In this document: piece by piece, positions 1-64,000 of the stretch
How the letters are laid out: each line of letters opens with the position of its first letter
Position numbering within the stretch: position 1 is the first letter of the stretch
The notes under the pieces: model-generated
Told to the model about the DNA's origin: nothing
Seen by the model: the letters and a program-made list of their open reading frames with translations, nothing else
The model's database searches: none
NCBI GenBank assembly: GCA_028699085.1
Contig: JAQVVF010000002.1
Coordinates: forward strand, 3,074 to 67,073
Length of the DNA: 64,000 nucleotides
Direction of reading: 5' to 3'
From: Patescibacteria group bacterium
Lineage (GTDB): Bacteria > Patescibacteriota > JABMPQ01 > JAQVVF01
Position numbers and translations under genes: made by a program

Positions 1-597
1 AGAACAAGTTACTGCAACTTCTGGTAAAATATGAGTTGATAATATAATTGTTTTTTCTTTGCCTAATTCTTTAATTAAATTTCTAATTTCAATAATCTGC
101 TTTGGATCAAGGCCAATTGTTGGCTCATCCAAAATTAAAACTTTTGGATCGCCGATTAAAGCCTGCGCCAAACCAACTCTCTGTTTATAGCCTTTTGAAA
201 GACGAGAGATAATCTCATTCTTCATATGTGAAATACCACAACGCTCCATGATATTCTTGATATGCTGATTTTTCTTTTCTGGTTCGACATCTTTCAATTC
301 TGCAATATATCTTAAAAAAGAATAAACTTCCATATCTTGATATAATGGAGTATTTTCTGGCAAATAACCAATTCTTTTTCTAACTTCTACAGGATCGTTA
401 AAAACATCAAAGCCATCAATTTCTACTTTTCCAGAAGTTGGAGGAAAAAAACCAGTCAAAATTCTCATAGTTGTTGTTTTTCCAGCACCATTAGGACCTA
501 AAAAACCGATTATTTCACCTTTCTGTACTTCAAAAGAAACACCGTCAAGAGCTTTAAAATCTGCGTATGTTTTTGTAAGATTTTCTACTTTAATCAT
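1..597 (-). CDS. ABC transporter ATP-binding protein (CcmA/GldA-like), truncated at the window edge
   Basis: Hand translation from ATG 597: MIKVENLTK..GPNGAGKTT (Walker A), LSKGYKQR (signature), ILDEPT (Walker B), STH. Not in the ORF track. Confidence 0.9.
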   Translation of the reverse strand, partial: MIKVENLTKTYADFKALDGVSFEVQKGEIIGFLGPNGAGKTTTMRILTGFFPPTSGKVEIDGFDVFNDPVEVRKRIGYLPENTPLYQDMEVYSFLRYIAELKDVEPEKKNQHIKNIMERCGISHMKNEIISRLSKGYKQRVGLAQALIGDPKVLILDEPTIGLDPKQIIEIRNLIKELGKEKTIILSTHILPEVAVTCS

Positions 598-718
598 AAT
601 GTTAGTGTTTATACCATAATAGCGTCTTGAGTATTTTTGTCAATCAAAGTTATAAACATCTTGACGGATAATATTATTGTGGCTAAATAAAATATTTATT
701 AATTATTTTCAAAATCTC

Positions 719-747
719 TTGACTATTAAAATTAAATCTACTAAACT
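719..747 (+). promoter_or_regulatory. sigma70-type promoter of the tRNA-Arg cluster
   Basis: TTGACT-17 bp-TAAACT, about 40 nt upstream of the first tRNA. Confidence 0.7.
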
Positions 748-784
748 GATATATTAGAAATAAATATTCTTCCCTTCGAAGTTC

Positions 785-861
785 GGACCTGTAGCTCAGC
801 TGGATAGAGCGTCCGTCTCCGGAACGGAAGGTCACCGGTTCGAATCCGGCCAGGTCCACCA
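785..861 (+). tRNA. tRNA-Arg(CCG)
   Basis: Acceptor GGACCTG/CAGGTCC, anticodon arm TCCGT-CTCCGGA-ACGGA, T-loop TTCGAAT, CCA encoded. Confidence 0.95.
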
Positions 862-880
862 GCCATTCTTGTTCTTTTTA

Positions 881-953
881 GGCCCCATAGCTCAGTGGAT
901 AGAGCAGCGGTTTCCTAAACCGCGGGTCGCCAGTTCAAGTCTGGCTGGGGTCA
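881..953 (+). tRNA. tRNA-Arg(CCT)
   Basis: Acceptor GGCCCCA/TGGGGTC, anticodon arm GCGGT-TTCCTAA-ACCGC, CCA not encoded. Confidence 0.93.
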
Positions 954-973
954 CAACCACCAGTTTACGGTTA

Positions 974-1049
974 GCGCCTGTAGCTCAGTGGATAGAGCAG
1001 CGGACTTCGAATCCGACTGTCGCAGGTTCAAATCCTGTCAGGCGCGCCA
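974..1049 (+). tRNA. tRNA-Arg(TCG)
   Basis: Acceptor GCGCCTG/CAGGCGC, anticodon arm CGGA-CTTCGAA-TCCG, CCA encoded. Confidence 0.93.
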
Positions 1050-1074
1050 AATTCAGATATTCTGTTTGAGTCAA

Positions 1075-1150
1075 GGGCCTGTAGCTCAGTGGATAGAGCA
1101 TCCGCCTTCTAAGCGGAGGGTCGTCGGTTCGAGCCCGATCAGGCCTGCCA
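1075..1150 (+). tRNA. tRNA-Arg(TCT)
   Basis: Acceptor GGGCCTG/CAGGCCT, anticodon arm TCCGC-CTTCTAA-GCGGA, CCA encoded. Confidence 0.95.
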
Positions 1151-1220
1151 AAGTTTACACTTTTGTAAACAACCAATTTATTTCTTTGCACTTTTAATCA
1201 CAATTATTCTTGTACCTTTA

Positions 1221-1296
1221 GCGCCTGTAGCTCAGTGGATAGAGCACTGGTCTGCGGAACCAGGGGTCGTCGGTTCGAAACCGATCAGGCGCGCCA
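1221..1296 (+). tRNA. tRNA-Arg(GCG)
   Basis: Acceptor GCGCCTG/CAGGCGC, anticodon arm CTGGT-CTGCGGA-ACCAG, CCA encoded. Confidence 0.95.
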
Positions 1297-1321
1297 AACA
1301 ACATCTTTGATGTTGTTTTTT
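1297..1321 (+). terminator. Intrinsic terminator after the tRNA-Arg cluster
   Basis: AACAACATC-TTT-GATGTTGTT followed by a T run. Confidence 0.7.
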
Positions 1322-1395
1322 CTTTGACAAAAATTAATAAATTCAGTATTAATTAAAATTATTATAAAAAATTGAAAATTTGCTTAAGAATACTA

Positions 1396-1423
1396 TTGCA
1401 AATATTTTTTAGAAGCCTATAAT
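1396..1423 (+). promoter_or_regulatory. Putative promoter of arcA-argS
   Basis: TTGCAA-16 bp-TATAAT. Confidence 0.55.
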
Positions 1424-1520
1424 GTGCTGAAGCACCTTGACAATTTATTACATTTTTTGAAAAATCGAAAGGGCAAATGCCCTAGCAAAGCAGGCAAAAC
1501 CTGCAAGGAGCAAGAAGAAG

Positions 1521-2774
1521 ATGGAACAAAAAACAAAAGGATTGAAAGTTTATTCTGAAATTGGACGACTCCGTCGAGTCATGATTCATTTCCCTGGTAA
1601 CAACCATGCCTTGATGACTCCTGACAATATCAATCCTGGAAGCGAGAACTATTTGCTCTATGATGATATCGTCAATCCCAAGCGTACCAGACAGGAATTT
1701 CATACCTTTGCCGATATCTTGAGAGCTGTCGCCGAAGTCGTCACCATCGAAGATTTGATGACTGATATTTTCCGCGATCCGCAAATTCGTCTTCATGCAA
1801 TCAATATTGTTGCAAAAATTGAAGGTCTTAACCAAAATGACGCTTCAGAACTCGACTCTCTCGAAGGAGACCAGCTGACGCGTACGTTCATCATCGGCCG
1901 TTACGATGGTCAGATGAATGGCAAGAAATACTTTGAGCCTGATCCCAATTTGATTTTCACTCGCGATATTGCAGCTATTGTTGGCAATCATGCAGTTCTC
2001 TGCTATGCCAGCAAGAAAGCTCGCAATCGTGAGATGGCAATTGTCCGACTTGTTCTGAAATATCATCCGCTCTTCAGCGATCTCAAGTTGATTGACATCA
2101 ACGAAGATACTGATCAAATCGTTACCATTGAAGGCGGAGACATGGCAGTCGTTAGCGACAAAGTAGTTCTGGTTGGATGTTCCGAAAGGACTAACGAAAT
2201 TGCCATTGACCGGCTCGCCAATCGCCTTCTGCAAAATGGTTTCGAAACTGTCGCTCGAGTCAGTCTCGCTGAGGCTCGCTCGTGCATGCACTTGGATACG
2301 ATCTTCACTCGCATTTCTCACAACGAAGCAATTGTTCATGCTCCAATGGTTTTGAAAAATGGTGGCTTGAAAATCGAGTACAGATCGAAGCGTATCAAAG
2401 AATGGACTAGAGATAACAACAACTTGATTAGCTTCCTCTATGCAAACAATATCGAACTTGATCCCATCGTCTGTGGTGGACATAATGAAGTCAATCAGCT
2501 CCGCGAACAGTGGACCGATGGCGCCAACATGTTTGCACTGGCACCCGGAGTAGTCATTGGCTACAACTGCAATGACAATACTCTGCTGGAACTGGGCAAG
2601 CGAGGTTACAAAGTCATCGACGCCGACGAATTCGTCCGCAATTCCGGCTACTACATGTATCGCTACGAGCAGGCTGATTGGAAACTGGCGATTGCTCTGC
2701 CTGGCGCTGAACTCTCTCGCGGCCGCGGCGGTCCTCGCTGTATGACCTGCCCTCTCCTGCGTGATGACGTCTGA
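1521..2774 (+). CDS. arcA: Arginine deiminase
   Basis: VYSEIGRL N-terminus, FTRD, IEGGD, MHLDT, EQWTDGAN, ELSRGRGGPRCMTCPLLR; catalytic Glu/His/Cys present. Confidence 0.92.
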   Translation: MEQKTKGLKVYSEIGRLRRVMIHFPGNNHALMTPDNINPGSENYLLYDDIVNPKRTRQEFHTFADILRAVAEVVTIEDLMTDIFRDPQIRLHAINIVAKIEGLNQNDASELDSLEGDQLTRTFIIGRYDGQMNGKKYFEPDPNLIFTRDIAAIVGNHAVLCYASKKARNREMAIVRLVLKYHPLFSDLKLIDINEDTDQIVTIEGGDMAVVSDKVVLVGCSERTNEIAIDRLANRLLQNGFETVARVSLAEARSCMHLDTIFTRISHNEAIVHAPMVLKNGGLKIEYRSKRIKEWTRDNNNLISFLYANNIELDPIVCGGHNEVNQLREQWTDGANMFALAPGVVIGYNCNDNTLLELGKRGYKVIDADEFVRNSGYYMYRYEQADWKLAIALPGAELSRGRGGPRCMTCPLLRDDV

Positions 2775-2790
2775 TCTAAGGAGTCACCAA

Positions 2791-4656
2791 ATGAAAACTC
2801 AAAATCTTTTGGAATTTGTTTGTTATCAACTTCTTTTCGCTGCACAGACTACTGTCAATCCAGACTTCAGTACAGCCGAATTTTCACCAAGCAAGCTCAA
2901 GAAACCGCCCAAGCCAGAACTTGGCGATTTCGCTTTTCCTTGCTTTCAGTTGAAAGACTTCGGTGATCCCGCAGACATCGCAGTCTACATTCAAGATTTT
3001 CTGCAAACTGCTATTCCAGCCAATGATCTGATCAAGAAGGTTGAAGTCCAAGGACCTTTCGTCAACATTCATCTCAACACCGGAGTTTTGGCCCAATTGG
3101 TCTGCTCACAGATCTTGGAAGAAGGCCCAAACTACGGCACAGGTTCTGTTGGCCACGGCCAGCGCGTCATGATCGAATTCTTGGCTCCAAACAGTAACAA
3201 GCCTTTGCATCTCGGACACGTCCGGAATGCTTTGCTTGGCGCCAGCATCTCTCGAATTTTCCAAGCCATGGGCTTCGAAGTTATTCGCGCCAACTTGATC
3301 AACGATCGAGGTGCCCACATCTGCAAAAGCATCTATGCTTGGCAAACATGGGGCAATGGCGAAACTCCGCAAAGTACTGGCATCAAGGGCGACCACTTCG
3401 TTGGACGCTACTATGCCCTGTATGGAAAGAAGGAAGACGAAGCTTTTGCTGCTCTTCTCACGTCTCAAGGACTTGATCCGCAAGCTCCTTTGGATGACAA
3501 GGAAGAACGCAAAGCTGCTTTCCTGGAACAGTATCCACCAGCCTTGGCTGTCAAAGATATGCTACTGAAATGGGAAGCCAGCGATCCGAAAGTCTTAGCC
3601 CTTTGGCAGATGATGAATGGCTGGACATACGCCGGTTTTGATGCAACCCTCGCCAAACTCGGAATCGTATTCGATCGAATCTACTATGAAAGCACTACCT
3701 ACTTGCTTGGAAGACAACATGTATTGGACGGACTTAGTCGAGGCGTCTTTTACCGCAAAGAAGATGGAGCAGTTTACGCTGACCTAAAAAATGAAGGTCT
3801 TGATGACAAACTGCTTCTCCGATCAGATGGCACTTCAGTTTATATCACTCAAGATATCGGCACTGCGATTTTGAAATCAACAGACTATCAGCCTCTTGCT
3901 CGATCAGTCTATATCGTTGGCTCAGAACAAATTCACCATTTCAAAGTCCTCTTCTTGCTTCTGAAAATGCTTGACATTGAAGAAGTCAAAAATACTCTCC
4001 TCTATCATCTGCCTTATGGCATGGTCAACCTGCCTGAAGGAAAAATGAAGTCACGACTGGGCAAAATCGTTGATGCTGATGACTTGATCAGAAGCATCGT
4101 CGAACTCGCCAGAACTGAAGCTGAAGCTCTCAACGAAGGAAGGGAAGAAAAAATCACTGAAGTCGAACTTGACGAAATCGCTCGGCAAGTCGGACTTGGA
4201 GCGTTGAAATTCTTCTTCCTTGACAGCAAAGCCCTCTCGGAAATGCGCTACGACCCCAAAAAGTCAATCGCATTCAATGGCCGAACTGGACCTTTCGTCC
4301 AATATACGTATGCTAGAATTGCCAGCTTGCTACGGAAAGCTGAAGAAATCAAGGATCCAGCAAAAATTGATTTCTTGACTCTGCACGAAAGCGACGAACA
4401 TTCATTGCTCCTCGCTCTCACAGAGTTTGGAGCAGTAATTCAGGCAGCAGCAGAAAACTACGATCCATCAAAAATTTCTGCTTATCTTTTTGACCTTGCT
4501 AGAATTTTCAATCGATTCTATGCAAGCCATCGAATCTTTTCTGACGATGTGCCAAAGCAAACTCAATTAGCTCGTCTTGCACTTTGCAAATGCACTGGTG
4601 TTGTAATCAAAAAAGGCCTCGATCTCCTAGGAATCGAAGCCCCTGAAAAAATGTAA
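2791..4656 (+). CDS. argS: Arginine--tRNA ligase
   Basis: PNSNKPLHLGH (HIGH motif), RSDGTSVYITQD, GKMKSR, GPFVQYTYAR, C-terminal LLGIEAPEKM; AGGAG SD before ATG 2791. Confidence 0.96.
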   Translation: MKTQNLLEFVCYQLLFAAQTTVNPDFSTAEFSPSKLKKPPKPELGDFAFPCFQLKDFGDPADIAVYIQDFLQTAIPANDLIKKVEVQGPFVNIHLNTGVLAQLVCSQILEEGPNYGTGSVGHGQRVMIEFLAPNSNKPLHLGHVRNALLGASISRIFQAMGFEVIRANLINDRGAHICKSIYAWQTWGNGETPQSTGIKGDHFVGRYYALYGKKEDEAFAALLTSQGLDPQAPLDDKEERKAAFLEQYPPALAVKDMLLKWEASDPKVLALWQMMNGWTYAGFDATLAKLGIVFDRIYYESTTYLLGRQHVLDGLSRGVFYRKEDGAVYADLKNEGLDDKLLLRSDGTSVYITQDIGTAILKSTDYQPLARSVYIVGSEQIHHFKVLFLLLKMLDIEEVKNTLLYHLPYGMVNLPEGKMKSRLGKIVDADDLIRSIVELARTEAEALNEGREEKITEVELDEIARQVGLGALKFFFLDSKALSEMRYDPKKSIAFNGRTGPFVQYTYARIASLLRKAEEIKDPAKIDFLTLHESDEHSLLLALTEFGAVIQAAAENYDPSKISAYLFDLARIFNRFYASHRIFSDDVPKQTQLARLALCKCTGVVIKKGLDLLGIEAPEKM

Positions 4657-4677
4657 TTAACTTTGTACTTTGTTTTT

Positions 4678-4702
4678 AGTCCTTCATCTCGAAGGATTTT
4701 TT
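4678..4702. terminator. Terminator between convergent argS and thrC-like genes
   Basis: AGTCCTTC-ATCTC-GAAGGATT followed by a T run. Confidence 0.6.
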
Positions 4703-4712
4703 ATTACCTTTT

Positions 4713-5777
4713 TTATTTCTTTTTACTACCAGTCAAAATCAAAACAATTTTCTCGCCTTTTTTAAATTTTATTTTTTTCAATGCTGGAAACACAGTTATT
4801 GCAGTTGGCTCTAAAAAAATTAATTCTTTTTCTTGAATTATTTTATCCCACTTTTTGATTTCATTATCAGTAACTTCGACAACAAAACCTTTTGTCTCTT
4901 TCAATACAAGAATTGCTTTGGGAGAACAATAACTTTCTAAAGCAACAATGCCTTCGGCAATTGAATCATTTATCTTTTTTAATTGATAATATGACTTATT
5001 TTTTTCTAACGCCTTTTTAACTGGATCAGCATTCTTTATTTGTACGCCGATTAGTTGAGGAATCTTTTCAATTTTATTATCCTTTTTCAATATTTCAAAA
5101 CCTCTGAATATACCATGGAACAAACAACCATTTCCAATTGGAATAATTATCTTGTCAGGTAGATTATTCTTAAAACTTTTATATAATTCAAAACTAATTT
5201 CCTGACTGCCTAAATCTCTAAATGAATTTTGTCCAGCAGAAAAATGATATATCTTTTTTTCATTATCAATTACATTTCTGTAAACATCTTCAAAAAATCC
5301 AGGTTTTTTAATTACCTTAGCTCCAAAAGATTTAATTAATTCTAATTTACTTTTTGAAACTTTTTTTGGCACAAAACATTTGCATTTTAATCCAGCTTTT
5401 TTTGCATAATATGCTGCTGATACAGCTGCATTACCAGAAGATATTACTCCAACTTCTTTCACTTTTTGTTCTTTAGCAACATTAATTGCTACAACAGTTT
5501 CTCGATCTTTAAATGATCCTGTTGGATTTAAATTTTCCATTTTTCCAAAAACCTCAATGTTGGGAAAATATTTTTTTAGATTATCAAATTTCTTTAGTGG
5601 CGTGTTGCCTTCTTTCAAACTTAACCATCTTTTTTTCAAGCTCTTTTTCAAAACAGAAATATCTTTAACAACTGGAGTAAAATTATCATAGTATAAATTA
5701 TCCAAACAACACTTTGGATTTTTTTTATCAAAATCAAATTTTTTACCGCACTTTAAACAAACAATTTGCAACTTCAT
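4713..5777 (-). CDS. Threonine synthase-like PLP enzyme (fold type II)
   Basis: N-terminal CxxC, LKEGNTPL, NPTGSFKDR (PLP Lys), SSGNA, PIGNG, ILTG. Confidence 0.85.
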   Translation of the reverse strand: MKLQIVCLKCGKKFDFDKKNPKCCLDNLYYDNFTPVVKDISVLKKSLKKRWLSLKEGNTPLKKFDNLKKYFPNIEVFGKMENLNPTGSFKDRETVVAINVAKEQKVKEVGVISSGNAAVSAAYYAKKAGLKCKCFVPKKVSKSKLELIKSFGAKVIKKPGFFEDVYRNVIDNEKKIYHFSAGQNSFRDLGSQEISFELYKSFKNNLPDKIIIPIGNGCLFHGIFRGFEILKKDNKIEKIPQLIGVQIKNADPVKKALEKNKSYYQLKKINDSIAEGIVALESYCSPKAILVLKETKGFVVEVTDNEIKKWDKIIQEKELIFLEPTAITVFPALKKIKFKKGEKIVLILTGSKKK

Positions 5778-5816
5778 ATATTAAAAAAAATAATTAATAA
5801 AAAAAAGAATGAAGAA

Positions 5817-6371
5817 TCAATCAACCAGCATCCGGAATTCTCCATTCAGCTCGAAAAGAACAACCTGCAGAGAAAAATCCGGCATTGCTTTTCGCAAAAT
5901 CGCCAAAAGATTTTTCTGCTCTGACTCATAATAATAAGGAACGATATTGATTGCTTCACCTGCAATTTCAGATTTTTTCAAACAGAGTCCAGCATCCAGC
6001 ATTACACAAGTAAACTTGCCACTCGGATATTTCAATTTGATCGTACCATTCAGTTTCCAACTTCCATCTTCTTTCTGCTTGGGACGTCTTCTTGGCGGAA
6101 GCTCCATCAACATCTGAAAAACTCTTTCTGCATCAGGAACCAGAGAAGCTTCATAAGCGATATAATCAGGGTTCGGAGCAAAATCAACAACCAAAGCATC
6201 TCTTTCCGTTTCATCCAGATCTTTTAATTCATGAAAATCATCAATAAACAACATTGTCTTATCATCCAATTGTCTCAATTGCTCCAATATTCTCCAGCCA
6301 ACTACTGACCATAACGTTGGACCCTTTGCTTGATAATAGTGTCCAGCCTCCAAGATCCTTGCTTCTTCCAT
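5817..6371 (-). CDS. Hypothetical protein (184 aa), possibly HUP/Rossmann-like fold
   Basis: Strong SD GGAGGAGG before ATG 6371; motifs EAGHYY, LFIDDFHE, PDYIAYE, TCVMLDA; GC-richer than its neighbours. Confidence 0.75.
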   Translation of the reverse strand: MEEARILEAGHYYQAKGPTLWSVVGWRILEQLRQLDDKTMLFIDDFHELKDLDETERDALVVDFAPNPDYIAYEASLVPDAERVFQMLMELPPRRRPKQKEDGSWKLNGTIKLKYPSGKFTCVMLDAGLCLKKSEIAGEAINIVPYYYESEQKNLLAILRKAMPDFSLQVVLFELNGEFRMLVD

Positions 6372-6397
6372 TTTCCTCCTCCTCTCTATCCAAAAGC

Positions 6398-6428
6398 AAA
6401 AAAAAGATCTCGGACTTCCGAGATCTTT
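6398..6428 (-). terminator. Attenuator-type terminator in the 5' leader of the hypothetical gene
   Basis: AAAGATCTCGG-AAGT-CCGAGATCTTT with a T8 tract, about 27 nt before the start codon. Confidence 0.8.
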
Positions 6429-6449
6429 ATGTATCAATTTTTCAAAAAA

Positions 6450-6521
6450 TTAAAGATTCGGGAATCCATTTTCCATTAATTCATTTCTACGACGATTTGT
6501 AATTGCAGTAATATTTTTCAT
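6450..6521 (-). CDS. Putative leader peptide MKNITAITNRRRNELMENGFPNL
   Basis: Hand-translated 23-codon ORF between the promoter and the terminator; CGT CGT AGA at 6486-6494. Confidence 0.6.
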   Translation of the reverse strand: MKNITAITNRRRNELMENGFPNL

Positions 6522-6530
6522 TCACTTTAA

Positions 6531-6559
6531 AGAATACGCTAAGTCAAAATAAGTGTCAA
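6531..6559 (-). promoter_or_regulatory. Promoter of the leader peptide and hypothetical gene
   Basis: TTGACA-17 bp-TATTCT. Confidence 0.7.
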
Positions 6560-6576
6560 GTCGATTTTTATAAAAG

Positions 6577-7173
6577 TTATTCTAATTTTCCACCAGTTAT
6601 CTTATCAATATATTCCTTATTTTTCATTAGTATTTTTCCAACTCTAGGATATGCTTTGAATCGATTATAAGATATTTTGAATGGATAAATATCAGCTTTG
6701 TTTTTTTCAACATTAAAAAATGTCCGACAATCTGAATAAGCTAAAATTTTTTCTTCTATTGTTTTTGCTAAAGTATCTTTATTACCTAATCCAATTTTTT
6801 TATTCACTTCTTTTGTCTGACCAACACCGCCCATATGCCGAATACAAACTCTTGCAATTTTTTCCGGCCACTTCATTTTCTTCGCTAGTTCATAACCTCT
6901 TAGTCCATGATAAATTGCTGGCTGTAATTCCTTTGATGCTTTGCTTCCAGAAATCATTCGTCCTAAATCATGAATATAACAACCAATTTTCAAAAAATCC
7001 AAATCAATTTTGTAGCCATTTTTAATTGCTAAATTTGCAATCTTTTTAGAAAAATTCCAAACTACAGTTTCATGATCCCAAGTTTCATCGACTTGCTCTG
7101 ATATACCATTTTCTTTTGCTATTTTTTTCATTAAACTTTTGACTTGTAATAAACTAGGTAATTTTTTCAACAT
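6577..7173 (-). CDS. HD-domain phosphohydrolase (HDIG type)
   Basis: H..HDLGR..HG..CIRH..EEKILAYSD; start probably 7173. Confidence 0.85.
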   Translation of the reverse strand: MLKKLPSLLQVKSLMKKIAKENGISEQVDETWDHETVVWNFSKKIANLAIKNGYKIDLDFLKIGCYIHDLGRMISGSKASKELQPAIYHGLRGYELAKKMKWPEKIARVCIRHMGGVGQTKEVNKKIGLGNKDTLAKTIEEKILAYSDCRTFFNVEKNKADIYPFKISYNRFKAYPRVGKILMKNKEYIDKITGGKLE

Positions 7174-8015
7174 ATTTTTGAATCTAAAAAAACAATGAAA
7201 ACTAGATATCCAATTATACATCCAATTGTAATTGGAGGCAATGCCGGAAAAGCTTTTTTTTCTTTCTTAAAATAAAAATAAACATTAATTGCCATAACAC
7301 CAAACAAAGCTCCAATTATTACTAAAACAGAACTTAACGAACTATCTCTCAAAACTGAAACTGCAAAAATAATTGGAAAAGCTAAATCTCCAGTTCCTAA
7401 AAACATAAAATCTTCACCTGGTTTTGCTTTATCTATTCCAGCTAAAAAACCGACTAATTTATTTGGCACAATAATCGATAAATTAGCGCCATTCTCCATC
7501 ATTTTTTTAAACATCAAAACCATATGCTTAGTTTTGAATACAGCAATAAAATCATAGACTGACAAAATAACAAGCATAATAATTATTTGCCCTGGCAAAA
7601 AAGATAATCCGATATAAGAGCTGATCCCAGAAATTGCTAATATAATTGCAATATTATGCGTTAAGACAGAAGGCATAAATCTCCGTAATAAAACTATAAT
7701 CAACGCCAAACCTAATCCTAAATATCCTAATGCAAAAACATCAAAAAATGCTAAACAACCCGAAAACAATAAAACATAAAAAAAACTAGAAAATATAATT
7801 CTACTTTTTGCATACTTAATCACTAATAGAACAACCACAGTACCGACTAAAAAGGCAATCAAAAATTGCCATAATGAATAAGATTGCTTTGCTACTAATT
7901 CTTTTACTTCTTCAACTTGAAAAAGTCGCCAACCCAAATATAAACCTAAAAACTGCGTTATTAAAAATAACAATCCTTCAAAAAACATAAAATTAAAAGA
8001 AAAATTTTTTTCCAA
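7167..8015 (-). CDS. Presenilin/SPP-family intramembrane aspartyl protease
   Basis: Multi-pass membrane protein with YD (SVYDFIAV), GxGD (LGTGDLAFP) and PALP. Confidence 0.88.
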   Translation of the reverse strand: MEKNFSFNFMFFEGLLFLITQFLGLYLGWRLFQVEEVKELVAKQSYSLWQFLIAFLVGTVVVLLVIKYAKSRIIFSSFFYVLLFSGCLAFFDVFALGYLGLGLALIIVLLRRFMPSVLTHNIAIILAISGISSYIGLSFLPGQIIIMLVILSVYDFIAVFKTKHMVLMFKKMMENGANLSIIVPNKLVGFLAGIDKAKPGEDFMFLGTGDLAFPIIFAVSVLRDSSLSSVLVIIGALFGVMAINVYFYFKKEKKAFPALPPITIGCIIGYLVFIVFLDSKIC

Positions 8016-8079
8016 AATTTTAAAATTATTTTATATAACACTATTTTATCATTTTTATAAAAAATAGAAATAAATAACA

Positions 8080-8106
8080 AAAAATCGTGGTTTTTCCACG
8101 ATTTTT
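8080..8106. terminator. Intrinsic terminator
   Basis: AAAAATCGTGG-TTTTT-CCACGATTTTT. Confidence 0.7.
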
Positions 8107-8114
8107 AATTTATC

Positions 8115-8687
8115 TTATTTTTCGCCTACCAACTGCACTGCATCAATTTCTGTCCATTCATTAGGAGCTTTTGTAGTATCAAGTGTAATCTTCACAGTCT
8201 TTACTAAATAATCAGTCTTGTTAAATTTTAATTGCAAATTATTTATTCCTTTTGTTGGATCATCTCCTGTCCAAATCTGATGATATTTACCGTTAGTATC
8301 CTTTAATTCAATCTTTGTTACTGCACCACTTCCATAACTTTCTTTTACTCTTACAGCAGTTGCATGAACAGCAGTAGCAAAATTAACTTCTAATGTCTCG
8401 ATGCCAACATTTTTATCCTTTGGAGCCCAAGCATTTACATCATCAGAATAAGCATTTACATTTGGTTTGCCAATTGCTTGTTTTGCTGACCAGGATTCAT
8501 CATTCTTAGCATTATTATAGGTCGATGAAGCAATCGCACTCACTGCCCATTGTCCGTTCTCATCTGACAAAATCTGACTATCAGGAACATTACTAATTGT
8601 TGCAGTTTGATTTTTGCTACAACCTGCACCAATTCCAACCAATACGATTGTCAAAAAAAATATCACAAGATAAATCCTCTTTTTCAT
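8115..8687 (-). CDS. Putative lipoprotein with discoidin/galactose-binding-like domain
   Basis: Signal peptide with GAGC lipobox; ASSTY, WSAKQAIGKPNV, AWAP, EIDAVQLVG. Confidence 0.7.
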   Translation of the reverse strand: MKKRIYLVIFFLTIVLVGIGAGCSKNQTATISNVPDSQILSDENGQWAVSAIASSTYNNAKNDESWSAKQAIGKPNVNAYSDDVNAWAPKDKNVGIETLEVNFATAVHATAVRVKESYGSGAVTKIELKDTNGKYHQIWTGDDPTKGINNLQLKFNKTDYLVKTVKITLDTTKAPNEWTEIDAVQLVGEK

Positions 8688-8713
8688 ATTTTTTACTAAT
8701 ATTTCATAAAAAA

Positions 8714-9607
8714 TTATTCCTCTAATGCTTTTTTGGTAGCAACAGGCAAATCATCAATAACATCAGTTGCTAATACTGATCTTTCTCCTAACTTTTTACT
8801 AGCAATATCGCCTGCTAACCCATGCAAAAATACTGCAGTTGCCACTGATTCAAAAGGCAAATTAATATTTGCAGCCCAATACGCCGCTGTCATTCCTGCT
8901 AATGTATCTCCTGTTCCCGCAGTTGCCAAAGCAGGTCCGCCTGATTTATTAATAATAACTCTTTCACCATCTGAAATAACAGTCTCATATCCCTTTATCA
9001 CCAAAATGCTTTTCCATTTCTTTGCTTTTTTTCTGACTAACCATTCTCTATCTCTCTCAACATTATCAACATCTAAATCACAAAGTCTTGCCATCTCGCC
9101 AGCATGAGGCAACAAAACCGTTTTATTATCTCCCCATTCTATCAAAAGCTCAACATGACCAGAAAAAGCATTTAAGCCATCTGCATCTAAAACAACATTT
9201 TTCTGCAAATCTTTTAGCCTCTTAAATAGTTTACAAATCAGATGCCTCGTCTCTTCATGTTGCGAAAGACCTGGACCAATTAAAATTACATCATATTTTT
9301 TTGCTTCTTCTATAATTCTTTCAAAAGATGATAATGCCAAAGTCTTATCTTTTGTTTCATCACAAGGCAAAGTCAAAACTTCTGGAATCAATTTTGTATA
9401 AATATCATTCAAGCTTTTTGGAAATACTAACAAAACATAACCAGCTCCAGCTCTCATTGCTGCCTCACAACATAAAGTTGCAGCTCCAGACATTCCTTCA
9501 GATCCAGCAACAATCATCACACTGCCAACAGACTTTTTATTCGCATCTTTTGGTCTGGGAGCTAAAATTTCTGGATATAATAATTTATCTTGCTCAATTG
9601 GCTTCAT
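8714..9607 (-). CDS. nnrD: ADP-dependent NAD(P)H-hydrate dehydratase (YjeF C-terminal)
   Basis: AGSEGMSGA, IGPGL, VLDADGL, PHAGEMARL, LATAGTGDTLAG. Confidence 0.92.
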   Translation of the reverse strand: MKPIEQDKLLYPEILAPRPKDANKKSVGSVMIVAGSEGMSGAATLCCEAAMRAGAGYVLLVFPKSLNDIYTKLIPEVLTLPCDETKDKTLALSSFERIIEEAKKYDVILIGPGLSQHEETRHLICKLFKRLKDLQKNVVLDADGLNAFSGHVELLIEWGDNKTVLLPHAGEMARLCDLDVDNVERDREWLVRKKAKKWKSILVIKGYETVISDGERVIINKSGGPALATAGTGDTLAGMTAAYWAANINLPFESVATAVFLHGLAGDIASKKLGERSVLATDVIDDLPVATKKALEE

Positions 9608-9630
9608 AATATTAAATAGTTCTTCAATAC

Positions 9631-9679
9631 TTTTTACTTTTACCTTGTAACTTTTTAATTTTTTCTTTTGACTTTTAAC
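9631..9679. repeat. Heptad-periodic dispersed element (TTTTTAC family)
   Basis: tttttac ttttacc ttgtaac tttttaa ttttttc ttttgac ttttaac; related copies at 39714, 46327 and 46665. Confidence 0.8.
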
Positions 9680-10762
9680 TTAAAATCTCAACATCGCTCC
9701 AATTCCACCCATTCCCGCTAATTTTTCATTATCTTCCACAAATTCAATTTTTGCTTTATGGCTAAAAACCTTTTGAACTAATTCATCAACTACATCCTTG
9801 ACATCTTCTGTTTTGAAACTGCAATAAGGACAAACAACTTCATCAAGACCCAAAAAATCACAATTTGGACATTTCTTTCCAGTTGTACTTAATTTAGAAT
9901 CAAGCAACAAAGTTTTAACATCTCTCTCTTGTGCTGCATTCAAAACATTTTTCAAACCGGCAACAGCTAGCTGACCATTCAAACTATTATTTAATTCTTC
10001 AACAAGCATTGCCTCATTTTTTCTTTCTACTTTTTCTTGAACTTGCAATGACTGTTCTAAAAAATGTTCATTAGGCTTGAATAATTCTGTATAAAATTCA
10101 CCTACTACTCTATTTTTCAATTCTGTATGCAAAATTTTCTTTAATTCCGGCAAGATCTCTTTTGATCCAGCTAAAATCAGTCTATCAAATCCTTTTTCTT
10201 TCCAAAATTTAAAAAGCTGATCATTGATCTTTTTCAAATGACGATGCACATGCTCTTCGATATGCAAAGCCTCGCCTTGTTGTACTAATCCGCCTTGATC
10301 ATGTTTGCCAGGAAACTCATCAAAAATATAGCTAAAATCTTGAATCACACCCAAAAAGACTGTAAACAATTTTGCTTTTTCTTTATCACAAACTACAACA
10401 CAATATCTTTCTAATTCATCAAGGACTTGTAACAGTTGCTCAATATGAACATTTTTTTCAACATAAGCTCCTGTCTTAATTGGACAAGGAAATTTATAGA
10501 TTGACCAAAAATTTTTAGATGGACTAGCGTAAAATGCCATGCCTCGGATTTTTTTATCCAATCTCAAATCAATCCATTCTTCAACTTGTTTTGTTGCTTC
10601 ACTTCCCAATTTTTCTTCAACATTTTTCAATAAATCTTTTAGCTTATTTTCAATTTCTTCTGGCTTGTAACGTCTTTGATCGCAATTTAAATAAAGTGTT
10701 ACTACATCCTCTTTGTCGCTTTGTAAACGATTTAATTTTGTTATGTCTTTATTTTCTATCAT
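9680..10762 (-). CDS. Bacterial archaeo-eukaryotic release factor family protein (baeRF, eRF1-like)
   Basis: eRF1-like layout: TLYL, GMAF, GKHDQGGxxQ loop, LILAG, CxxC..CxxC, C-terminal GGIGAMLRF. Confidence 0.85.
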   Translation of the reverse strand: MIENKDITKLNRLQSDKEDVVTLYLNCDQRRYKPEEIENKLKDLLKNVEEKLGSEATKQVEEWIDLRLDKKIRGMAFYASPSKNFWSIYKFPCPIKTGAYVEKNVHIEQLLQVLDELERYCVVVCDKEKAKLFTVFLGVIQDFSYIFDEFPGKHDQGGLVQQGEALHIEEHVHRHLKKINDQLFKFWKEKGFDRLILAGSKEILPELKKILHTELKNRVVGEFYTELFKPNEHFLEQSLQVQEKVERKNEAMLVEELNNSLNGQLAVAGLKNVLNAAQERDVKTLLLDSKLSTTGKKCPNCDFLGLDEVVCPYCSFKTEDVKDVVDELVQKVFSHKAKIEFVEDNEKLAGMGGIGAMLRF

Positions 10763-10775
10763 ATTTTTAATTTAT

Positions 10776-10805
10776 TGTAGGGAGCAAAAATTTTTGCTCC
10801 CTACA
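10776..10805. repeat. Perfect 30-bp palindrome, GTAG-REP-like
   Basis: TGTAGGGAGCAAAAA|TTTTTGCTCCCTACA. Confidence 0.75.
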
Positions 10806-10818
10806 TATTTTATCACAA

Positions 10819-10847
10819 TTTACAAAATTTTAAAAATCAAGTATAAT
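10819..10847 (+). promoter_or_regulatory. Promoter of the tRNA-Gly/Thr cluster
   Basis: TTTACA-17 bp-TATAAT. Confidence 0.7.
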
Positions 10848-10877
10848 TTCTCAAGAATAATAAATAATAATTCACGA

Positions 10878-10948
10878 GCGAGTATAGCACAGTGGTAGTG
10901 CGCTTGCTTCCCAAGCAAGATATGTGAGTTCGATTCTCATTACTCGCT
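10878..10948 (+). tRNA. tRNA-Gly(CCC)
   Basis: Acceptor GCGAGTA/TACTCGC, anticodon arm CTTGC-TTCCCAA-GCAAG, U73. Confidence 0.93.
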
Positions 10949-10952
10949 ATCC

Positions 10953-11135
10953 GCCAGAGTAGCTCAGTCGGCAGACCTGCCCGCCAGAGCCAAAGCCCGT
11001 GTAGCTCAGTTGGTAGAGCAATGCTTTCGTAAAGCAGAGGTCGTCGGTTCGATCCCGACCATGGGCTCTGGCTTTGGCAGGCGGGGCAACACTTTCGTAA
11101 AGTGAAGGTCAAGAGTTCGATTCTCTTCTCTGGCT
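10953..11135 (+). tRNA. Interrupted (outer) tRNA-Thr(CGT); parts 10953-10975 and 11086-11135
   Basis: The joined parts give a 73-nt cloverleaf: GCCAGAG/CTCTGGC, D-stem GCTC/GA|GC, CACT-TTCGTAA-AGTG, AAGAG-TTCGATT-CTCTT; 110-nt insertion between positions 23 and 24. Confidence 0.8.
10995..11067 (+). tRNA. tRNA-Thr(CGT), intact, nested inside the outer tRNA
   Basis: Acceptor GCCCGTG/CATGGGC, anticodon arm TGCT-TTCGTAA-AGCA, T arm GTCGG-TTCGATC-CCGAC. Confidence 0.92.
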
Positions 11136-11146
11136 AAAAAACAACG

Positions 11147-11187
11147 TTCGTAAAGCAAAGGTCGAAAGTAGATCCTGGAAAGTGGCT
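11147..11187 (+). pseudogene. Degenerate 3' remnant of a third tRNA-Thr(CGT)
   Basis: TTCGTAAAGCAAAGGTCG matches the inner tRNA TTCGTAAAGCAGAGGTCG at 17 of 18 nt; ends TGGCT like the outer tRNA; no complete cloverleaf. Confidence 0.45.
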
Positions 11188-11208
11188 AATATTTAAAATT
11201 AAACATTC

Positions 11209-11233
11209 AAAAACCCGTCATTCGACGGGTTTT
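11209..11233. terminator. Bidirectional terminator
   Basis: AAAACCCGTC-ATTC-GACGGGTTTT. Confidence 0.8.
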
Positions 11234-11251
11234 AGTATGCTCAGTTTTTTC

Positions 11252-13057
11252 CTATTTCACTCCAATCGCAAAATATTGTGTCTTAATTGGATATTTTGTG
11301 AAATATTTTACAATGAATTTCTTGTCTTTCTTGATTATCTTGGCATCTGTGAATGTTGTATTAATATTCTGCCATGTGCCAGTTCCTTTTTTGTATTTTA
11401 AGAATAGATTTGCTTTTGTTGCTGATTTATTCTTTTTAAGATATTTCTTTAATTGCTTTTTAGTAAATTTGAATGATACTTTGATTTTGAATTTCTGTGA
11501 TGATTTTTTTACTTTGTATTTGTATAAATTTGTTTTCAATTTCCACTTTTTCAAGAACGTTTTGTTTGGATAACCAGTTGATTTATTCCATTTCATCCAA
11601 TATGCGCTGTTCTTTGTTAATTTGGTTGGAAGCTTTGTGAAATTGATTGTTAGACTTTGACCAGAGATTATTTCATTATTTAATTCTGATTCAAGAATAA
11701 ATTTCTGTCCTGCCCTTAATAAATCTTCGGCCTGATTATTTTCAACCTGGTTAGCTTCAATGATGTATGCTTCTGTTTTGATTTCTTCTGTATTACCAAG
11801 ACTGTCAATTGAAAAGAATTTTAAAGTTGTATCTTGAGTAATTACTATTGGATTTGAATAAACTGTTGAAGAAGTTGTTGGATCTGTGCCATCAATTGTG
11901 TAATAAGTTGCAACAACTGTTGAGTCTGCATCTGTGGCAGATAAAGTAATAGTTTGAGGAGCAGTATATGTTCCTCCAGCTAGCGAAGCTGTGGTTGTAG
12001 GAGCAAGGTAATCAATAAACCATGAAGCAATGTAATTTGCTGATATACCGCCGGCAGTTGTAAAATCACCTCCGACATAGAGTTCGTCATTATAGACTGT
12101 TAATGCATCTACTTCATAATTCATTCCAGATCCTACTGCACTCCAAGAAAAGCCATTCCATTTCGAAATACAATTACCATAATCACCAGTAAAATCTCCA
12201 CCAGCATAAAGTTCATTATCATATACAACTAATGAATAAATATTTCCTGTAATTGTAGTGCCAACAGCACCTAAAGAATTATTATCCCAAACAGCAATAT
12301 AGTTAGAAACACCACCGCCAGCAATAGTGAATATTCCGCCAATATACAATTCATTATCGTAAACTGCTAAGGAATACACAAAACTATCAAGCTCAGTTCC
12401 ATCTCCAACTTTGCTCCAAGAACTTCCATTCCATTTCGAGATGTAATTGCCATTAACAGATGTAAATGCTCCTCCAACATAAAGTTCGTTATTATAAACA
12501 CAAAGAGAATTTACATAAGAGTTTAATTCTGTTCCAGCTCCAACTGGAGTCCATGAAGAATCATTCCATTTAACGATATAATTAGCAGGAGCACCATCAA
12601 TATTAGCATTACCACCAACATATAATTCATTATTATAGACAGCTAAGGAATAAACATTACCAGTTACTGCAGTGCCAACAGCACTTAAAGAACTGCCATC
12701 CCAAACAGCAATATAATTGGCAACACTGCCGCCAGCAATAGTAAATGTTCCGCCAATATATAGCTTGTTATTATAAACTACCATAGAAGTAGCTCGACCA
12801 TTGTTAATTCCTGTACCTGCTACTGAACTCCATGAACTGCCATTCCATTTAGCAATTCTTGAACCAGGACTAGTTGTAAAATAACCACCGACATATAGTT
12901 CATTATTGTAAACTGCAAGCGAACGTATATAGCTATCAGTTCCATCACCCAATGCACTCCAAGATGAACTTGTTCTAGCAAAAGATTGATTAACGAAACA
13001 ATAAACACCAATGACTAGAATCATAAACAACGTCATTCTTAAAAATATTTTTTTCAT
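11252..13057 (-). CDS. Secreted beta-propeller repeat protein + chitobiase C-terminal/Fn3-like domain + Lys-rich C-terminal domain (paralog 1)
   Basis: Signal peptide; repeats WNGSSWS.VG..V.SLAVYNNELYVGG.FT; YYTIDGTDP; ends YFAIGVK. Confidence 0.85.
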   Translation of the reverse strand: MKKIFLRMTLFMILVIGVYCFVNQSFARTSSSWSALGDGTDSYIRSLAVYNNELYVGGYFTTSPGSRIAKWNGSSWSSVAGTGINNGRATSMVVYNNKLYIGGTFTIAGGSVANYIAVWDGSSLSAVGTAVTGNVYSLAVYNNELYVGGNANIDGAPANYIVKWNDSSWTPVGAGTELNSYVNSLCVYNNELYVGGAFTSVNGNYISKWNGSSWSKVGDGTELDSFVYSLAVYDNELYIGGIFTIAGGGVSNYIAVWDNNSLGAVGTTITGNIYSLVVYDNELYAGGDFTGDYGNCISKWNGFSWSAVGSGMNYEVDALTVYNDELYVGGDFTTAGGISANYIASWFIDYLAPTTTASLAGGTYTAPQTITLSATDADSTVVATYYTIDGTDPTTSSTVYSNPIVITQDTTLKFFSIDSLGNTEEIKTEAYIIEANQVENNQAEDLLRAGQKFILESELNNEIISGQSLTINFTKLPTKLTKNSAYWMKWNKSTGYPNKTFLKKWKLKTNLYKYKVKKSSQKFKIKVSFKFTKKQLKKYLKKNKSATKANLFLKYKKGTGTWQNINTTFTDAKIIKKDKKFIVKYFTKYPIKTQYFAIGVK

Positions 13058-13096
13058 TTTTTGATTTTATTTTATATATTGAACCTAATTAATAAT

Positions 13097-13131
13097 ATTA
13101 TATCACATTCGAATAAAAAAAATTATCCACA
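13097..13131 (-). promoter_or_regulatory. DnaA-type box + extended -10 promoter of paralog 1
   Basis: TGTGGATAA, T8 tract, TGTGA-TATAAT; same layout at 35421 and 58529. Confidence 0.65.
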
Positions 13132-13234
13132 AAAGAATAATAACATAATATTATACCGACACAAATAACATTCAAAAACCCGCCATCCAGACGGGTTTTA
13201 ATTTTGTTATTTAAAATTTAGTTATTTTGTTATT

Positions 13235-14293
13235 CTATTTAACAGGTTCTACTTCCACATCTTCAATTTCTACATCATCAGCTGTAGTATCAGTATTTTC
13301 TAAATTCAAACCTTCAATTGTCGCCTGTTCTTTATTCCATTTTATATCTTTAACATAAATTTTAATCTTTGCTTTTTTCTTTTGATCCAAGAACCATTTG
13401 TCAAAATCATCTTCTACTTTAAAAAAGATATGAGATGCCTTGACTTGTTCATCATCTCCAGATCCTTTTTTCTTATCAACTTTTATGATATGAAATCCTT
13501 CAATAGTTCTGACAATTTCACTCGTTTCACCAACATTTAATTTAAAAGCAGCGATTTCAAATTCTGTTTCCATTTCATCTTTGCCAATAAAACCTAGATT
13601 GCCACCATCTTTTTTAGTTGATTTATCCTGGCTAACTTCTTTTGCTAATTCTGCAAAATCTTTTCCTGCCTTCAATTTTGCCAATGCATCTTCAGCTTTC
13701 TTTTTGGCTTCTTCGCTTTTTGCCTTTCGGTCTTTATCAATTTTATCATCCATCAAATATGACTTTTGCAATTTATCATACATTAATGAAGGCTCCAAAA
13801 CTTCTTTTTTAAATTCTGAAATGCTCATATCATACAAACTTTTGATTTCTTTAGCCAATTCGTCTTCAGTATCATAATCCTCTAAAACTAGCTTGTACTC
13901 TTTTTCAATATCTTCTTTGGAAATCTTTATATTATATTTTTCTGATAATTGGCTAACTACCTTGTCCTCTATCAAACGATCTAAAGCCATCTTCTTAATA
14001 TCTAAATCACTGATTTTTTCTTCTGATTGTCCTTCTTGAGAATCATAAAAAAATTTCAAAGCTTGATAATTCTTTTCTAATTTTGACTGCATCACAAAAC
14101 TGCCATTTACTCGAGCCGAAGGTATCGGCAATGATTTAGAAATTCTTCCGCCAACATTTCCAGATAAACCAAATTTCCAAAATAAAAATCCCAAGAGAAC
14201 AACTGCCAAAATAATTCCTAGAATAATCCAAAATTTATTTTTTTTGTTTTCTTTTTTGTTTCCTAATACTGGACTTTCAAAATTTTGTTCCAT
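13235..14293 (-). CDS. SurA/PrsA-like peptidyl-prolyl isomerase (parvulin)
   Basis: N-terminal TM, SurA N domain, FAELAKEVSQD, GGNLGF, GFHIIKV. Confidence 0.9.
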   Translation of the reverse strand: MEQNFESPVLGNKKENKKNKFWIILGIILAVVLLGFLFWKFGLSGNVGGRISKSLPIPSARVNGSFVMQSKLEKNYQALKFFYDSQEGQSEEKISDLDIKKMALDRLIEDKVVSQLSEKYNIKISKEDIEKEYKLVLEDYDTEDELAKEIKSLYDMSISEFKKEVLEPSLMYDKLQKSYLMDDKIDKDRKAKSEEAKKKAEDALAKLKAGKDFAELAKEVSQDKSTKKDGGNLGFIGKDEMETEFEIAAFKLNVGETSEIVRTIEGFHIIKVDKKKGSGDDEQVKASHIFFKVEDDFDKWFLDQKKKAKIKIYVKDIKWNKEQATIEGLNLENTDTTADDVEIEDVEVEPVK

Positions 14294-14323
14294 ATAATTT
14301 TATGATTTGTTTAATTTCAACAA

Positions 14324-14719
14324 CTAATTATTAGTAAAAAAGTAATTCCACCATTTTTCAATATTCAATTTATTTTTCTGATCACTATTATCTTGAGACA
14401 ATTCAACCACGCTATTCATATTATCAGGCAAAGATTCAATTGAAACAGCTGTCTCGCCATCTTTTTGCATTCCTAAATTTTGCCTAGCTTGAATTTCTTT
14501 AAAAGCATCAGTATTTAAATAGTCTACCAAACCTCCTAATTCTTTATTCTTTCTTTCTAAAGTATTAATTTCTGCTTGAATCTTTTCAATCTCCTGATTA
14601 ACCATATAACGATTGACTAGTTCTCTTACTAATCCCATGGCAATGAAGATTACAAAAACAAGACCTGTCACAGTAATTAAACGCAAAGACCATTTCTTTG
14701 TTAATAATCTTTTTTTCAT
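14324..14719 (-). CDS. Septum formation initiator (FtsB/DivIC family)
   Basis: TM, coiled coil, EIQARQNLGMQKDGE, WWNYFF. Confidence 0.8.
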   Translation of the reverse strand: MKKRLLTKKWSLRLITVTGLVFVIFIAMGLVRELVNRYMVNQEIEKIQAEINTLERKNKELGGLVDYLNTDAFKEIQARQNLGMQKDGETAVSIESLPDNMNSVVELSQDNSDQKNKLNIEKWWNYFFTNN

Positions 14720-14723
14720 TACG

Positions 14724-14865
14724 AATTTCTAATTTTAAATTACTAATTTCTATTAAATTTTCAATAAAGTAATTTCTAAACACTTAACATTATTTAATCC
14801 GTAAAGGTTTAAAAATTAAAGCATTAAGAATTTAATAAAAATTAGAAATTAGAAATTGAAAATTT
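14724..14865. repeat. Heptad-periodic inverted-repeat element
   Basis: atttcta-attttaa-attacta-atttcta left arm; attagaa-attagaa-attgaaa right arm. Confidence 0.7.
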
Positions 14866-15456
14866 TTATTCCACTTTCTCGCTCTTCTTCACTCCCTTTC
14901 CTTCTCTTTTATAAATATCCCATTTTACACGAGAAATAAATTCAATTAACTCTTCTGCTGATATTTTTTTACGAGCTAAACGGGCTAATTCAATAACTAA
15001 ATCTTGAGTTTGTCTTGGACCGCTCAAACATTCCAAATCAGTCTTTTTTCCATAATCCATTTCAATTTTCAATGTTCCATATTTAAAAAAAGTTGCCAAA
15101 AAACCAGGAATCTCATAGCTTACATTACCAACATGATCTAGAGGGAATTCTTCAACTGCTCTATTAAAAAGACCCTTTTGACTAACTTTAATAATTCTTT
15201 GATTTGTGATCACAACACTATCAAAATACCAATTCATCCAGACATATAATGTATACAAAACCGCAAATATTAAAAGCAATAAAAAGATAACTCCGCCAAT
15301 CCAATGTTTAAATAAAACAAAAGCAAATACGAAAGGTATTGCAAAAAATAATATACTTTTTACAATAGAAGATAGACGGCTTCCCCAACTTTTACGAAAT
15401 ACTACAACTACCTCTTCGTCTTGTTTTAGATCTTGTGAAAAATAATCTTCAAACAT
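14866..15456 (-). CDS. Bacterial PH-domain (bPH_2) membrane protein
   Basis: Two TM segments then VITNQRII..QKGLF..YGTLKI. Confidence 0.8.
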   Translation of the reverse strand: MFEDYFSQDLKQDEEVVVVFRKSWGSRLSSIVKSILFFAIPFVFAFVLFKHWIGGVIFLLLLIFAVLYTLYVWMNWYFDSVVITNQRIIKVSQKGLFNRAVEEFPLDHVGNVSYEIPGFLATFFKYGTLKIEMDYGKKTDLECLSGPRQTQDLVIELARLARKKISAEELIEFISRVKWDIYKREGKGVKKSEKVE

Positions 15457-15553
15457 AATAACTTACACTAATTAATTTTCGAATTCTTACGAATAGCTAT
15501 TCGAATATTTGCATATTCATAAATTAGCATAATTCGTATATTCGTATTACATT

Positions 15554-15652
15554 ATGCAAAGCAAATTAAAAAAGAAAATAATTTGGGTTGTGCTAGTCGC
15601 TGTTACAGTTACTTTAGTTTTGACTTGGCTGATTTTTCCAGCCTTATCATAG
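15554..15652 (+). CDS. Small single-pass membrane protein (32 aa), below the ORF-track cut-off
   Basis: MQSKLKKKIIWVVLVAVTVTLVLTWLIFPALS*: basic N-terminus plus hydrophobic helix; attATG start context like the host genes. Confidence 0.55.
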   Translation: MQSKLKKKIIWVVLVAVTVTLVLTWLIFPALS

Positions 15653-15711
15653 ATTATACCACAAATTTATAGTTTTATTAAATTTGATTTTAAAAATAGT
15701 TAAGCAATTAA

Positions 15712-17502
15712 CTATTTTTTTAGTACTTCTAGAAATGCTTCTTGTGGAATTCTGACTCTACCTAATTCTTTCATCTTTCTTTTTCCTTTTTTCTGCTTCT
15801 CTAATAATTTCTTCTTTCTTGTTACATCTCCGCCATATAATTTTGCAATGACATCTTTTCTCATTGCTTTAATATCTTCACGTGCAATTATTTTTCCGCC
15901 AATTGCTGCCTGCAACGAAACTTGAAAACTTTGTTGCGGAACAACATTTTTTAATTTTTTAACAATACTTTTTGCTTCTGTCATAACTCTTTCTTTTGGG
16001 ATAATGCGAGATAAGGCCAATACTAAATCATTAGCAACTAGAACATCAAGTCTTACTAGATCTTCAACTTTATAATCAGAAATTTCATAATTAACTGATG
16101 CATATCCGCTTGATACACTTTTTAATTTATCATAAAAATCAGTGATCACTTCAGCTAATGGTACATCATAATGCAAAATAGATCTCGTCTCATCCAAATA
16201 TTCTGTATTTTTGTATTGACCTCGATAGAATTGCATCAGCTCCATCAGTTTTCCAACATAAGTACTTGGCGAGATAACGTCCATTGAAACCCAAGGCTCA
16301 GCAATACTATCAACCAAGCTCAAATCTGGCAAATCAGCAGCACTAAATATTGTGATTTGTTTTTTTGATTTTAAATTTATTTTGTAGGCTACTGACGGGA
16401 CAGTAATTGTTAAAGTTAAACCAAACTCTCTTTTTAATCTTTCAGTAATAATTTCTAAATGCAATAATCCTAAAAAACCACAACGAAAACCTCGTCCTAA
16501 AGCTTTTGATGATTCAACTTCATAATCTAATGATGCATCATTTAATTTTAATTTTCCTAAAGCATCTTTCAGATTATCAAAGTCATCAGCATTCTCTGGA
16601 TAAAAAGACGCAAACACCATTGGCTTTACTTCTTTATATCCAGGCAATGGCTCTGTAATATTCGGACTTGCCATTGTATCACCAACACGACATTCTGAAA
16701 CTTCTTTCAATCCAGCAACAACGTAACCTACTTCCCCAGCTGTTATTTTATCAATTTCAACCTGCTTTGGTTTAAAAACACCAACTTCCAAAACTTCCGA
16801 TTCTTTTTCTGTCGACATCATCTTAATAGTGTCTCCAATCTTTATTGATCCACTAAAAATTCTAATGTAAGCAATTGCACCTTTATATTCGCTGAATACA
16901 GAATCAAAAATCAATGCCTTTAATTCATTATCATCTTCTTTTTTTGGAGCAGGAATCTTTTCAACAATCTTTTCTAAAACTTGAGCCACGCCTTCGCCAG
17001 TCTTTGCCGATATCTTCATAATTTCATTTTCTTTGCAACCCAATAGCTGTACGATTTCTCGACAAACTTTTTCTACATTTGCGTTTGGTAAATCTATCTT
17101 ATTAATAATTGGAACAATTTCTAAATCATGTTCTAACGCTAGATAAAGATTAGCAATTGTCTGCGCTTGTACGCCTTTTGTCGCATCAACCAAAAGCAAA
17201 GCTCCTTCACATGCAGCAATACTTCTTGACACTTCATAAGTAAAATCAACATGACCTGGAGTATCAATCAAATTCAAAACATAATCCTTACCATTCGAAT
17301 TATAATTTAACCTAACAGGCTGAAGCTTAATTGTAATTCCTCTTTCTTTTTCCAGATCCATTTGATCTAAAAGTTGTGCCTGCATTTTCCTTTTTTCAAC
17401 AGTATTTGTCAATTCCAAAAGACGATCAGCCAAAGTTGATTTTCCATGATCAATATGCGCAATAATACAAAAATTTCGGATACTCTTGATATCTTTTACC
17501 AT
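15712..17502 (-). CDS. lepA: Elongation factor 4
   Basis: IAHIDHGKSTLADR, DTPGHVDF, GFLGLLH, LYGGDVTRKKKLL. Confidence 0.98.
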   Translation of the reverse strand: MVKDIKSIRNFCIIAHIDHGKSTLADRLLELTNTVEKRKMQAQLLDQMDLEKERGITIKLQPVRLNYNSNGKDYVLNLIDTPGHVDFTYEVSRSIAACEGALLLVDATKGVQAQTIANLYLALEHDLEIVPIINKIDLPNANVEKVCREIVQLLGCKENEIMKISAKTGEGVAQVLEKIVEKIPAPKKEDDNELKALIFDSVFSEYKGAIAYIRIFSGSIKIGDTIKMMSTEKESEVLEVGVFKPKQVEIDKITAGEVGYVVAGLKEVSECRVGDTMASPNITEPLPGYKEVKPMVFASFYPENADDFDNLKDALGKLKLNDASLDYEVESSKALGRGFRCGFLGLLHLEIITERLKREFGLTLTITVPSVAYKINLKSKKQITIFSAADLPDLSLVDSIAEPWVSMDVISPSTYVGKLMELMQFYRGQYKNTEYLDETRSILHYDVPLAEVITDFYDKLKSVSSGYASVNYEISDYKVEDLVRLDVLVANDLVLALSRIIPKERVMTEAKSIVKKLKNVVPQQSFQVSLQAAIGGKIIAREDIKAMRKDVIAKLYGGDVTRKKKLLEKQKKGKRKMKELGRVRIPQEAFLEVLKK

Positions 17503-17584
17503 ATTCTAGATTTTAACTCATTATCAACAAAATTTCAATCCAAAATGCAAGAGACAGAACAATGTCCTGCCTCTAAATAACTAA

Positions 17585-17977
17585 CTATATATTCTTTATA
17601 ATCTCCTTCACATTTGGCGCACAATCTTCTGGCAAATTATCAACTTCAATCCATTTCCATTCTTTAATATCTTTACCAATTCTTATCTCGCCAATTCTTT
17701 TTGCCAAAAAATGAACCAAAACGACAAATGAATCTTCTTCATTTGGTTTCGGTATCATCATCGTTTTTAAGGATTTTATGATTTCCACATCGATTCCCAT
17801 TTCTTCTTTGACTTCTCTTTTCGCTACTTCTTCCAAAGAATTATTCCAATCCTTAAAATCAAAATTTTCTACTTTGCCACCAGGAAATTTCCAAAAATTA
17901 TCATCGCCATGTTTATTCAAAAGCACTTTATTATCTTCAATGATAATTGGACCAGATGCAATAATTATTTTTGGCAT
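17585..17977 (-). CDS. NUDIX hydrolase
   Basis: FPGGKVE...REVKEEMG Nudix box. Confidence 0.9.
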   Translation of the reverse strand: MPKIIIASGPIIIEDNKVLLNKHGDDNFWKFPGGKVENFDFKDWNNSLEEVAKREVKEEMGIDVEIIKSLKTMMIPKPNEEDSFVVLVHFLAKRIGEIRIGKDIKEWKWIEVDNLPEDCAPNVKEIIKNI

Positions 17978-18081
17978 AATTTTTAAGAATTATATTAAAT
18001 TATAACAAATAATAATATTAAATAAAATTAAAAAATAAAAGCGAGAATTTTTCATCTCGCTTTTTGATATTTCAGTTATTT

Positions 18082-19647
18082 CTATTTCATTCCTATTGCA
18101 AAATAATTAGTCTTTTTTGGAAAATGAGTAAAATATTTTACAATCATTTTCTTGTTTTTCTTAACTAATTTTGCATCTGTAAAAACTTCAGTCAAATTTT
18201 TCCAAGAAGTCTTTTTATTTTTATACTTCAAAGTCAAATTTGATTTCGAAGCTAATGAATTTTTCTTTTTTAATTTATTCAAAAGTTTTTTTGTATATTT
18301 AAATGTAACTTTTACTTTAAATTTTTGCGATGACTTTTTAGCTTTGTATTTATTTAAATTTGTTGTTAATTTCCAATATCTCTTTAATGCAGTCTTTTTA
18401 GAAGTTTTCCATTTCTTTGGATAAGCATCATATTTATTCCATTTCATCCAATAAGCATTATTTTTAGTCAACTTATTTGGCAAATTCTTGAAAAAAATAT
18501 TCAAGCTTTGGCCAGAAATTGCATATTCGTCCAAAACTGATCTCAAAGTCACTTCATCTCCATTTACTAAATTTTCCTCTTCGATTAATCTCCATTCTTC
18601 TGTTGTGTAATCACGTTTCCAGACTTTCGCAGTACCATTCACATAACCACCTGCATATAAACCATCAAAACCAAAAGATAATGCATTAGCTCCCGTATAT
18701 AAACTTGGAGATGATTCAAGAACAGTCTGACTCCAAGAGCTATTGACAAACGACCAAACAACTGCTCTCGTCTCAGAATTTACTTCGTCGTATCCAACAA
18801 CATATAAATTATCTTTTAGAGCAATCATCCGACCAGCATAATTTACTGAAGTACTAGAAGTTAAAGAATCTAGCCAATTTCCATTTTCATATTTCCAAAC
18901 CAAAATATTACTGTTGCCATAGCCACTACCATAAATAGTTCCATCACTAGTCTGAGCTAAAGAATTAATTTCTGAGCCACTCAAATTATAAGTCATATTA
19001 GACCAAGTATTATTAGAATATTTCCAAATTCTTGCATTATAATCAGCTCCATCATAATAACTACCACCTGCATAAATACTACCATCATAACTTTGTAATA
19101 AACTGTTAACGTTATTTCCATTCAATCCTTCGATACTATTAGCTACATCAGACCACACTTCATTAGAATATTTCCAAACTCTTGCATGAAAATTATTGTA
19201 TTGACCACCAGCATAAATAGAGCCATCAGAAGCTAAAAGCAAATCATTAACGCTGCTTCCTTCTAAAACGCCAGTAACATCCAACCAAGATGCTCCCAAA
19301 CATTTCCAAACTCTTGCATAACTTATCATCCCCTCATAATATGTACCCCCTGCATAAATATTACCATCAGAACTCTGAACAAAGCTTAAAACATAAGAAC
19401 CATTTAAACCTGCACTAATATCCTGCCAGACTCCTCCAGCATATTTCCATATTCTTGCATAACTATTTCCGTCATACCCGCCTCCGGCATATACTGATCC
19501 ATCAGAAGCCGTAAAAAGAGCGCCAATTTCACTACCATCGATTGTACCCGTAATGTCTGTCCAGGCCAATGTTGCTTTTGAAAAACCAAAACAACAAAGG
19601 ACTAAACTCACGCAAAGCGCAAATCCAAATAGTACTTTTTTTCGCAT
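18082..19647 (-). CDS. Secreted beta-propeller protein + Lys-rich C-terminal domain (paralog 2, no Fn3-like domain)
   Basis: Repeats SDGSIYAGG..ARVWKY..W.D; C-terminus LPNKLTKNNAYWMKWNK...YFAIGMK shared with the other paralogs; start probably 19647. Confidence 0.8.
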   Translation of the reverse strand: MRKKVLFGFALCVSLVLCCFGFSKATLAWTDITGTIDGSEIGALFTASDGSVYAGGGYDGNSYARIWKYAGGVWQDISAGLNGSYVLSFVQSSDGNIYAGGTYYEGMISYARVWKCLGASWLDVTGVLEGSSVNDLLLASDGSIYAGGQYNNFHARVWKYSNEVWSDVANSIEGLNGNNVNSLLQSYDGSIYAGGSYYDGADYNARIWKYSNNTWSNMTYNLSGSEINSLAQTSDGTIYGSGYGNSNILVWKYENGNWLDSLTSSTSVNYAGRMIALKDNLYVVGYDEVNSETRAVVWSFVNSSWSQTVLESSPSLYTGANALSFGFDGLYAGGYVNGTAKVWKRDYTTEEWRLIEEENLVNGDEVTLRSVLDEYAISGQSLNIFFKNLPNKLTKNNAYWMKWNKYDAYPKKWKTSKKTALKRYWKLTTNLNKYKAKKSSQKFKVKVTFKYTKKLLNKLKKKNSLASKSNLTLKYKNKKTSWKNLTEVFTDAKLVKKNKKMIVKYFTHFPKKTNYFAIGMK

Positions 19648-19756
19648 TTTTGTTTTTCCTCGTCCGCCATAGTTCACTACCTTCGCAAAAGCGTGGAACA
19701 AAAGCGGATGTTTATTTATTAAATTATAATAATCTAAGATTTCGTACTCCTTTAAT

Positions 19757-21298
19757 CTACTTATCCTTAGCCATTCCCAACTCTTTAAACTTAAATACCC
19801 ATGCTAGCAGAACAAACACTCCTGCACCTACAACAAATGCACTTCCTGCTTGCAATAATATTCCTAAATAAGTCTGCATATCAACAAGATTTGCCATAAC
19901 AAATAATATACAATAACAGACAACACCTGCGATCACAGTAATGACCGAAGTTTTTAAAATACTTTTCGTAATTTCAGAATCTCCTAAATCTCCCAGCCTA
20001 TATCTCAATACAATAAATAATAACAACATATTTATTAAAGCAGCCAAAGAAAAAGCCAGAGCTAATCCTAATACCCCAAAATATTTTGACAATATTAATC
20101 CGCCCGCAATATTTGCTATCATTGACACAATACTAATAAACACTGGAGTTTTCGCATCTTGCATTGAATAAAAAGATCTTACCAGCAACGGAATCAGTGC
20201 CTGAGCAAATAGACTTAAAGTAAATAATCCTAATGATTGGGCAGTCAAATAAGTATCTTCCCAATCAAATTTCCCAGAACCCAAAACCAATCTTACAATT
20301 TGCGCACGTAGTAATAACATGAAGACAGAAATAGGAATTACAAAAAACATTATTTTTGAAAAAGCAAAAGAAAAAGTATCTTTAAATAATGCTGATTTTC
20401 TTAATGACACAGCTTCTGCTAACTTTGGAAAAGAAGAGAGAGCAATTGAAATTCCAAAAACTCCTACTGGAAAATATTGCAAGTTGCTTGCAAAATTAAA
20501 AATTGTGATACTGCCAACTGATATTAAAGATGCAATAACTGTTATCACCCATAAATTTATTTGCGTCATTGCCAAACCCATAATTGATGGAATCATTAAA
20601 TTAACCACTTTCTGAACACCTTTATGCGCATAATCAAAAACAAATTTATACCGATAACCTAATTTATAAACACTAGGCAATTGGACTACAAAATGCAAAA
20701 AAGCGCCAATTACAACTCCATAAGCTATTCCCATTATTCCATATGGCTCTACCAAAAAAGCAGCTCCAAAGATAATACCTAAATTATACATTATTGGAGC
20801 CAATGCATAAAAAAAGAATCTTTTATATGAAGTCAAAATCGCACCAGCGATATTTGAAAATCCAAAAAATATCGGCGACAACAACATTATCCTAGTTAAT
20901 TGAGCAGTCAAATCTTTTTCCGTTTCGCTAAATCCAGGAGCAATCAAAAACATCAGATTAGGAGCAAATACAAAAATTACTGCACAAATTATTATTGTAA
21001 TTCCTAGAATTATGTTCAGTAAAGAATTAGTCAAATGCCAAGCTTCTTTTTGTTTTTTTTGAGATAAATAATCAACAAAAATCGGAATAAAAGCAGAAGA
21101 TAATGCTCCTAAAATCAATAAATTAAAAATAAAATCCGGAATTCTAAAAGCAGCATAATATGCATCCAAATCTCTACCAGCGCCAAACTGTTCTGCAAAT
21201 AATCTATCTCTTACCAAACCCAAAAAGCGTGAAATAAATGAAGATATTCCCAAAATTAATGCACCTGATAAAAAATATTTTTTATACTTTTCAAACAT
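19757..21298 (-). CDS. murJ: Lipid II flippase
   Basis: SRFLGLVRD, AAFRIPD, GALSSAFIP, multi-pass membrane protein. Confidence 0.95.
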   Translation of the reverse strand: MFEKYKKYFLSGALILGISSFISRFLGLVRDRLFAEQFGAGRDLDAYYAAFRIPDFIFNLLILGALSSAFIPIFVDYLSQKKQKEAWHLTNSLLNIILGITIIICAVIFVFAPNLMFLIAPGFSETEKDLTAQLTRIMLLSPIFFGFSNIAGAILTSYKRFFFYALAPIMYNLGIIFGAAFLVEPYGIMGIAYGVVIGAFLHFVVQLPSVYKLGYRYKFVFDYAHKGVQKVVNLMIPSIMGLAMTQINLWVITVIASLISVGSITIFNFASNLQYFPVGVFGISIALSSFPKLAEAVSLRKSALFKDTFSFAFSKIMFFVIPISVFMLLLRAQIVRLVLGSGKFDWEDTYLTAQSLGLFTLSLFAQALIPLLVRSFYSMQDAKTPVFISIVSMIANIAGGLILSKYFGVLGLALAFSLAALINMLLLFIVLRYRLGDLGDSEITKSILKTSVITVIAGVVCYCILFVMANLVDMQTYLGILLQAGSAFVVGAGVFVLLAWVFKFKELGMAKDK

Positions 21299-21308
21299 AA
21301 AGTTTAGA

Positions 21309-21447
21309 AAATCCTAAATACTAAATTCTAAATCCTAAACAAATTTAAAATTAAAATTACCAAATATAAAACATCGACATCGTTTTTTAAAATTTGAATT
21401 TTAATCGTTTGGATTTATTTAGAATTTTGTACTTAGAATTTAGAATT
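21309..21447. repeat. Heptad-periodic inverted-repeat element
   Basis: aatccta-aatacta-aattcta-aatccta left arm; tttagaa-ttttgta-cttagaa-tttagaa right arm; near copy at 59008-59138. Confidence 0.8.
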
Positions 21448-24333
21448 TTATTTAACGAATACCACTGCATATGCCTTATCCTTATTTAAATTCGTTCGAT
21501 ATTGCAATCCTTCCGAAACTTCAGTCAATAAATTATCCGAAGAATATTTCCAATTCACATAATAATTTCTGGGATATTTTAGAATACTTGTTGTGTCAAA
21601 TGCTTTTGTACCTGGTTGCTTCTGAAAAAACATGCCATAAGAAGTTGCTACGTCTTGACCAGAATTTTTAACTTTGAATGGCAATTTATATTTTATAACC
21701 ATTGTTTTTGCCTGACCACATTCAACACCAATCCAATTTCCAAAAACTGTTTTACCTCCCTCTTCCATAATTCTGATTCCATTCTCATTATTCACTTTCA
21801 TATTGCTCTCAATGTTTGAAATCATAGGATCAGGATCAGAACCTTCTTCCAAAGGTCGAAGAACTCCCCAAAATTCCTTATCAAAACCTTTTGCTTCCAT
21901 CAACTCGCTTCCTAAAGGCACATAAAATCTCATATATGCCATATTTTTAACGCCTGTCCACATGCTATCTGGATCTCCATTATGAATTCTCGTAACCGTA
22001 ATTGTATCAATAACAGTACCATCTTCCATGATTTCAGCTTCATGTAAAATCTTTTGATTAACAACATTATCTGTTTTTCCACCACCGATATTAGTTATTA
22101 CAGTTGATAAATAATCTTTGCTCGGATTTTTTATTTCGCCAGTCCAATTAAACTCTTTTACAAAATTTTCTAATCTTTCATCAACAAAATACATCATTAT
22201 ATCCTTCTGATCAAGCATCTTGTACATCACATTTGCTGTTTCTAACCATTTAGCTTTATCTAAATTTGCCAATCTGTCAACAAATACTGGAAATAAATCA
22301 GCCAAAAATTTCTTTGGTTCATTCAGTTCTTTATCATAATCAATTTCTACTTCATACTGGGTTTTTTCAAAAAAATTGTCAGCATTAACAGTTGTATCAT
22401 ATTCAGGCATTTCAATATCTCCAGTAACTCCTAATAATGCCTCCATTACATTGCCAGTAACTGTAAAAACGCCATCAACAGTCGGCCCACCAGACTTTTC
22501 ATACATTGACATTACCTTTTTTGCTGACATTGGAAAATCTAAGAACCAGTTTGCATCTCTTAAAAATAATTTAACTTGAATCAACCGCAAAGGTTCTGGA
22601 GCAATTATTTTTTCCATTAAATTTCCATCCAAATTATATGGACCTTCTATTTTAATATTTTTTATTCTGCCAGAATCAATATCAACTAAAGCATAAGTTC
22701 CCATAAAACCGCCAGTTGGTCGAAGCTCTCTATTATTTTCAAATAATACCAAATATCTTTTTGCGCCTTTGTGTCCAAGCATTTGCAAAAAATAATCAGA
22801 ATAGGAAACTAAAGTTTTCAAATCTGAACTTATTTTAGGCAAATTATCCTTTATTGTCGCAATTTTTGGCGCAACATCAGCTGGCAAATCAGATATTTTT
22901 ACATTTTTTAAGTCAGAATTAGCTGCGTCTAATTTAGAAACTGCCAAATTTAAATTATTAGTTCCCTCAGACAACAATTCAGTTAATGATGATTTTTGAT
23001 CGTTATTTTCACTACCAGGCAGACTAATAAAACTGCCTAGATCATTAAACGGCGTTACTGCTAAAGTCATATATTCACCAGCTTTAGACAAATTCGCACC
23101 AGCTGAAAGTAAATTATCACCTGATCGAACTGCTGATGCACCGGGCATAATTTTTAACATTGATGTTATTACCTCTCCGTATTGATTCAAATCTTTCTGA
23201 GCATTCAAGAATCTATCGCCAGCCACACCAAATTTATATGATGCCATTTCAAAATCAGTACTTGTTGCCGAATTAGTTGCTGATCCCATATATTGATATG
23301 CAACTAATGCATCACTAAGTATTTTTGATTTTGTATCTTTAGCTTGTGTATTAAAAAAATCTAGACCTTTAATTCCTGAAAATAAAACAATGCCAACAAA
23401 GACAAAACCAATCAAAGAAAAACCAAATCCTTTATTAAATCTATTTTTAAATACTAACAAATAATCAACTTTTGGTTTCAATTGCTGTCGCTGTCTTTCT
23501 TGTTGCGTTTCAATTAATTTTCTTTCTTCAATTTCTTGTTGTTCTAATTGCTTTCTTAATTCCATTTCTTGTTTTTCAACTCTTTTCTTAATTCTTAGCT
23601 CCTCTTTTCTTGCTTTTAATTCTAATTCTAATCTTTGCTTTTCTAATATTTTCTTTTCTCTCAGACTTTTTTCCTCTGCTTCTCTTTTCAATTTTAATTG
23701 CTGTTTTTGCCAAAGAATTTTGTCTCGTAATGCTTTCTTATCTGCTTGTTTCTTCTGTTTCTCCTCTTGTTTTGCCAATAACCATTTCTTTTTCTGTTCT
23801 CTTTTCTCTAGCTCTTTTTGTAACTTTAAATTTTGTTGTTCTAATAATCTCGCCTTTCTTACTTCTTGCTCTTCCTGTTTTTTTTCAAATTCTAATCTTT
23901 TAATTTCAGCTATTCTTTGATTTCTCAATTTTTTCTTTTCGACTTGTCTCTGCAGCCAACTTTTTGCAAAAGATATTTTTTTTATTTTTGGTTTTTCATT
24001 TTTAACTTGTAATGGTTTTTCTATCTGCTTAATCTGTTTTAAAATTGTTGGTTTAGACTGATCATAATGTTTAACCAAAATCTTCTCATCATCGGTTGAT
24101 TCTTGAATTACTGGTTTTTGACATTCTGATTGTTTAGCTTCCTGTGTATTCGAAACTGCATTTTTTCCAGCATCCTCTTTTAATGTTACTCGCAAATTTA
24201 TTAGGTCTCTCTCTATCCTTCTTTTTTCCTCTTCACGTTTTGCTTTTCCTATTTCACGCAAATCTAAAACATCCGGCCCATTATTAAAATCCGCCACATC
24301 TCCTATGATTCTAAATTTGTTTTTGTTTAACAT
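21448..24333 (-). CDS. DUF4012-type membrane-anchored protein with long charged coiled-coil N-terminus
   Basis: YLVLFENNRELRPTGGF, LRDANWFLDFP, FFQKQPG; K/E/Q/R-rich N-terminal region, then a TM segment. Confidence 0.8.
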   Translation of the reverse strand: MLNKNKFRIIGDVADFNNGPDVLDLREIGKAKREEEKRRIERDLINLRVTLKEDAGKNAVSNTQEAKQSECQKPVIQESTDDEKILVKHYDQSKPTILKQIKQIEKPLQVKNEKPKIKKISFAKSWLQRQVEKKKLRNQRIAEIKRLEFEKKQEEQEVRKARLLEQQNLKLQKELEKREQKKKWLLAKQEEKQKKQADKKALRDKILWQKQQLKLKREAEEKSLREKKILEKQRLELELKARKEELRIKKRVEKQEMELRKQLEQQEIEERKLIETQQERQRQQLKPKVDYLLVFKNRFNKGFGFSLIGFVFVGIVLFSGIKGLDFFNTQAKDTKSKILSDALVAYQYMGSATNSATSTDFEMASYKFGVAGDRFLNAQKDLNQYGEVITSMLKIMPGASAVRSGDNLLSAGANLSKAGEYMTLAVTPFNDLGSFISLPGSENNDQKSSLTELLSEGTNNLNLAVSKLDAANSDLKNVKISDLPADVAPKIATIKDNLPKISSDLKTLVSYSDYFLQMLGHKGAKRYLVLFENNRELRPTGGFMGTYALVDIDSGRIKNIKIEGPYNLDGNLMEKIIAPEPLRLIQVKLFLRDANWFLDFPMSAKKVMSMYEKSGGPTVDGVFTVTGNVMEALLGVTGDIEMPEYDTTVNADNFFEKTQYEVEIDYDKELNEPKKFLADLFPVFVDRLANLDKAKWLETANVMYKMLDQKDIMMYFVDERLENFVKEFNWTGEIKNPSKDYLSTVITNIGGGKTDNVVNQKILHEAEIMEDGTVIDTITVTRIHNGDPDSMWTGVKNMAYMRFYVPLGSELMEAKGFDKEFWGVLRPLEEGSDPDPMISNIESNMKVNNENGIRIMEEGGKTVFGNWIGVECGQAKTMVIKYKLPFKVKNSGQDVATSYGMFFQKQPGTKAFDTTSILKYPRNYYVNWKYSSDNLLTEVSEGLQYRTNLNKDKAYAVVFVK

Positions 24334-24461
24334 AACTCCAAAAATCTCTGCAAAAGCAAAGTTTCTGATATAACTATATTATAAAACAAAATAACATAAT
24401 AGTGAACAATAAAAAACCACTAAAAGTGGCTATTTTTATACTAGTTAATAACAACAAATAT

Positions 24462-25595
24462 CTATTCTAAAATTGATTGATACACATCTAATGTTTCTTT
24501 TGCACATCTTTCCCAGCTATATTTTTTTACCTGTACAAGTCCCAACTTTTTCATTTCTTCTTTTAAAACATTATCATTTAAAACCTTTAAAATAACGTTA
24601 GCAATATCATCATCGTTCTTAGGATCAAAATATTTTGCTGCTTCTCCCAAAATTTCCGGCAAACAAGAAGTTTTCGCAGTCACAACTGGCAAACCATAAC
24701 TCATTGCTTCAAGAGGAGGCAAGCCAAAACCTTCGATAAAAGATGGAAAAACATACAACGATGCATTTTGATACAATCCAGCAAGCTCGCTATCTTTTGC
24801 AAAACCAAAAAAGACAACCTCACCAGAATCAAGTAATCCTAATTCTCTGGCCAAACTCTGCAGTCTCTGATAAAAATAATCTTTCTTTCCAACCAAAACC
24901 AATTGATAATCAAAATTATTTTTTCGTAATTTTTTAAAAACTTTCAATAATCTCTCTAAGTTTTTATGTGGATAAGCATTGCCAACATAAAGCAAATATG
25001 GTTTTTCTATTTTATGCAATTTCAAAAAATCTTTATTTGTCGATTCTATTTCTGGATTATTTTTTTCACAAGACTCATATGTTACAACGATTTTTTCATC
25101 ATCTAAATTAAAATGTTCGATCAACCTTTTTTTGGTATATTTTGAAACTGTTATTACTTTTTTGCACTTTCTGACAGCAGAACTAATCACTTTTTTATAA
25201 GCCATATTCTTCAAGGCATATTTTATCGGACCTAAAGTTGTCGCTCTCTTGGTAGGAAAATCAAGTAAAATTAAATCGTGAACAGTCACAACAAAATTGC
25301 CTTTATATAATAGCGGAACATTAAAATGAGGAAAATGCACTAGATCAAAATTACCTTTTTTCAAAACTTTCGGCATATTTATTTGTTCGTTCAACGTATA
25401 CCATTTAAAATCAGCTAATGCCTTTTTAAAATTCTTATTTTCTACTTTATAATAATCAAAATTTTCCTTGCGCAAAAAAATAGTATAATCATTCTTTTGA
25501 TCAACTTTTTCTAAATATTTTATTAACTTTTCTGTATATCTTCCAAGTCCTTTGCCAAATGGACCAAAGAAACGAGCATCAATTGCAATTCTCAT
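24462..25595 (-). CDS. Glycosyltransferase family 4
   Basis: MRIAIDAR, PHKNL, FPSFIEGFGLPPLEAM. Confidence 0.92.
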   Translation of the reverse strand: MRIAIDARFFGPFGKGLGRYTEKLIKYLEKVDQKNDYTIFLRKENFDYYKVENKNFKKALADFKWYTLNEQINMPKVLKKGNFDLVHFPHFNVPLLYKGNFVVTVHDLILLDFPTKRATTLGPIKYALKNMAYKKVISSAVRKCKKVITVSKYTKKRLIEHFNLDDEKIVVTYESCEKNNPEIESTNKDFLKLHKIEKPYLLYVGNAYPHKNLERLLKVFKKLRKNNFDYQLVLVGKKDYFYQRLQSLARELGLLDSGEVVFFGFAKDSELAGLYQNASLYVFPSFIEGFGLPPLEAMSYGLPVVTAKTSCLPEILGEAAKYFDPKNDDDIANVILKVLNDNVLKEEMKKLGLVQVKKYSWERCAKETLDVYQSILE

Positions 25596-25624
25596 AAAAT
25601 ATTAAATAATTTTAAAATCAAAAA

Positions 25625-26845
25625 CTATCTGCCCCAAATTGCATCTAAAAGTTTAATTCTTGTAACCATAAATCCAGGAATTAATCCACTCAAGATTCCA
25701 ACCAAAATTACAGCCTCACCCCTTATAATCAGGTTAAAATAATCTACTGCTAAAACCACATCTCCAATTGGCAACTCAAATGGCCTATGTTGAAAATATG
25801 GCACTAAAAATAAATAAAATATTCCAGCTCCAACAATTACTCCTAAAAATGAATAAACAATTGTCTGCAAAACATAATTAGTTCTAATGATATATGGCTT
25901 TATCCCAATTGCTCTCAAAATACCAATTTCTTGTTTTTTATTTGAAATGTCAACATAAACAACAATAAAAATAGTTACAGCAGCAATAATAATCCCAACG
26001 ACTGTCATCAAAACATTTATCGACAAAAAACTTTTTGCAACTGTCGTCATTAATCCTGCAACTTCGTCCCAGGTATAAAAATTTGCATCAATATTCTCCC
26101 CTTTTAGTTCATTAATCACTTTTTTCTCACTGGCATTTTTACTTGTTTTTAATATTATATTATTCGTCTTATCTTTAAATAAAGCATTCAACTCTTCAAC
26201 AGACTTTTTTGTTACAAAAGCTCTCTGGTCAGTATTAATAAATTTTGTATAGAAAATTCCTCTGATCGTATAATCCTTACTAATACTATCAAAAGCTAAA
26301 GTTACTTTATCTCCTACTTTTGCACCCTTAAAAGAAAAAGCATTCATTTCCACATCTTTTCCTCCTGCTATTTGACGACCAATAATAATTCCGTCATTGT
26401 CATCAGTAGATAAATAAGATCCTTCTATCATTTTCTCTGAAATATTCGTTACGCTTTTTTCTGTTTCAGGATCAATAGCTAATATTTGCCAATTTCCTTT
26501 TTTATTTTTATATTTCAAACTTGCAGGAATTATTAATTGACTACTTTTCCCTTCTATTTCAGAAACATTACTAATTTTAGACATAATACTGCTTGTATCA
26601 ACAAAAAATTCTTGACCCTCATTTGGAGCTAACATGATATTACCCGTATAAGTATTTATTATCTGATCATTAGAGCTTTTGATAATTCCATTAAAAAGAG
26701 AATTGACAAAAACAAGATTAACAAATGAAACGGACATTAAAAAAACAATTAAGAAAAATGTCCATTTATTACCATGGCGCAAAAATTTCCAAACTAGAAA
26801 AAATGGAATTCTAGATTCATACCGAAATTTATTTTTTATTTTCAT
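25625..26845 (-). CDS. ABC transporter permease (FtsX/LolE/MacB-like)
   Basis: TM, periplasmic domain, three TMs; EIGILRAIG. Confidence 0.85.
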   Translation of the reverse strand: MKIKNKFRYESRIPFFLVWKFLRHGNKWTFFLIVFLMSVSFVNLVFVNSLFNGIIKSSNDQIINTYTGNIMLAPNEGQEFFVDTSSIMSKISNVSEIEGKSSQLIIPASLKYKNKKGNWQILAIDPETEKSVTNISEKMIEGSYLSTDDNDGIIIGRQIAGGKDVEMNAFSFKGAKVGDKVTLAFDSISKDYTIRGIFYTKFINTDQRAFVTKKSVEELNALFKDKTNNIILKTSKNASEKKVINELKGENIDANFYTWDEVAGLMTTVAKSFLSINVLMTVVGIIIAAVTIFIVVYVDISNKKQEIGILRAIGIKPYIIRTNYVLQTIVYSFLGVIVGAGIFYLFLVPYFQHRPFELPIGDVVLAVDYFNLIIRGEAVILVGILSGLIPGFMVTRIKLLDAIWGR

Positions 26846-27516
26846 ATAATTTTTCCATCTGCTAATTTAATAATTCTATTAGCATAAGCCTCCTCTTCTT
26901 TTTCATGGGTCACCATCACGATTGTATGGCCTTCTTTATTTAACGCTTTAAAAATAGCTAAAACTTCTTTTGCCGCTACTGTATCAAGATTTGCTGTTGG
27001 TTCATCAGCAAAAATAACCATTGGATCATTAATCAAAGATCTAGCAATAGCAACTTTTTGTTGTTCTCCTCCAGAAAGCTGGCTCGAAAGATTATCAGAC
27101 TTTTTTTCTAATCCTACTTTTTTCAATAAAGTTTTTGCTTTATGCTTGCATGATTTATAGCTAGTTAACATCATAGCCGGAAGCATAACATTTTCCAAAG
27201 CTGAAAGTTCAGCTATTAATGCATATTCTTGAAATATATATCCTAAAAAATTGAGACGTAATTTAGTTCTTTCTTTTTCTTTCATATTAATCACTTCATT
27301 TCCTTGCAAAAAAATTTTTCCAAAATTAGGCTTATCCAAAAGACCTAATTGATGCAACAATGTTGATTTACCAGAACCATTTCTACCTACAATAATTAAA
27401 AAATCTCCTTTATAGATATCTAGAGAAACAGAATCCAAAGCTTTTACTTTAATTTCTCCTAGCTCATAAATTTTAGAGATGTTTTTTACTGATATTAAAA
27501 CTTCTTTTTTATTCAT
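26842..27516 (-). CDS. ABC transporter ATP-binding protein (LolD-like)
   Basis: GRNGSGKST, LSGGEQQ, ADEPTANLD, VTH. Confidence 0.92.
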   Translation of the reverse strand: MNKKEVLISVKNISKIYELGEIKVKALDSVSLDIYKGDFLIIVGRNGSGKSTLLHQLGLLDKPNFGKIFLQGNEVINMKEKERTKLRLNFLGYIFQEYALIAELSALENVMLPAMMLTSYKSCKHKAKTLLKKVGLEKKSDNLSSQLSGGEQQKVAIARSLINDPMVIFADEPTANLDTVAAKEVLAIFKALNKEGHTIVMVTHEKEEEAYANRIIKLADGKII

Positions 27517-27533
27517 AGTATTTTTTAAAAATA

Positions 27534-28709
27534 CTAACAAATTCTATTAAAGACATTTAATGTCTCCTTTGCACATTTCATCCAGTCAAACTTTAAAACT
27601 TGTCTTTTTCCTTCTGCTATCAAATGTTCTCGTAATTTTTCATCTTCCAATCCTTGTTTCATTGCCTCAAAAATTTCATTAACATTATATGGATCAACCA
27701 GTATTGCTGCTTTTTCACACACCTCTGACAATGACCCAACATTTGAGGTCACAACTGGACAACCAGCTGACATCGCTTCCAATGGCGGAAAACCAAATCC
27801 TTCATAAAAAGATGGATAAACAAACAATTTTGCTAAGCTATATAAAACAGTTTTATCCTTTTCATCAATGTAACCCAAAAATATTATATCATTTTTAAAT
27901 TCACTTTGCTCATAGATTTTCCTCACTCTTTTTTCCAACCAACCTGAAGATCCAGCTATAATTAATTTTAAATTTGATTGTTGATTTGTTTTACTGTTTG
28001 CTTGTTTCTTTAATAAATCAAATGCTTCCATCAAGCCAACAATATTTTTTCTTGGCTCCATAGCACCTAAAAACAACACAAAATTTTCCGGCAAATTATA
28101 TTTTTTTGAAACTTTCTCTATTCCCAATTCTCTACCCTGCCTATCGGCAGGCAAATTCTCAATTCTATTTTCTATTCCCGAATATACAACATATACTTTT
28201 TCTTTATTCACGCCATATTTAGTTATTAAATCGCTAGCTGTAGATTGAGATACACAAATAACAGCATCAGAATTAACAATCTTTTTTTTCGGTCCAACAA
28301 TATTATGCCAAAATCTTCTTTTTAGAGAATAAAACCTTCTAAAATAATCAAAAGACAAATCATGAATCGTTGTTACAAATTTACAATTACTAGAAACAGC
28401 AGAAAATAGAATATTTGGCGCAAAAAAAATATCCAAATCTTTGATTAATTTATCAATCTTTGGATACTTCAACAACCAGAAACTAGTATTCAAAACTTTA
28501 TTAGGATAATTAAATTTACAGATTTCAACATTAGAAAATTTTTCAAATTCACTAACATCTAAGCTATTTTTTTTATACGCATTGCAAAAAAGTTTATACT
28601 GATTTTTCTTATCAATCAGAAACAAATTACGCATCAAATTTATGAGATACTGCTGTACACCACTCCTCTTGCCTTCCATCAAAGACCTTATATCAATTCC
28701 TATAATCAT
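27534..28709 (-). CDS. Glycosyltransferase family 4 with in-frame repeat insertion
   Basis: EPRKN, YPSFYEGFGFPPLEAM; linker IENRIENLPADRQGRELGIE is repeat-derived. Confidence 0.92.
   Translation of the reverse strand: MIIGIDIRSLMEGKRSGVQQYLINLMRNLFLIDKKNQYKLFCNAYKKNSLDVSEFEKFSNVEICKFNYPNKVLNTSFWLLKYPKIDKLIKDLDIFFAPNILFSAVSSNCKFVTTIHDLSFDYFRRFYSLKRRFWHNIVGPKKKIVNSDAVICVSQSTASDLITKYGVNKEKVYVVYSGIENRIENLPADRQGRELGIEKVSKKYNLPENFVLFLGAMEPRKNIVGLMEAFDLLKKQANSKTNQQSNLKLIIAGSSGWLEKRVRKIYEQSEFKNDIIFLGYIDEKDKTVLYSLAKLFVYPSFYEGFGFPPLEAMSAGCPVVTSNVGSLSEVCEKAAILVDPYNVNEIFEAMKQGLEDEKLREHLIAEGKRQVLKFDWMKCAKETLNVFNRIC
28136..28155. repeat. CCTGCC..GGCAGG short palindromic element inside a CDS
   Basis: CCTGCCTATCGGCAGGCAAA; related copy at 46354-46373. 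Confidence 0.75.
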
Positions 28710-28734
28710 AAACGAAAACTAAAAACATAAAAAA

Positions 28735-29343
28735 TCAGTTTTCTTCTCTAAAATATTCCCACAAAAATGCTAATCCGATTCCAACAAACAGACCAGCAAC
28801 AAGACCAATCAAAGTCAACATTAGAGGACTATATTTTACTTCCGTAATGATTGGATCTTCGGAAATTACATCAAAAGCATTTTTTTGTTCATTGGTTACT
28901 TCCAAACTAGCTACTTTATTTTTCATAACATCAACAGTTGCCTTTGACAACTTCTCTAAATCTTGTCTATTCTTATTTGTTAATCTCATTTCGACTTGAT
29001 GAGCAGAAACTTGTTTTGGTTTAAACTTTTTTGCATCTTTGTAAATATCATCTGGAGCAACATTCGCTTCTGTATAAATTTCTTGAACAATATTTGGAGT
29101 TTGTAACCAACCTGCTACCGTATTTGAAACAATTTCGACAGCCTTACCAGCATAATAATTATCATATTGATAATCAGCTGTCGCTTCTTTATTCACGCGA
29201 TGAAAAGACATTGAAATATTAGAACTAAAAGCTTGAGGTTTAGCATAGGCATAAATCAGTGCTGCCAAACCACACAAAATAATACAAGCAACTATTGTAA
29301 ATTTGTGTCTCAAAACTACTTGAATATAATTCTTTGGATGCAT
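28735..29343 (-). CDS. Wzz/YveK-like polysaccharide chain-length determinant
   Basis: Two terminal TMs, Pro before a GLVAGLFVGIG helix, position in the glycosyltransferase cluster. Confidence 0.75.
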   Translation of the reverse strand: MHPKNYIQVVLRHKFTIVACIILCGLAALIYAYAKPQAFSSNISMSFHRVNKEATADYQYDNYYAGKAVEIVSNTVAGWLQTPNIVQEIYTEANVAPDDIYKDAKKFKPKQVSAHQVEMRLTNKNRQDLEKLSKATVDVMKNKVASLEVTNEQKNAFDVISEDPIITEVKYSPLMLTLIGLVAGLFVGIGLAFLWEYFREEN

Positions 29344-29374
29344 AATTGTTTATTAGTTTTTAATAAATCAAAAA

Positions 29375-30499
29375 TTAATTTATTTTGTAATAATTTTCTC
29401 TGCTGTCTTTAAAATTTCTATAAGAATCAAAAATATATTTTTCTATTCGATTTTTAAATAATTTTATATCAAAATCCAAAGCTCTCTTTCTTATTTCTTC
29501 TGGATTAAAATCTTTATCATTAAAATCTCTCACAGCATCAACTAAACTCCACGGAGATTGATCTTCAAATAAGATACCAGTTTTCTTAGGAATTACTGTT
29601 TCTACTGCTCCACCTTTTTTATAAGCAATAACTGGCCTTCCAGATGCCATTGCCTCCAAAGCAGTAATGCCAAAATCTTCTTCTTGAGGGTGAATAAAAG
29701 CTTTGCATCTTGAAAGATAATATGCTTTTTCTTTATCCGAAACTGGACCTAAAAATTCAATATTATCATTTGCCATTTTTTTCAAAGTTTCTAATTCTTC
29801 TCCTGTCCCGATTACCTTTAATGGCAATCTTAATGCATTAAAAGCTTCAACAACTAGATCAACTCTTTTATAAGGACGAAGTCTTGAAACAACCAAAAAA
29901 TAATCATCAATATCATTAGAAATATAATATTTACCTGTTTCAACAGGAGGATAAATAATATCGCTTTTTCTTTTATAATATTTTTCTATTCTTTCAGAAA
30001 CTGTCTTAGAATTAGCAATCATTTTGTCAACTCTTAAAGCAGCTAATTGATCCCAAGTTCTAATTTTCTGCAAAACTAAAGGCAACATTTTTTTAATAAC
30101 ACCTGGCTGCTTTATTTCTTCTGTATAACTATGCGTATCATTCCAAAGATATCTCGTTGGAGAATGAACATAGCTAATATGTAAAGTTTCCGGTCTGACA
30201 ATTACTCCTTTTGAAAATGCAGAACAATCAGACAACACAATATCATATTTAGAAAAATCAAATTGCTCAATAGCTGCTGGCATCATTGAGATATACCATT
30301 TATATTGTTTAACACCAAAAGGCAGACGTTGAATAAAAGATGTCTTTATATTTAAGTGCTTAAAAGCACCTCGAGTTTCTTTCTCATCGTATGTAATTGT
30401 ATAAACAGGAGCTCTTGGAAAAATTTCATGAAAAATTTCCAAGACTTTTTCAGCCCCACCAACTTGATTTAAAAAATCATGTACTAATGCTACTTTCAT
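29375..30499 (-). CDS. Glycosyltransferase family 4 (WbaZ-like)
   Basis: MKVALVHD..GGAEKV, EEDFGITALEAMASG. Confidence 0.92.
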   Translation of the reverse strand: MKVALVHDFLNQVGGAEKVLEIFHEIFPRAPVYTITYDEKETRGAFKHLNIKTSFIQRLPFGVKQYKWYISMMPAAIEQFDFSKYDIVLSDCSAFSKGVIVRPETLHISYVHSPTRYLWNDTHSYTEEIKQPGVIKKMLPLVLQKIRTWDQLAALRVDKMIANSKTVSERIEKYYKRKSDIIYPPVETGKYYISNDIDDYFLVVSRLRPYKRVDLVVEAFNALRLPLKVIGTGEELETLKKMANDNIEFLGPVSDKEKAYYLSRCKAFIHPQEEDFGITALEAMASGRPVIAYKKGGAVETVIPKKTGILFEDQSPWSLVDAVRDFNDKDFNPEEIRKRALDFDIKLFKNRIEKYIFDSYRNFKDSRENYYKIN

Positions 30500-30591
30500 A
30501 ACAAATTTAAAGTTTAAATCTCAAAATGTAAAATGACAATTTTAATTTTTTATTTGTCATTTTTCATTTTAAATTTTTCATTTTTAATTTT

Positions 30592-31977
30592 CTATGCTGC
30601 TCCATGCATTGTTATAACAATTATGATTGTCTTCAAAAAAATCTGTAAATCTAACAACAACGACCAATTTTCAATATAATAGGTATCTAATCGAACTTCT
30701 TCATTAAAACTAAGATCAGAAGCTCCGGAAACTTGCGCCATTCCAGTCATTCCCGGCTTTATTTCTAAAACTCGTCTTTGATGCTTTGTATATTTTTCTA
30801 CTTCTTGTGGCTCATGTGGTCTTGGACCAATCAAACTCATTTCATTTCGAATAACATTCATCAATTGAGGCCATTCATCAATTCTTGTTTTTCTTAAAAA
30901 TTTTCCTACTCTCGTAATTCTAGGATCATCTTTCATCTTAAATAATGGACCTTTCCTTTCACTATATTTCAGTAATTCTTTTTTCATCCTGTGGGCATTC
31001 TTAACCATTGATCTAAATTTAAAAATATAGAATTCACCATCTTTTTTCACTCGTTTCAATTTTACAAAAACCGTTCCTCGAGAATCAATTTTGATAATTA
31101 ATGCAATCAATAAAAATATTGGCGATAGAATAATCAACAAAACTAATGCCAAGATAACATCAATTATTCTCTTGATAATTCTGCCCCATCCATCCAAAGG
31201 AGTTCTTCTTAAATATACAATTGGAACACCATAAAAAGTTTCCACATCGATATTTGTTGCTTGTGTACCAAAAAGATCTGGTGCATATTTAAAATCAATT
31301 TTTCTTTCATCGGCAAAATCTATCAAAGATAGCACTTGACCTTTTGGTAATTTGGGGTCAATCTGAATAATTTCATCAATTCCCTTTCGCTGAGAGATCC
31401 TCTCTAATGTTCCTTCTACAGTTTCATTAAAACTTTTAATTCTCGCAACTACCTTATAACCAGAATATTTTTTATCTGTTAGATAACGAACAATGCTTTG
31501 GCTAATTGGATTTAAACCGACTAATACAACTCGATGAACACCGATATTGAAACGAAAAAGCCATTTCTGAAAAATCTTGACCAGCTGACGAGCAAAAACA
31601 ACATAGAAAATACTTAAAAACCAAACTACTAGAACAATGAAACGAGATCCAAATAATTCTTGAGCAAAGAATAAAAAGGCAAAAATCGCTGCCATGCCAG
31701 TTGAAACTGCTACAAATACTAAATACAAATCATCAACAAATCTTCTTTTTTTCTTTACGTCATACAATCCCAAAAAAGCAAAAATCAATAACCAAGCCAC
31801 AGCAATCACAGCTACAAAAATAATAAATTGCGCAAACGGTAAATCAAATTTTACTTCTCTGATATCAACAAAATAATTAGTGAATCTCAAAAAATAAGCT
31901 GAAATAGCAGCCAAAACAAGCATTATGAAATCTAATGGAACTAATGCAGCAGTAAAAAACAATTCAGATCTCTTCAT
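30592..31977 (-). CDS. Polyprenyl-phosphate sugar phosphotransferase (WcaJ/WbaP family)
   Basis: KRIIDV, FKFRSM, DDPRITRVG, DEWPQ, MSLIGPRP, KPGMTG. Confidence 0.93.
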   Translation of the reverse strand: MKRSELFFTAALVPLDFIMLVLAAISAYFLRFTNYFVDIREVKFDLPFAQFIIFVAVIAVAWLLIFAFLGLYDVKKKRRFVDDLYLVFVAVSTGMAAIFAFLFFAQELFGSRFIVLVVWFLSIFYVVFARQLVKIFQKWLFRFNIGVHRVVLVGLNPISQSIVRYLTDKKYSGYKVVARIKSFNETVEGTLERISQRKGIDEIIQIDPKLPKGQVLSLIDFADERKIDFKYAPDLFGTQATNIDVETFYGVPIVYLRRTPLDGWGRIIKRIIDVILALVLLIILSPIFLLIALIIKIDSRGTVFVKLKRVKKDGEFYIFKFRSMVKNAHRMKKELLKYSERKGPLFKMKDDPRITRVGKFLRKTRIDEWPQLMNVIRNEMSLIGPRPHEPQEVEKYTKHQRRVLEIKPGMTGMAQVSGASDLSFNEEVRLDTYYIENWSLLLDLQIFLKTIIIVITMHGAA

Positions 31978-32106
31978 GTTGGCAGAAAAAAATTATTAGA
32001 AAGAGTTAACTGTTAACTGTCAACTGTTAACTATTAACTAGCATTATTTTACCCTAAAAATAAAAAAAACTCAACAAAACCTGTTGAATTGTTTATAACT
32101 TTTAAA

Positions 32107-32576
32107 AACTCAAGTAAGTCAGTAAGCCAGGTTCTGTACCGCACATAAAATTTTATGTGCGGTAGTGATTATCTCTCTAGACTGTCGATCGCTCGACAGC
32201 TCAAGCCCCAGTTTATATTGGGTTGCATCAGGTAGAGTTTGCCCTATTGTTATGTCACCATAACAATCTGTGGTCTCTTAAACCACTCTTTTCACCCTTA
32301 CCTAGCACATAAATGCACTAGGCGGTATATGTCTCTGTGGTACTTGTCCTAGCTTCAAAACAACCAGTTCTCTTAAGAAGAACCGGATATTTCTTATACT
32401 TGGTTCCATTTCGGAACTACCACTTAATTCGGAAGTCGGAAATCGGAGCTTCAGAAATCGGAACGATCCGACCTCCGACATCCGATATCTGACTTCCGAA
32501 TTGATGCCCGGACTTTCCTCCCCGCACATAACTTTTGTAAATCATGCACAGAGCAATCACTCAACTTACTTGAGTT
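32107..32576 (-). ncRNA. rnpB: RNase P RNA with a 77-nt hairpin insertion
   Basis: GAGGAAAGTCCGGGC, AGGGTGAAA and ACAGAACCTGGCTTA conserved blocks; P1 AACTCAAGTAAGT/ACTTACTTGAGTT; promoter TTGACA-17-TATTAT at 32610-32582. Confidence 0.93.
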
Positions 32577-32748
32577 AAATAATAATAGCAAAACTTAACA
32601 AATTTGTCAATATCAGTTTTAAGGCTTATATTAGGCAAAAAAATCATAAACCAAAAAGCAATAAAACAATTTAACAATATCACAATACCCGCAATATCCA
32701 ATTTTCTTAAATTTCATTTTTTTAACCAGTTTAACAAATCTAACTAGT

Positions 32749-33192
32749 CTAACTTTTTTTTTCTTTATCTAATGCTTCATTAACCAATCTATCCGCCTCT
32801 TTATTTTTTTCACGCGGAATATGACTAAATTTTACACTTTCAAAATTTTTAATTAATCCTTGAACAATAGAAAACAAAGGTTTCATGTTTTTATTTTTCA
32901 CCTTGTATTGCCCTTTCAATTGCTTTACAACTAACTCACTATCCAAATAGCAATGAACAGATTTTGCTTTAAAATTCTGTGCTTCCTGTAAACCAACGAT
33001 CAACGCGTTATATTCTGCCTGATTATTAGTAGCCTCACCAATAAATTCAGAAACTTTTTCAACTGCCAAGCCATCGGAATTATAAAGCACTACTCCAATT
33101 CCAGCTGGACCAGGATTTCCTCTTGATCCACCATCAGTATAGATGTCTAATTCTTTTGTTTTTTTACTATCAATATAATCTGTCGTCGCCAT
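32749..33192 (-). CDS. rnhA: Ribonuclease HI family protein
   Basis: YTDGGSRGNPG, TNNQAEY, DSELVVKQ, HIPREKNKEAD. Confidence 0.9.
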   Translation of the reverse strand: MATTDYIDSKKTKELDIYTDGGSRGNPGPAGIGVVLYNSDGLAVEKVSEFIGEATNNQAEYNALIVGLQEAQNFKAKSVHCYLDSELVVKQLKGQYKVKNKNMKPLFSIVQGLIKNFESVKFSHIPREKNKEADRLVNEALDKEKKS

Positions 33193-33337
33193 AGTCGTAA
33201 TTGTTTAATTGCTAAATTGTTAAAAAGTTTTCCCGTCAACAATTTAACAATAAAACAATTAAACAATTCAGACAATATAAAAAAAGCCGTAAATTTTAAT
33301 TACGGCTTTCATATAGGGAATTCTACTTCTCACAATT

Positions 33338-35347
33338 TTATTCAAAATCTAAATTTTGTTCTTCAGTTATTTCAGAGTTAGTCAGATTTGACAAAGCATC
33401 TTTAGAAGCAATCACAAATTTTACTTTCTCTAGTGTTCTAAAATAGAATGTCGGAGCAAATGGCCTGTTCTTTGTAGTAATATCTAAAGGATTAGGAATT
33501 GTATTTTTTGGGGTTTTGATAAGATAATTTCTAATTTTAAATTTTATTGTGTGTGATGTTTTGTTTTGATAAATTCGGTATGGTCCTCGCCAGTTGTTAT
33601 CTCTATCTTTGATGAATAATCTTAGATCTTTTTCTTTAATCTTGGTTTTATCAAGTTTTGTTTTTGAATAACGAATAGCTACATTAAAATTAATATGCTT
33701 ATTAACTTTTTTGGAATAAGCTTTTTTAACTGTGCCGATATTTGATGACAGTTTTAGATAGCCTGGATAGCTGTTCTTTTTCGTGAAACTGCCAAGATAT
33801 TTCTTTTTGTTTCTATTTAATTTAGTGTAAAGCTTGTTAATGACTTTTGCTTTTGGAAGCTTGTAAAATGTTAAATCTGCATTTGCTTCATTACTTTCAT
33901 AGATTTGATTTAAGACTGTGTCTTTAAGATCAATTTTTTCTGAAAAAGGAGTTGGAGTTACTGGAATTGAAATTGTGTACACTTCTGTTTTTACATCTTC
34001 AATATTTCCTGGACCATCGACAGAAAAGAATTTTAAAGTCGTATCTTCAGAAATAGTGATTGGAGATGAATAGACATTAGAAGATGTTGTTGGTGTTGAG
34101 CCGTCAGTTGTGTAATATGTTCCAGTAACTGTTGAATCTGTATCTGTAGCTGATAAAGTTACTATTTGATCTGAAGTATATGTGCCACCAGCTGGTGAAG
34201 CTGTTGTTATTGGAGCGATATAATCTATATACCAGGAAGCAATACTCTTTGTAGTAATTCCATCTGCTGAATAAAAATATCCTCCAGTATACAATTCATT
34301 ATTATAAACTGCCAAAGCATTAACTGTACTATTAACACCAAAAATTCCTACTTTGCTCCAGCTAGTCCCATTCCATTTAGCAATACGTCTTGCAACAGTA
34401 TCATCAACGTTATAAAAATGTCCTCCAATATACAATTCATTATTATAAACTGCCAAAGCATTAACTTTCCTATTAGCCATTGTACCTAAACCAGAAGTAC
34501 CTACTTGGCTCCAATTAATACCATTCCATTTGGCAATACCATTAACAGTAATGCCATCAGCTGTTGCAAGTTCTCCTCCAGCGTATAGTTCATTTTGATA
34601 AACTGCTAAAGAATAAACTCTAGAATTCATACCTGAAAGACCAACTTTACTCCAATTAGAACCATTCCATTTAGCAATATAATTAACAGTAATATCGTCA
34701 ACTATGGTAAAATGCCCTCCAGCGTACAACTCATTATTGTAAACTGCTAAAACATCTGGATATTGGTTCATTCCTGAAGTACCAACAGCACTCCAGTTAG
34801 CACCATTCCATTTAGCGATACGATTTATAGAAATGCCATCTGCTGCAGTAAAAAGTCCTCCAGCATATAATTCATTATTATAAGCTCCTAAAGTAGTTAC
34901 GATAGAATTCATTCCTGAAATGCCTACCTTGCTCCAGTTAGTGCCATTCCATTTTGCAATATAATTGACAGTGATACCGTCCATTGTAATGAAATCTCCT
35001 CCAACATATAATTCATCGTTATAAACAGCTAAACCATAGATTGTACTGCCAATTTCCGTACCTGAAGTACCTACCAGGCTCCAATTAGTGCCATTCCATT
35101 TAGCAATATGATTAACAGTAATGCCATCAACAGTAGCAAAATCGCCTCCAGCATACAATTCATTTTTATAAACTACTAAAGCATTGATTCCTCCATAACT
35201 CCATTGAGTGCCATCACTTTCCATGCCTGAAATTCCAACTTTGTTCCAAGCTGAGCTTGTTCTAGCAAGAGCCTGATTAGCTAAAAAATAGCATGAGCCT
35301 AGAGCCAAGAATGCAAAAACAATACTTCTTAAAAATGTCTTTTTCAT
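33338..35347 (-). CDS. Secreted beta-propeller + Fn3-like + divergent Lys-rich C-terminus (paralog 3)
   Basis: WNGTNWSKVG..LAVYNNELYAGG repeats, YYTTDGSTP; start probably 35347. Confidence 0.85.
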   Translation of the reverse strand: MKKTFLRSIVFAFLALGSCYFLANQALARTSSAWNKVGISGMESDGTQWSYGGINALVVYKNELYAGGDFATVDGITVNHIAKWNGTNWSLVGTSGTEIGSTIYGLAVYNDELYVGGDFITMDGITVNYIAKWNGTNWSKVGISGMNSIVTTLGAYNNELYAGGLFTAADGISINRIAKWNGANWSAVGTSGMNQYPDVLAVYNNELYAGGHFTIVDDITVNYIAKWNGSNWSKVGLSGMNSRVYSLAVYQNELYAGGELATADGITVNGIAKWNGINWSQVGTSGLGTMANRKVNALAVYNNELYIGGHFYNVDDTVARRIAKWNGTSWSKVGIFGVNSTVNALAVYNNELYTGGYFYSADGITTKSIASWYIDYIAPITTASPAGGTYTSDQIVTLSATDTDSTVTGTYYTTDGSTPTTSSNVYSSPITISEDTTLKFFSVDGPGNIEDVKTEVYTISIPVTPTPFSEKIDLKDTVLNQIYESNEANADLTFYKLPKAKVINKLYTKLNRNKKKYLGSFTKKNSYPGYLKLSSNIGTVKKAYSKKVNKHINFNVAIRYSKTKLDKTKIKEKDLRLFIKDRDNNWRGPYRIYQNKTSHTIKFKIRNYLIKTPKNTIPNPLDITTKNRPFAPTFYFRTLEKVKFVIASKDALSNLTNSEITEEQNLDFE

Positions 35348-35420
35348 TAATTTTAATTTTATTTTACTTGTCCGCCGAAGTTTCACAAAACGAAGGCGGA
35401 TAAAGATTTTAATTAATTAT

Positions 35421-35478
<58 letters not shown>

Positions 35479-35538
35479 GATTGAAAATAAAAAAGACGGA
35501 TCACATTTGAATCCGTCTTTGTCTTTTGAAAATCTACT

Positions 35539-37302
35539 CTATTTCACTCCAATCGCAAAATATTGTGTCTTAACTGGATATTTCGTAAAATATTTTACAA
35601 TGAATTTCTTGTCTTTCTTAATTATCTTAGCATCTGTAAATGCTGTATTGATATTCTGCCAAACGCCAGTTCCTTTTTTGTATTTTAAGTACAGATTTGA
35701 TTTTGTTGCTGACTTATTCTTCTTTAAGTATTTCTTTAATTGCTTTTTTGTGAATTTAAATGATACTTTGATTTTGTATTTTTGTGATGATTTTTTTACT
35801 TTGTATTTATATAAATTAGTTGTTAATTTCCACTTTTTCAAGAATGTTTTATCAGGATAACCTTTTTGTTTTTTCAGTTTCATCCAATAATTGTTATTCT
35901 TTGTTAATTTAGTTGGAAGATATTTAAATGTTGTTACTGAATCATTACAAGATATTTTCTGTTCTGATAAATATGATGCTAATGTCACTTTCGTTCCGCA
36001 TAAATCAATTTCATAAGTTTCTGTTTTTACTTCTTCAACATTGCCTGCGCTATCAACTGAAAAAAACTTCAAAGTTGTATCTTCAGTAATTGATATTGGA
36101 GCTGAATAAACTGATGAAGAAATTGTTGGAGTTGAACCATCAATAGTGTAATATGTTGCTGAAATTGGTGAATCTGTGTCAGTTGCGGTTAACGTAACAT
36201 TTTGGACTGCAGTATATGTACCGCCTACTGGTGAAGCTACTGTTGTTGGAGCTGTTGTATCTATATACCAAGAAGCAATGTAATTTACTGAAACATCGCC
36301 TGCAGTAATAAAAGTTCCTCCTGCATAAAGTTCGTCATTGTAAACAGCTAACGAAAAAACTACTGGGGGTAAACCTTCCGTACCAGTCATCCCAGACCCT
36401 GCTGGGCTCCAAGAAGAACCATTCCATTTAGCGATATTATATGCAGTAGTACCGCCAGCTGTAGTGAAAGAGCCTCCTGCGTATAGTTCATTATTATAGA
36501 CTGCTAAAGAATAAACATGAGTATTACTACCCGCCATTCCCGTACCAACTGTATTCCAATTTGTCCCATCCCATCTAGCAATATAATTGACTGTATGACC
36601 ACCAGCAGTAATAAAATCTCCTCCAGCATACAATTCATTATTATAAACTGCTAATGTCCTGATTCTATCGCTAGTTGATGAAAGAGTAAGACTGCTCCAG
36701 GCAGTACCGTTCCATTTAGCAATTTTAGCTGCTGGAGTTGTAAAAGATCCCGCAGCATATAGTTCATTATTATATTCTGCTAAAGCATAAACATCATTAT
36801 CCATTCCACTTCCTACTGCACTCCAAGATGAACCATCCCATTTAGCAATATTGCTAACTGGCGCCGTAAAGAATCCTCCGACATATAAATTATTACCATA
36901 AACAGCTAAAGACCGAACTTCATCATCCATCCCTGAATTAATTGATCTCCAATTACTACCATCCCATTCAGCAATATATGTAACTGCAATACCGCCAGCA
37001 GTAGTAAAAGCACCTCCAGCATATAATTTATTATTATAAACAGCCATAGTATATACATAATTATCCATTCCAGAGCCAACTTGGCTCCAACTAGTTCCAT
37101 TCCATTTTGCTATGAAATTTGTAAAAGTTCCTCCAACATAGAGCTCATTATTATATACAGCAAAAGAAGCAACTGGAAAATCTACTCCAGATCCAACAGC
37201 ACTCCAGCTCGAACTAGTTCTCGCAAAAGATTGATTTGCCATAAAACAAGATCCTACAATCAAAATCATAAACAGCGCAATTTTTAAAAACCATTTTTTC
37301 AT
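35539..37302 (-). CDS. Secreted beta-propeller + Fn3-like + Lys-rich C-terminus (paralog 4)
   Basis: Same repeats; about the last 100 aa are nearly identical to paralogs 1 and 5. Confidence 0.85.
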   Translation of the reverse strand: MKKWFLKIALFMILIVGSCFMANQSFARTSSSWSAVGSGVDFPVASFAVYNNELYVGGTFTNFIAKWNGTSWSQVGSGMDNYVYTMAVYNNKLYAGGAFTTAGGIAVTYIAEWDGSNWRSINSGMDDEVRSLAVYGNNLYVGGFFTAPVSNIAKWDGSSWSAVGSGMDNDVYALAEYNNELYAAGSFTTPAAKIAKWNGTAWSSLTLSSTSDRIRTLAVYNNELYAGGDFITAGGHTVNYIARWDGTNWNTVGTGMAGSNTHVYSLAVYNNELYAGGSFTTAGGTTAYNIAKWNGSSWSPAGSGMTGTEGLPPVVFSLAVYNDELYAGGTFITAGDVSVNYIASWYIDTTAPTTVASPVGGTYTAVQNVTLTATDTDSPISATYYTIDGSTPTISSSVYSAPISITEDTTLKFFSVDSAGNVEEVKTETYEIDLCGTKVTLASYLSEQKISCNDSVTTFKYLPTKLTKNNNYWMKLKKQKGYPDKTFLKKWKLTTNLYKYKVKKSSQKYKIKVSFKFTKKQLKKYLKKNKSATKSNLYLKYKKGTGVWQNINTAFTDAKIIKKDKKFIVKYFTKYPVKTQYFAIGVK

Positions 37303-37363
37303 TATTTTATTTTATTTTTTATAAATATTTCTTAATGATTTAAGAATATGATAAATTGATATT

Positions 37364-39073
37364 TTAATCAATTTTAAAATCAATCAATCTAAGTTGTAAA
37401 ATTCTCTCTCCATTCCATTCGTTACAATCAAGCTGAAAAACTATATCCATTTTTCCACTTTTATTTAGTTCTTCAATTCGATGTCCATGATTAAAACCAA
37501 TCACATCAAAAATACGATTATCAGAATTTGATTTAATTTTCATTTTCAAATGCTTCTTTGTTTTTCCAACAGGATAAGCATTAACAACTTGAATATCTTT
37601 TGCTAAAAAAACTGGTTTTTGATTTCCCATTCCATGCGGTTCAAAATCTAATAATCTTTCATATAAATTCCAATTCACATCTTTAAAATCGATTTCACTA
37701 TCGATTTCAATTACTGGCTGTAAATCTTTTTCAGTCAATTTTTCAGAAGCTAACTTCTCTAATTTTTCATGAAACTTCTCAAAATTTTCGTTTTTTAAAG
37801 AGAAACCAGCTGCCTGTTTATGTCCGCCATATTCCAATAATAAATCCTTGCAAGAAGAAATTGCAGAAATAATATCGAAAGCTGGAATACTACGAGCCGA
37901 ACCAACAGATTCTATTAGGCCTCTACCGCAAATCAAAGTCGGTCGATTATATTCTTCACAAATTTTGCCAGCCACAATTCCGACAACACCCAAAGGCCAT
38001 TTCCAACCAGATGCCATTAATACTTTTTGATTTTTAAAATCACCAATTTTCTTTTTAGCTTCATCAACTAATTTACTTGTCAAAGCTTGACGACTTGAAT
38101 TTGTTTTATCAATTTTTTTAGAAAGCCAAACAGCCTTATCTAAATCTTCCGTAATCAACAGCATATATGAAGCAGAAGCACGATCCATTCTCCCTGCTGA
38201 ATTAATTCTTGGTGCAATTACAAAACCGACTCTATCGCTATCAACAGTCTTAGCATCAACACGAGCTATTTGCATTAAACTTTGCAAACCAATTCTTTGA
38301 GTCTCTTTTATAATCTTCAGACCGTATTTAACTAAAGTTCTATTTTCAGAAAGAATTGGTGAACAATCCGCGATTGTTCCAATTGTTACCAAATCAAGCA
38401 AGCTCTTTTCCCAACCATCTGCTACTTTTACCCCAGATTCAAATTTTGAAATTATTGCTTGAGCTAATTTGAATGTAATTCCCACGCCAGCCAATTCTTT
38501 ATACGGATATTTATCGCCATTTCTTTTAGAATCTACCACAATATATTTTTTATCAAAATTTTCAGGCACATTATGATGATCAGTTATAACACAATCAATT
38601 CCATATTTTTCTTTTGCATAATCAATCTCTTTTCTATTTGAAACACCACAATCACAACTAACAATTAATTTAATATCTTTTTTTGCCAACCAATCAATCG
38701 CTTTTTTATTCATACCATAGCCTTCCGAAACTCGATCAGGAATATAAACCTGGCCAGCCAAACCAATTTTTTTGAATAATTCAGTCAATAAAACAGACGA
38801 AGTCACTCCGTCTGCATCATAGTCACCAAAAATTGCAACACGCTCTTTATTTTTGATTGCTAACAATAATCTATCAACTGCTCGATCCATATCTTTTAAT
38901 AAAAAAGGATCAAACAAGTCTTTTGAATAATCCGGATTAAAAAATTCATCAATTTTTTCTTGATTATCAATCCCACGATTATGTAATAATTGCAAAATCA
39001 CAGAATCATATTCCGGGAATTGACTTACAATGTCATTGCTTATTTTTTGTTTGACTTTCCAAAATTTTTCCAT
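37364..39073 (-). CDS. recJ: ssDNA exonuclease RecJ
   Basis: GDYDADG, EGYG, DCG, TDHH, PRINSAGR, GSARS, GGHKQAAG. Confidence 0.96.
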   Translation of the reverse strand: MEKFWKVKQKISNDIVSQFPEYDSVILQLLHNRGIDNQEKIDEFFNPDYSKDLFDPFLLKDMDRAVDRLLLAIKNKERVAIFGDYDADGVTSSVLLTELFKKIGLAGQVYIPDRVSEGYGMNKKAIDWLAKKDIKLIVSCDCGVSNRKEIDYAKEKYGIDCVITDHHNVPENFDKKYIVVDSKRNGDKYPYKELAGVGITFKLAQAIISKFESGVKVADGWEKSLLDLVTIGTIADCSPILSENRTLVKYGLKIIKETQRIGLQSLMQIARVDAKTVDSDRVGFVIAPRINSAGRMDRASASYMLLITEDLDKAVWLSKKIDKTNSSRQALTSKLVDEAKKKIGDFKNQKVLMASGWKWPLGVVGIVAGKICEEYNRPTLICGRGLIESVGSARSIPAFDIISAISSCKDLLLEYGGHKQAAGFSLKNENFEKFHEKLEKLASEKLTEKDLQPVIEIDSEIDFKDVNWNLYERLLDFEPHGMGNQKPVFLAKDIQVVNAYPVGKTKKHLKMKIKSNSDNRIFDVIGFNHGHRIEELNKSGKMDIVFQLDCNEWNGERILQLRLIDFKID

Positions 39074-39195
39074 AATTTCTAATTATCAATTTCTAATTTC
39101 TATTAAATTTCTAATGCATTAATTATCTAATCTTGAACAAAAAAACAAGTTTTCGTTTAGAAATTAGAAATTAATAATTTAATAGAAATTAAAAA

Positions 39196-40263
39196 TTAGA
39201 AATTAAAAATTTTGCTTGCAATCATCAATTCTTCATCAGTCTCGATTGCTTTAATTTCTACATTCTTCAAAAATGGCAAACCATTACAAATAGCTTCACG
39301 AGTCAAAGGATCTCCAGATCCAATTGATCCAGTAAATATCAAGACATCAAGCCCTCCCAAAATTGAATAATAAGCGCCTATATATTTTTTTACTCGATAA
39401 ACAAAAATATCAAAAGCAATTAAAGCAATCTTTTCATTTTTTTTAACTCTTTCCAAAACTTTCAACCAGTCTGTTTCACCACATAATGCTAAAATACCAG
39501 ATTTAAAATTCAAAATTTCTTCAATTTGGTCAGCTGTTAGATTTTCTTTCTTCTGCAAATACGTTACAACAGCTGGATCAATATCACCACACCTACTCAT
39601 CATCATCAAGCCTTCTAATGGCGTAAAACCCATTGATATATCAACAGATTTGCCATTCTCGATTGCACAAACAGAACATCCTCCACCCAGATGGCAAGAG
39701 ATTATTCGCAAATTTTTTACTTTTTCCTTGTCACTTTTTACTTTTGAATTTTGACTTTTAACTTTTTCACTCACATACTCATGAGAAATTCCATGAAATC
39801 CATATCGCCTAATCCCATACTTTTTAACATATTTATCACTAATCCCGTATCTCCAAGCTCTCTCTGGAATACTCTGATGGAAAGCAGTATCAAAAACAGC
39901 CACATTCAAAACATTTGGCAAAAGTTTCATCGCTGCCTTAATTCCCATCAAATTTGCTGGATTATGCAATGGCGCTAATTTACTTATATTTTCCAAATCC
40001 TTTAAAACGCTTTCATTAATTTCAATTGGCTCAATAAATTTTGTCCCTCCATGAACAACGCGATGACCAATTTTCACAATATCATCTTTATATTCCTTGA
40101 TTCCTTCCAAGACAATTCCCAAAGCCTGCTCATGATCTTTAACTTCGTTTTCACCAATGTGTTCGATATATCCAGATCTAATTAATTTTAAGTCAACCTC
40201 TGAAAATAATTTATACTTTAAAGAAGTTGAACCTGAATTTATTACCAATATATGTTTTTGCAT
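39196..40263 (-). CDS. ackA: Acetate kinase
   Basis: INSGSTSLKY, GHRVVHGG, LAPLHNP, FDTAFH, YGFHGISH, MGFTPLEG, TDEE. Confidence 0.95.
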   Translation of the reverse strand: MQKHILVINSGSTSLKYKLFSEVDLKLIRSGYIEHIGENEVKDHEQALGIVLEGIKEYKDDIVKIGHRVVHGGTKFIEPIEINESVLKDLENISKLAPLHNPANLMGIKAAMKLLPNVLNVAVFDTAFHQSIPERAWRYGISDKYVKKYGIRRYGFHGISHEYVSEKVKSQNSKVKSDKEKVKNLRIISCHLGGGCSVCAIENGKSVDISMGFTPLEGLMMMSRCGDIDPAVVTYLQKKENLTADQIEEILNFKSGILALCGETDWLKVLERVKKNEKIALIAFDIFVYRVKKYIGAYYSILGGLDVLIFTGSIGSGDPLTREAICNGLPFLKNVEIKAIETDEELMIASKIFNF

Positions 40264-40272
40264 AAAATTAAA

Positions 40273-40803
40273 TTATTTTTTTTCTGGCACAGGCAAACCA
40301 ATCTTCTGCAAAGGTAAATAATTAAAATAATATGAACATCCTTTGATAGAAATTACATAATCCAGAACATCTTTATAAACAGGATTCTTAAACCAATCAT
40401 TCAAAATATAAATATATTCAACCTCGACATTTAGCCTTGATAGAAGTTTTCGGTACTGTTTTATTTTAAAATCACAAGTCTGCAACTTTTCATCAGTTGA
40501 ACCAGCAACATTTTGAAATTTTATCTCGAGAATAAAAAAAGTATTGTTCACAATAACAAAAATTGCATCATCTGGCAAAAGCTTTTTTGAAATAAAATCT
40601 TTATAATCTATTTTCATCTCTTTTAAATATACATACAAACTATTCTTCTTATAAGATTTAGCAACTTCATCTTTTTTGTAATAAATTTTATGCCCAACAA
40701 CATTATAATTCATTTGCTTCTTTATAAATGTCAAAAAATCAACCTTTCCCTCATAATAAAGACCAGTTTTTGTATTAGCGCCTCCAATACCACCTTTTTT
40801 CAT
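40273..40803 (-). CDS. PD-(D/E)XK nuclease, putative type II restriction endonuclease
   Basis: LLPDD...LEIKFQ...DEKL; directly downstream of a DNA methyltransferase. Confidence 0.7.
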   Translation of the reverse strand: MKKGGIGGANTKTGLYYEGKVDFLTFIKKQMNYNVVGHKIYYKKDEVAKSYKKNSLYVYLKEMKIDYKDFISKKLLPDDAIFVIVNNTFFILEIKFQNVAGSTDEKLQTCDFKIKQYRKLLSRLNVEVEYIYILNDWFKNPVYKDVLDYVISIKGCSYYFNYLPLQKIGLPVPEKK

Positions 40804-40814
40804 ATTTTTTTAAA

Positions 40815-41609
40815 TTATTTATTATTTTCTTCTAATTCCTTAAATCTTTTAATTGATAAATCCAAATATTGTTTCTCGATATCAATTCCTATAAATTTTC
40901 TACCAAACATATATGCAGCTAAACCAGTTGTTGAACTTCCGGTAAAGGGATCTAAGACTAAATCGCCTTTATTTGTACTTGCCAAAACTATTCTTTTTAA
41001 TAAATCCAATGGTTTTTGTGTCGGGTGCTTACCAAATTTTTTTTCAACTACTTTAGGAGTATTAATCGACCAAACAGACCTCATTTGTAATCCTGGCTTT
41101 TTTATTTGATCTTCTGGCCAATCACCATTTTTCATTAAATCATAATTAAAAGTATGCTTTGCCTTCTTCTCTTTTCTGGCCCAAATTAAAGTCTCATGAC
41201 TTGCGGTAAAAAAACGACAACTTAAATTAGGCGATGCATTTGGTTTAAACCAAGATATATCATTCAAAATATGAAAACCAGCTCCCTGCAACGCAAAACC
41301 ACATTGAAATATAGAATGATATGTTCCACTAATCCAAATAGAACCTCCTGGCTTTAAAACTCTTTTACAAGTCTTTATCCAATTAAAATGAAACAAAAAA
41401 TTCTTCTTTGTACCATTGCTCAAATCCCAATTGCCCTTCTTGACACTAACCATTTTACCATTTTGACAAGTAAAACTACCACTAGAAAGAAAATAAGGCG
41501 GATCCGCAAAAATCATATCGACCGAATTTTCTTTTATGTTCTTCAAAATATTCAAACAATTAGCATTATAAAGTTTGAATCTAGGCTCTTCAAAATAAAT
41601 TTTATTCAT
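40815..41609 (-). CDS. Site-specific DNA methyltransferase (N4/N6, beta class)
   Basis: FADPPY, HPTQKP, DPFTGSSTT. Confidence 0.93.
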   Translation of the reverse strand: MNKIYFEEPRFKLYNANCLNILKNIKENSVDMIFADPPYFLSSGSFTCQNGKMVSVKKGNWDLSNGTKKNFLFHFNWIKTCKRVLKPGGSIWISGTYHSIFQCGFALQGAGFHILNDISWFKPNASPNLSCRFFTASHETLIWARKEKKAKHTFNYDLMKNGDWPEDQIKKPGLQMRSVWSINTPKVVEKKFGKHPTQKPLDLLKRIVLASTNKGDLVLDPFTGSSTTGLAAYMFGRKFIGIDIEKQYLDLSIKRFKELEENNK

Positions 41610-41623
41610 ATACTTTTTAAATT

Positions 41624-42196
41624 TTACTTTTTAACAATTAATTCACCGATATCTCCATTTTCTACTCCTGCAGAATTTGCTTCATCAGTATCAATTTGAA
41701 AAAAGAATTGAAAATTTTCTTTCACTCTAACAACTACATTATTAAATAATAATCCACGATCACCAAAACATGAAACAGAAACTCTTTGTCCATCTTTCAA
41801 ATTTAATTCTTTAGCCTGTTTTTCTGAAATATGGATATGCCTCATTGCCAAAATCAATCCTTCTAGCAAATCGACAGATCCGTTAGGTCCAATTAATTTA
41901 ATAGGCGCTGAACCAACTACATCTCCAGAAACTCTTAATGGAGGAATATTGCCCAACATAAAACCATCAGTTTTCGAAACTTCTACTTGAGTTCTCGGTC
42001 GGACAGGTCCAATAATTCTAACTTTTTCAATTTTATTTTTTGGCCCTACAACTTGCAAAGTTTCTTCACAAGCAAATTCGCCTTCTTGCGATAAATCTGC
42101 TTTTTTTGTTAATTTATGACCTTTTCCAAAAAGCGAATCTAAATGTTCTTGACTCAAATGAATATGTCGAGCGCTAACTTCAATTTTTATTTTCAT
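41624..42196 (-). CDS. pduL: PduL-type phosphate acyltransferase
   Basis: VSARHIHLS, QVEVSKTD, MRHIH, IDTDEANSA. Confidence 0.9.
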   Translation of the reverse strand: MKIKIEVSARHIHLSQEHLDSLFGKGHKLTKKADLSQEGEFACEETLQVVGPKNKIEKVRIIGPVRPRTQVEVSKTDGFMLGNIPPLRVSGDVVGSAPIKLIGPNGSVDLLEGLILAMRHIHISEKQAKELNLKDGQRVSVSCFGDRGLLFNNVVVRVKENFQFFFQIDTDEANSAGVENGDIGELIVKK

Positions 42197-42214
42197 AATT
42201 CAAAATTAAATTCT

Positions 42215-43783
42215 TTATATTGCTTTAGTTAAATCAATTCCCGTCATCTCCGCTGGTTTTTCAATGCCCATTAATGCCAAAATTGTTGGCGCAACATCAG
42301 CCAAGGCACCAGTAGGAGATTCTAAGCTCAAATCTGTATTATCAGATTTCCGTTCCAAACCCTTGCCAATCAAAATTAATGGCACTGGATTTGCAGTATG
42401 TTCTTTCTCACTTCGGCCTGTTTGCAAATTAATTTTTTCTTCGCAATTACCATGATCAGCAGTCAAAACTACTACGCCATTATTATTCATTACTTCTGGA
42501 ATTATTTTTTGCAAACAAGAATCCACAAAATCCAAACCTTTTACTGTAGCCTCAATATTTCCGGTATGCCCAACCATATCTGGATTAGCAAAATTAATTA
42601 AAACAAAACTATACCTTTCCTTTATTGCCTTAAGAGCTTCAGAAGTGACGCCTTCTGCTGACATCTCCGGTTTTTCGTCATAAGATTCTACTTTTGGAGA
42701 TGCCACAACTTTATGTATCTCACCTGCAAAAGTTTTCTCGCGTCCGCAGTTAAAAAAGAAAGTGACATGTGCAAATTTTTCTGTTTCAGCAACATGAAAT
42801 TGTTTTAAATTCTTTTTACTGATAATTTCTGATAAGCCATTTGGAGTTTCTTTTTGCTGAAAAGCAATATGATCGCATAATCCTTTTTTATATTCAGTAA
42901 AACAAACAAAAAATAAATCTTCAATTTTTTCACGTTTAAAACCTTTGAAATCATCACTAACAAAAGCTTCTGTAACTTGTCTCGCTCGATCAGTTCGATA
43001 ATTGAAAAAGATTACTGAATCACCTTTTGAAATCTTAGTAACTGGTTTTTCTTTTGATCCTAAAACAACCGGCTCCATCTGCTCATCATAAACTTTTTTA
43101 TTATATGAATCCTTGATTGCTGAAATCGGATCAGAAAAATATTTTCCTTTACCTAGCACCATCGCATTATAGGCTTTTTCAACTCTATCCCAATTATCAT
43201 CTCGATCCATTACATAATATCTACCACTCATTGTCGCTATTTTACCTACTGAAAACCATCCACTTGTTTCCTTTTGAATTCTTCTAACCATATCTATTCC
43301 TGAATCTTTTGGCATATCTCTTCCATCCATAAAACAATGAATAAAAACTTTTTTAACTCTATTCTGCTTAGCTAATTTTAATAACGCAAATAAATGCTCA
43401 ATATGCGCATGTATACCGCCACTACTAATCAAACCCATCAAATGCAAACTGCTTTTATTTTTTTTGACATGTTCAATCGCACCCATCAAAGCTTCATTTT
43501 TAAAAAAGGTCTTATTTAAAATAGCTGTATTTATTAACGGCAAGCTTTGGTAAGAAATTCTTCCTGCTCCCAAATTACCATGACCGACTTCTGAATTTCC
43601 CATATCTCTCCATGGCAAACCAACTTCCTCGCCAGAAGCTTGAATTGTTGTATGAATATAAGTTTTTAGCAATTCATTATAATAAGGCATCTTTGCTTGC
43701 GTAACGCAATTTCCTTTACCTGGAGGAGCAATTCCAAATCCATCTAGAATAATTAATACTGCTTGTTTATATTTTGTAGACAT
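42215..43783 (-). CDS. gpmI: 2,3-bisphosphoglycerate-independent phosphoglycerate mutase
   Basis: ILDGFG, MGNSEVGH, AETEK, NPDMVGH, TADHGN. Confidence 0.96.
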   Translation of the reverse strand: MSTKYKQAVLIILDGFGIAPPGKGNCVTQAKMPYYNELLKTYIHTTIQASGEEVGLPWRDMGNSEVGHGNLGAGRISYQSLPLINTAILNKTFFKNEALMGAIEHVKKNKSSLHLMGLISSGGIHAHIEHLFALLKLAKQNRVKKVFIHCFMDGRDMPKDSGIDMVRRIQKETSGWFSVGKIATMSGRYYVMDRDDNWDRVEKAYNAMVLGKGKYFSDPISAIKDSYNKKVYDEQMEPVVLGSKEKPVTKISKGDSVIFFNYRTDRARQVTEAFVSDDFKGFKREKIEDLFFVCFTEYKKGLCDHIAFQQKETPNGLSEIISKKNLKQFHVAETEKFAHVTFFFNCGREKTFAGEIHKVVASPKVESYDEKPEMSAEGVTSEALKAIKERYSFVLINFANPDMVGHTGNIEATVKGLDFVDSCLQKIIPEVMNNNGVVVLTADHGNCEEKINLQTGRSEKEHTANPVPLILIGKGLERKSDNTDLSLESPTGALADVAPTILALMGIEKPAEMTGIDLTKAI

Positions 43784-43905
43784 AAATTTTCTATTTCCAA
43801 TTCTCAATTTACAATAAATTTTCAATAATCAATTCTCAAAAAATATCAAAAATTGAACATTAGAAATTGTAAATTGATTGGAAATTGATAACTGAAATTT
43901 GGTAA

Positions 43906-45147
43906 TTATTTCAATAGCTCTTCTATTTCCATCAACCTATTATATTTACACACTCTTTCTCCTCTCGATAATGATCCAGACTTAATCTGTGCAGCATTTG
44001 TTCCAACACAAAGATCAGCAATAAAAGTATCTACTGTCTCTCCAGATCGGTGCGAAATCATTGTCGCATAGCCTTTTGACTTTGCTAATTTTATGCATTC
44101 AAAAGTTTCTGTCAAAGTACCAATTTGATTTGGTTTTATCAAAACAGAATTTGCACAATTCTCGGCAATGCCTTTTTTTACTCTCTCAATATTTGTTACA
44201 AACAAATCATCACCAACAATTTGTATTTTGTCACCAAGTTTTTCAGTAATTTTTTTATAACCGTCCCAATCTTCTTCAGCCAAAGGGTCTTCAATACTTT
44301 TTATTGGATATTTTGTAACCCAATCATTCATCATTGCAATAAGATGATCTGACTCAATGCATTTTCCTGAATTTAAACAGTACCCTTTTTCCTTAGTATA
44401 AAAAGAAGATGCAGCTACATCCAATCCAATATTGACATCAGCACCTGGTTTATAACCAGCCTCCTCGATTGCTTTTATTATTGTCTCAATTGCATGTTCA
44501 TTATTATCCAATCTTGGTGCAAATCCGCCCTCATCGCCAACGCCGATCGAATATTCTCCTCTTTGTAAAATATCTTTCAACGCATGAAAAACTTCTGAAC
44601 CAACCCTGACTTTTTCATAAAGATTAATTGCGTTAGGTACAATCATAAATTCCTGAACATCCAATCCAGAATCAGCGTGTTTACCGCCATTGATAATATT
44701 AAAATAAGTATGCGGCAAAACAAAATTGTTATTACCAAAAATCTCTCCAATATATTGATATAATTCTAATTCTTTAGAATTACTAGCAGCAACACAACAT
44801 GCCAATGACACACCCAAAATTGCATTAGCCCCTAATTTTGATTTATTAGGCGTGCTATCTAAAGCAATCAAAGTTCGATCAATTTTTTCTTGCTTAAAAA
44901 CATCCATATTAATTAATCTTTCCGAAATAATATCATTGACATTCTTACATGCTCTAAGCACTCCTTTTCCGCCATATCTTTTTTTATCATTATCTCTTAA
45001 TTCCAAAGCCTCAAATTTTCCTGTTGAAGCGCCAGAAGGAACTCTAGCAATACCAAATTTTCCATCATCAAGACTAACTCTAACTTCAACAGTCGGTTCG
45101 CCTCTTGAATCTAAAATTTCACGAGCTCTAACTTTTTTTATTTTCAT
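43906..45147 (-). CDS. eno: Enolase
   Basis: ILDSRG, VPSGASTG, GDEGG, SHRSGET. Confidence 0.97.
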   Translation of the reverse strand: MKIKKVRAREILDSRGEPTVEVRVSLDDGKFGIARVPSGASTGKFEALELRDNDKKRYGGKGVLRACKNVNDIISERLINMDVFKQEKIDRTLIALDSTPNKSKLGANAILGVSLACCVAASNSKELELYQYIGEIFGNNNFVLPHTYFNIINGGKHADSGLDVQEFMIVPNAINLYEKVRVGSEVFHALKDILQRGEYSIGVGDEGGFAPRLDNNEHAIETIIKAIEEAGYKPGADVNIGLDVAASSFYTKEKGYCLNSGKCIESDHLIAMMNDWVTKYPIKSIEDPLAEEDWDGYKKITEKLGDKIQIVGDDLFVTNIERVKKGIAENCANSVLIKPNQIGTLTETFECIKLAKSKGYATMISHRSGETVDTFIADLCVGTNAAQIKSGSLSRGERVCKYNRLMEIEELLK

Positions 45148-45161
45148 AAATATTTTTAATT

Positions 45162-46325
45162 TTATTTATCTAATAAACATTCAATTCCCGGCATTGTTTT
45201 TCCCTCCAAAAATTCCAACATTGCTCCTCCGCCAGTTGATAAAAAATAAATTTTATCTTCTAAACCTAATTTTCTGATCGCCATTGAAGTTTCTCCGCCA
45301 CCAACAACAGCTTTTTTAACCTTTACCAATTCTCTCGCTAACTCATCAGTACCTTTTGCATATTTTTCATTTTCAAATTTTCCCATTGGCCCATTCCAAA
45401 CAAGCAATCTTGCTTTATCAATTTTCCTCTTAAACAGATCAATCGTCTTTGGTCCAATATCATAAATAAATTCATCACTATTAATTCCATTGCCTATATC
45501 AACAATTCTTGTCCCATCGCCGTTATCTTTTCCAACAGTTACATCAATGGGAATATCAATATTAGTATTTTTTAGAACTGTTTCTTTAATTAACGGAATC
45601 TCTTTTTTTTCAACCATTGATCCTCCAACATTCAAGCCATTCACCATAAAAATTGTATTTGATAATGCCCCTGCAACCAATAACTTATCAGCCTGCTTTG
45701 CCAACTTGTTTATCAAATTTAATTTAGTAGAAATTTTCGCTCCTCCTAAAATTACTAGATATGGGTGTTCTGGTTTTTCCAAAACCTCTGTCAATACATC
45801 AACTTCTTTTTCCAATAATAATCCAGCAACAGCGGGCAAAAATTTAGCTACTCCAGTAACCGAAGCATGAGCGCGATGCACAGATCCGAATCCATCAACA
45901 CAGAATATCTCACCCAAACTCGCTAATTTTTTAGCAAATTTTAAATCGCATTTTTCTTCTTCAGGATAGAATCTAACATTCTCTAGCAAGATGACTTCAC
46001 CAAATCTCGCCTTCTTCACTTTATCATTGACTTCTTGCCCAATACAGTCATCCAATTTCTCAACTTTTCTGCCTAGCATCTGACTCAAACTTTTCGCAAT
46101 TGGATCTAACCTTAATTCTTCGACAACTTTTCCTTTTGGTTTTCCAAGATGCGACATTAATACGACCTTAGCATTCTTTTTCACTAAATAATTTATTGTA
46201 TCCAAACTCTTTTTAATTTTGAAATCATCAAGAATTTTTCCATTTTCAATTGGTACATTAAAATCAGCTCTAACTAAAACAGTTTTATTTTTTACATCAA
46301 TATCTTTGATTGTTTTCTTATTCAT
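45162..46325 (-). CDS. pgk: Phosphoglycerate kinase
   Basis: RADFNVP, LLENVRF, WNGPMG, STGGGA. Confidence 0.97.
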   Translation of the reverse strand: MNKKTIKDIDVKNKTVLVRADFNVPIENGKILDDFKIKKSLDTINYLVKKNAKVVLMSHLGKPKGKVVEELRLDPIAKSLSQMLGRKVEKLDDCIGQEVNDKVKKARFGEVILLENVRFYPEEEKCDLKFAKKLASLGEIFCVDGFGSVHRAHASVTGVAKFLPAVAGLLLEKEVDVLTEVLEKPEHPYLVILGGAKISTKLNLINKLAKQADKLLVAGALSNTIFMVNGLNVGGSMVEKKEIPLIKETVLKNTNIDIPIDVTVGKDNGDGTRIVDIGNGINSDEFIYDIGPKTIDLFKRKIDKARLLVWNGPMGKFENEKYAKGTDELARELVKVKKAVVGGGETSMAIRKLGLEDKIYFLSTGGGAMLEFLEGKTMPGIECLLDK

Positions 46326-46326
46326 T

Positions 46327-46398
46327 TTTTTACTTTTAACTTGTAGCTTTTTACCTGCCTACCGACAGGCAGGCTTTTTAATTTTGACCTTTTACTTT
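46327..46398. repeat. Heptad element with nested CCTGCCTACCGACAGGCAGG palindrome
   Basis: tttttac ttttaac ttgtagc ttttta[20-nt palindrome 46354-46373]c tttttaa ttttgac. Confidence 0.8.
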
Positions 46399-46656
46399 TT
46401 ACTCTCCTTCAATTTCAATCAATTTATATCCATTTTCACCTCGTTTTTCTATAATAACAATTTCTGAATTTTTAGCAATCGTACCCTTAGCCAACATTTT
46501 AATATTAAACTTTAAGTTATCGGCTAAAATCTCTTGCCCATGCTCAATAAACTTTCCCAATTCTATTTTAATCTTATCAATTTTTTTGAATTTATTTTTC
46601 TGAGCATAACTCAATGAAATCTTTAACAAATTGTCAGCGGCATGAAAATCATGCAT
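46399..46656 (-). CDS. hypA: HypA-like nickel chaperone lacking the zinc finger
   Basis: MHD start (MHE in canonical HypA), IELG, C-terminal LIEIEGE; contains no Cys. Confidence 0.75.
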   Translation of the reverse strand: MHDFHAADNLLKISLSYAQKNKFKKIDKIKIELGKFIEHGQEILADNLKFNIKMLAKGTIAKNSEIVIIEKRGENGYKLIEIEGE

Positions 46657-46664
46657 AGTAGTTC

Positions 46665-46713
46665 TTTTTACTTTTTACCTGTAGCTTTTTAATTTTTACT
46701 TTTGACTTTTACC
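46665..46713. repeat. Heptad element (TTTTTAC family)
   Basis: tttttac tttttac ctgtagc tttttaa tttttac ttttgac ttttacc. Confidence 0.8.
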
Positions 46714-46717
46714 TTTT

Positions 46718-48025
46718 CTAATGCGTCGCACAACTAATACAAGGATCAAAAGCTCTGATCATCATTTTTATCTTTTTCTCTCTTTCAATATCTGATAAAT
46801 TTTTAAATTCAGACAAAAACACGCTTAAATCATCTTCTAGTTTTGCCAAAAACTGCGCAGTTGGTGTAATAATATTGCAGTTCTTAATATATCCTTTTTT
46901 ATCAGTTTCATAGTAATGGTACAAAGTACCCCTTGGCGCCTCAATTGCCGCTACTCCTTGACCAGCTTTAACTTTAAAACTAGCATTCTTTACATCCAAC
47001 CAATTAATCTTTTTTAATTCTCGCAAAAGATTCCTGATTTCTTCGACACAATGAATTAATTCAACAGCTTGAGCCAAAACATTATAAAAAGTATTGCTTG
47101 TTGGAAAATCAATATTCGCTGTTTCCAAAAATTTTGCAGCTTCCTCATTTAACAAATATTTATTGATGTTTATTCGGGCTAATGCCCCACAAAAAAATGG
47201 CTTACCATTATAATTAACTCTTTTTACTAATTCATTCCGTAATTCAATTTCTTTTATCTTTTTAACAAATTTAGAAGCTTCAATTCCTTTCATTTGCTTA
47301 CCAAATATTTTCTTTACTAAATTCTTTTTTGTTTCCCAAATTTTAATTTCACCATCATAAATCGCATACTCAGTATCATCAGATAAAGCAATAAAATTTC
47401 CTAAATTTTTAAATTTAGGATAATCAAGATCTCTAAATAATTGAGCGATTTGTTGAGCCATTTCTAAAATATCTCCAGAACCATCTAAAAATTTTTCTAA
47501 ATTTTCTTCTTCTGGCCATTTTCTAAATCCACCAACCATATTTGTTAAAGGATGCGTTATTCTTCCACCAATCACCAAGCATAAATCAGTTGCCCATTTC
47601 CGGATATCAATCGCCATCTGTGCTTCATTCGGATATCTGCCAGCCATCTTTTTTGTATCATCATAATTCAAAAAATCAGGTAAAGATAAAAAGAAAAGAT
47701 GTAAAGCATGACTATGAATTACTTGAGCTAATTCCAAAATTTTTCGAAGCATCACAACTTCAGAACTGACTCGAACATCAAAACATTTTTCCAATGCCTT
47801 TACGGCTGTTAGATGATGAACAATCGGACAAATACCACAAATTCTTGAAGTAATTGTTGGCGCTTCAGAATAATGTCTGCCTACCAATGTTCCTTCAATT
47901 AATCTCGCCCCTTCTTCCGTAATAATATGCGCTTCCGAAATTTCTCCAGCTAAAATCTTGCCTTCAAAAGAGGCATGTCCTTCCATCTTAGCTAGATGAT
48001 TAATTTTAATTATTTTTTTTGGCAT
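46718..48025 (-). CDS. Group 3b-type NiFe hydrogenase large (alpha) subunit
   Basis: EGH, RICGICPIVH (L1), EAPRGTLYH, DPCISCATH-stop (L2). Confidence 0.92.
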   Translation of the reverse strand: MPKKIIKINHLAKMEGHASFEGKILAGEISEAHIITEEGARLIEGTLVGRHYSEAPTITSRICGICPIVHHLTAVKALEKCFDVRVSSEVVMLRKILELAQVIHSHALHLFFLSLPDFLNYDDTKKMAGRYPNEAQMAIDIRKWATDLCLVIGGRITHPLTNMVGGFRKWPEEENLEKFLDGSGDILEMAQQIAQLFRDLDYPKFKNLGNFIALSDDTEYAIYDGEIKIWETKKNLVKKIFGKQMKGIEASKFVKKIKEIELRNELVKRVNYNGKPFFCGALARININKYLLNEEAAKFLETANIDFPTSNTFYNVLAQAVELIHCVEEIRNLLRELKKINWLDVKNASFKVKAGQGVAAIEAPRGTLYHYYETDKKGYIKNCNIITPTAQFLAKLEDDLSVFLSEFKNLSDIEREKKIKMMIRAFDPCISCATH

Positions 48026-48060
48026 AAAATTTAAACATCATATTTCTGACAAAAATTAAA

Positions 48061-48393
48061 TTAAACTAAATTCATTCGAAATTCACATCCATAATCTTCA
48101 AAACCAAATTTCAAATACCACTGATGAACTTGCTCTCTCGATTTTCTGCTTGTCGCAATCAATTTATAACAACCTCTATCTTTAGCTTCCTTAATGACAG
48201 TTTTGACCAATTCAGTTCCTGTCCCTTTTCCTCTCTGGCTTTCTTCTACAAATACATCCTCCAATAAACCATAAGGCTCTTTATGCAAATCATTATATAT
48301 TAAATATAAATAGGCGCGGCCAACTATTTTCCCTTCATCTTCAACAATAAGTTTTACTGCTTGAGAATCTTTTACTGATAGTTTAATTTCCAT
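48061..48393 (-). CDS. GNAT acetyltransferase
   Basis: EDVFVEESQRGKGTG, WYLKFGF. Confidence 0.88.
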   Translation of the reverse strand: MEIKLSVKDSQAVKLIVEDEGKIVGRAYLYLIYNDLHKEPYGLLEDVFVEESQRGKGTGTELVKTVIKEAKDRGCYKLIATSRKSREQVHQWYLKFGFEDYGCEFRMNLV

Positions 48394-48397
48394 AATA

Positions 48398-49171
48398 TTA
48401 TTCTTTACTTTTTATTATCTTATTTTTAATATTAAATATTTCTAATATCTCATTAAAATCTTTTTCCCATTTCTCATCGCCAATTATATTTTTAATCTTT
48501 TTTTCAAAATTTTCCCACTGAACTTCTTTCATTGGTCCCCGGCAAATCTGACAAGGCATTCCTGCTTTAGGGCATGGAGCATCACAACCACCAAGCGCCA
48601 TTGGACCAAAACAAGGCAATCCCATTTTTAAAAGACAAGGAGTCTGCGCTAGCTGGCATTCATAGCAAACTGGTCTTTCTATAATTCTAAAGGATAAACT
48701 ATTCAAAACAAAAGACATAAATCTAACAAATTCTCTCGGATTAATCGGACAAGTTGGGATTACACCATCAATCTTCACAATTTTCGATAATTCCAAAATA
48801 TTCGGATTAAAAACCTTTTTATTCGTCTTTGGATAAACATATTTGCAAGCTTTTTTCTTGTCAGTATGATTTCGCATCGCGTATGTTCCCCCCGTATGTG
48901 CACATCCTCCTAAAACAATTAATTTTTTAGTCCTTAATCTCAAATCAATAAGTTCATCAAAATTACTTTTCAATATCGGACTGCCTTCAACAAAAACAAT
49001 ATCGTATTTTTCAATTTCAGAATGTTCTTTTTCTTCCAACAATCTAAATTTTACTAAATCAATCTTATCAGCAATTTCCAAAAATTCATTGCCTAAATCA
49101 AGCAAACTAAAATAGCATCCTTCACAAGATGTCAAAGAAACCATTGCTACTTTTAATTTTTGTTGTTCCAT
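48398..49171 (-). CDS. Group 3b hydrogenase small (delta) subunit
   Basis: TSCEGC, EGS, GGCA, CP, VCYEC, PCFGP, GCDAPCP, PCQICRG. Confidence 0.88.
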   Translation of the reverse strand: MEQQKLKVAMVSLTSCEGCYFSLLDLGNEFLEIADKIDLVKFRLLEEKEHSEIEKYDIVFVEGSPILKSNFDELIDLRLRTKKLIVLGGCAHTGGTYAMRNHTDKKKACKYVYPKTNKKVFNPNILELSKIVKIDGVIPTCPINPREFVRFMSFVLNSLSFRIIERPVCYECQLAQTPCLLKMGLPCFGPMALGGCDAPCPKAGMPCQICRGPMKEVQWENFEKKIKNIIGDEKWEKDFNEILEIFNIKNKIIKSKE

Positions 49172-49228
49172 CTATTTAACTTAGATTAAAAATCTTTAGG
49201 CCGAAAGCTTAAAGATCAAAAATCTGAA

Positions 49229-49897
49229 TTAAATCAACTTCAATGTGCATTCTGTTGCAAAAGAATAATCAGTTAATCTGATTCTTTCAATTTCGGTTGC
49301 CATTCTACGAACATCATTCAAATGAATTAAAACCAAATCGCCGATATGAACTTTGCCTCTCAAAAAACCATAGCCACATTCTCTCTCTTTATCATCTATT
49401 TTCAAAATCAAGCTGTCATCTTTCAATTCCAAAACATCTCCACATTCTACAAAACATCTTTTTCCATAACGCACCAATTTTGGAGTCAATCGTTCATAAA
49501 TAGAAGCATGAAAACTATGATGTGGCAAAGATTCAGACCTAACTAAACTATTAAGCAACATTCTTATCATTCTTCTTTTTTCTTCAGGCAAGACAGAAAA
49601 TTCTATATTCGTAATTATCTTTTGAATATCGCTAGCTGTTGGCAATTGAAGCAAATCGTTACCAATCCAATGTGCTTGCACTACTTGAATTTCAAAAGGA
49701 TCATCAATTCTATTTTGTTGTGCAATCAACAAATAATAGAAATATGAATAAAGCTGCTTCAGGCAATTTTCAATCCATTCATCACTTTTGCCACCATTGC
49801 CACCTACAAAACTATATAATCCATCACAAAATGCTCTATCATTTGAACAGCAATTCCATGAAAATCTCGCTGCCTCAATTAATCCTTCTCTGCTCAT
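49229..49897 (-). CDS. DUF6390-like protein, divergent copy with HypC-like C-terminus
   Basis: DPF..VVQAHWIGNDLL, PHHSFH, GDLVLIH; strong SD before ATG 49897. Confidence 0.7.
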   Translation of the reverse strand: MSREGLIEAARFSWNCCSNDRAFCDGLYSFVGGNGGKSDEWIENCLKQLYSYFYYLLIAQQNRIDDPFEIQVVQAHWIGNDLLQLPTASDIQKIITNIEFSVLPEEKRRMIRMLLNSLVRSESLPHHSFHASIYERLTPKLVRYGKRCFVECGDVLELKDDSLILKIDDKERECGYGFLRGKVHIGDLVLIHLNDVRRMATEIERIRLTDYSFATECTLKLI

Positions 49898-50002
49898 TAC
49901 CTTTCCTCCTTTATCTTTAAATTTAAAAGAGCAACTGTTACTAATATTTAAAAGCAGTTCATCATAATCATATCTTACAATACTTTTCAAAGAATAAATA
50001 AT

Positions 50003-50509
50003 CTATTTTTTCTTTATTAAATTTTTGTTTATTCTGTTGTAATATCTTAAATTTTTCATCTGAATTTTATCCAATTTCTGAATTTTTTCTTTCCAATGAA
50101 AAGAATAATAATTTTTGCCTATCTTTCTTATACTTATCTGGCAAATTCTTTTTAATTTATCATTCAACTTAATTTTTGGGTTGAATGGTTTTGCCTGCCA
50201 AACATGATATGAATGATGCGGATAACCATTATTTTCATATTTTGCCTTTTCTAGCAAATCATTACCAATCCAATATGCTTCCAAAACCTCTTCACTCAAT
50301 GGATCAGAAATTTTGTTTGCCTTTGCGATTTGCTTACAATAAAAATAAACTGCCTTAAAATTTTTTAATATTTTTTTGATTTCCTTCTTGTTTCCTTTTC
50401 CTTTTAACGAATAATTAACAAAAATATCAGCACAGCTTTTTTTCGGCCCGCACAAACCTAGCCTGTGTGGCACTAAAGAATATCTACAAGCATCCTGTAA
50501 AGTGAACAT
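50003..50509 (-). CDS. DUF6390-like protein
   Basis: RYSLVPHRLGLCGP, EAYWIGNDLL, PHHSYHV. Confidence 0.75.
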   Translation of the reverse strand: MFTLQDACRYSLVPHRLGLCGPKKSCADIFVNYSLKGKGNKKEIKKILKNFKAVYFYCKQIAKANKISDPLSEEVLEAYWIGNDLLEKAKYENNGYPHHSYHVWQAKPFNPKIKLNDKLKRICQISIRKIGKNYYSFHWKEKIQKLDKIQMKNLRYYNRINKNLIKKK

Positions 50510-50513
50510 AAAA

Positions 50514-51416
50514 TTAGCTATAATTCAAAACCAATTTATCTCTTTTTCTCTCTAAAATTATAAATACTATTACTCCCCAAAACATCAAGCTAATTCCAAT
50601 GATTTGGCTAAAACTATAAATCTTACCTTGAAATATTTCTAATAGACTAGTAATTGGCGCTCCTAAAGCTAAAATGGCTACCGCATAAATTAATGGCATA
50701 TATTTCAAGCCTGTATACCAAGTATAAACATAGCCTAATAATAAAATTGAAGTTATTAAAACAAACATTATATTGAAAAAATTCAAATCTAACAAAGCGC
50801 TTGTTTGACCAGTTATAATCCAATAACAAATTATAATCAATGATCCAAATGTCATTCTACCCCAAGCTACAATTTTTGGTGAAATCTCGCTAACCAATTT
50901 TTTAGAAATTAAGTTCTCTATTGCCCACAAAAATGTTGCGCCTAAAACCAACAAATCGCCAAAATCTAAACTAAAAACACCATTTATCTTAAACAATAGA
51001 ATTCCACCAATTAATAAAAATAACAAACCAATCAGATAATGCCATTTTAATTTTTCTTTCAAAAATATTGGCGCTAGAATTGCAATAAAAATAAATAAAA
51101 ATTTATGGATATAAGATGCCTCAGGACCAGAAGTCATACTCAATCCTTTGAAAAACATTAAAAAAGGAATACTACCTCCAATAATACCGATAATAATTAG
51201 ACTTAACCAATTTTTTCTGGATATTTTTTTTAAATCTTGCCTCTCTTTCAACATTAAAATTATACCTCCTAAACATAAAGCTACAACAATATTTTTCAAA
51301 CCAGTGAAAATATACGAATTGATTGCTTTTGCACCAAATTGATTAATAAAAATTGAAATACCAGAAATTATTGCTGTCGACAATACTAAAAAAATTCCTT
51401 TATTTTGCATAATCAC
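50514..51416 (-). CDS. DMT/EamA family transporter
   Basis: About 10 TMs with EamA repeats, FLKEK. Confidence 0.88.
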   Translation of the reverse strand: MIMQNKGIFLVLSTAIISGISIFINQFGAKAINSYIFTGLKNIVVALCLGGIILMLKERQDLKKISRKNWLSLIIIGIIGGSIPFLMFFKGLSMTSGPEASYIHKFLFIFIAILAPIFLKEKLKWHYLIGLLFLLIGGILLFKINGVFSLDFGDLLVLGATFLWAIENLISKKLVSEISPKIVAWGRMTFGSLIIICYWIITGQTSALLDLNFFNIMFVLITSILLLGYVYTWYTGLKYMPLIYAVAILALGAPITSLLEIFQGKIYSFSQIIGISLMFWGVIVFIILERKRDKLVLNYS

Positions 51417-51613
51417 TTAGTTAATTTAAAAAATTCATTTGCTTGTTGTTCTGTCATCTTTTGAACAACAAACTTATTTTGAACCAATACCCAATCGCCA
51501 ACTTTTACATTCTTTATTAACGAATTAGCAATTTTAACCTTATCTGATTTGTAATCAATTTCGAAACCTTTCTTATCAATTTTACTTACTTTTCCAGGTA
51601 TCGTTAAACACAT
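51413..51613 (-). CDS. hypC: HypC-like chaperone
   Basis: MCLTIPGKV, VKVGDWVLV. Confidence 0.85.
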   Translation of the reverse strand: MCLTIPGKVSKIDKKGFEIDYKSDKVKIANSLIKNVKVGDWVLVQNKFVVQKMTEQQANEFFKLTK

Positions 51614-51674
51614 GTTAAAAAAATCAAAAACTAAAACTAAAAGTAAAAAATATTGTCGTCGTACTTTTTACTTT

Positions 51675-52514
51675 TTAAATTATATTCGGTATCCATTCAA
51701 TTTTATCCCAAGCAAATACCGGTCCATCTTTACATACATAATAAGGACCAATTGCACAATGTTCGCACACTCCTATTCCACATTCCATCCTTCTTTCAAG
51801 TGAAACAAAAATATCAGAATGGGGGATAGACAGTTTATCTAATTCCAAGATTACAAATTTCACCATTATCGGCGGACCACAAACCAAAACAACTGGTTTT
51901 TCGACCAAATCTTCATTTTTAATTAATTCAGTCACTAACCCAACATTACATTTATATTGCGAATCTTTGCACATATTATCTTCCTTATCTACCATTAGTT
52001 TCAAATCAATTTTATTATTTTCCCATTTTTCAAAATTACTACTAAACAATAGATCATCAAAAGATCTAGCTCCATAAAAAATTTGAAATTTTCCATGATA
52101 ATTTTTTCTATCAATCAAATAATCATCTATTATTGATTTAAAAGGCACAAAACCACAACCGCCTGATACTATCAATACATTTCTTTTTTTAATTATATCC
52201 ATAGGAAATCCATTTCCATAAGGACCTCTTAATCCTAATCTTTGCCCAATTTGCATTCTATTCAAAAAATTAGTTAAGTTTCCAACGGCTCGTACTGCAA
52301 TTTCAAAATTTTCTTTAATTCTTGGGCTAGTTCCAAAGGAAAAAGGCGCATCACCTAATCCTGGAATAGAAACCTTAATAAATTGTCCAGGAATAAAATT
52401 AAAATTTTCTTTATCAACATTATTTTCAAATTCCAAAACAAATCTTTTTACATCAGAAGATTCTTTAATTACTCGCTTAATTACAACTAATTTTGTTTGA
52501 TATGGATTAAGCAC
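51675..52514 (-). CDS. Group 3b hydrogenase gamma subunit (FAD/NAD(P)-binding, 2Fe-2S)
   Basis: PGQF, RGPYGNGF, GGCG, CGPP, RMECGIGVCEHC, VCKDGPVF. Confidence 0.9.
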   Translation of the reverse strand: MLNPYQTKLVVIKRVIKESSDVKRFVLEFENNVDKENFNFIPGQFIKVSIPGLGDAPFSFGTSPRIKENFEIAVRAVGNLTNFLNRMQIGQRLGLRGPYGNGFPMDIIKKRNVLIVSGGCGFVPFKSIIDDYLIDRKNYHGKFQIFYGARSFDDLLFSSNFEKWENNKIDLKLMVDKEDNMCKDSQYKCNVGLVTELIKNEDLVEKPVVLVCGPPIMVKFVILELDKLSIPHSDIFVSLERRMECGIGVCEHCAIGPYYVCKDGPVFAWDKIEWIPNII

Positions 52515-52524
52515 AATTTTTATT

Positions 52525-53529
52525 TTAACTTTTTAACACATCTTGTAATACCTTCATAAAATCAATATCAACCGGACAAACTCTTGAACAACGACCGCAT
52601 TTTACACATCCAGGTATTTTATATTTTTCTGGAATTCTTACAAATTTATGATAAAACCAAAACCACATTCGCTGTTCAGTATTTTTTAATAATCTTGTTT
52701 TTCCAGAAATTTCTGAAAATTCATGGTACATACAAGCGTCCCAGCACCTCACTCTTTTTCCCTTACTTCTATCCAAACTTGGCTCGTCATCAATTCTAAA
52801 ACAATAACAAGTCGGACAAACTAAAGTGCATTGTCCGCATTCAATACATCTTTTTCCAATGTTCTCCCATATTTTTTTCGTATAACTTTTTTTCATTTTA
52901 TCATTAATCGCCATCATTGTTCTATCCAAACCTTCCTCTTTAATCGGTCCAACATACTCAATCTTGTCATAATTTTTATAACCAAATCCATCCAAAACTT
53001 TCATTCCCTCTTCTGATCCAACAAAAATCAAATTAGAACCATTAAAAATTTTGTCTGTCTTATCAGAATTTAACTCAAGAAAAATATCAAATTTAATATG
53101 TTCTAAAATATTTTCTTCAAATTGTTGCACATAAATTAATTCCTCAGAATAACTTTTTTTAGAAGCAATACCATATCCAATTACCAAAGTCTGCCTTTTT
53201 CTTTCTTGATAATATGGATCTTTTGCAAAAACCTGATCATATAATTCCAATGCCTTCAAATCAGATATCGTCATTCCCACAATTGCCCTTTTTTCATAAC
53301 TATAGTTTGGTTCTTTCAACTTTTGATGGTCATAATCAAACAAAGGCTCACAATCAGGTAAAAATAAATTTTTAAAGGAATAATGCGTCAATCTGCCATC
53401 TAAAACTAAATGTTCTGTTTTTTTAATCTCTCTAACAAGCAATCTATTTGCTCGATCCAAAACTGGGCCATATACTTTATGGTTTTTTTGTAAAAAATTA
53501 ATTAATTCTAAGAATTTTGTTTTGGTCAA
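52525..53529 (-). CDS. Group 3b hydrogenase beta subunit (4Fe-4S dicluster)
   Basis: CIECGQCTLVCPTCYC, RCWDAC, CVKCGRCSRVCP. Confidence 0.9.
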   Translation of the reverse strand: MTKTKFLELINFLQKNHKVYGPVLDRANRLLVREIKKTEHLVLDGRLTHYSFKNLFLPDCEPLFDYDHQKLKEPNYSYEKRAIVGMTISDLKALELYDQVFAKDPYYQERKRQTLVIGYGIASKKSYSEELIYVQQFEENILEHIKFDIFLELNSDKTDKIFNGSNLIFVGSEEGMKVLDGFGYKNYDKIEYVGPIKEEGLDRTMMAINDKMKKSYTKKIWENIGKRCIECGQCTLVCPTCYCFRIDDEPSLDRSKGKRVRCWDACMYHEFSEISGKTRLLKNTEQRMWFWFYHKFVRIPEKYKIPGCVKCGRCSRVCPVDIDFMKVLQDVLKS

Positions 53530-53548
53530 TCTCTATTCCAAATTAATA

Positions 53549-54388
53549 TTATATTTTATTTTTTGATCCAAATATTTCGATCTTTTTCCTTACTACTTCT
53601 TTAATTACATCGTCTATTGGCTCCATGATATCATAAGGCTTAATCACATCTTCGTCTTCTAAAATCTCGCGCAAGGCCTTTGCAAAAGCCAATCGAAGCT
53701 CTGTATTTACATTAATCTTGCAAATTCCCATGCTAATTGCTTTTTTAATATCTTCAGAAGAAATACCTGATCCACCATGCAAAACCAATGGAATATTGAC
53801 AACCTGAAAAATTTTTTTCAATCTGTCAAAATCTAAAACTGGATTTCCTTTATTCTCGCCATGAACATTGCCAATGCCTACTGCTAAAAAATCAACGCCA
53901 GTTTTTTCAATAAACTTTTGGCATTCAATAGGATCAGCCTTCAAAATTCTAACGTTTTCATCTTTAGAAGGAGTCGGTACAAGACCAATTTCACCTTCGA
54001 CGACAACACTTCTTTCATGAGCATAATCAACAACTTGTTTCGTTAATTCAATATTTTCATCTAATGACATTTTTGAACCGTCAATCATTACTGAATTATA
54101 GCCATTATCTACAGCCCACTTACACATTTCAAAACTCTTTCCATGATCTAGATTCAAATTAATTTGCGCTTTTGATTTTTCCGCAAAAATTTTCATCGAA
54201 TCAAAAAAAATTTCCATGCCAGCATGTTTTATCTCGCCTTCAGAAGTCTGCAAAATTATTGGCGAATTCATTTCTTCCGCAGCAGCCACAATCCCTTTTG
54301 TAATTTCCAAATCAGAAGTATTAAATGCACCAACTGCATAATGATCTTCTTGTGCTTTCTTTAATAATATTTGAGATGAAACTATCAT
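53549..54388 (-). CDS. fba: Class II fructose-bisphosphate aldolase
   Basis: AVGAFN, LDHG, SVMIDGS, EGEIG, GNVHG, LVLHGGSG, KINVNT. Confidence 0.93.
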   Translation of the reverse strand: MIVSSQILLKKAQEDHYAVGAFNTSDLEITKGIVAAAEEMNSPIILQTSEGEIKHAGMEIFFDSMKIFAEKSKAQINLNLDHGKSFEMCKWAVDNGYNSVMIDGSKMSLDENIELTKQVVDYAHERSVVVEGEIGLVPTPSKDENVRILKADPIECQKFIEKTGVDFLAVGIGNVHGENKGNPVLDFDRLKKIFQVVNIPLVLHGGSGISSEDIKKAISMGICKINVNTELRLAFAKALREILEDEDVIKPYDIMEPIDDVIKEVVRKKIEIFGSKNKI

Positions 54389-54535
54389 AATAGTTTTAAA
54401 ATAATATTTAATAACCAAGATACAAGATACAAACAAATTCCAAATTAGAATAATCAATAACCAAACTCGTCGATCGTTAGGTTTGATTATTGGATATTGA
54501 ATATTTTAATTTGTTTGTATCTTGTTTCTTGATTA

Positions 54536-55297
54536 TTAGATTTTCATAACTTGTTTCACTATTCCCACAAATTCATTTGCCTTCACACTAACTCCCCCGA
54601 CTAGAACTCCATCAATATCTTTTTCCAAAACAAAAGATGCAATATTTTGTGGGTTTACACTTCCTCCATACAAAATTCTTATTATTTCAGATTCTTTTTC
54701 TGAATAATTATTTTCCAAAATATCTCTTATTCTAGAAATTACAATTTGCGCATCAGATGGCTCTGCAGAATTAGAAGAGCCAATCGCCCAAATTGGTTCG
54801 TAAGCAATTGTCACACCTATAACATCCTTGCTTTTCACGCCTTCTAATGCCAATTCAACTTGCTGTGTTACTTTTTCCTCTGTCATTCCTTTTTCTTTTT
54901 CATCTTTTGTTTCTCCAACGCAAATTATTGGCTTCAAGCCTTTTTGTAAACATTCTAAAACTTTATCATTAACCATAGCATCTGTTTCTTTTAAATTTTT
55001 CCTTCTTTCAGAATGACCAACTATTACATAAGAACAACCTAAATCTAAAATTTGATCGCAAGAAATCTCGCCGGTATAAGCTCCATTTCCTTTCCAAAAA
55101 ACATTTTGACTTCCTAATTTTATGCTTGAAGGCAATTGATAATGCACATTTGCTAAATGGACAAAAGAAGGGCAAACCACAACCTCTGCTTTTTCCGATA
55201 GATTAGTCAAACCTTGCCGGATATCCAAAGTCAACCTTCGAGATTCTTCTAAGGTCAAATTCATTTTCCAATTTCCAACTATTAATTTATTTCGCAT
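54536..55297 (-). CDS. tpiA: Triosephosphate isomerase
   Basis: GNWKMN, GHSERR, AYEPIWAIG, LYGGSV. Confidence 0.97.
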   Translation of the reverse strand: MRNKLIVGNWKMNLTLEESRRLTLDIRQGLTNLSEKAEVVVCPSFVHLANVHYQLPSSIKLGSQNVFWKGNGAYTGEISCDQILDLGCSYVIVGHSERRKNLKETDAMVNDKVLECLQKGLKPIICVGETKDEKEKGMTEEKVTQQVELALEGVKSKDVIGVTIAYEPIWAIGSSNSAEPSDAQIVISRIRDILENNYSEKESEIIRILYGGSVNPQNIASFVLEKDIDGVLVGGVSVKANEFVGIVKQVMKI

Positions 55298-55300
55298 AAA

Positions 55301-55783
55301 TTAAAATATATTTTTAATTCCGAAACTTAAAAAAGTCATGATAGCAGATTCCAGAATAATTCCTAAAACAATAAATAATACTGCCTTTCTGTATCTAATT
55401 CCAAAGACGAAAGCCACTATTGCCGCAGTCCAACCTCCAAATGCAGGCAAAGGAATTGCCGCTGCTAACAGAACCGCTAACACGCCCCATTTATCAAAAT
55501 TTTTCTTATGCTTTAATTTAGTTTTTTCAAAAAGATTAGAAAAAAATCGCTCCCAAAATTTAAACTTTCTTCTCAAAAAATCAGATAATAAAACAAAAAT
55601 CGTCAATAATAATATCGCAGAAATCGAATTACCAATCGCAGCAATAATCAAAACATTCCACCAAGATAAAATATTCTGTGCAGCATAAATAGGAATAACA
55701 ATTTTTATATCACCAAATATTGAAATAAATAATGCCGTAATTTGCGGCGGAAAATTTTGAAAAAAACTTCCAATATCCAACAT
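55301..55783 (-). CDS. Small multidrug-export family membrane protein (COG2426-like)
   Basis: IPLPAFGGWTA motif, 4-5 TMs. Confidence 0.7.
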   Translation of the reverse strand: MLDIGSFFQNFPPQITALFISIFGDIKIVIPIYAAQNILSWWNVLIIAAIGNSISAILLLTIFVLLSDFLRRKFKFWERFFSNLFEKTKLKHKKNFDKWGVLAVLLAAAIPLPAFGGWTAAIVAFVFGIRYRKAVLFIVLGIILESAIMTFLSFGIKNIF

Positions 55784-55788
55784 AATAA

Positions 55789-56511
55789 TTACTTTTTATT
55801 TTTGTTTATTTTATATTTTCCCGTCCATAACCACCATCTAACTTTAAATAAATCAGAAAAAACTTTTAAATATGAGCTCAATTTTACATTACTGCCAGCA
55901 GCATTAAACCAAGTAATTGGCTCTTCTTTTATTTTGTAACCGAATTTTTTTGCTAATGCCAAAACTTCGACATCAAAACCCCAGCCAACTAATTTTTGAA
56001 TTGGAAAAACATCAGCTACTACTCTTTTACTAAAAATTTTAAAACCGCATTGTGTGTCATGAATACCAGGAACAGCAACAATTTGGATTAAAACATTACC
56101 AAATTTTCCAGCCAATTCCTTATACCAAGCTTGCGGAACAGCTACTTTTGCACCTTTTATATCACGTGATCCAATCACAACATCATAATCTTCATCAAAA
56201 TATTTCCAAAAATGATCTAATTCATTAATTTTTGTTGCATTATCAGCATCCATGAAGAGACAGTAATCGCCTTGCGCCATCAGCATACCTTCCTTAATAG
56301 AATATCCTTTGCCCATGTTTTTCCGAGTCTTATTCAATTTAAAGCCTTCTGCCTTTTCCACGACATCTCTAGTTTTATCTTTACTTCCATCATCAATTAC
56401 TAAGACTTCCCAATCATAATCCTGTCTATTCAAATATTCTTTGATAGATTCTAATGTTTTAGTTATTCTTTTTTCTTCGTTATACGCCGGAATAATTACT
56501 GAAAGCTTCAT
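55789..56511 (-). CDS. GT2 dolichyl-phosphate glucosyltransferase-like enzyme
   Basis: IPAYNE, DDGSKD, MDAD, DTQCGFK, GFDVE. Confidence 0.9.
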   Translation of the reverse strand: MKLSVIIPAYNEEKRITKTLESIKEYLNRQDYDWEVLVIDDGSKDKTRDVVEKAEGFKLNKTRKNMGKGYSIKEGMLMAQGDYCLFMDADNATKINELDHFWKYFDEDYDVVIGSRDIKGAKVAVPQAWYKELAGKFGNVLIQIVAVPGIHDTQCGFKIFSKRVVADVFPIQKLVGWGFDVEVLALAKKFGYKIKEEPITWFNAAGSNVKLSSYLKVFSDLFKVRWWLWTGKYKINKNKK

Positions 56512-56643
56512 AATATAAAAATATAAATCTAAAAATTTATTACTTTTATTATAACAAATTTTTATTTAAAAAAATAGAGGCACAATTCTATGCCTCTATC
56601 AGCATTAAATCAGCGTTAGAAATCAGCGTAAAATCAGCGCTTG

Positions 56644-58488
56644 CTATTTAACGCCAATCGCAAAATATTGTGTTTTGACTGGATATTTTGTAAAGTATTT
56701 TACAATGAATTTCTTATCTTTCTTGATTATCTTTGCATCAGTGAATGTCGTATTAATATTCTGCCAAGCGCCAGTTCCTTTTTTGTATTTCAAGAATAGA
56801 TTTGATTTTGTTGCTGATTTGTTCTTCTTCAAATATTTCTTTAATTGCTTTTTAGTGAATTTGAATGATACTTTGATTTTGTATTTCTGTGATGATTTTT
56901 TTACTTTGTATTTGTACAAATTTGTTTTTAATTTCCATTTTTTCAAGAATGTTTTGTTTGGATAACCAGTTGATTTATTCCATTTCATCCAATATGCGCT
57001 GTTCTTTGTTAATTTTGTTGGAAGTTTTGTGAAATTGATAGTTAGATCTTGGCCAGAGATTGTTTGCTCATTTAAAGCTGATTCTAAAGTAAATTTTTGT
57101 CCTGCTTTCAATAAATCTTCAGCTTGATTATTTTCAATAATGTATGCTTCTGTTTTGATTTCTTCTGTATTACCAAGACTGTCAACTGAAAAGAATTTTA
57201 AAGTTGTATCTTGAGTAATTACTATTGGATTTGAATAAACTGTTGAAGAAGTTGTTGGATCAGTACCATCAATTGTGTAATAAGTTGCAACAACTGTTGA
57301 GTCTGCATCTGTGGCAGATAAAGTAACAGTTTGAGGAGCAGTATATGTTCCTCCAGCTGGCAAAGCTGTGGTTGTAGGAGCAAGGTAATCAATAAACCAT
57401 GAAGCAATGTAATTTGCTGATATACCATCGACTTCGGAAAATTCTCCACCAGCAAAAAGTTCGTCATTATAAACTCCCAAACCCCAAACAGGTTGATTCA
57501 TTCCTGAGCTACCAACTGAAGACCAAACAGAACCATTCCATTTAGCCATTCTATTAGCAGTCAACCCGTCGGCAGTAGTAAAATTTCCACCAGTATAAAG
57601 TTCATTGTTGTAGACCATAAAAGCATAAACAAAGCTATCCATTCCCGAACTTCCAACTGCAGACCAAGCAGAACCATCTCCTTTAGCAATATAATTAACC
57701 GAACCACCATCAGCAGTAGTAAAATACCCACCAGCATAAAGTTCGCTATTATAAACTGCTAAAGCGGCAACGGAAGTCTCCATCCCTGAACTACCTACTT
57801 GAGACCATGTAGAACCATTCCACTTAGCAATATGGCTAGCTCCATTACCATCAGCTGTAGTAAAATCTCCACCAGCATAAAGCTCGTTATTATAAACCGT
57901 TAGAGTAAGAACAGCTCCATCCATCCCTGAACTACCTACTTGAGACCATGCAGAACCATTCCATTTAGCAATACGATTAGCCGAAATACCATCAGCAGTA
58001 GTAAAATATCCACCAGCGTAGAGTTCATTATTATAAACTGCTAAAGTCTGAACTTGACCTCCTAGTCCTGCATTACCAACTTTAGACCACGCATAGCCAT
58101 TCCATTTTGCAATATAGTAAGCAGCTTGACCATCAACCTCAGAAAACCAACCACCAGCATAAAGCTCATTCTCATAAACTGCTAAAGCATAAACGGAGGG
58201 ACTAGAAGAGGTCATACCAGAAGTGCCAACTTTTGACCATGCAGAGCCATTCCATTTAGCAATACAATTAGCCGAAATACCATCAGCAGTAGTAAAATAC
58301 CCACCAACGTAAAGTTCATTATTATAAACTGTAAATGCATAAACAATATTATCAGTTCCAGAGCTTCCAACTTTCGACCATGTTGAACTTGTCTTTGCAT
58401 CAACATTATTAAAAAACAAAACGCTAGCCAATCCCAGACACAAGAATAAACCTAGACAAACCAAAACTTTTCTTAATAAACTCTTCAT
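56644..58488 (-). CDS. Secreted beta-propeller + Fn3-like + Lys-rich C-terminus (paralog 5)
   Basis: Same repeats; 3' part nearly identical to paralog 1. Confidence 0.85.
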   Translation of the reverse strand: MKSLLRKVLVCLGLFLCLGLASVLFFNNVDAKTSSTWSKVGSSGTDNIVYAFTVYNNELYVGGYFTTADGISANCIAKWNGSAWSKVGTSGMTSSSPSVYALAVYENELYAGGWFSEVDGQAAYYIAKWNGYAWSKVGNAGLGGQVQTLAVYNNELYAGGYFTTADGISANRIAKWNGSAWSQVGSSGMDGAVLTLTVYNNELYAGGDFTTADGNGASHIAKWNGSTWSQVGSSGMETSVAALAVYNSELYAGGYFTTADGGSVNYIAKGDGSAWSAVGSSGMDSFVYAFMVYNNELYTGGNFTTADGLTANRMAKWNGSVWSSVGSSGMNQPVWGLGVYNDELFAGGEFSEVDGISANYIASWFIDYLAPTTTALPAGGTYTAPQTVTLSATDADSTVVATYYTIDGTDPTTSSTVYSNPIVITQDTTLKFFSVDSLGNTEEIKTEAYIIENNQAEDLLKAGQKFTLESALNEQTISGQDLTINFTKLPTKLTKNSAYWMKWNKSTGYPNKTFLKKWKLKTNLYKYKVKKSSQKYKIKVSFKFTKKQLKKYLKKNKSATKSNLFLKYKKGTGAWQNINTTFTDAKIIKKDKKFIVKYFTKYPVKTQYFAIGVK

Positions 58489-58528
58489 AAATTTTATTTT
58501 TATTTTAATAAATAAATTGATTACTTAC

Positions 58529-58575
58529 ATAATATCACACCCGAAGAAGAAGAAGAAGAAGAAGAGTTATCCACA
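58529..58575 (-). promoter_or_regulatory. DnaA-type box + (TTC)7 tract + extended -10 promoter
   Basis: TGTGGATAA-CTC-(TTC)7-GGG-TGTGA-TATTAT. Confidence 0.7.
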
Positions 58576-58624
58576 AAAAAAAGAGCCCAAAATATTATGC
58601 TCTAATAAATTTTAAATTAAATCT

Positions 58625-59005
58625 CTATCTTTTATCCAAATATCCTTGCAATATCTCTCTCGCTGCCAACTGATGCTCATCAACATCACTTCCTGACTTT
58701 TTCGCTCCAATCGAAGTCAATCTTTCATCTTCTAATATAACTTTTGCGATAATCTCTTTTTTTAGTCTTTCAACAAAATATTCAGTCTTCTTTGTTTGAT
58801 TTGTTTTTTGGCCTTGCATATTCAAAGGCATACCAACTACAATCTCAGCAATTTCTTCTTTTTCAACAAGCTTCTTAATTTCGTTAATTAAATTGCTTAT
58901 TCCATTATTTTTTAAACTCAAAAAAGGCAATGCAATTTTATTTTGATCATCGCCTTTTGCTAATCCAATATGTTTTCCACCAAAATCTATTCCTAATATT
59001 GTCAT
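58625..59005 (-). CDS. yqgF: YqgF/RuvX family nuclease
   Basis: ILGIDFG, VVGMP, DERLTS, AAREILQGYL. Confidence 0.92.
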   Translation of the reverse strand: MTILGIDFGGKHIGLAKGDDQNKIALPFLSLKNNGISNLINEIKKLVEKEEIAEIVVGMPLNMQGQKTNQTKKTEYFVERLKKEIIAKVILEDERLTSIGAKKSGSDVDEHQLAAREILQGYLDKR

Positions 59006-59138
59006 AAAAACTCTAAACTCTAAATTCTAAACAAATATAAAATTAAAATACCAAATTTAAAAACTAATCGTTAAATTTGAACATTTGTATTTTGAACATT
59101 TGAATTTGTTTAGAATTTTGTGCTTAGAATTTAGAATT

Positions 59139-59894
59139 TTATTCTTTTGTCAATATTTCATATCCATCATCAGTTACAGCAACTGTATGTTCAAAGTGAG
59201 CAGATAATTCACCGTCCGCTGTCATTATTGACCAGCCATCAATTCCTTGTTTAATTCGCCAATCTCCAACATTAACCATTGGTTCAATTGCCAAAACCAT
59301 TCCCTTTTTCATTATTGGACCAGTTCCTTCACGTCCATAATTCAAAATTTGTGGTGGCTCATGAACTTGTTTTCCAACACCATGACCAGTTAAATCACGG
59401 ACAACTGAAAAACCATTTGCCTCAGCATATCTCTGGACTGCTTGTCCAATATCTCCAATATGTCCATTAGGCCTTACTTGATCAATACCTTTATACATTG
59501 AAGCTTCAGTAACTTTTATTAATTTATCAGCCAAAGGAGTCATCTTTCCAACACCAAAACTAATTGCACTGTCAGTATACAAATTTTTATATCTTAAACC
59601 GAAATCTAAACTCACTAAATCACCTTCTTTGATAATTCTATCTCCAGGAGTACAATGCACTATTTCATCATTTATAGATAAACAAACAGTTGCTGGATAA
59701 CCACGATAGCCCATAAAAGCGGGCTTTGCGTCAAATTTTTCACAAAGCTCATTTATTCTTTTATCTAATCCTTTAGTCAAATAGCCAGGTCTAGAGATTT
59801 CCTCTTTCAAAATTTCCATAATCCTCGCTAGCTTTCTTCCACCTTCATGGATTATCTCAATCTCTTCATCAGTTTTTATAATAATCTTTGACAT
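59139..59894 (-). CDS. map: Type I methionine aminopeptidase
   Basis: SINDEIVH, GHGVG..HEPP, AIEPM, SAHFEHT. Confidence 0.97.
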   Translation of the reverse strand: MSKIIIKTDEEIEIIHEGGRKLARIMEILKEEISRPGYLTKGLDKRINELCEKFDAKPAFMGYRGYPATVCLSINDEIVHCTPGDRIIKEGDLVSLDFGLRYKNLYTDSAISFGVGKMTPLADKLIKVTEASMYKGIDQVRPNGHIGDIGQAVQRYAEANGFSVVRDLTGHGVGKQVHEPPQILNYGREGTGPIMKKGMVLAIEPMVNVGDWRIKQGIDGWSIMTADGELSAHFEHTVAVTDDGYEILTKE

Positions 59895-59989
59895 AATTTT
59901 GAATTTTTAATTTCGAATTTTGAATCAATTTTAAATGACTCAATTTTTAATTTTGAAACAGATAATTTAAAAAAAATAAAATTCTGATT

Positions 59990-60658
59990 TCAAAATTCAG
60001 AATTCAAAATTTTCTGTAATTTATTCTTAATATCCTCATGTACAACCTGAATTGGCCTCTCTCCATTAATTTCCTGTAATACTCCCCGTTTTTTATATTC
60101 TAAAATTGCTGGCTGAACTTTTTCATGTGCCCATTTTAATCTCTCTTTAATTTTTTCCGGATTATCATCACTACGATGTTCTAATTTTCCTCCACATTTA
60201 GGGCAATTCAAATTTTTAGAATCTGCAGGTAAAACATTTTTACAGTCTACGCAAATCCTTCTTTGGGTCAATCTTTTCATTGCTTCTTCATCAGAAATTT
60301 GAATATTAAAAACAACAATTTTTTTATTAATTTCCATATCTTTCAAAATCTCATCCAAATCAAAAACTTGCTGACTTGTTCTTGGATAACCGTCTAAAAC
60401 GATAGTTTTGCCATGATCATTTTCTAACAAAGCTTTCTTAATCAATTCTTTAACCATTTCATCTGGTACTAACTTGCCCTCTTTGTGAATAATAACATCA
60501 ATTTTTTTTCCTAAATCTGTCTGCTTTTTTACTTCAGATCGCAAGATTCCGCCCATTTCAATATAATTAAAATCAAATTTTTCACCAATCATTTTGGCTT
60601 GTGTTCCCTTGCCAGATCCAGACGGCCCCATAAACAAAATTAATAATTTATTTTCCAT
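59990..60658 (-). CDS. adk: Adenylate kinase (zinc-lid type)
   Basis: GPSGSGKGTQ, LDGYPR, CVDC..CPKC, RSDD. Confidence 0.95.
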   Translation of the reverse strand: MENKLLILFMGPSGSGKGTQAKMIGEKFDFNYIEMGGILRSEVKKQTDLGKKIDVIIHKEGKLVPDEMVKELIKKALLENDHGKTIVLDGYPRTSQQVFDLDEILKDMEINKKIVVFNIQISDEEAMKRLTQRRICVDCKNVLPADSKNLNCPKCGGKLEHRSDDNPEKIKERLKWAHEKVQPAILEYKKRGVLQEINGERPIQVVHEDIKNKLQKILNSEF

Positions 60659-60788
60659 AATATAACTTAAATTGCTATTTAATAATATATCACTCTTCCA
60701 TAATTTAAACAAGAAAAAAGAAGGTTTCCACCTTCAGTCTTCGTATTCGTGAGATTCGTGGCCGTAAGGCATTCGTGAGATTCACGAT

Positions 60789-62069
60789 TTAATAAAAGCT
60801 TTCATAATCTCTCATCACCATTTCTGATTCTATTTGTCTCACTGTTTCAATAACTACACTAACCACGATCAAAATTCCAGTACCGCCAATTACTAACGAT
60901 GGCATATCAAATGCTGCTTTCATTATAAAAGGCAATACTGCAACAAGACCTAAGAAAAATGAGCCAGTCAAAGTAATTCTTGTCATCGTCTTTGTTAAAT
61001 ATTCTCTTGTATGAGTACCTGGCCTAATTCCAGGGATAAAGCCACCTTGTTTTTGTAAATGCTCAGAAATTTGCTTTGGATCAAAAGTAACTGCAGTATA
61101 AAAATAAGTAAAGAAAATTACCATTACAAAATATAATGCTCCATAAAATAAATTATTGTTAAACAAATCAGCAACATTTTGCGCAATATCCTTAACCATC
61201 GCATTATTCACATTAACCAAAAAATTCGCAATCATACCTGGCAATAACATTAATGACATCGCGAAAATGATTGGGATAACACCAGCTTGATTAACTTTCA
61301 AAGGTAAATGAGAAGTTGTTCCGCCATACATTTTCATACCTCGTACTCGTCTTGCATACTGAACAGGAATATTTCTTTGTCCTTCTGTTATAAAAACTAT
61401 ACCAGCAATTACAACAACTGCGACAACTGCAAAAATTACTAATTCTATTACCTTTGATTGTTCAAAATTAACAAATGTCTGTTGAATAGCCATAGGAATA
61501 GCAGAAACTATACCAGCAAAGATAATTAATGATACGCCATTGCCAATTCCTTTTTCAGTTATTAGTTCACCAAGCCACATCAAGAATATTGTTCCCGCTG
61601 TCAACGTTATAATCATCGTTGTCAATTTGAAAGGATCAAGATCGCCTAAAATATTTTGTCCTGATTTCTGTAATAATACAATCATCGAATAAGACTGCAA
61701 AGCAGCCAAAGGAATAGTCAACCATCTCGTAATCTGATTCATTTTTCTTCTGCCATCTTCGCCTTCTTCTTTTTGCATTTTCTCCAAAGCCGGCACAACC
61801 ATAACTAAAAGCTGCATAATAATAGAAGATGTAATATAAGGACCAACGCCCATTGCTACAATTGAAAAATTTTCCATGCCACCACCAGTGAACATATTTA
61901 ATAAACCAAAAATTTGGTTGCTTTCAAAAAAACTCTTCAAAGCTGCTGCATCAATACCTGGAACAGGAATATGAGCTGTAAATCTAAAAACAATCAAAAG
62001 ACCAACTGCGAATAAAATCTTTTTTCGTAGCTCTTTTATTTTAAAAATTTGGGCTATCTTCTGAAACAT
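60789..62069 (-). CDS. secY: Preprotein translocase SecY
   Basis: GVGPYIT, GIGNG, AGVIPIIFA, IPGIRPG. Confidence 0.98.
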   Translation of the reverse strand: MFQKIAQIFKIKELRKKILFAVGLLIVFRFTAHIPVPGIDAAALKSFFESNQIFGLLNMFTGGGMENFSIVAMGVGPYITSSIIMQLLVMVVPALEKMQKEEGEDGRRKMNQITRWLTIPLAALQSYSMIVLLQKSGQNILGDLDPFKLTTMIITLTAGTIFLMWLGELITEKGIGNGVSLIIFAGIVSAIPMAIQQTFVNFEQSKVIELVIFAVVAVVVIAGIVFITEGQRNIPVQYARRVRGMKMYGGTTSHLPLKVNQAGVIPIIFAMSLMLLPGMIANFLVNVNNAMVKDIAQNVADLFNNNLFYGALYFVMVIFFTYFYTAVTFDPKQISEHLQKQGGFIPGIRPGTHTREYLTKTMTRITLTGSFFLGLVAVLPFIMKAAFDMPSLVIGGTGILIVVSVVIETVRQIESEMVMRDYESFY

Positions 62070-62098
62070 CCTTGAATTTTTAATTTATATTAACAAAT

Positions 62099-62623
62099 CT
62101 ATTTACTAGTTTTTGCAATTTTTTGCACTTTTACAACTGGATTTTTCTTATTATCAGTAGCTTTTTCTTTTTTAACAATCTCAATAATTTTAATACTGCC
62201 ACCAGCCTTTTCAATTTTCTCTTTTGCAGATTTAGAAAAATAATCGGCAACAACATTCAGCTTCTTCTTAATATCGCCATCACCTAAAATTTTTACTTTT
62301 CTCTTAGCAGATTTAATCAAGCCAACCTCAAACATAACTTTTTTATCAATAGTATCATTATCCTTAAAATCCTTTTCCAAAGTTAAAACATTAACAATTT
62401 CATATTTGTCTGATAAACTCTTAAATCCTCTTTTCTTAGGGATTTGCATATACAAAGGAGTCCTACCGCCTTCAAAGCTTGGTCGCCTGCTATAACCTGA
62501 TCTAGCTTTCTGACCTTTACAACCTCTTCCAGAAAAAATTCCATGGCCAGATCCAATTCCACGTCCAACAATCTTTCTTTTCTTTGTAGATCCTTTTGCT
62601 GGTTTTAATTCGTATAATTTCAT
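62099..62623 (-). CDS. rplO: 50S ribosomal protein L15
   Basis: VGRGIGSG, KGQKARSG, FEGG. Confidence 0.97.
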   Translation of the reverse strand: MKLYELKPAKGSTKKRKIVGRGIGSGHGIFSGRGCKGQKARSGYSRRPSFEGGRTPLYMQIPKKRGFKSLSDKYEIVNVLTLEKDFKDNDTIDKKVMFEVGLIKSAKRKVKILGDGDIKKKLNVVADYFSKSAKEKIEKAGGSIKIIEIVKKEKATDNKKNPVVKVQKIAKTSK

Positions 62624-62643
62624 AATAATTAATATCCAATATC

Positions 62644-63240
62644 TTATTTTTTAACAACTTTAGCAACCTTTTTAACTTCAGCTACTTTCTTTATCTCAAC
62701 TTTTTCTTCTGTTTTTGCTTCCTTCTTCTTGCCAATCAAATCTTCAATTTTTTTTCCTCTTGATTCTGCAATCTCTTCAGGCTTTCTCAATTTTTCAAGT
62801 GCCAAAATAGCTGCTCTTGCATTATTTGGAGTATTATTTGAACCATACATCTTTGCAGTTATATTTCTTATTCCTGCCAAATCCATAACAGTACGCACTG
62901 CTCCGCCAGCAATAACGCCTGTTCCAGCTTTTGCAGGTTTCAAAAACACCTGTGCACCACAATATTTAACCCATACTTCATGTGGAATTGTATTATCAAC
63001 AATAGAAACTTTAATCATGTTCTTTTTTGCTATTGCCACAGCTTTTCCAATTGCCGTAGATACATCTCCGCCCTTACCCATTCCCATACCAACCATGCCT
63101 TTTTTGTTGCCCATAACAATAGTCGCTCTAAATCTAAAACGACGTCCACCAGCAACAATTCTAGTAACTCTAGCAATATCAACTAATTGTTGATCAAATT
63201 CATTTTTATCTCTTCCAAATTTTCTATTGTTTCTAGCCAT
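62644..63240 (-). CDS. rpsE: 30S ribosomal protein S5
   Basis: RVTRIVAGGRRF, GTGVIAGG. Confidence 0.97.
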   Translation of the reverse strand: MARNNRKFGRDKNEFDQQLVDIARVTRIVAGGRRFRFRATIVMGNKKGMVGMGMGKGGDVSTAIGKAVAIAKKNMIKVSIVDNTIPHEVWVKYCGAQVFLKPAKAGTGVIAGGAVRTVMDLAGIRNITAKMYGSNNTPNNARAAILALEKLRKPEEIAESRGKKIEDLIGKKKEAKTEEKVEIKKVAEVKKVAKVVKK

Positions 63241-63319
63241 TTATTTAATTCAGTAATTAAGTAATTTATAATTCGAAATAACTCGTAATTTAGTTATTTT
63301 TAATTTAGTTATTTAGTTA

Positions 63320-63664
63320 TTAGAATTTAAGTCCACCTTTTCTTGCGCCATCAGCCAAAGACTTAACCCTACCAGCATATTTATATCCGCCTCTATCAAA
63401 AACAACTTCTGTAATCTTCTTCTCTGATGCTTTCTTTGCAATCAATTTTCCAACTTCCAAAGCAATTTCACCTTTCTTTAACTTTAAATCTTTCAATTCT
63501 GTGTCAGTTGCAGCAACCAAAGTCTTACTAGCAGAATCATCAATCAATTGAGCATAGATATGTTTATTACTTCTGAACACTACTAACCTAGGCTTTGTTG
63601 AAAAACCTTCCATTCTTGATCTTATTCTTTTATGTCTTCTAATTCTAAGTAATTTTTTATTCAT
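63320..63664 (-). CDS. rplR: 50S ribosomal protein L18
   Basis: [19 protein letters not shown]. Confidence 0.97.
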
Positions 63665-63731
63665 ATAATAGACTGTAATTGATTATTCGCAAATGTATTC
63701 GTATTTATTCGAAAATTAATTCGTGCGCTAC

Positions 63732-64000
63732 CTATTTAGCTCCTTCTGAAGCAACAGCTTTTTTACCTTCTTTTCTAATAATATGTTCACCAAGATAATG
63801 GATTCCTTTACCTTTATAAGGTTCAGGTTTTTTAAATTCTCTTATTTCGGCTGCTGCTTGACCTACTAATTGTTTGTCAATTCCAGAAACAGTTATTAGA
63901 TTCTTTTTAACATCAAATTTAATTCCTTCAGGTGCTTTATATTCAATTGGATGAGAAAAACCTAATTTCATAACTAATTTATCGCCATTAATTTGAACAT
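63732..64000 (-). CDS. rplF: 50S ribosomal protein L6, 5'-truncated by the window edge
   Basis: [15 protein letters not shown]. Confidence 0.96.

Follow-up and report, generated by a model that had tools for sequence, protein, structure and literature searches.

A variable cassette in a Patescibacteria genome encodes a predicted arginine deiminase, a second ArgRS and a spare set of tRNA-Arg genes

Results

An arginine cassette occupies a variable chromosomal slot

We analyzed a 64,000-nt stretch of DNA (the window) from a Patescibacteria group bacterium (GCA_028699085.1 JAQVVF010000002.1:3074-67073) whose tiny genome (G000) is 97.7% complete. Near the start of the window lie five tRNA-Arg genes, a deiminase gene (arcA) and a second argS, followed on the opposite strand by a threonine-synthase-like (thrC-like) gene and a gene for a short protein that we call the mini-ArgRS (Table 1). 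ARAGORN and Rfam confirmed the earlier note's reading of five successive tRNA-Arg genes on one strand that together serve all six Arg codons. Its observations that every array tRNA has A20 (D-loop GGATAGAG in 5/5), that 16 nt separate arcA from argS, and that AGGAG lies upstream of both were also borne out. The extent that it gave, 785 to 4656, was too short, as the feature continues to about 6576. The genome of a same-genus sister species (G002) aligns to positions 1-665 and 6577-7984 of the window, and the cargo in between differs; an ABC-transporter ATPase gene flanks the cassette on one side and an HD-domain gene on the other. By alignment, the cassette appears to occupy a swappable chromosome slot.

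We looked for att-like repeats and found none. A phage or plasmid origin was rejected: no viral relative of the deiminase was confirmed, and the mini-ArgRS had no match in 50,697 phage records or in 72,556 plasmid records. The six viral tRNA matches were mixed arrays with neither deiminase nor ArgRS, and 0/4 cassette proteins matched the PADLOC anti-phage defence models. Near-identical contigs spanning the array, arcA, argS and the mini-ArgRS gene were present in four metatranscriptome runs from one study; these contigs may stem from DNA and cannot rank the genes by level.

Table 1. Features of the cassette, in window coordinates
Feature	Position	Strand	Details	Basis
Variable cassette	666..6576		Approximate limits	G002 comparison
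Promoter-like site	719..747	+	TTGACT-17-TAAACT, upstream of array	Consensus match only
tRNA-Arg(CCG)	785..861	+	A20, encoded CCA	ARAGORN, Rfam
tRNA-Arg(CCT)	881..954	+	A20, without encoded CCA; resident duplicate on C16	ARAGORN, Rfam
tRNA-Arg(TCG)	974..1049	+	A20, encoded CCA; resident duplicate on C16	ARAGORN, Rfam
tRNA-Arg(TCT)	1075..1150	+	A20, encoded CCA; resident duplicate on C8	ARAGORN, Rfam
tRNA-Arg(GCG)	1221..1296	+	A20, encoded CCA; resident duplicate on C5	ARAGORN, Rfam
Terminator-like hairpin and T run	1296..1325	+	End of tRNA array	Consensus match only
Two promoter-like sites	1396..1465	+	10/12 matches each, upstream of deiminase	Consensus match only
Arginine deiminase-family protein	1521..2774	+	417 aa; FTRD149/E204GGD207/H257LD259/GGPRC407	
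Second ArgRS	2791..4656	+	621 aa; E129, N134, HLGH, Y351, D355, KMKSR	
Terminator-like hairpin	4678..4706	+	3' of argS	Consensus match only
Threonine-synthase-like PLP enzyme	4713..5777	-	354 aa, host-like GC	
Mini-ArgRS	5817..6371	-	184 aa, predicted ArgRS Rossmann core, conserved Cys122	

The island tRNAs form a separate set

Arg accounts for 9/54 tRNA calls in G000, and a run of five would arise by chance with p ~4e-5 per position, or ~2e-3 across 50 positions. Four resident tRNA-Arg genes (GCG, TCT, TCG and CCT) lie outside the island; a resident counterpart of tRNA-Arg(CCG) was not found in G000. Mean identity between island and resident tRNA-Arg is 57%, against 73% among the island tRNAs; the variable loop has 5 nt in the island tRNAs and 4 nt in the resident ones, and CCA is encoded in 4/5 and 0/4, respectively. 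Because of these differences, we regard the island tRNAs as a separate set. Their anticodons stay five and distinct while the tRNA bodies change, and the closest relative of the G000 CCG tRNA is a GCG tRNA (89%) from another genome, G001. The resident tRNAs carry A20 as well, and the spare ArgRS may therefore need no tRNAs of its own. A hairpin at 1296-1318 and the T run behind it (a consensus match only) separate the tRNAs from arcA; a single transcript is therefore not indicated, and the array is apparently transcribed as a separate unit. No T box was matched by Rfam across window positions 1-12000.

A predicted deiminase without arcB or arcC adjoins a second, canonical ArgRS

The deiminase matches PF02274 (213 bits), falls under the NCBIfam arcA cut-offs (268 vs 489 bits) and aligns with solved ADIs (E 1.5e-47); its catalytic and substrate motifs are intact (D149, E204, D207, H257, D259 and C407). 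The island ArgRS is canonical, with N-terminal, catalytic and DALR domains, HIGH and KMSKS motifs and the Arg-pocket residues, and scores 392 bits against TIGR00456 (cut-off 262). It is of a Bacteroidota/KSB1/Gemmatimonadetes-like type. Its E129, Y351 and D355 align with yeast ArgRS E148, Y347 and D351, which we take to be the guanidinium-binding residues. A search for another argS in the genome, as suggested earlier, found the resident gene at C20:163335-164939, whose product is 26% identical to the island ArgRS. The island set is a spare, duplicating the resident ArgRS and the four resident tRNA-Arg genes. GC content reaches 46.8% in arcA and 45.7% in argS vs 27.3% in the thrC-like gene (mean of 696 G000 genes of at least 200 aa, 32.5%; sd 3.6). 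The contrast drawn earlier between arcA-argS and the thrC-like gene thus stands, and the values attached to it, 50% vs 25%, were slightly exaggerated. The abundance of CGN codons also stands: they make up 84% (arcA) and 77% (argS) of Arg codons vs 36% genome-wide.

Neither ornithine carbamoyltransferase (arcB) nor carbamate kinase (arcC), already reported missing from the window, had a match anywhere in the 97.7% complete genome, in a search whose controls were detected in 14/14. Queries for CtlX, RocD and the Arg/ornithine antiporter ArcD gave no match in G000; the antiporter search used one tblastn query, taken from genome G258. We reject a complete ADS elsewhere in G000, with 0 matches to arcB or arcC; their genome-wide lack supports the earlier view that this is not the ATP-yielding ADI pathway. 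Two other suggestions, action of the deiminase on Arg-tRNA and its specialization for Arg analogues, found no support: its motifs look like those of an ordinary free-arginine deiminase, and the Arg pocket of the ArgRS appears equally ordinary.

The mini-ArgRS is a predicted ArgRS-core paralog

We predict that the mini-ArgRS is a paralog of the ArgRS catalytic core. Its predicted structure aligns with that core over 168 residues (Z 17.7, rmsd 3.5), ArgRS took the top six VIA and the top four Foldseek places in fold searches, and hhalign matched it to the ArgRS core (93.8%, E 1.7e-7); of the checked long ORFs scoring as ArgRS, its profile hit 20/20. The protein has no anticodon-binding domain and is not a canonical ArgRS. 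Among 94 family members (171-243 aa), none has an HxGH or KMSKS-like motif, none matches a relevant Pfam family, and 0/94 match PF16715 (CDPS). All nine of E8, H11, D44, E74, C122, D126, K133, Y148 and Q152 are kept in 75/94; Cys122 occupies the ArgRS Tyr position, and the acidic guanidinium-site residues are retained. The family comprises 159 representatives at 50% clustering.

The module recurs in Patescibacteria

A deiminase gene and an ArgRS gene occur together at seven loci, six in Patescibacteria genomes and one on a metagenome contig. An Arg-only tRNA array is present at 5/7 and the mini-ArgRS at 5/7, with the thrC-like gene adjoining the latter at 3/7. Among 401 genomes, eight have a full-length deiminase-type match, and in five of these arcA is directly followed by argS; a further survey of deiminases outside Patescibacteria found an ArgRS nearby at 0/60 loci, up to 6 kb away and with many short contigs. 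Two of the eight (G203 and G258) have a classic arcABDC, with argS and tRNAs both absent nearby. The earlier note had asked whether arcB and arcC lie elsewhere and the adjacency is not conserved, or whether tRNA-Arg genes cluster in relatives regardless; the adjacency is conserved, across the seven loci, and arrays of at least four isoacceptors were found beside these genes only. Lone Arg-Arg tRNA pairs without a deiminase were found in 8/246 genomes, and the seven checked had just two Arg genes within 1.5 kb. We therefore reject the idea that tRNA-Arg clustering is common anyway, as only pairs, and no Arg-only arrays of at least four isoacceptors, were found without the module. The CCG-CCT tandem is present in 4/401 genomes, every one with arcA-argS; the pattern was built from these four, and its informative part is the 397 negatives. 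The CCG-CCT pair was found in 52/56 metagenome and viral loci outside the deiminase-ArgRS module.

The distribution is patchy, with 4/16 genomes in the order and 1/6 and 1/26 in two other classes. Two ArgRS genes are present in G000, G001, G008 and G063, and one was found in G003 (76% complete). G128 has an array and a single ArgRS, of the family's resident type. In G008, arcA-argS comes without a tRNA array, and at locus L101 the deiminase gene faces argS instead of preceding it. Outside the array, G063 has CCG and GCG tRNA-Arg genes and G128 has ACG and TCT. A single clade of module ArgRSs was rejected (p-AU 2.5e-80; 0.002 without G128), and the deiminase-ArgRS pairing was therefore assembled more than once. 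A single origin of the module deiminases was not rejected (p-AU 0.086).

The same slot in G002 holds a Trp counterpart, in which tRNA-Trp accompanies a second TrpRS and a group II PLP decarboxylase. Both of the decarboxylase homologues that come closest among the 401 genomes adjoin TrpRS, one of them also with tRNA-Trp. The best matches of the G002 enzyme are Ser, Tyr and His decarboxylases; judging from its neighbors, it may act on Trp.

Discussion

In Enterococcus and Lactobacillus, the available text of PMC3315439 and PMC11595044 describes tyrS-tdcA-tyrP-nhaC clusters, in which low Tyr induces tyrS, whose proposed role is to keep charging secure while decarboxylation runs (PMC3315439). Similarly, argS adjoins the arc cluster in Lactococcus lactis, according to the accessible parts of PMC5300872 and PMC7818446. 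The portions available of the literature on these clusters contained no direct demonstration that such synthetases protect translation. As in the tyrS-tdc type, a consuming enzyme here adjoins its cognate synthetase, which in such clusters is often an extra gene copy, and the purpose proposed is the same; in our cassette the pair is 16 nt apart, and a separate housekeeping ArgRS lies elsewhere. Unlike that type, our cassette adds a full tRNA isoacceptor set and the mini-ArgRS, and no antiporter (one query), OTC, carbamate kinase or T box (window 1-12000) was found. Arc-argS2 and hdc-hisRS clusters are found in Oenococcus.

The Saccharibacteria arcABCD/E genes constitute a complete ADS that makes ATP, with a Firmicutes-related ArcA (PMC8764695, available sections). 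The island shares with it the phylum and the first enzyme family; however, its deiminase falls outside the Saccharibacteria ArcA clade and is without ADS partner genes. As for the ArcA and CtlX route (PMC9007349, available sections), G001 has CtlX above cut-off and RocD, both between array and arcA, and G008 has a CtlX-like gene, whereas G000 has neither CtlX nor RocD; the island deiminase keeps the guanidino-type FTRD and HLD, and the CtlX motifs FPNN and HTN are absent from it. Known paralogs of aaRS catalytic cores include cyclodipeptide synthases, Glu-Q-RS and MshC (PMC9437257, consulted in its main text, where "ArgRS" has 0 occurrences). The mini-ArgRS is like them a stand-alone class I core without an anticodon-binding domain, and lacks the ATP motifs as CDPS do, but it derives from ArgRS, not TyrRS/TrpRS, and has a conserved Cys. 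A literature search that covered few subscription journals, supplements aside, returned no report of tRNA-Arg genes arrayed next to arcA-argS or of an ArgRS core standing alone, and none of anti-phage defence through depletion of an amino acid.

We consider it on balance probable that a predicted deiminase shares a swappable cassette with a foreign-type ArgRS and a complete tRNA-Arg set, the latter two keeping Arg codons translated during an Arg drain. The deiminase would convert free Arg to citrulline and ammonia without yielding ATP, draining a small cellular arginine pool; citrulline would be the end product in G000, to which relatives may add CtlX, RocD, OTC or SpeA. The second ArgRS would still charge efficiently when Arg is low and would perform best on the tRNAs of its own set, and we propose that every isoacceptor is carried for this reason; extra tRNA alone is no help when the amino acid limits. 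The mini-ArgRS, optional at these loci, may bind Arg or Arg-tRNA without ATP. Destroying Arg could pay through ammonia and pH, nitrogen or polyamine supply, or starvation of a host or virus; ammonia release with lineage-specific catabolism is the most conservative choice. The earlier proposal that the deiminase controls the Arg pool came near this explanation and missed the duplication of the resident ArgRS and tRNAs, the mini-ArgRS and the Trp counterpart. Counting against our preferred explanation are the separate array unit, the orientation at L101, G008 without an array and G128 with a single ArgRS, and it leaves the mini-ArgRS and the thrC-like gene unexplained.

The mini-ArgRS could instead be the center of a tRNA-dependent biosynthesis, a reading that we consider unlikely: as in a CDPS, its Cys would take over the Arg of Arg-tRNA and hand it on to an acceptor, with the spare ArgRS and tRNAs as suppliers and the deiminase tuning or tailoring the flux. 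Its ArgRS-core fold, absent ATP motifs and nine conserved residues fit this role; CDPS clusters are language-model neighbors of one family member (0.86, a lead only), distant members adjoin HisKA_7TM sensor kinases and a racemase or epimerase, and one fusion lies directly downstream of tRNA-Arg. However, a transferase would have no need of all isoacceptors, the arrays of G063 and G128 come with no mini-ArgRS match, G008 has a mini-ArgRS without an array, and G183 and G274 have one without the module. The best 50 fold matches listed include no CDPS. Quite unlikely, in our view, is an absence of functional coupling, in which an ArgRS-tRNA block has been acquired and has so far displaced the resident system only in part, while co-transfer brings arginine genes together there. 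The partial redundancy in G063 (CCG, GCG) and G128 (ACG, TCT) is what displacement predicts, and the patchy distribution and possible single deiminase origin agree with it; the differing ArgRS lineages recruited, the five anticodons retained despite changing tRNA bodies and the parallel logic for Trp do not.

Detoxification of an analogue such as canavanine, which we judge very unlikely, would have the deiminase and thrC-like enzyme destroy the analogue, the second ArgRS discriminate against it and the mini-ArgRS deacylate mischarged tRNA-Arg. The thrC-like enzyme does adjoin a Cys-bearing Arg-pocket protein at three of the seven loci; thrC-like enzymes perform gamma-elimination chemistry on O-substituted homoserine, and Pseudomonas has a design of PLP lyase plus canavanyl-tRNA deacylase. 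Yet the acidic guanidinium-site residues of the mini-ArgRS leave the sparing of Arg-tRNA unaccounted for, and the Trp counterpart and the loci without both genes require no analogue. Moreover, canavanine is employed as an ADI inhibitor in the accessible part of PMC8764695. Recoding of Arg codons, for example to citrulline, by an orthogonal ArgRS-tRNA set is hardly credible: a complete, distinct isoacceptor set does adjoin a putative citrulline-producing enzyme, but the island ArgRS retains the three residues aligned with the yeast guanidinium site.

A broader proposal, which we regard as doubtful, is that interchangeable Patescibacteria cassettes, with deiminase, ArgRS and five tRNAs for Arg and with decarboxylase, TrpRS and a single tRNA for Trp, deplete one amino acid, protect their own ribosomes and starve a host or virus, and that the mini-ArgRS represents a new family of ATP-independent, Cys-dependent Arg-tRNA enzymes. 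Animal immunity depletes amino acids through arginase and IDO1-WARS; if the proposal is true, such starvation-weapon cassettes would be a bacterial counterpart of that logic. By analogy, our best reading is that the pairing of a consuming enzyme with a spare synthetase, familiar from lactic acid bacteria, may here be extended to whole tRNA sets, assembled repeatedly and for two amino acids in bacteria that have lost most of their metabolism. The compact cassette makes the translation-protection proposal testable, and the mini-ArgRS, an as yet unnamed family of ArgRS-core paralogs whose active site looks invariant, is a promising place to look for new tRNA-dependent chemistry. Together, the island and resident genes provide natural, diverged ArgRS-tRNA sets within one cell.

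The island is real, non-random and recurrent

The earlier note had described five tRNA-Arg genes, each with the A20 identity base, followed by a deiminase gene (arcA) and an ArgRS gene (argS). All of this was confirmed in the window, as were the 16-nt arcA-argS gap, the AGGAG sites, and the contrasts in GC content and codon usage. The absence of arcB and arcC from the window extends to the genome (G000; 1.17 Mb, 29 contigs, 97.7% complete), where neither OTC nor carbamate kinase was found, and queries with CtlX, RocD, and ArcD returned zero matches. Consensus scans weakly suggest that the tRNA array and arcA-argS are separate units (24 promoter-like sites observed versus 12.5 expected, a weak signal).

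A second argS, for which the note had proposed a search, lies 155 kb from the island on the same contig. This resident ArgRS (535 aa, host-like GC of 31.5%) is ∼26% identical to the island enzyme. Resident tRNA-Arg genes (GCG, TCT, TCG, and CCT) are spread over three other contigs; CCG is the sole tRNA-Arg found in the island alone. The island tRNAs share a mean identity of 73% among themselves versus 57% to the residents. Against enzymes labelled Bacteroidota, KSB1, and Gemmatimonadetes, the island ArgRS shows 44-48% identity, and a quick tree nested it among these, distant from the resident enzyme. It retains the Arg-pocket and ATP motifs, the pocket being assigned from yeast ArgRS residues. 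The deiminase retains all catalytic motifs, among them FTRD and HLD, a guanidino-substrate signature according to PMC9007349.

We also compared the arrays of G000 and its relative G001, which have an identical anticodon order and differing tRNA bodies. The G000 CCG tRNA is 89% like the G001 GCG tRNA, and the G001 TCG tRNA is 83% like TCT, suggesting gene conversion or anticodon switching inside the array.

Coordinates of features in the window and in compared loci
Feature	Location	Strand	Remarks
tRNA-Arg array, G000	window 785-1296		
tRNA-Arg array, G001	L010:11884-12408		
Mini-ArgRS	window 5817-6371	-	184 aa; overlooked in the earlier note
Release-factor-like protein (baeRF family 10)	window 9680-10762		weak matches to ribosome hibernation factor models
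tRNA-Gly, tRNA-Thr, then weak tRNA-like match	window 10877-11135		24.6 bits, under Rfam threshold; the weak match is possibly a tRNA remnant
pepT-like gene and 587-aa unknown ORF	G000:C20:94481-97332		∼88 kb from the island
Trp-type cassette, G002	L247:4132-12309 (G002:C3)		second TrpRS, tRNA-Trp, group II PLP decarboxylase, five other ORFs
Protein with mini-ArgRS region, G232	L198:428-2446		673 aa; no Pfam match; directly 3' of tRNA-Lys
Protein with mini-ArgRS region, G076	L199:6545-8653		703 aa; no Pfam match; directly 3' of tRNA-Arg TCT; arginase nearby
argS beside proS, G263	L197:5151-6895		argS broken into three ORFs (frameshifts or assembly errors)

Recurrence of the deiminase-ArgRS module

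Within the order of G000, four of 16 genomes have the deiminase, and argS adjoins it in all four. G001 has the same five-tRNA array plus inserted ctlX and rocD; G008 lacks the array and carries a ctlX-like gene; the G003 contig begins within arcA, with OTC two genes downstream of argS. The pepT-like gene and 587-aa ORF of G000 both flank the module in G003 (the ORFs are 52% identical).

Across 401 genomes of the phylum, PF02274 matched in 18 and at full length in eight, whose wide neighbourhoods were read. Two distant genomes repeat the design: G063 (arcA-argS, a peptidase, five tRNA-Arg, and a speA-like gene) and G128 (arcA-argS, four tRNA-Arg, and a pepT-like gene). G203 and G258 carry a classic arcABDC without argS. 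In G047 (L097, C133), a divergent deiminase homologue is followed by argE-like, argH, argG, and argS, a Patescibacteria arginine-synthesis cluster tied to ArgRS. Overall, the synteny survey suggested in the note placed deiminase and ArgRS together at seven loci, with a tRNA array at five of the six evaluable ones. arcB is absent from G000, G001, G063, and G128, and arcC was above cut-off in none of six module genomes.

A scan for CCG-CCT tandems returned 50 metagenome and six viral loci. Arg-only arrays of at least four isoacceptors occurred at L100, L101, and L120, apparently one organism, and at L143, which is the G128 locus; both such contigs of sufficient length carry deiminase and ArgRS. 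The pattern was positive in 4/401 genomes, the same four from which it was designed. A general Arg-Arg pattern, which overlooked G128, was positive in 11/246 genomes. Runs occurred in three of these, all carrying the module; the other eight (including G158, counted in this tally alone) had one pair each.

A tryptophan counterpart

In G002, from the same genus, both flanks are common to G000, and the chromosomal slot between them carries a Trp-type cassette instead, with a second TrpRS, tRNA-Trp, a group II PLP decarboxylase, and five other ORFs. Also encoded there are a methyltransferase-like ORF, a PEP-utilising enzyme, and an LMW-phosphatase-like ORF. Homologues of its decarboxylase occur in 10/401 genomes, and the two closest have TrpRS within a few genes, with trpD in G064 (L267) and with tRNA-Trp and trpR in G017 (L268). 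No TrpRS or ArgRS match was found at the third-closest or six more distant decarboxylase loci read.

A family of predicted bare ArgRS cores

The mini-ArgRS accompanies the module in G000, G001, G003, G008, and L101; at L101 its gene is flanked by argS and the deiminase gene. Its family has 159 representatives at 50% clustering. Our alignment comprised 94 sequences of near-full length: that of the window protein plus 93 from the 150 listed. None of the 94 matched a relevant Pfam family. The predicted structure (pLDDT 97.3) superposes on yeast ArgRS (Z 17.7, rmsd 3.5, 168 aligned); the top six rows of the fold search were all ArgRS, and Foldseek concurred. Profile comparison paired YEAS, KEDGS, and TCVMLD with ArgRS YYES, KEDGA, and VYITQD, which places C122 at the ArgRS Tyr position and D126 at the Asp; E8 corresponds to the ArgRS Glu in a by-eye match only. 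C122 is conserved in 88/94 members, and this conservation points to a putative catalytic role. Neither HIGH nor KMSKS was found in any of the 94, so ATP-dependent tRNA charging is unlikely.

The mini-ArgRS is also found outside the module, where its neighbours are a racemase, an epimerase, or sensor kinases of the 7TM type. Distant homologues at L193, L194, and L196 (G139, G190, and G307; two HMM-confirmed on called ORFs, that of G139 from a genome search) occur together with an unknown protein of ∼390 aa and a sensor kinase of the HisKA_7TM type, an arrangement that suggests modules of a signal synthase and its receptor.

Proposed mechanism and alternatives

We lean towards a "consume and compensate" design, in which the deiminase would drain Arg, with no gain of ATP, and the spare ArgRS and matched tRNAs would keep translation running. 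The tRNA numbers seen, one for Trp with its single codon and five for Arg with its six, are those expected under such a design. Four of the six module genomes have two ArgRS genes. Points against are G008, which has no array, G128, which has one ArgRS, and redundancy that is partial in G063 and G128. That the mini-ArgRS instead performs tRNA-dependent synthesis seems unlikely; G063 and G128 have arrays, yet neither has a match to it.

Uncoupled displacement is, in our judgement, quite unlikely. In the phylogenies that the note had called for, a single module clade was rejected for ArgRS (p-AU 2.5e-80; 0.002 without G128), the G128 module enzyme clustering with the resident enzyme of a relative; a single origin was not rejected for the deiminase (p-AU 0.086, in a test that counted five nested hits included once the tree had been seen). 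Detoxification of Arg analogues, also raised in the note, would be a poor bet, and recoding is exceedingly improbable. We continue to favour Arg consumption with compensation.

Known and new elements

Oenococcus argS2 and hdc-hisRS are cases of an aminoacyl-tRNA synthetase (aaRS) beside catabolic genes, a PLP lyase together with a canavanyl-tRNA deacylase is a Pseudomonas design, and IDO1-WARS belongs to animal immunity. Likewise, tyrS lies in tyramine clusters (PMC3315439, PMC11595044), the authors favouring a single, inducible tyrS in an E. durans strain, and argS lies beside arc genes in L. lactis (PMC5300872, PMC7818446). The Saccharibacteria ADS (PMC8764695) is complete and ATP-making, unlike G000, which lacks OTC and carbamate kinase. 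The literature searched, with few subscription journals, yielded no report of a full tRNA-Arg isoacceptor array of this kind, an arcB/arcC-less deiminase tied to ArgRS, an Arg cassette swapped for a Trp version, or the ArgRS-core family. The cassette is a known theme, aaRS plus catabolism, in a new form and with an unnamed protein family attached.

Follow-up and report, generated by a model that had tools for sequence, protein, structure and literature searches.

A tRNA-Thr(CGU) gene nested within another tRNA-Thr(CGU) gene of a Patescibacteria genome: a probable case of cognate gene replacement by a family of tRNA-carrying hairpin cassettes

Elements that depend on tyrosine or serine integrases integrate into tRNA genes and make these whole again by means of a partial copy. 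Y1/HUH systems insert without target duplication; REP sequences are extragenic, and we know of no REP that carries or replaces genes. Group I introns interrupt bacterial tRNA genes, and one paper reportedly treats such introns in tRNA genes of Patescibacteria. Further systems that can be compared are the bacterial MITEs Correia, RUP, ERIC and Nezha (PMC3184786), the REP/REPIN hairpins with their RAYT (TnpA-REP, Y1 HUH) transposases (PMC6006769) and SegB, a free-standing GIY-YIG homing endonuclease of phage T4, which recognizes a T-loop motif, cuts tRNA genes, drives their replacement and moves its own region by double-strand-break repair (PMC2330249). Archaeal non-canonical tRNA introns use a bulge-helix-bulge, and introns of tRNA-Trp nest a box C/D RNA (PMC4090602).

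The locus described here combines traits of several of these systems. It is located in a window of 64,000 nucleotides, i.e., the whole stretch of DNA that was analyzed, from a Patescibacteria group bacterium (GCA_028699085.1, contig JAQVVF010000002.1, positions 3,074 to 67,073), and it consists of the following parts:

10953..10975, + strand: outer (very probably invaded) tRNA-Thr(CGU), positions 1-23; the joined outer gene is 66/73 identical to the uninterrupted gene of genome G001
10976..10994, + strand: 5' cassette arm of 19 nt with the motif CCTGCCCGCCA of the family, assigned by the family arm pattern
10995..11067, + strand: cargo, a complete tRNA-Thr(CGU) (ARAGORN, Rfam), the sole uninterrupted Thr(CGU) among the 53 ARAGORN tRNA calls of the 1.17-Mb genome
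11068..11085, + strand: 3' cassette arm of 18 nt with the motif GGCAGGCGGG of the family, assigned by the family arm pattern
11086..11135, + strand: outer (very probably invaded) tRNA-Thr(CGU), positions 24-73 (ARAGORN on the joined halves, stem-pair check)

The preliminary description of this DNA had joined 10953-10975 to 11086-11135, and ARAGORN indeed calls the resulting 73 nt as tRNA-Thr(CGU). As had been noted, its stems are intact, with 20/20 checked pairs being Watson-Crick pairs (7 acceptor, 4 D, 4 anticodon, 5 T), next to an A-A mismatch at 27:43. The inner gene at 10995-11067 was likewise recovered as a complete tRNA-Thr(CGU) by an ARAGORN call and by Rfam with 65.1 bits, and the closing stem has the composition given for it, i.e., 16 of its 17 positions are paired, two of them as G-U, and the remaining one is a C-A mismatch. 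Inner and joined outer gene are identical in 52/73 positions and both have an ARAGORN threshold score of 116 (genome median: 119); with introns allowed, ARAGORN miscalls the locus as tRNA-Ala(GGC). The fold of the 183-nt nest reaches a z of -5.3 compared to dinucleotide shuffles. The ends of the outer gene duplicate stretches of the cassette arms exactly (10951-10959/10981-10989, 9 nt; 11066-11073/11128-11135, 8 nt) and G001 differs there; these repeats may be due to chance, to templated change or to a remnant of an earlier cassette. The nest is uncovered in X20, the sole RNA run examined, which is evidence neither way.

The check for misassembly proposed earlier gave a clear result, as the junctions of the nest are bridged by contigs from three studies, the source sample possibly being among these. 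A contig of X7 covers 10932-11129 and thereby both junctions with 1 difference, and contigs of X1 (10600-11037, 0 differences) and X2 (11030-11180, 2 differences) cover one junction each. Together with the recurrence of the identical architecture in other genomes, this leaves next to no probability for an assembly artefact, in favor of which nothing was found, though tRNA repeats here do break contigs.

The nest lies in a small tRNA locus with these further features:

10819..10847, + strand: sigma-70-like promoter, probably driving tRNA-Gly and the nest (11/12 consensus matches, pattern match only)
10878..10948, + strand: tRNA-Gly(CCC), conserved upstream neighbor (ARAGORN, Rfam); the order Gly-Thr is the same in G001 and G002
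11147..11187, + strand: third, older tRNA-Thr(CGU) of the G002 type, a decayed 3' half (aligned locally with the undamaged allele of G002, 3' flank included)
11210..11233, + strand: terminator-like hairpin with U-tract, resembling those in G001 and G002 (read from the sequence; absent from the terminator scan list)

The gene at 9680-10762 on the - strand encodes a baeRF10/eRF1-like protein and is divergent from the tRNA promoter. The search of relatives for the empty outer gene, suggested in the preliminary description, succeeded in the same-genus genome G001, where the same tRNA-Gly is followed by an uninterrupted Thr(CGU). The seven positions in which the outer gene differs from it comprise three acceptor changes, a compensated T-stem pair and two unpaired sites; all of them preserve the structure, and the outer halves carry no damaging change, in agreement with the lack of decay reported before. 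Such undamaged halves fit a recent insertion but also continued function. The second same-genus genome, G002, has a different allele at the locus, the 3' half and flank of which align to 11147-11206 of the window. Therefore, a third, decayed Thr(CGU) half follows the nest, its T-arm damaged and its 5' half absent, which had been overlooked at first reading, and thus the locus was probably replaced twice. As the simplest history we infer two steps, in which a G001-type gene first took the place of a G002-type gene and the cassette then entered the G001-type gene. One contig of X2 matches 10780-10950 with 1 difference and continues with a G002-type acceptor start (depth 2.3, short side 30 nt), a weak hint at an uninvaded allele in a very close organism.

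The same nesting, which was also to be searched for in relatives, occurs in G002 as an independent and intact case of Thr(GGU) in Thr(GGU), with the same arms and at the same 23/24 site. Furthermore, the Thr and Arg relics that hold the cassettes of G013 and G014 are heavily interrupted. A full gene is also present at the own Thr(GGU) locus (G000:C21:15418-15650; L506), where it is located in the anticodon arm of a relic of this gene that is riddled with hairpins, and nearby (G000:C21, about 15960-16180; L506) Thr(UGU) is followed by a hairpin-interrupted shadow copy.

The nest is not unique, it is one of a large family. A scan of GTDB with a pattern of arm, tRNA start and arm returned at least 119 stretches, and by hand count 50 of the 80 titled records among the matches listed name Patescibacteria/CPR groups. 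The pattern matched 8 of 401 sampled genomes of the phylum and its reversed control none; class-level searches covered 16 and 4 genomes only. Among the matches listed, a tRNA lies between the arms in 105 of 122 distinct pattern matches, the other 17 being mostly due to chance and one having a disrupted cargo; the pattern required an intact cargo start and therefore cargo intactness is partly built into these numbers. Because the pattern favors Thr and Arg, metagenomes were scanned with the arms alone, which gave 118 distinct matches among those listed, 32 with a tRNA, seven of these reversed relative to the arms, and 86 without. Pooled, this amounts to at least 134 distinct tRNA cassettes including the window's own, counted as distinct sequences and not as independent events. 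They carry 20 anticodons of 10 amino acids among the matches listed, and a threonine-only cargo was rejected accordingly.

The cassettes are uniform in their architecture. In the 105 cassettes among the matches listed from the pattern scan, the length is 108-118 nt and the arms are fixed across genomes as two conserved, imperfectly complementary, GC-rich sequences, most of which start with CCTG (same 105). The C-A mismatch of the arms is near-invariant (101/105 among the matches listed), partly fixed by the pattern, and the inner arm positions covary, position 15 being C-G in 76/105 and G-C in 21/105 among the matches listed. The paired fraction in these 105 listed cassettes is 0.93, compared to 0.63 across cassettes, kinship being ignored. 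The junction lies between A and G in 67/105 among the matches listed. No target-site duplication is present in the nest, as removal of exactly 110 nt restores the 73 nt of the host and the junction cannot slide; precise excision also restores an intact tRNA host in 58/134 cassettes among the matches listed.

These hosts reveal a tight relation to the cargo. Among the matches listed, 54 of the 58 intact hosts have the anticodon of the cargo, compared to a mean of 8.3 and a maximum of 22 in 20000 shuffles, and in the four that do not match, a second hairpin is present or the anticodon arm is slightly changed. The cassette is inserted in the D-arm in 40 of these 58 hosts among the matches listed (mainly at 21/22 and 23/24), in the anticodon loop in 16 and in the T-loop in two. 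In 40 intact hosts among the matches listed for which scores were compared, the cargo scores above the host in 25, equal in 6 and below in 9 (p = 0.001). The remaining hosts, 76/134 among the matches listed, are damaged or unrecognizable; in 46 of these 76 a junction in the D-arm or the anticodon loop can still be seen, and the automatic assignment gave no result for 30. The 46 junction-bearing hosts among the matches listed comprise 16 with the same anticodon, seven with a different one by a crude motif, which on inspection turned out to be second hairpins or damaged loops, and 23 uncalled. Altogether, at least 104/134 tRNA-carrying cassettes are located in tRNA-derived flanks, with no clear non-cognate landing among the matches listed. 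Serial nesting, i.e., a cassette within an earlier cassette, was observed in L085, L113 and L151, and the own Thr(GGU) locus shows it in a decayed state. As a mark of hosts, a T-to-C change relative to G001, located four bases 5' of the junction, was rejected (7/45 hosts, 11/67 cargos, p = 1). In L304 (G002:C1:33441), L307 and L483, eroded cassettes were observed in which the 5' arm and a full tRNA (Arg UCG, Pro CGG and Thr CGU, respectively) are kept and the 3' arm is gone; a tRNA-like or hairpin-rich 5' remnant precedes arm and tRNA.

The arms also occur without a tRNA, and then in many places other than tRNA genes. In relatives they form GC-rich hairpins of about 40 nt, often within other repeats, and the 5' arm motif reaches up to 37 copies per genome, with one exact copy in the own genome. 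An intact tRNA host was found for 0/86 arm-bounded matches without tRNA among the matches listed and for 0/25 short or mid hairpins; dead tRNA stubs (L497, L502) have a related, empty hairpin in the D-arm, at site 21/22. At least 48 elements (L351-L470) have the same arms around non-tRNA cargos of 64-72 nt, and related cargos share their target context. Two different such cargos are located at one site (L351, L386) within an apparent transposase reading frame, presumably that of an IS91-type gene. For 48 of the 86 matches listed, the longest match of the non-tRNA cargo to the flank (mean 6.40; shuffled 6.18 +/- 0.15) and to the whole locus (8.56; shuffled 8.32 +/- 0.14) gave no excess identity. 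These cargos fold no better than shuffles, and Rfam detected in 20 of their loci only tRNAs and one riboswitch, the strongest checked tRNA hit (L446) being outside the element. Carriage by phages was considered and dropped: viral contigs contain 0 full cassettes, 120 viral hits of the 5' arm alone looked like chance, and two viral hits of the arm pair reduce to one distinct match with short hairpins and no tRNA.

Most likely, 10976-11085 is an insertion in the DNA and not an intron, and the nest is very probably a recent member of this family of tRNA-carrying hairpin cassettes that replaces the cognate gene. Of the three options raised in the preliminary description, the one borne out by the cognate match and the decay of hosts across the family is the insertion that brings along a substitute gene of identical anticodon. 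This reading builds on what was directly observed: how the nest is built, that an empty allele exists, that there is a family in which cargo and host match, that hosts decay in relatives and that nesting recurs. The segment 10976-11085 would be a non-autonomous mobile cassette of two arms around a whole tRNA gene, which would insert at the DNA level and with blunt ends at the 23/24 site of the tRNA-Thr(CGU) already present. The insertion breaks the D-stem of the host and thus would turn the outer halves into a recent pseudogene. The promoter of the host would transcribe the cargo, which might be cut from the precursor and supply the tRNA; RNase P and RNase III are encoded in the genome. In the predicted precursor fold the stems of the cargo form, and because the 5' leader and the trailer of the cargo pair with each other (A-1:U73, probability 0.96) its release is not self-evident. 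We infer that the cargo is the working copy. As the cargo would supply the tRNA, the cell would survive and the cassette would persist, and later cassettes would hit the new gene, resulting in serial nesting.

One alternative is removal of the cassette from the RNA. It would then be a new bacterial protein-spliced intron, a nuclease cutting at the base of the stem, RtcB ligating the exons and two tRNAs resulting. The exons are intact here and in 58/134 cassettes among the matches listed, the arm sequence is conserved together with its near-invariant C-A mismatch (101/105 among the matches listed, partly pattern-fixed), the sites 21/22 and 23/24 recur and a ligase exists in the genome, since RtcB is encoded; the intact 23/24 nest in G002, the 58/134 intact hosts among the matches listed and the presence of RtcB count against the replacement reading. 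However, the central helix of a bulge-helix-bulge has 2/4 pairs here and at most three in 40/40 intact nests tested, so that the motif, scored in its strict form and not seen at first reading either, reaches 4/4 in none of them. The tRNA splicing endonuclease EndA (PF01974) was found in 0/41 genomes, i.e., the own genome (97.7% complete) and 40 relatives, and in 4/4 archaeal controls. The 110-nt insert, 73 nt of which are tRNA, matches no Rfam intron, be it at the gathering threshold or at E <= 5, and the same library detects the group I intron of the genome as a positive control:

G000:C27:9830-10520 (L505): group I intron, 616-nt insert in tRNA(CAU), 85 bits

Moreover, most hosts are damaged, and the same arms also break the transposase-like frame at L351 and L386. 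The strongest argument against an intron is an asymmetry: if the arms could be spliced, a tRNA gene should put up with them whatever they enclose, but among the matches listed no arms lacking a tRNA lie within an intact tRNA (0/86, next to 0/25 short or mid hairpins). The option of splicing is thus not supported, and an intron of this kind is very unlikely. The option that the cargo is released and the outer halves, held together by the 17-bp stem, act as a nicked two-piece tRNA gains something from the predicted precursor fold, in which the outer acceptor stem has a probability of 0.98-1.0 and a fold with all outer stems is just 5.1 kcal/mol above the minimum. Against it, the pair probabilities of the outer D-stem are <=0.01 in the same fold, steric conflict with both the ribosome and the core of the tRNA is to be expected from a D-stem that bears a 17-bp branch, and the cassette also splits anticodon loops and T-loops, where a two-piece tRNA of this kind could not decode; this option is not supported and is extremely improbable. 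A local origin without any mobile cassette, in which a resident gene was duplicated into a hairpin insertion and then diverged, would account for the three of 54 nests among the matches listed in which cargo and host are identical in at least 68 of about 73 positions and for a cargo that is slightly nearer to its own host than to other hosts of the same anticodon (0.77 compared to 0.70 near D-arm sites). It is highly improbable, as cargo and host share 52/73 positions here compared to 66/73 for host and G001, the own cargo is closer to cargos of other genomes (62-63/73), the median identity of cargo and host is 54 of about 73 among the matches listed, and the length and arms of the cassette are fixed across genomes.

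If the insertion with replacement is compared to the described systems, the cassette departs from each class in a defining trait. With MITEs it shares the size of about 110 bp, terminal inverted repeats, the long stem-loop, the lack of a transposase gene and the empty allele in a relative; it differs by having no target-site duplication, by a core that is a whole tRNA gene and by sitting almost only in the tRNA gene of the cargo's anticodon (PMC3184786). Similar to REP/REPIN sequences, its arms also occur in relatives as cargo-free, GC-rich, multi-copy hairpins of about 40 nt and the own genome has three Y1 genes in palindrome-rich surroundings; blunt ends and the lack of target duplication also resemble hairpin-recognizing Y1/HUH systems. 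In contrast to REP/REPIN, the arms lack a GTAG/GGAG foot and the Y1 genes were by eye not seen to be flanked by arms (PMC6006769). Integrative elements of tRNA genes likewise disrupt a tRNA gene, supply a replacement and leave fragments, whereas the cassette carries the whole gene, measures 110 bp and uses many positions of the tRNA; the 110 nt contain no ORF, no integrase and no duplication of the attL/attR type, and the cargo is divergent (52/73). The D-arm and non-canonical sites and an RNA nested within a tRNA insert are shared with the archaeal introns, but the cassette has neither a bulge-helix-bulge nor an endonuclease and its hosts decay (PMC4090602). Bacterial group I introns share the interruption of tRNA genes, and the 110-nt insert differs from them by having no ribozyme core or Rfam intron match. 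The genome's small GIY-YIG genes, three of four of which have a 5' tRNA stub on one side and the complete cognate tRNA on the other, recall SegB (PMC2330249), but the cassette itself encodes nothing and no GIY-YIG gene was found between arms in the spans searched. Overall, the cassette might be viewed as working like a passenger-carrying MITE or REPIN and, in its outcome, like tRNA-restoring integrative elements.

Concerning the mobilizing enzyme we can offer guesses. A hairpin-recognizing Y1/HUH transposase is a tentative candidate; by eye, the palindromes around the three Y1 genes differ from the arms. A small GIY-YIG nuclease appears doubtful, and an enzyme other than these two is to be judged just as doubtful. 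Three of the four small GIY-YIG genes of the genome lie between a hairpin-interrupted 5' stub and the full tRNA:

G000:C12:70322-70760: GIY-YIG gene, Gln CUG
G000:C18:96570-97010: GIY-YIG gene, Gln UUG
G000:C11:35-430: GIY-YIG gene, Asn

The same design of stub, GIY-YIG gene and full tRNA was also observed at Tyr, Cys and Asn in other genomes. These loci may constitute a second tRNA-replacing system, reminiscent of T4 SegB. With exact or near-exact arms and limited spans, the search for genes bracketed by arms gave no long ORF in 70 arm loci, 0/151 genomes with a gene at one span of about 260-320 nt, and no pair of arms around small GIY-YIG ORFs in 24 parsed loci of six genomes.

The cognate match between cargo and host may originate from homology-guided placement, to which we would give an even chance; the other half of our guess goes to generic targeting of tRNA genes filtered by lethality together with spread of the whole nest by recombination. 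It is conceivable, and tentatively put forward, that the cassettes represent a new, cargo-guided class, in which the looped tRNA gene would serve twice, as the replacement and, by pairing with its chromosomal cognate, as the guide. Selection alone predicts copies of the tRNA at neutral sites too, yet tRNA-derived flanks account for at least 104/134. That cargo-free arms lie at non-tRNA places and tRNA-carrying ones in tRNA flanks is in favor of cargo guidance. Near D-arm sites, the similarity of cargos to their own host (0.77) exceeds that to other hosts of the same anticodon (0.70; 0.0005 of resamples); in the acceptor stem the same comparison (0.62 and 0.59) is not significant, nor is it at anticodon-loop sites (n = 8). 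The raised similarity could also be explained by shared lineage or later gene conversion. An argument from the dispensability of C34 tRNAs, according to which non-cognate hits should survive while 32/35 are cognate among the matches listed, was rejected as weak; C34 tRNAs may be needed because the genome keeps all of them.

In the full-text literature, from which most subscription papers are absent, no description of such tRNA cassettes was found, and the family of tRNA-carrying hairpin cassettes is apparently undescribed. It would provide minimal bacteria with an apparently undescribed way to replace and to move essential tRNA genes horizontally by a 110-bp element without any protein, and the cassettes would explain split or 'intron-containing' tRNA calls in Patescibacteria. 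If cargo guidance is true, one enzyme and one pair of 19-nt arms could, after exchange of the loop, be directed to any tRNA gene, and a serial, horizontal turnover of essential tRNA genes across Patescibacteria would result, which would be categorically new. If the loop directs the insertion, this would be a natural, precise, scarless and sequence-programmable insertion system.

Two further RNA loci were observed in the window. Five tandem tRNA-Arg genes (CCG, CCU, UCG, UCU, GCG) are located at 785-1296, four of them with encoded CCA; a second genomic copy exists for 4/5 of their anticodons, and the array was not found in G002 or G003 and is present in G001 (80%). The RNase P RNA, of class A, is encoded at 32107-32572 on the - strand.
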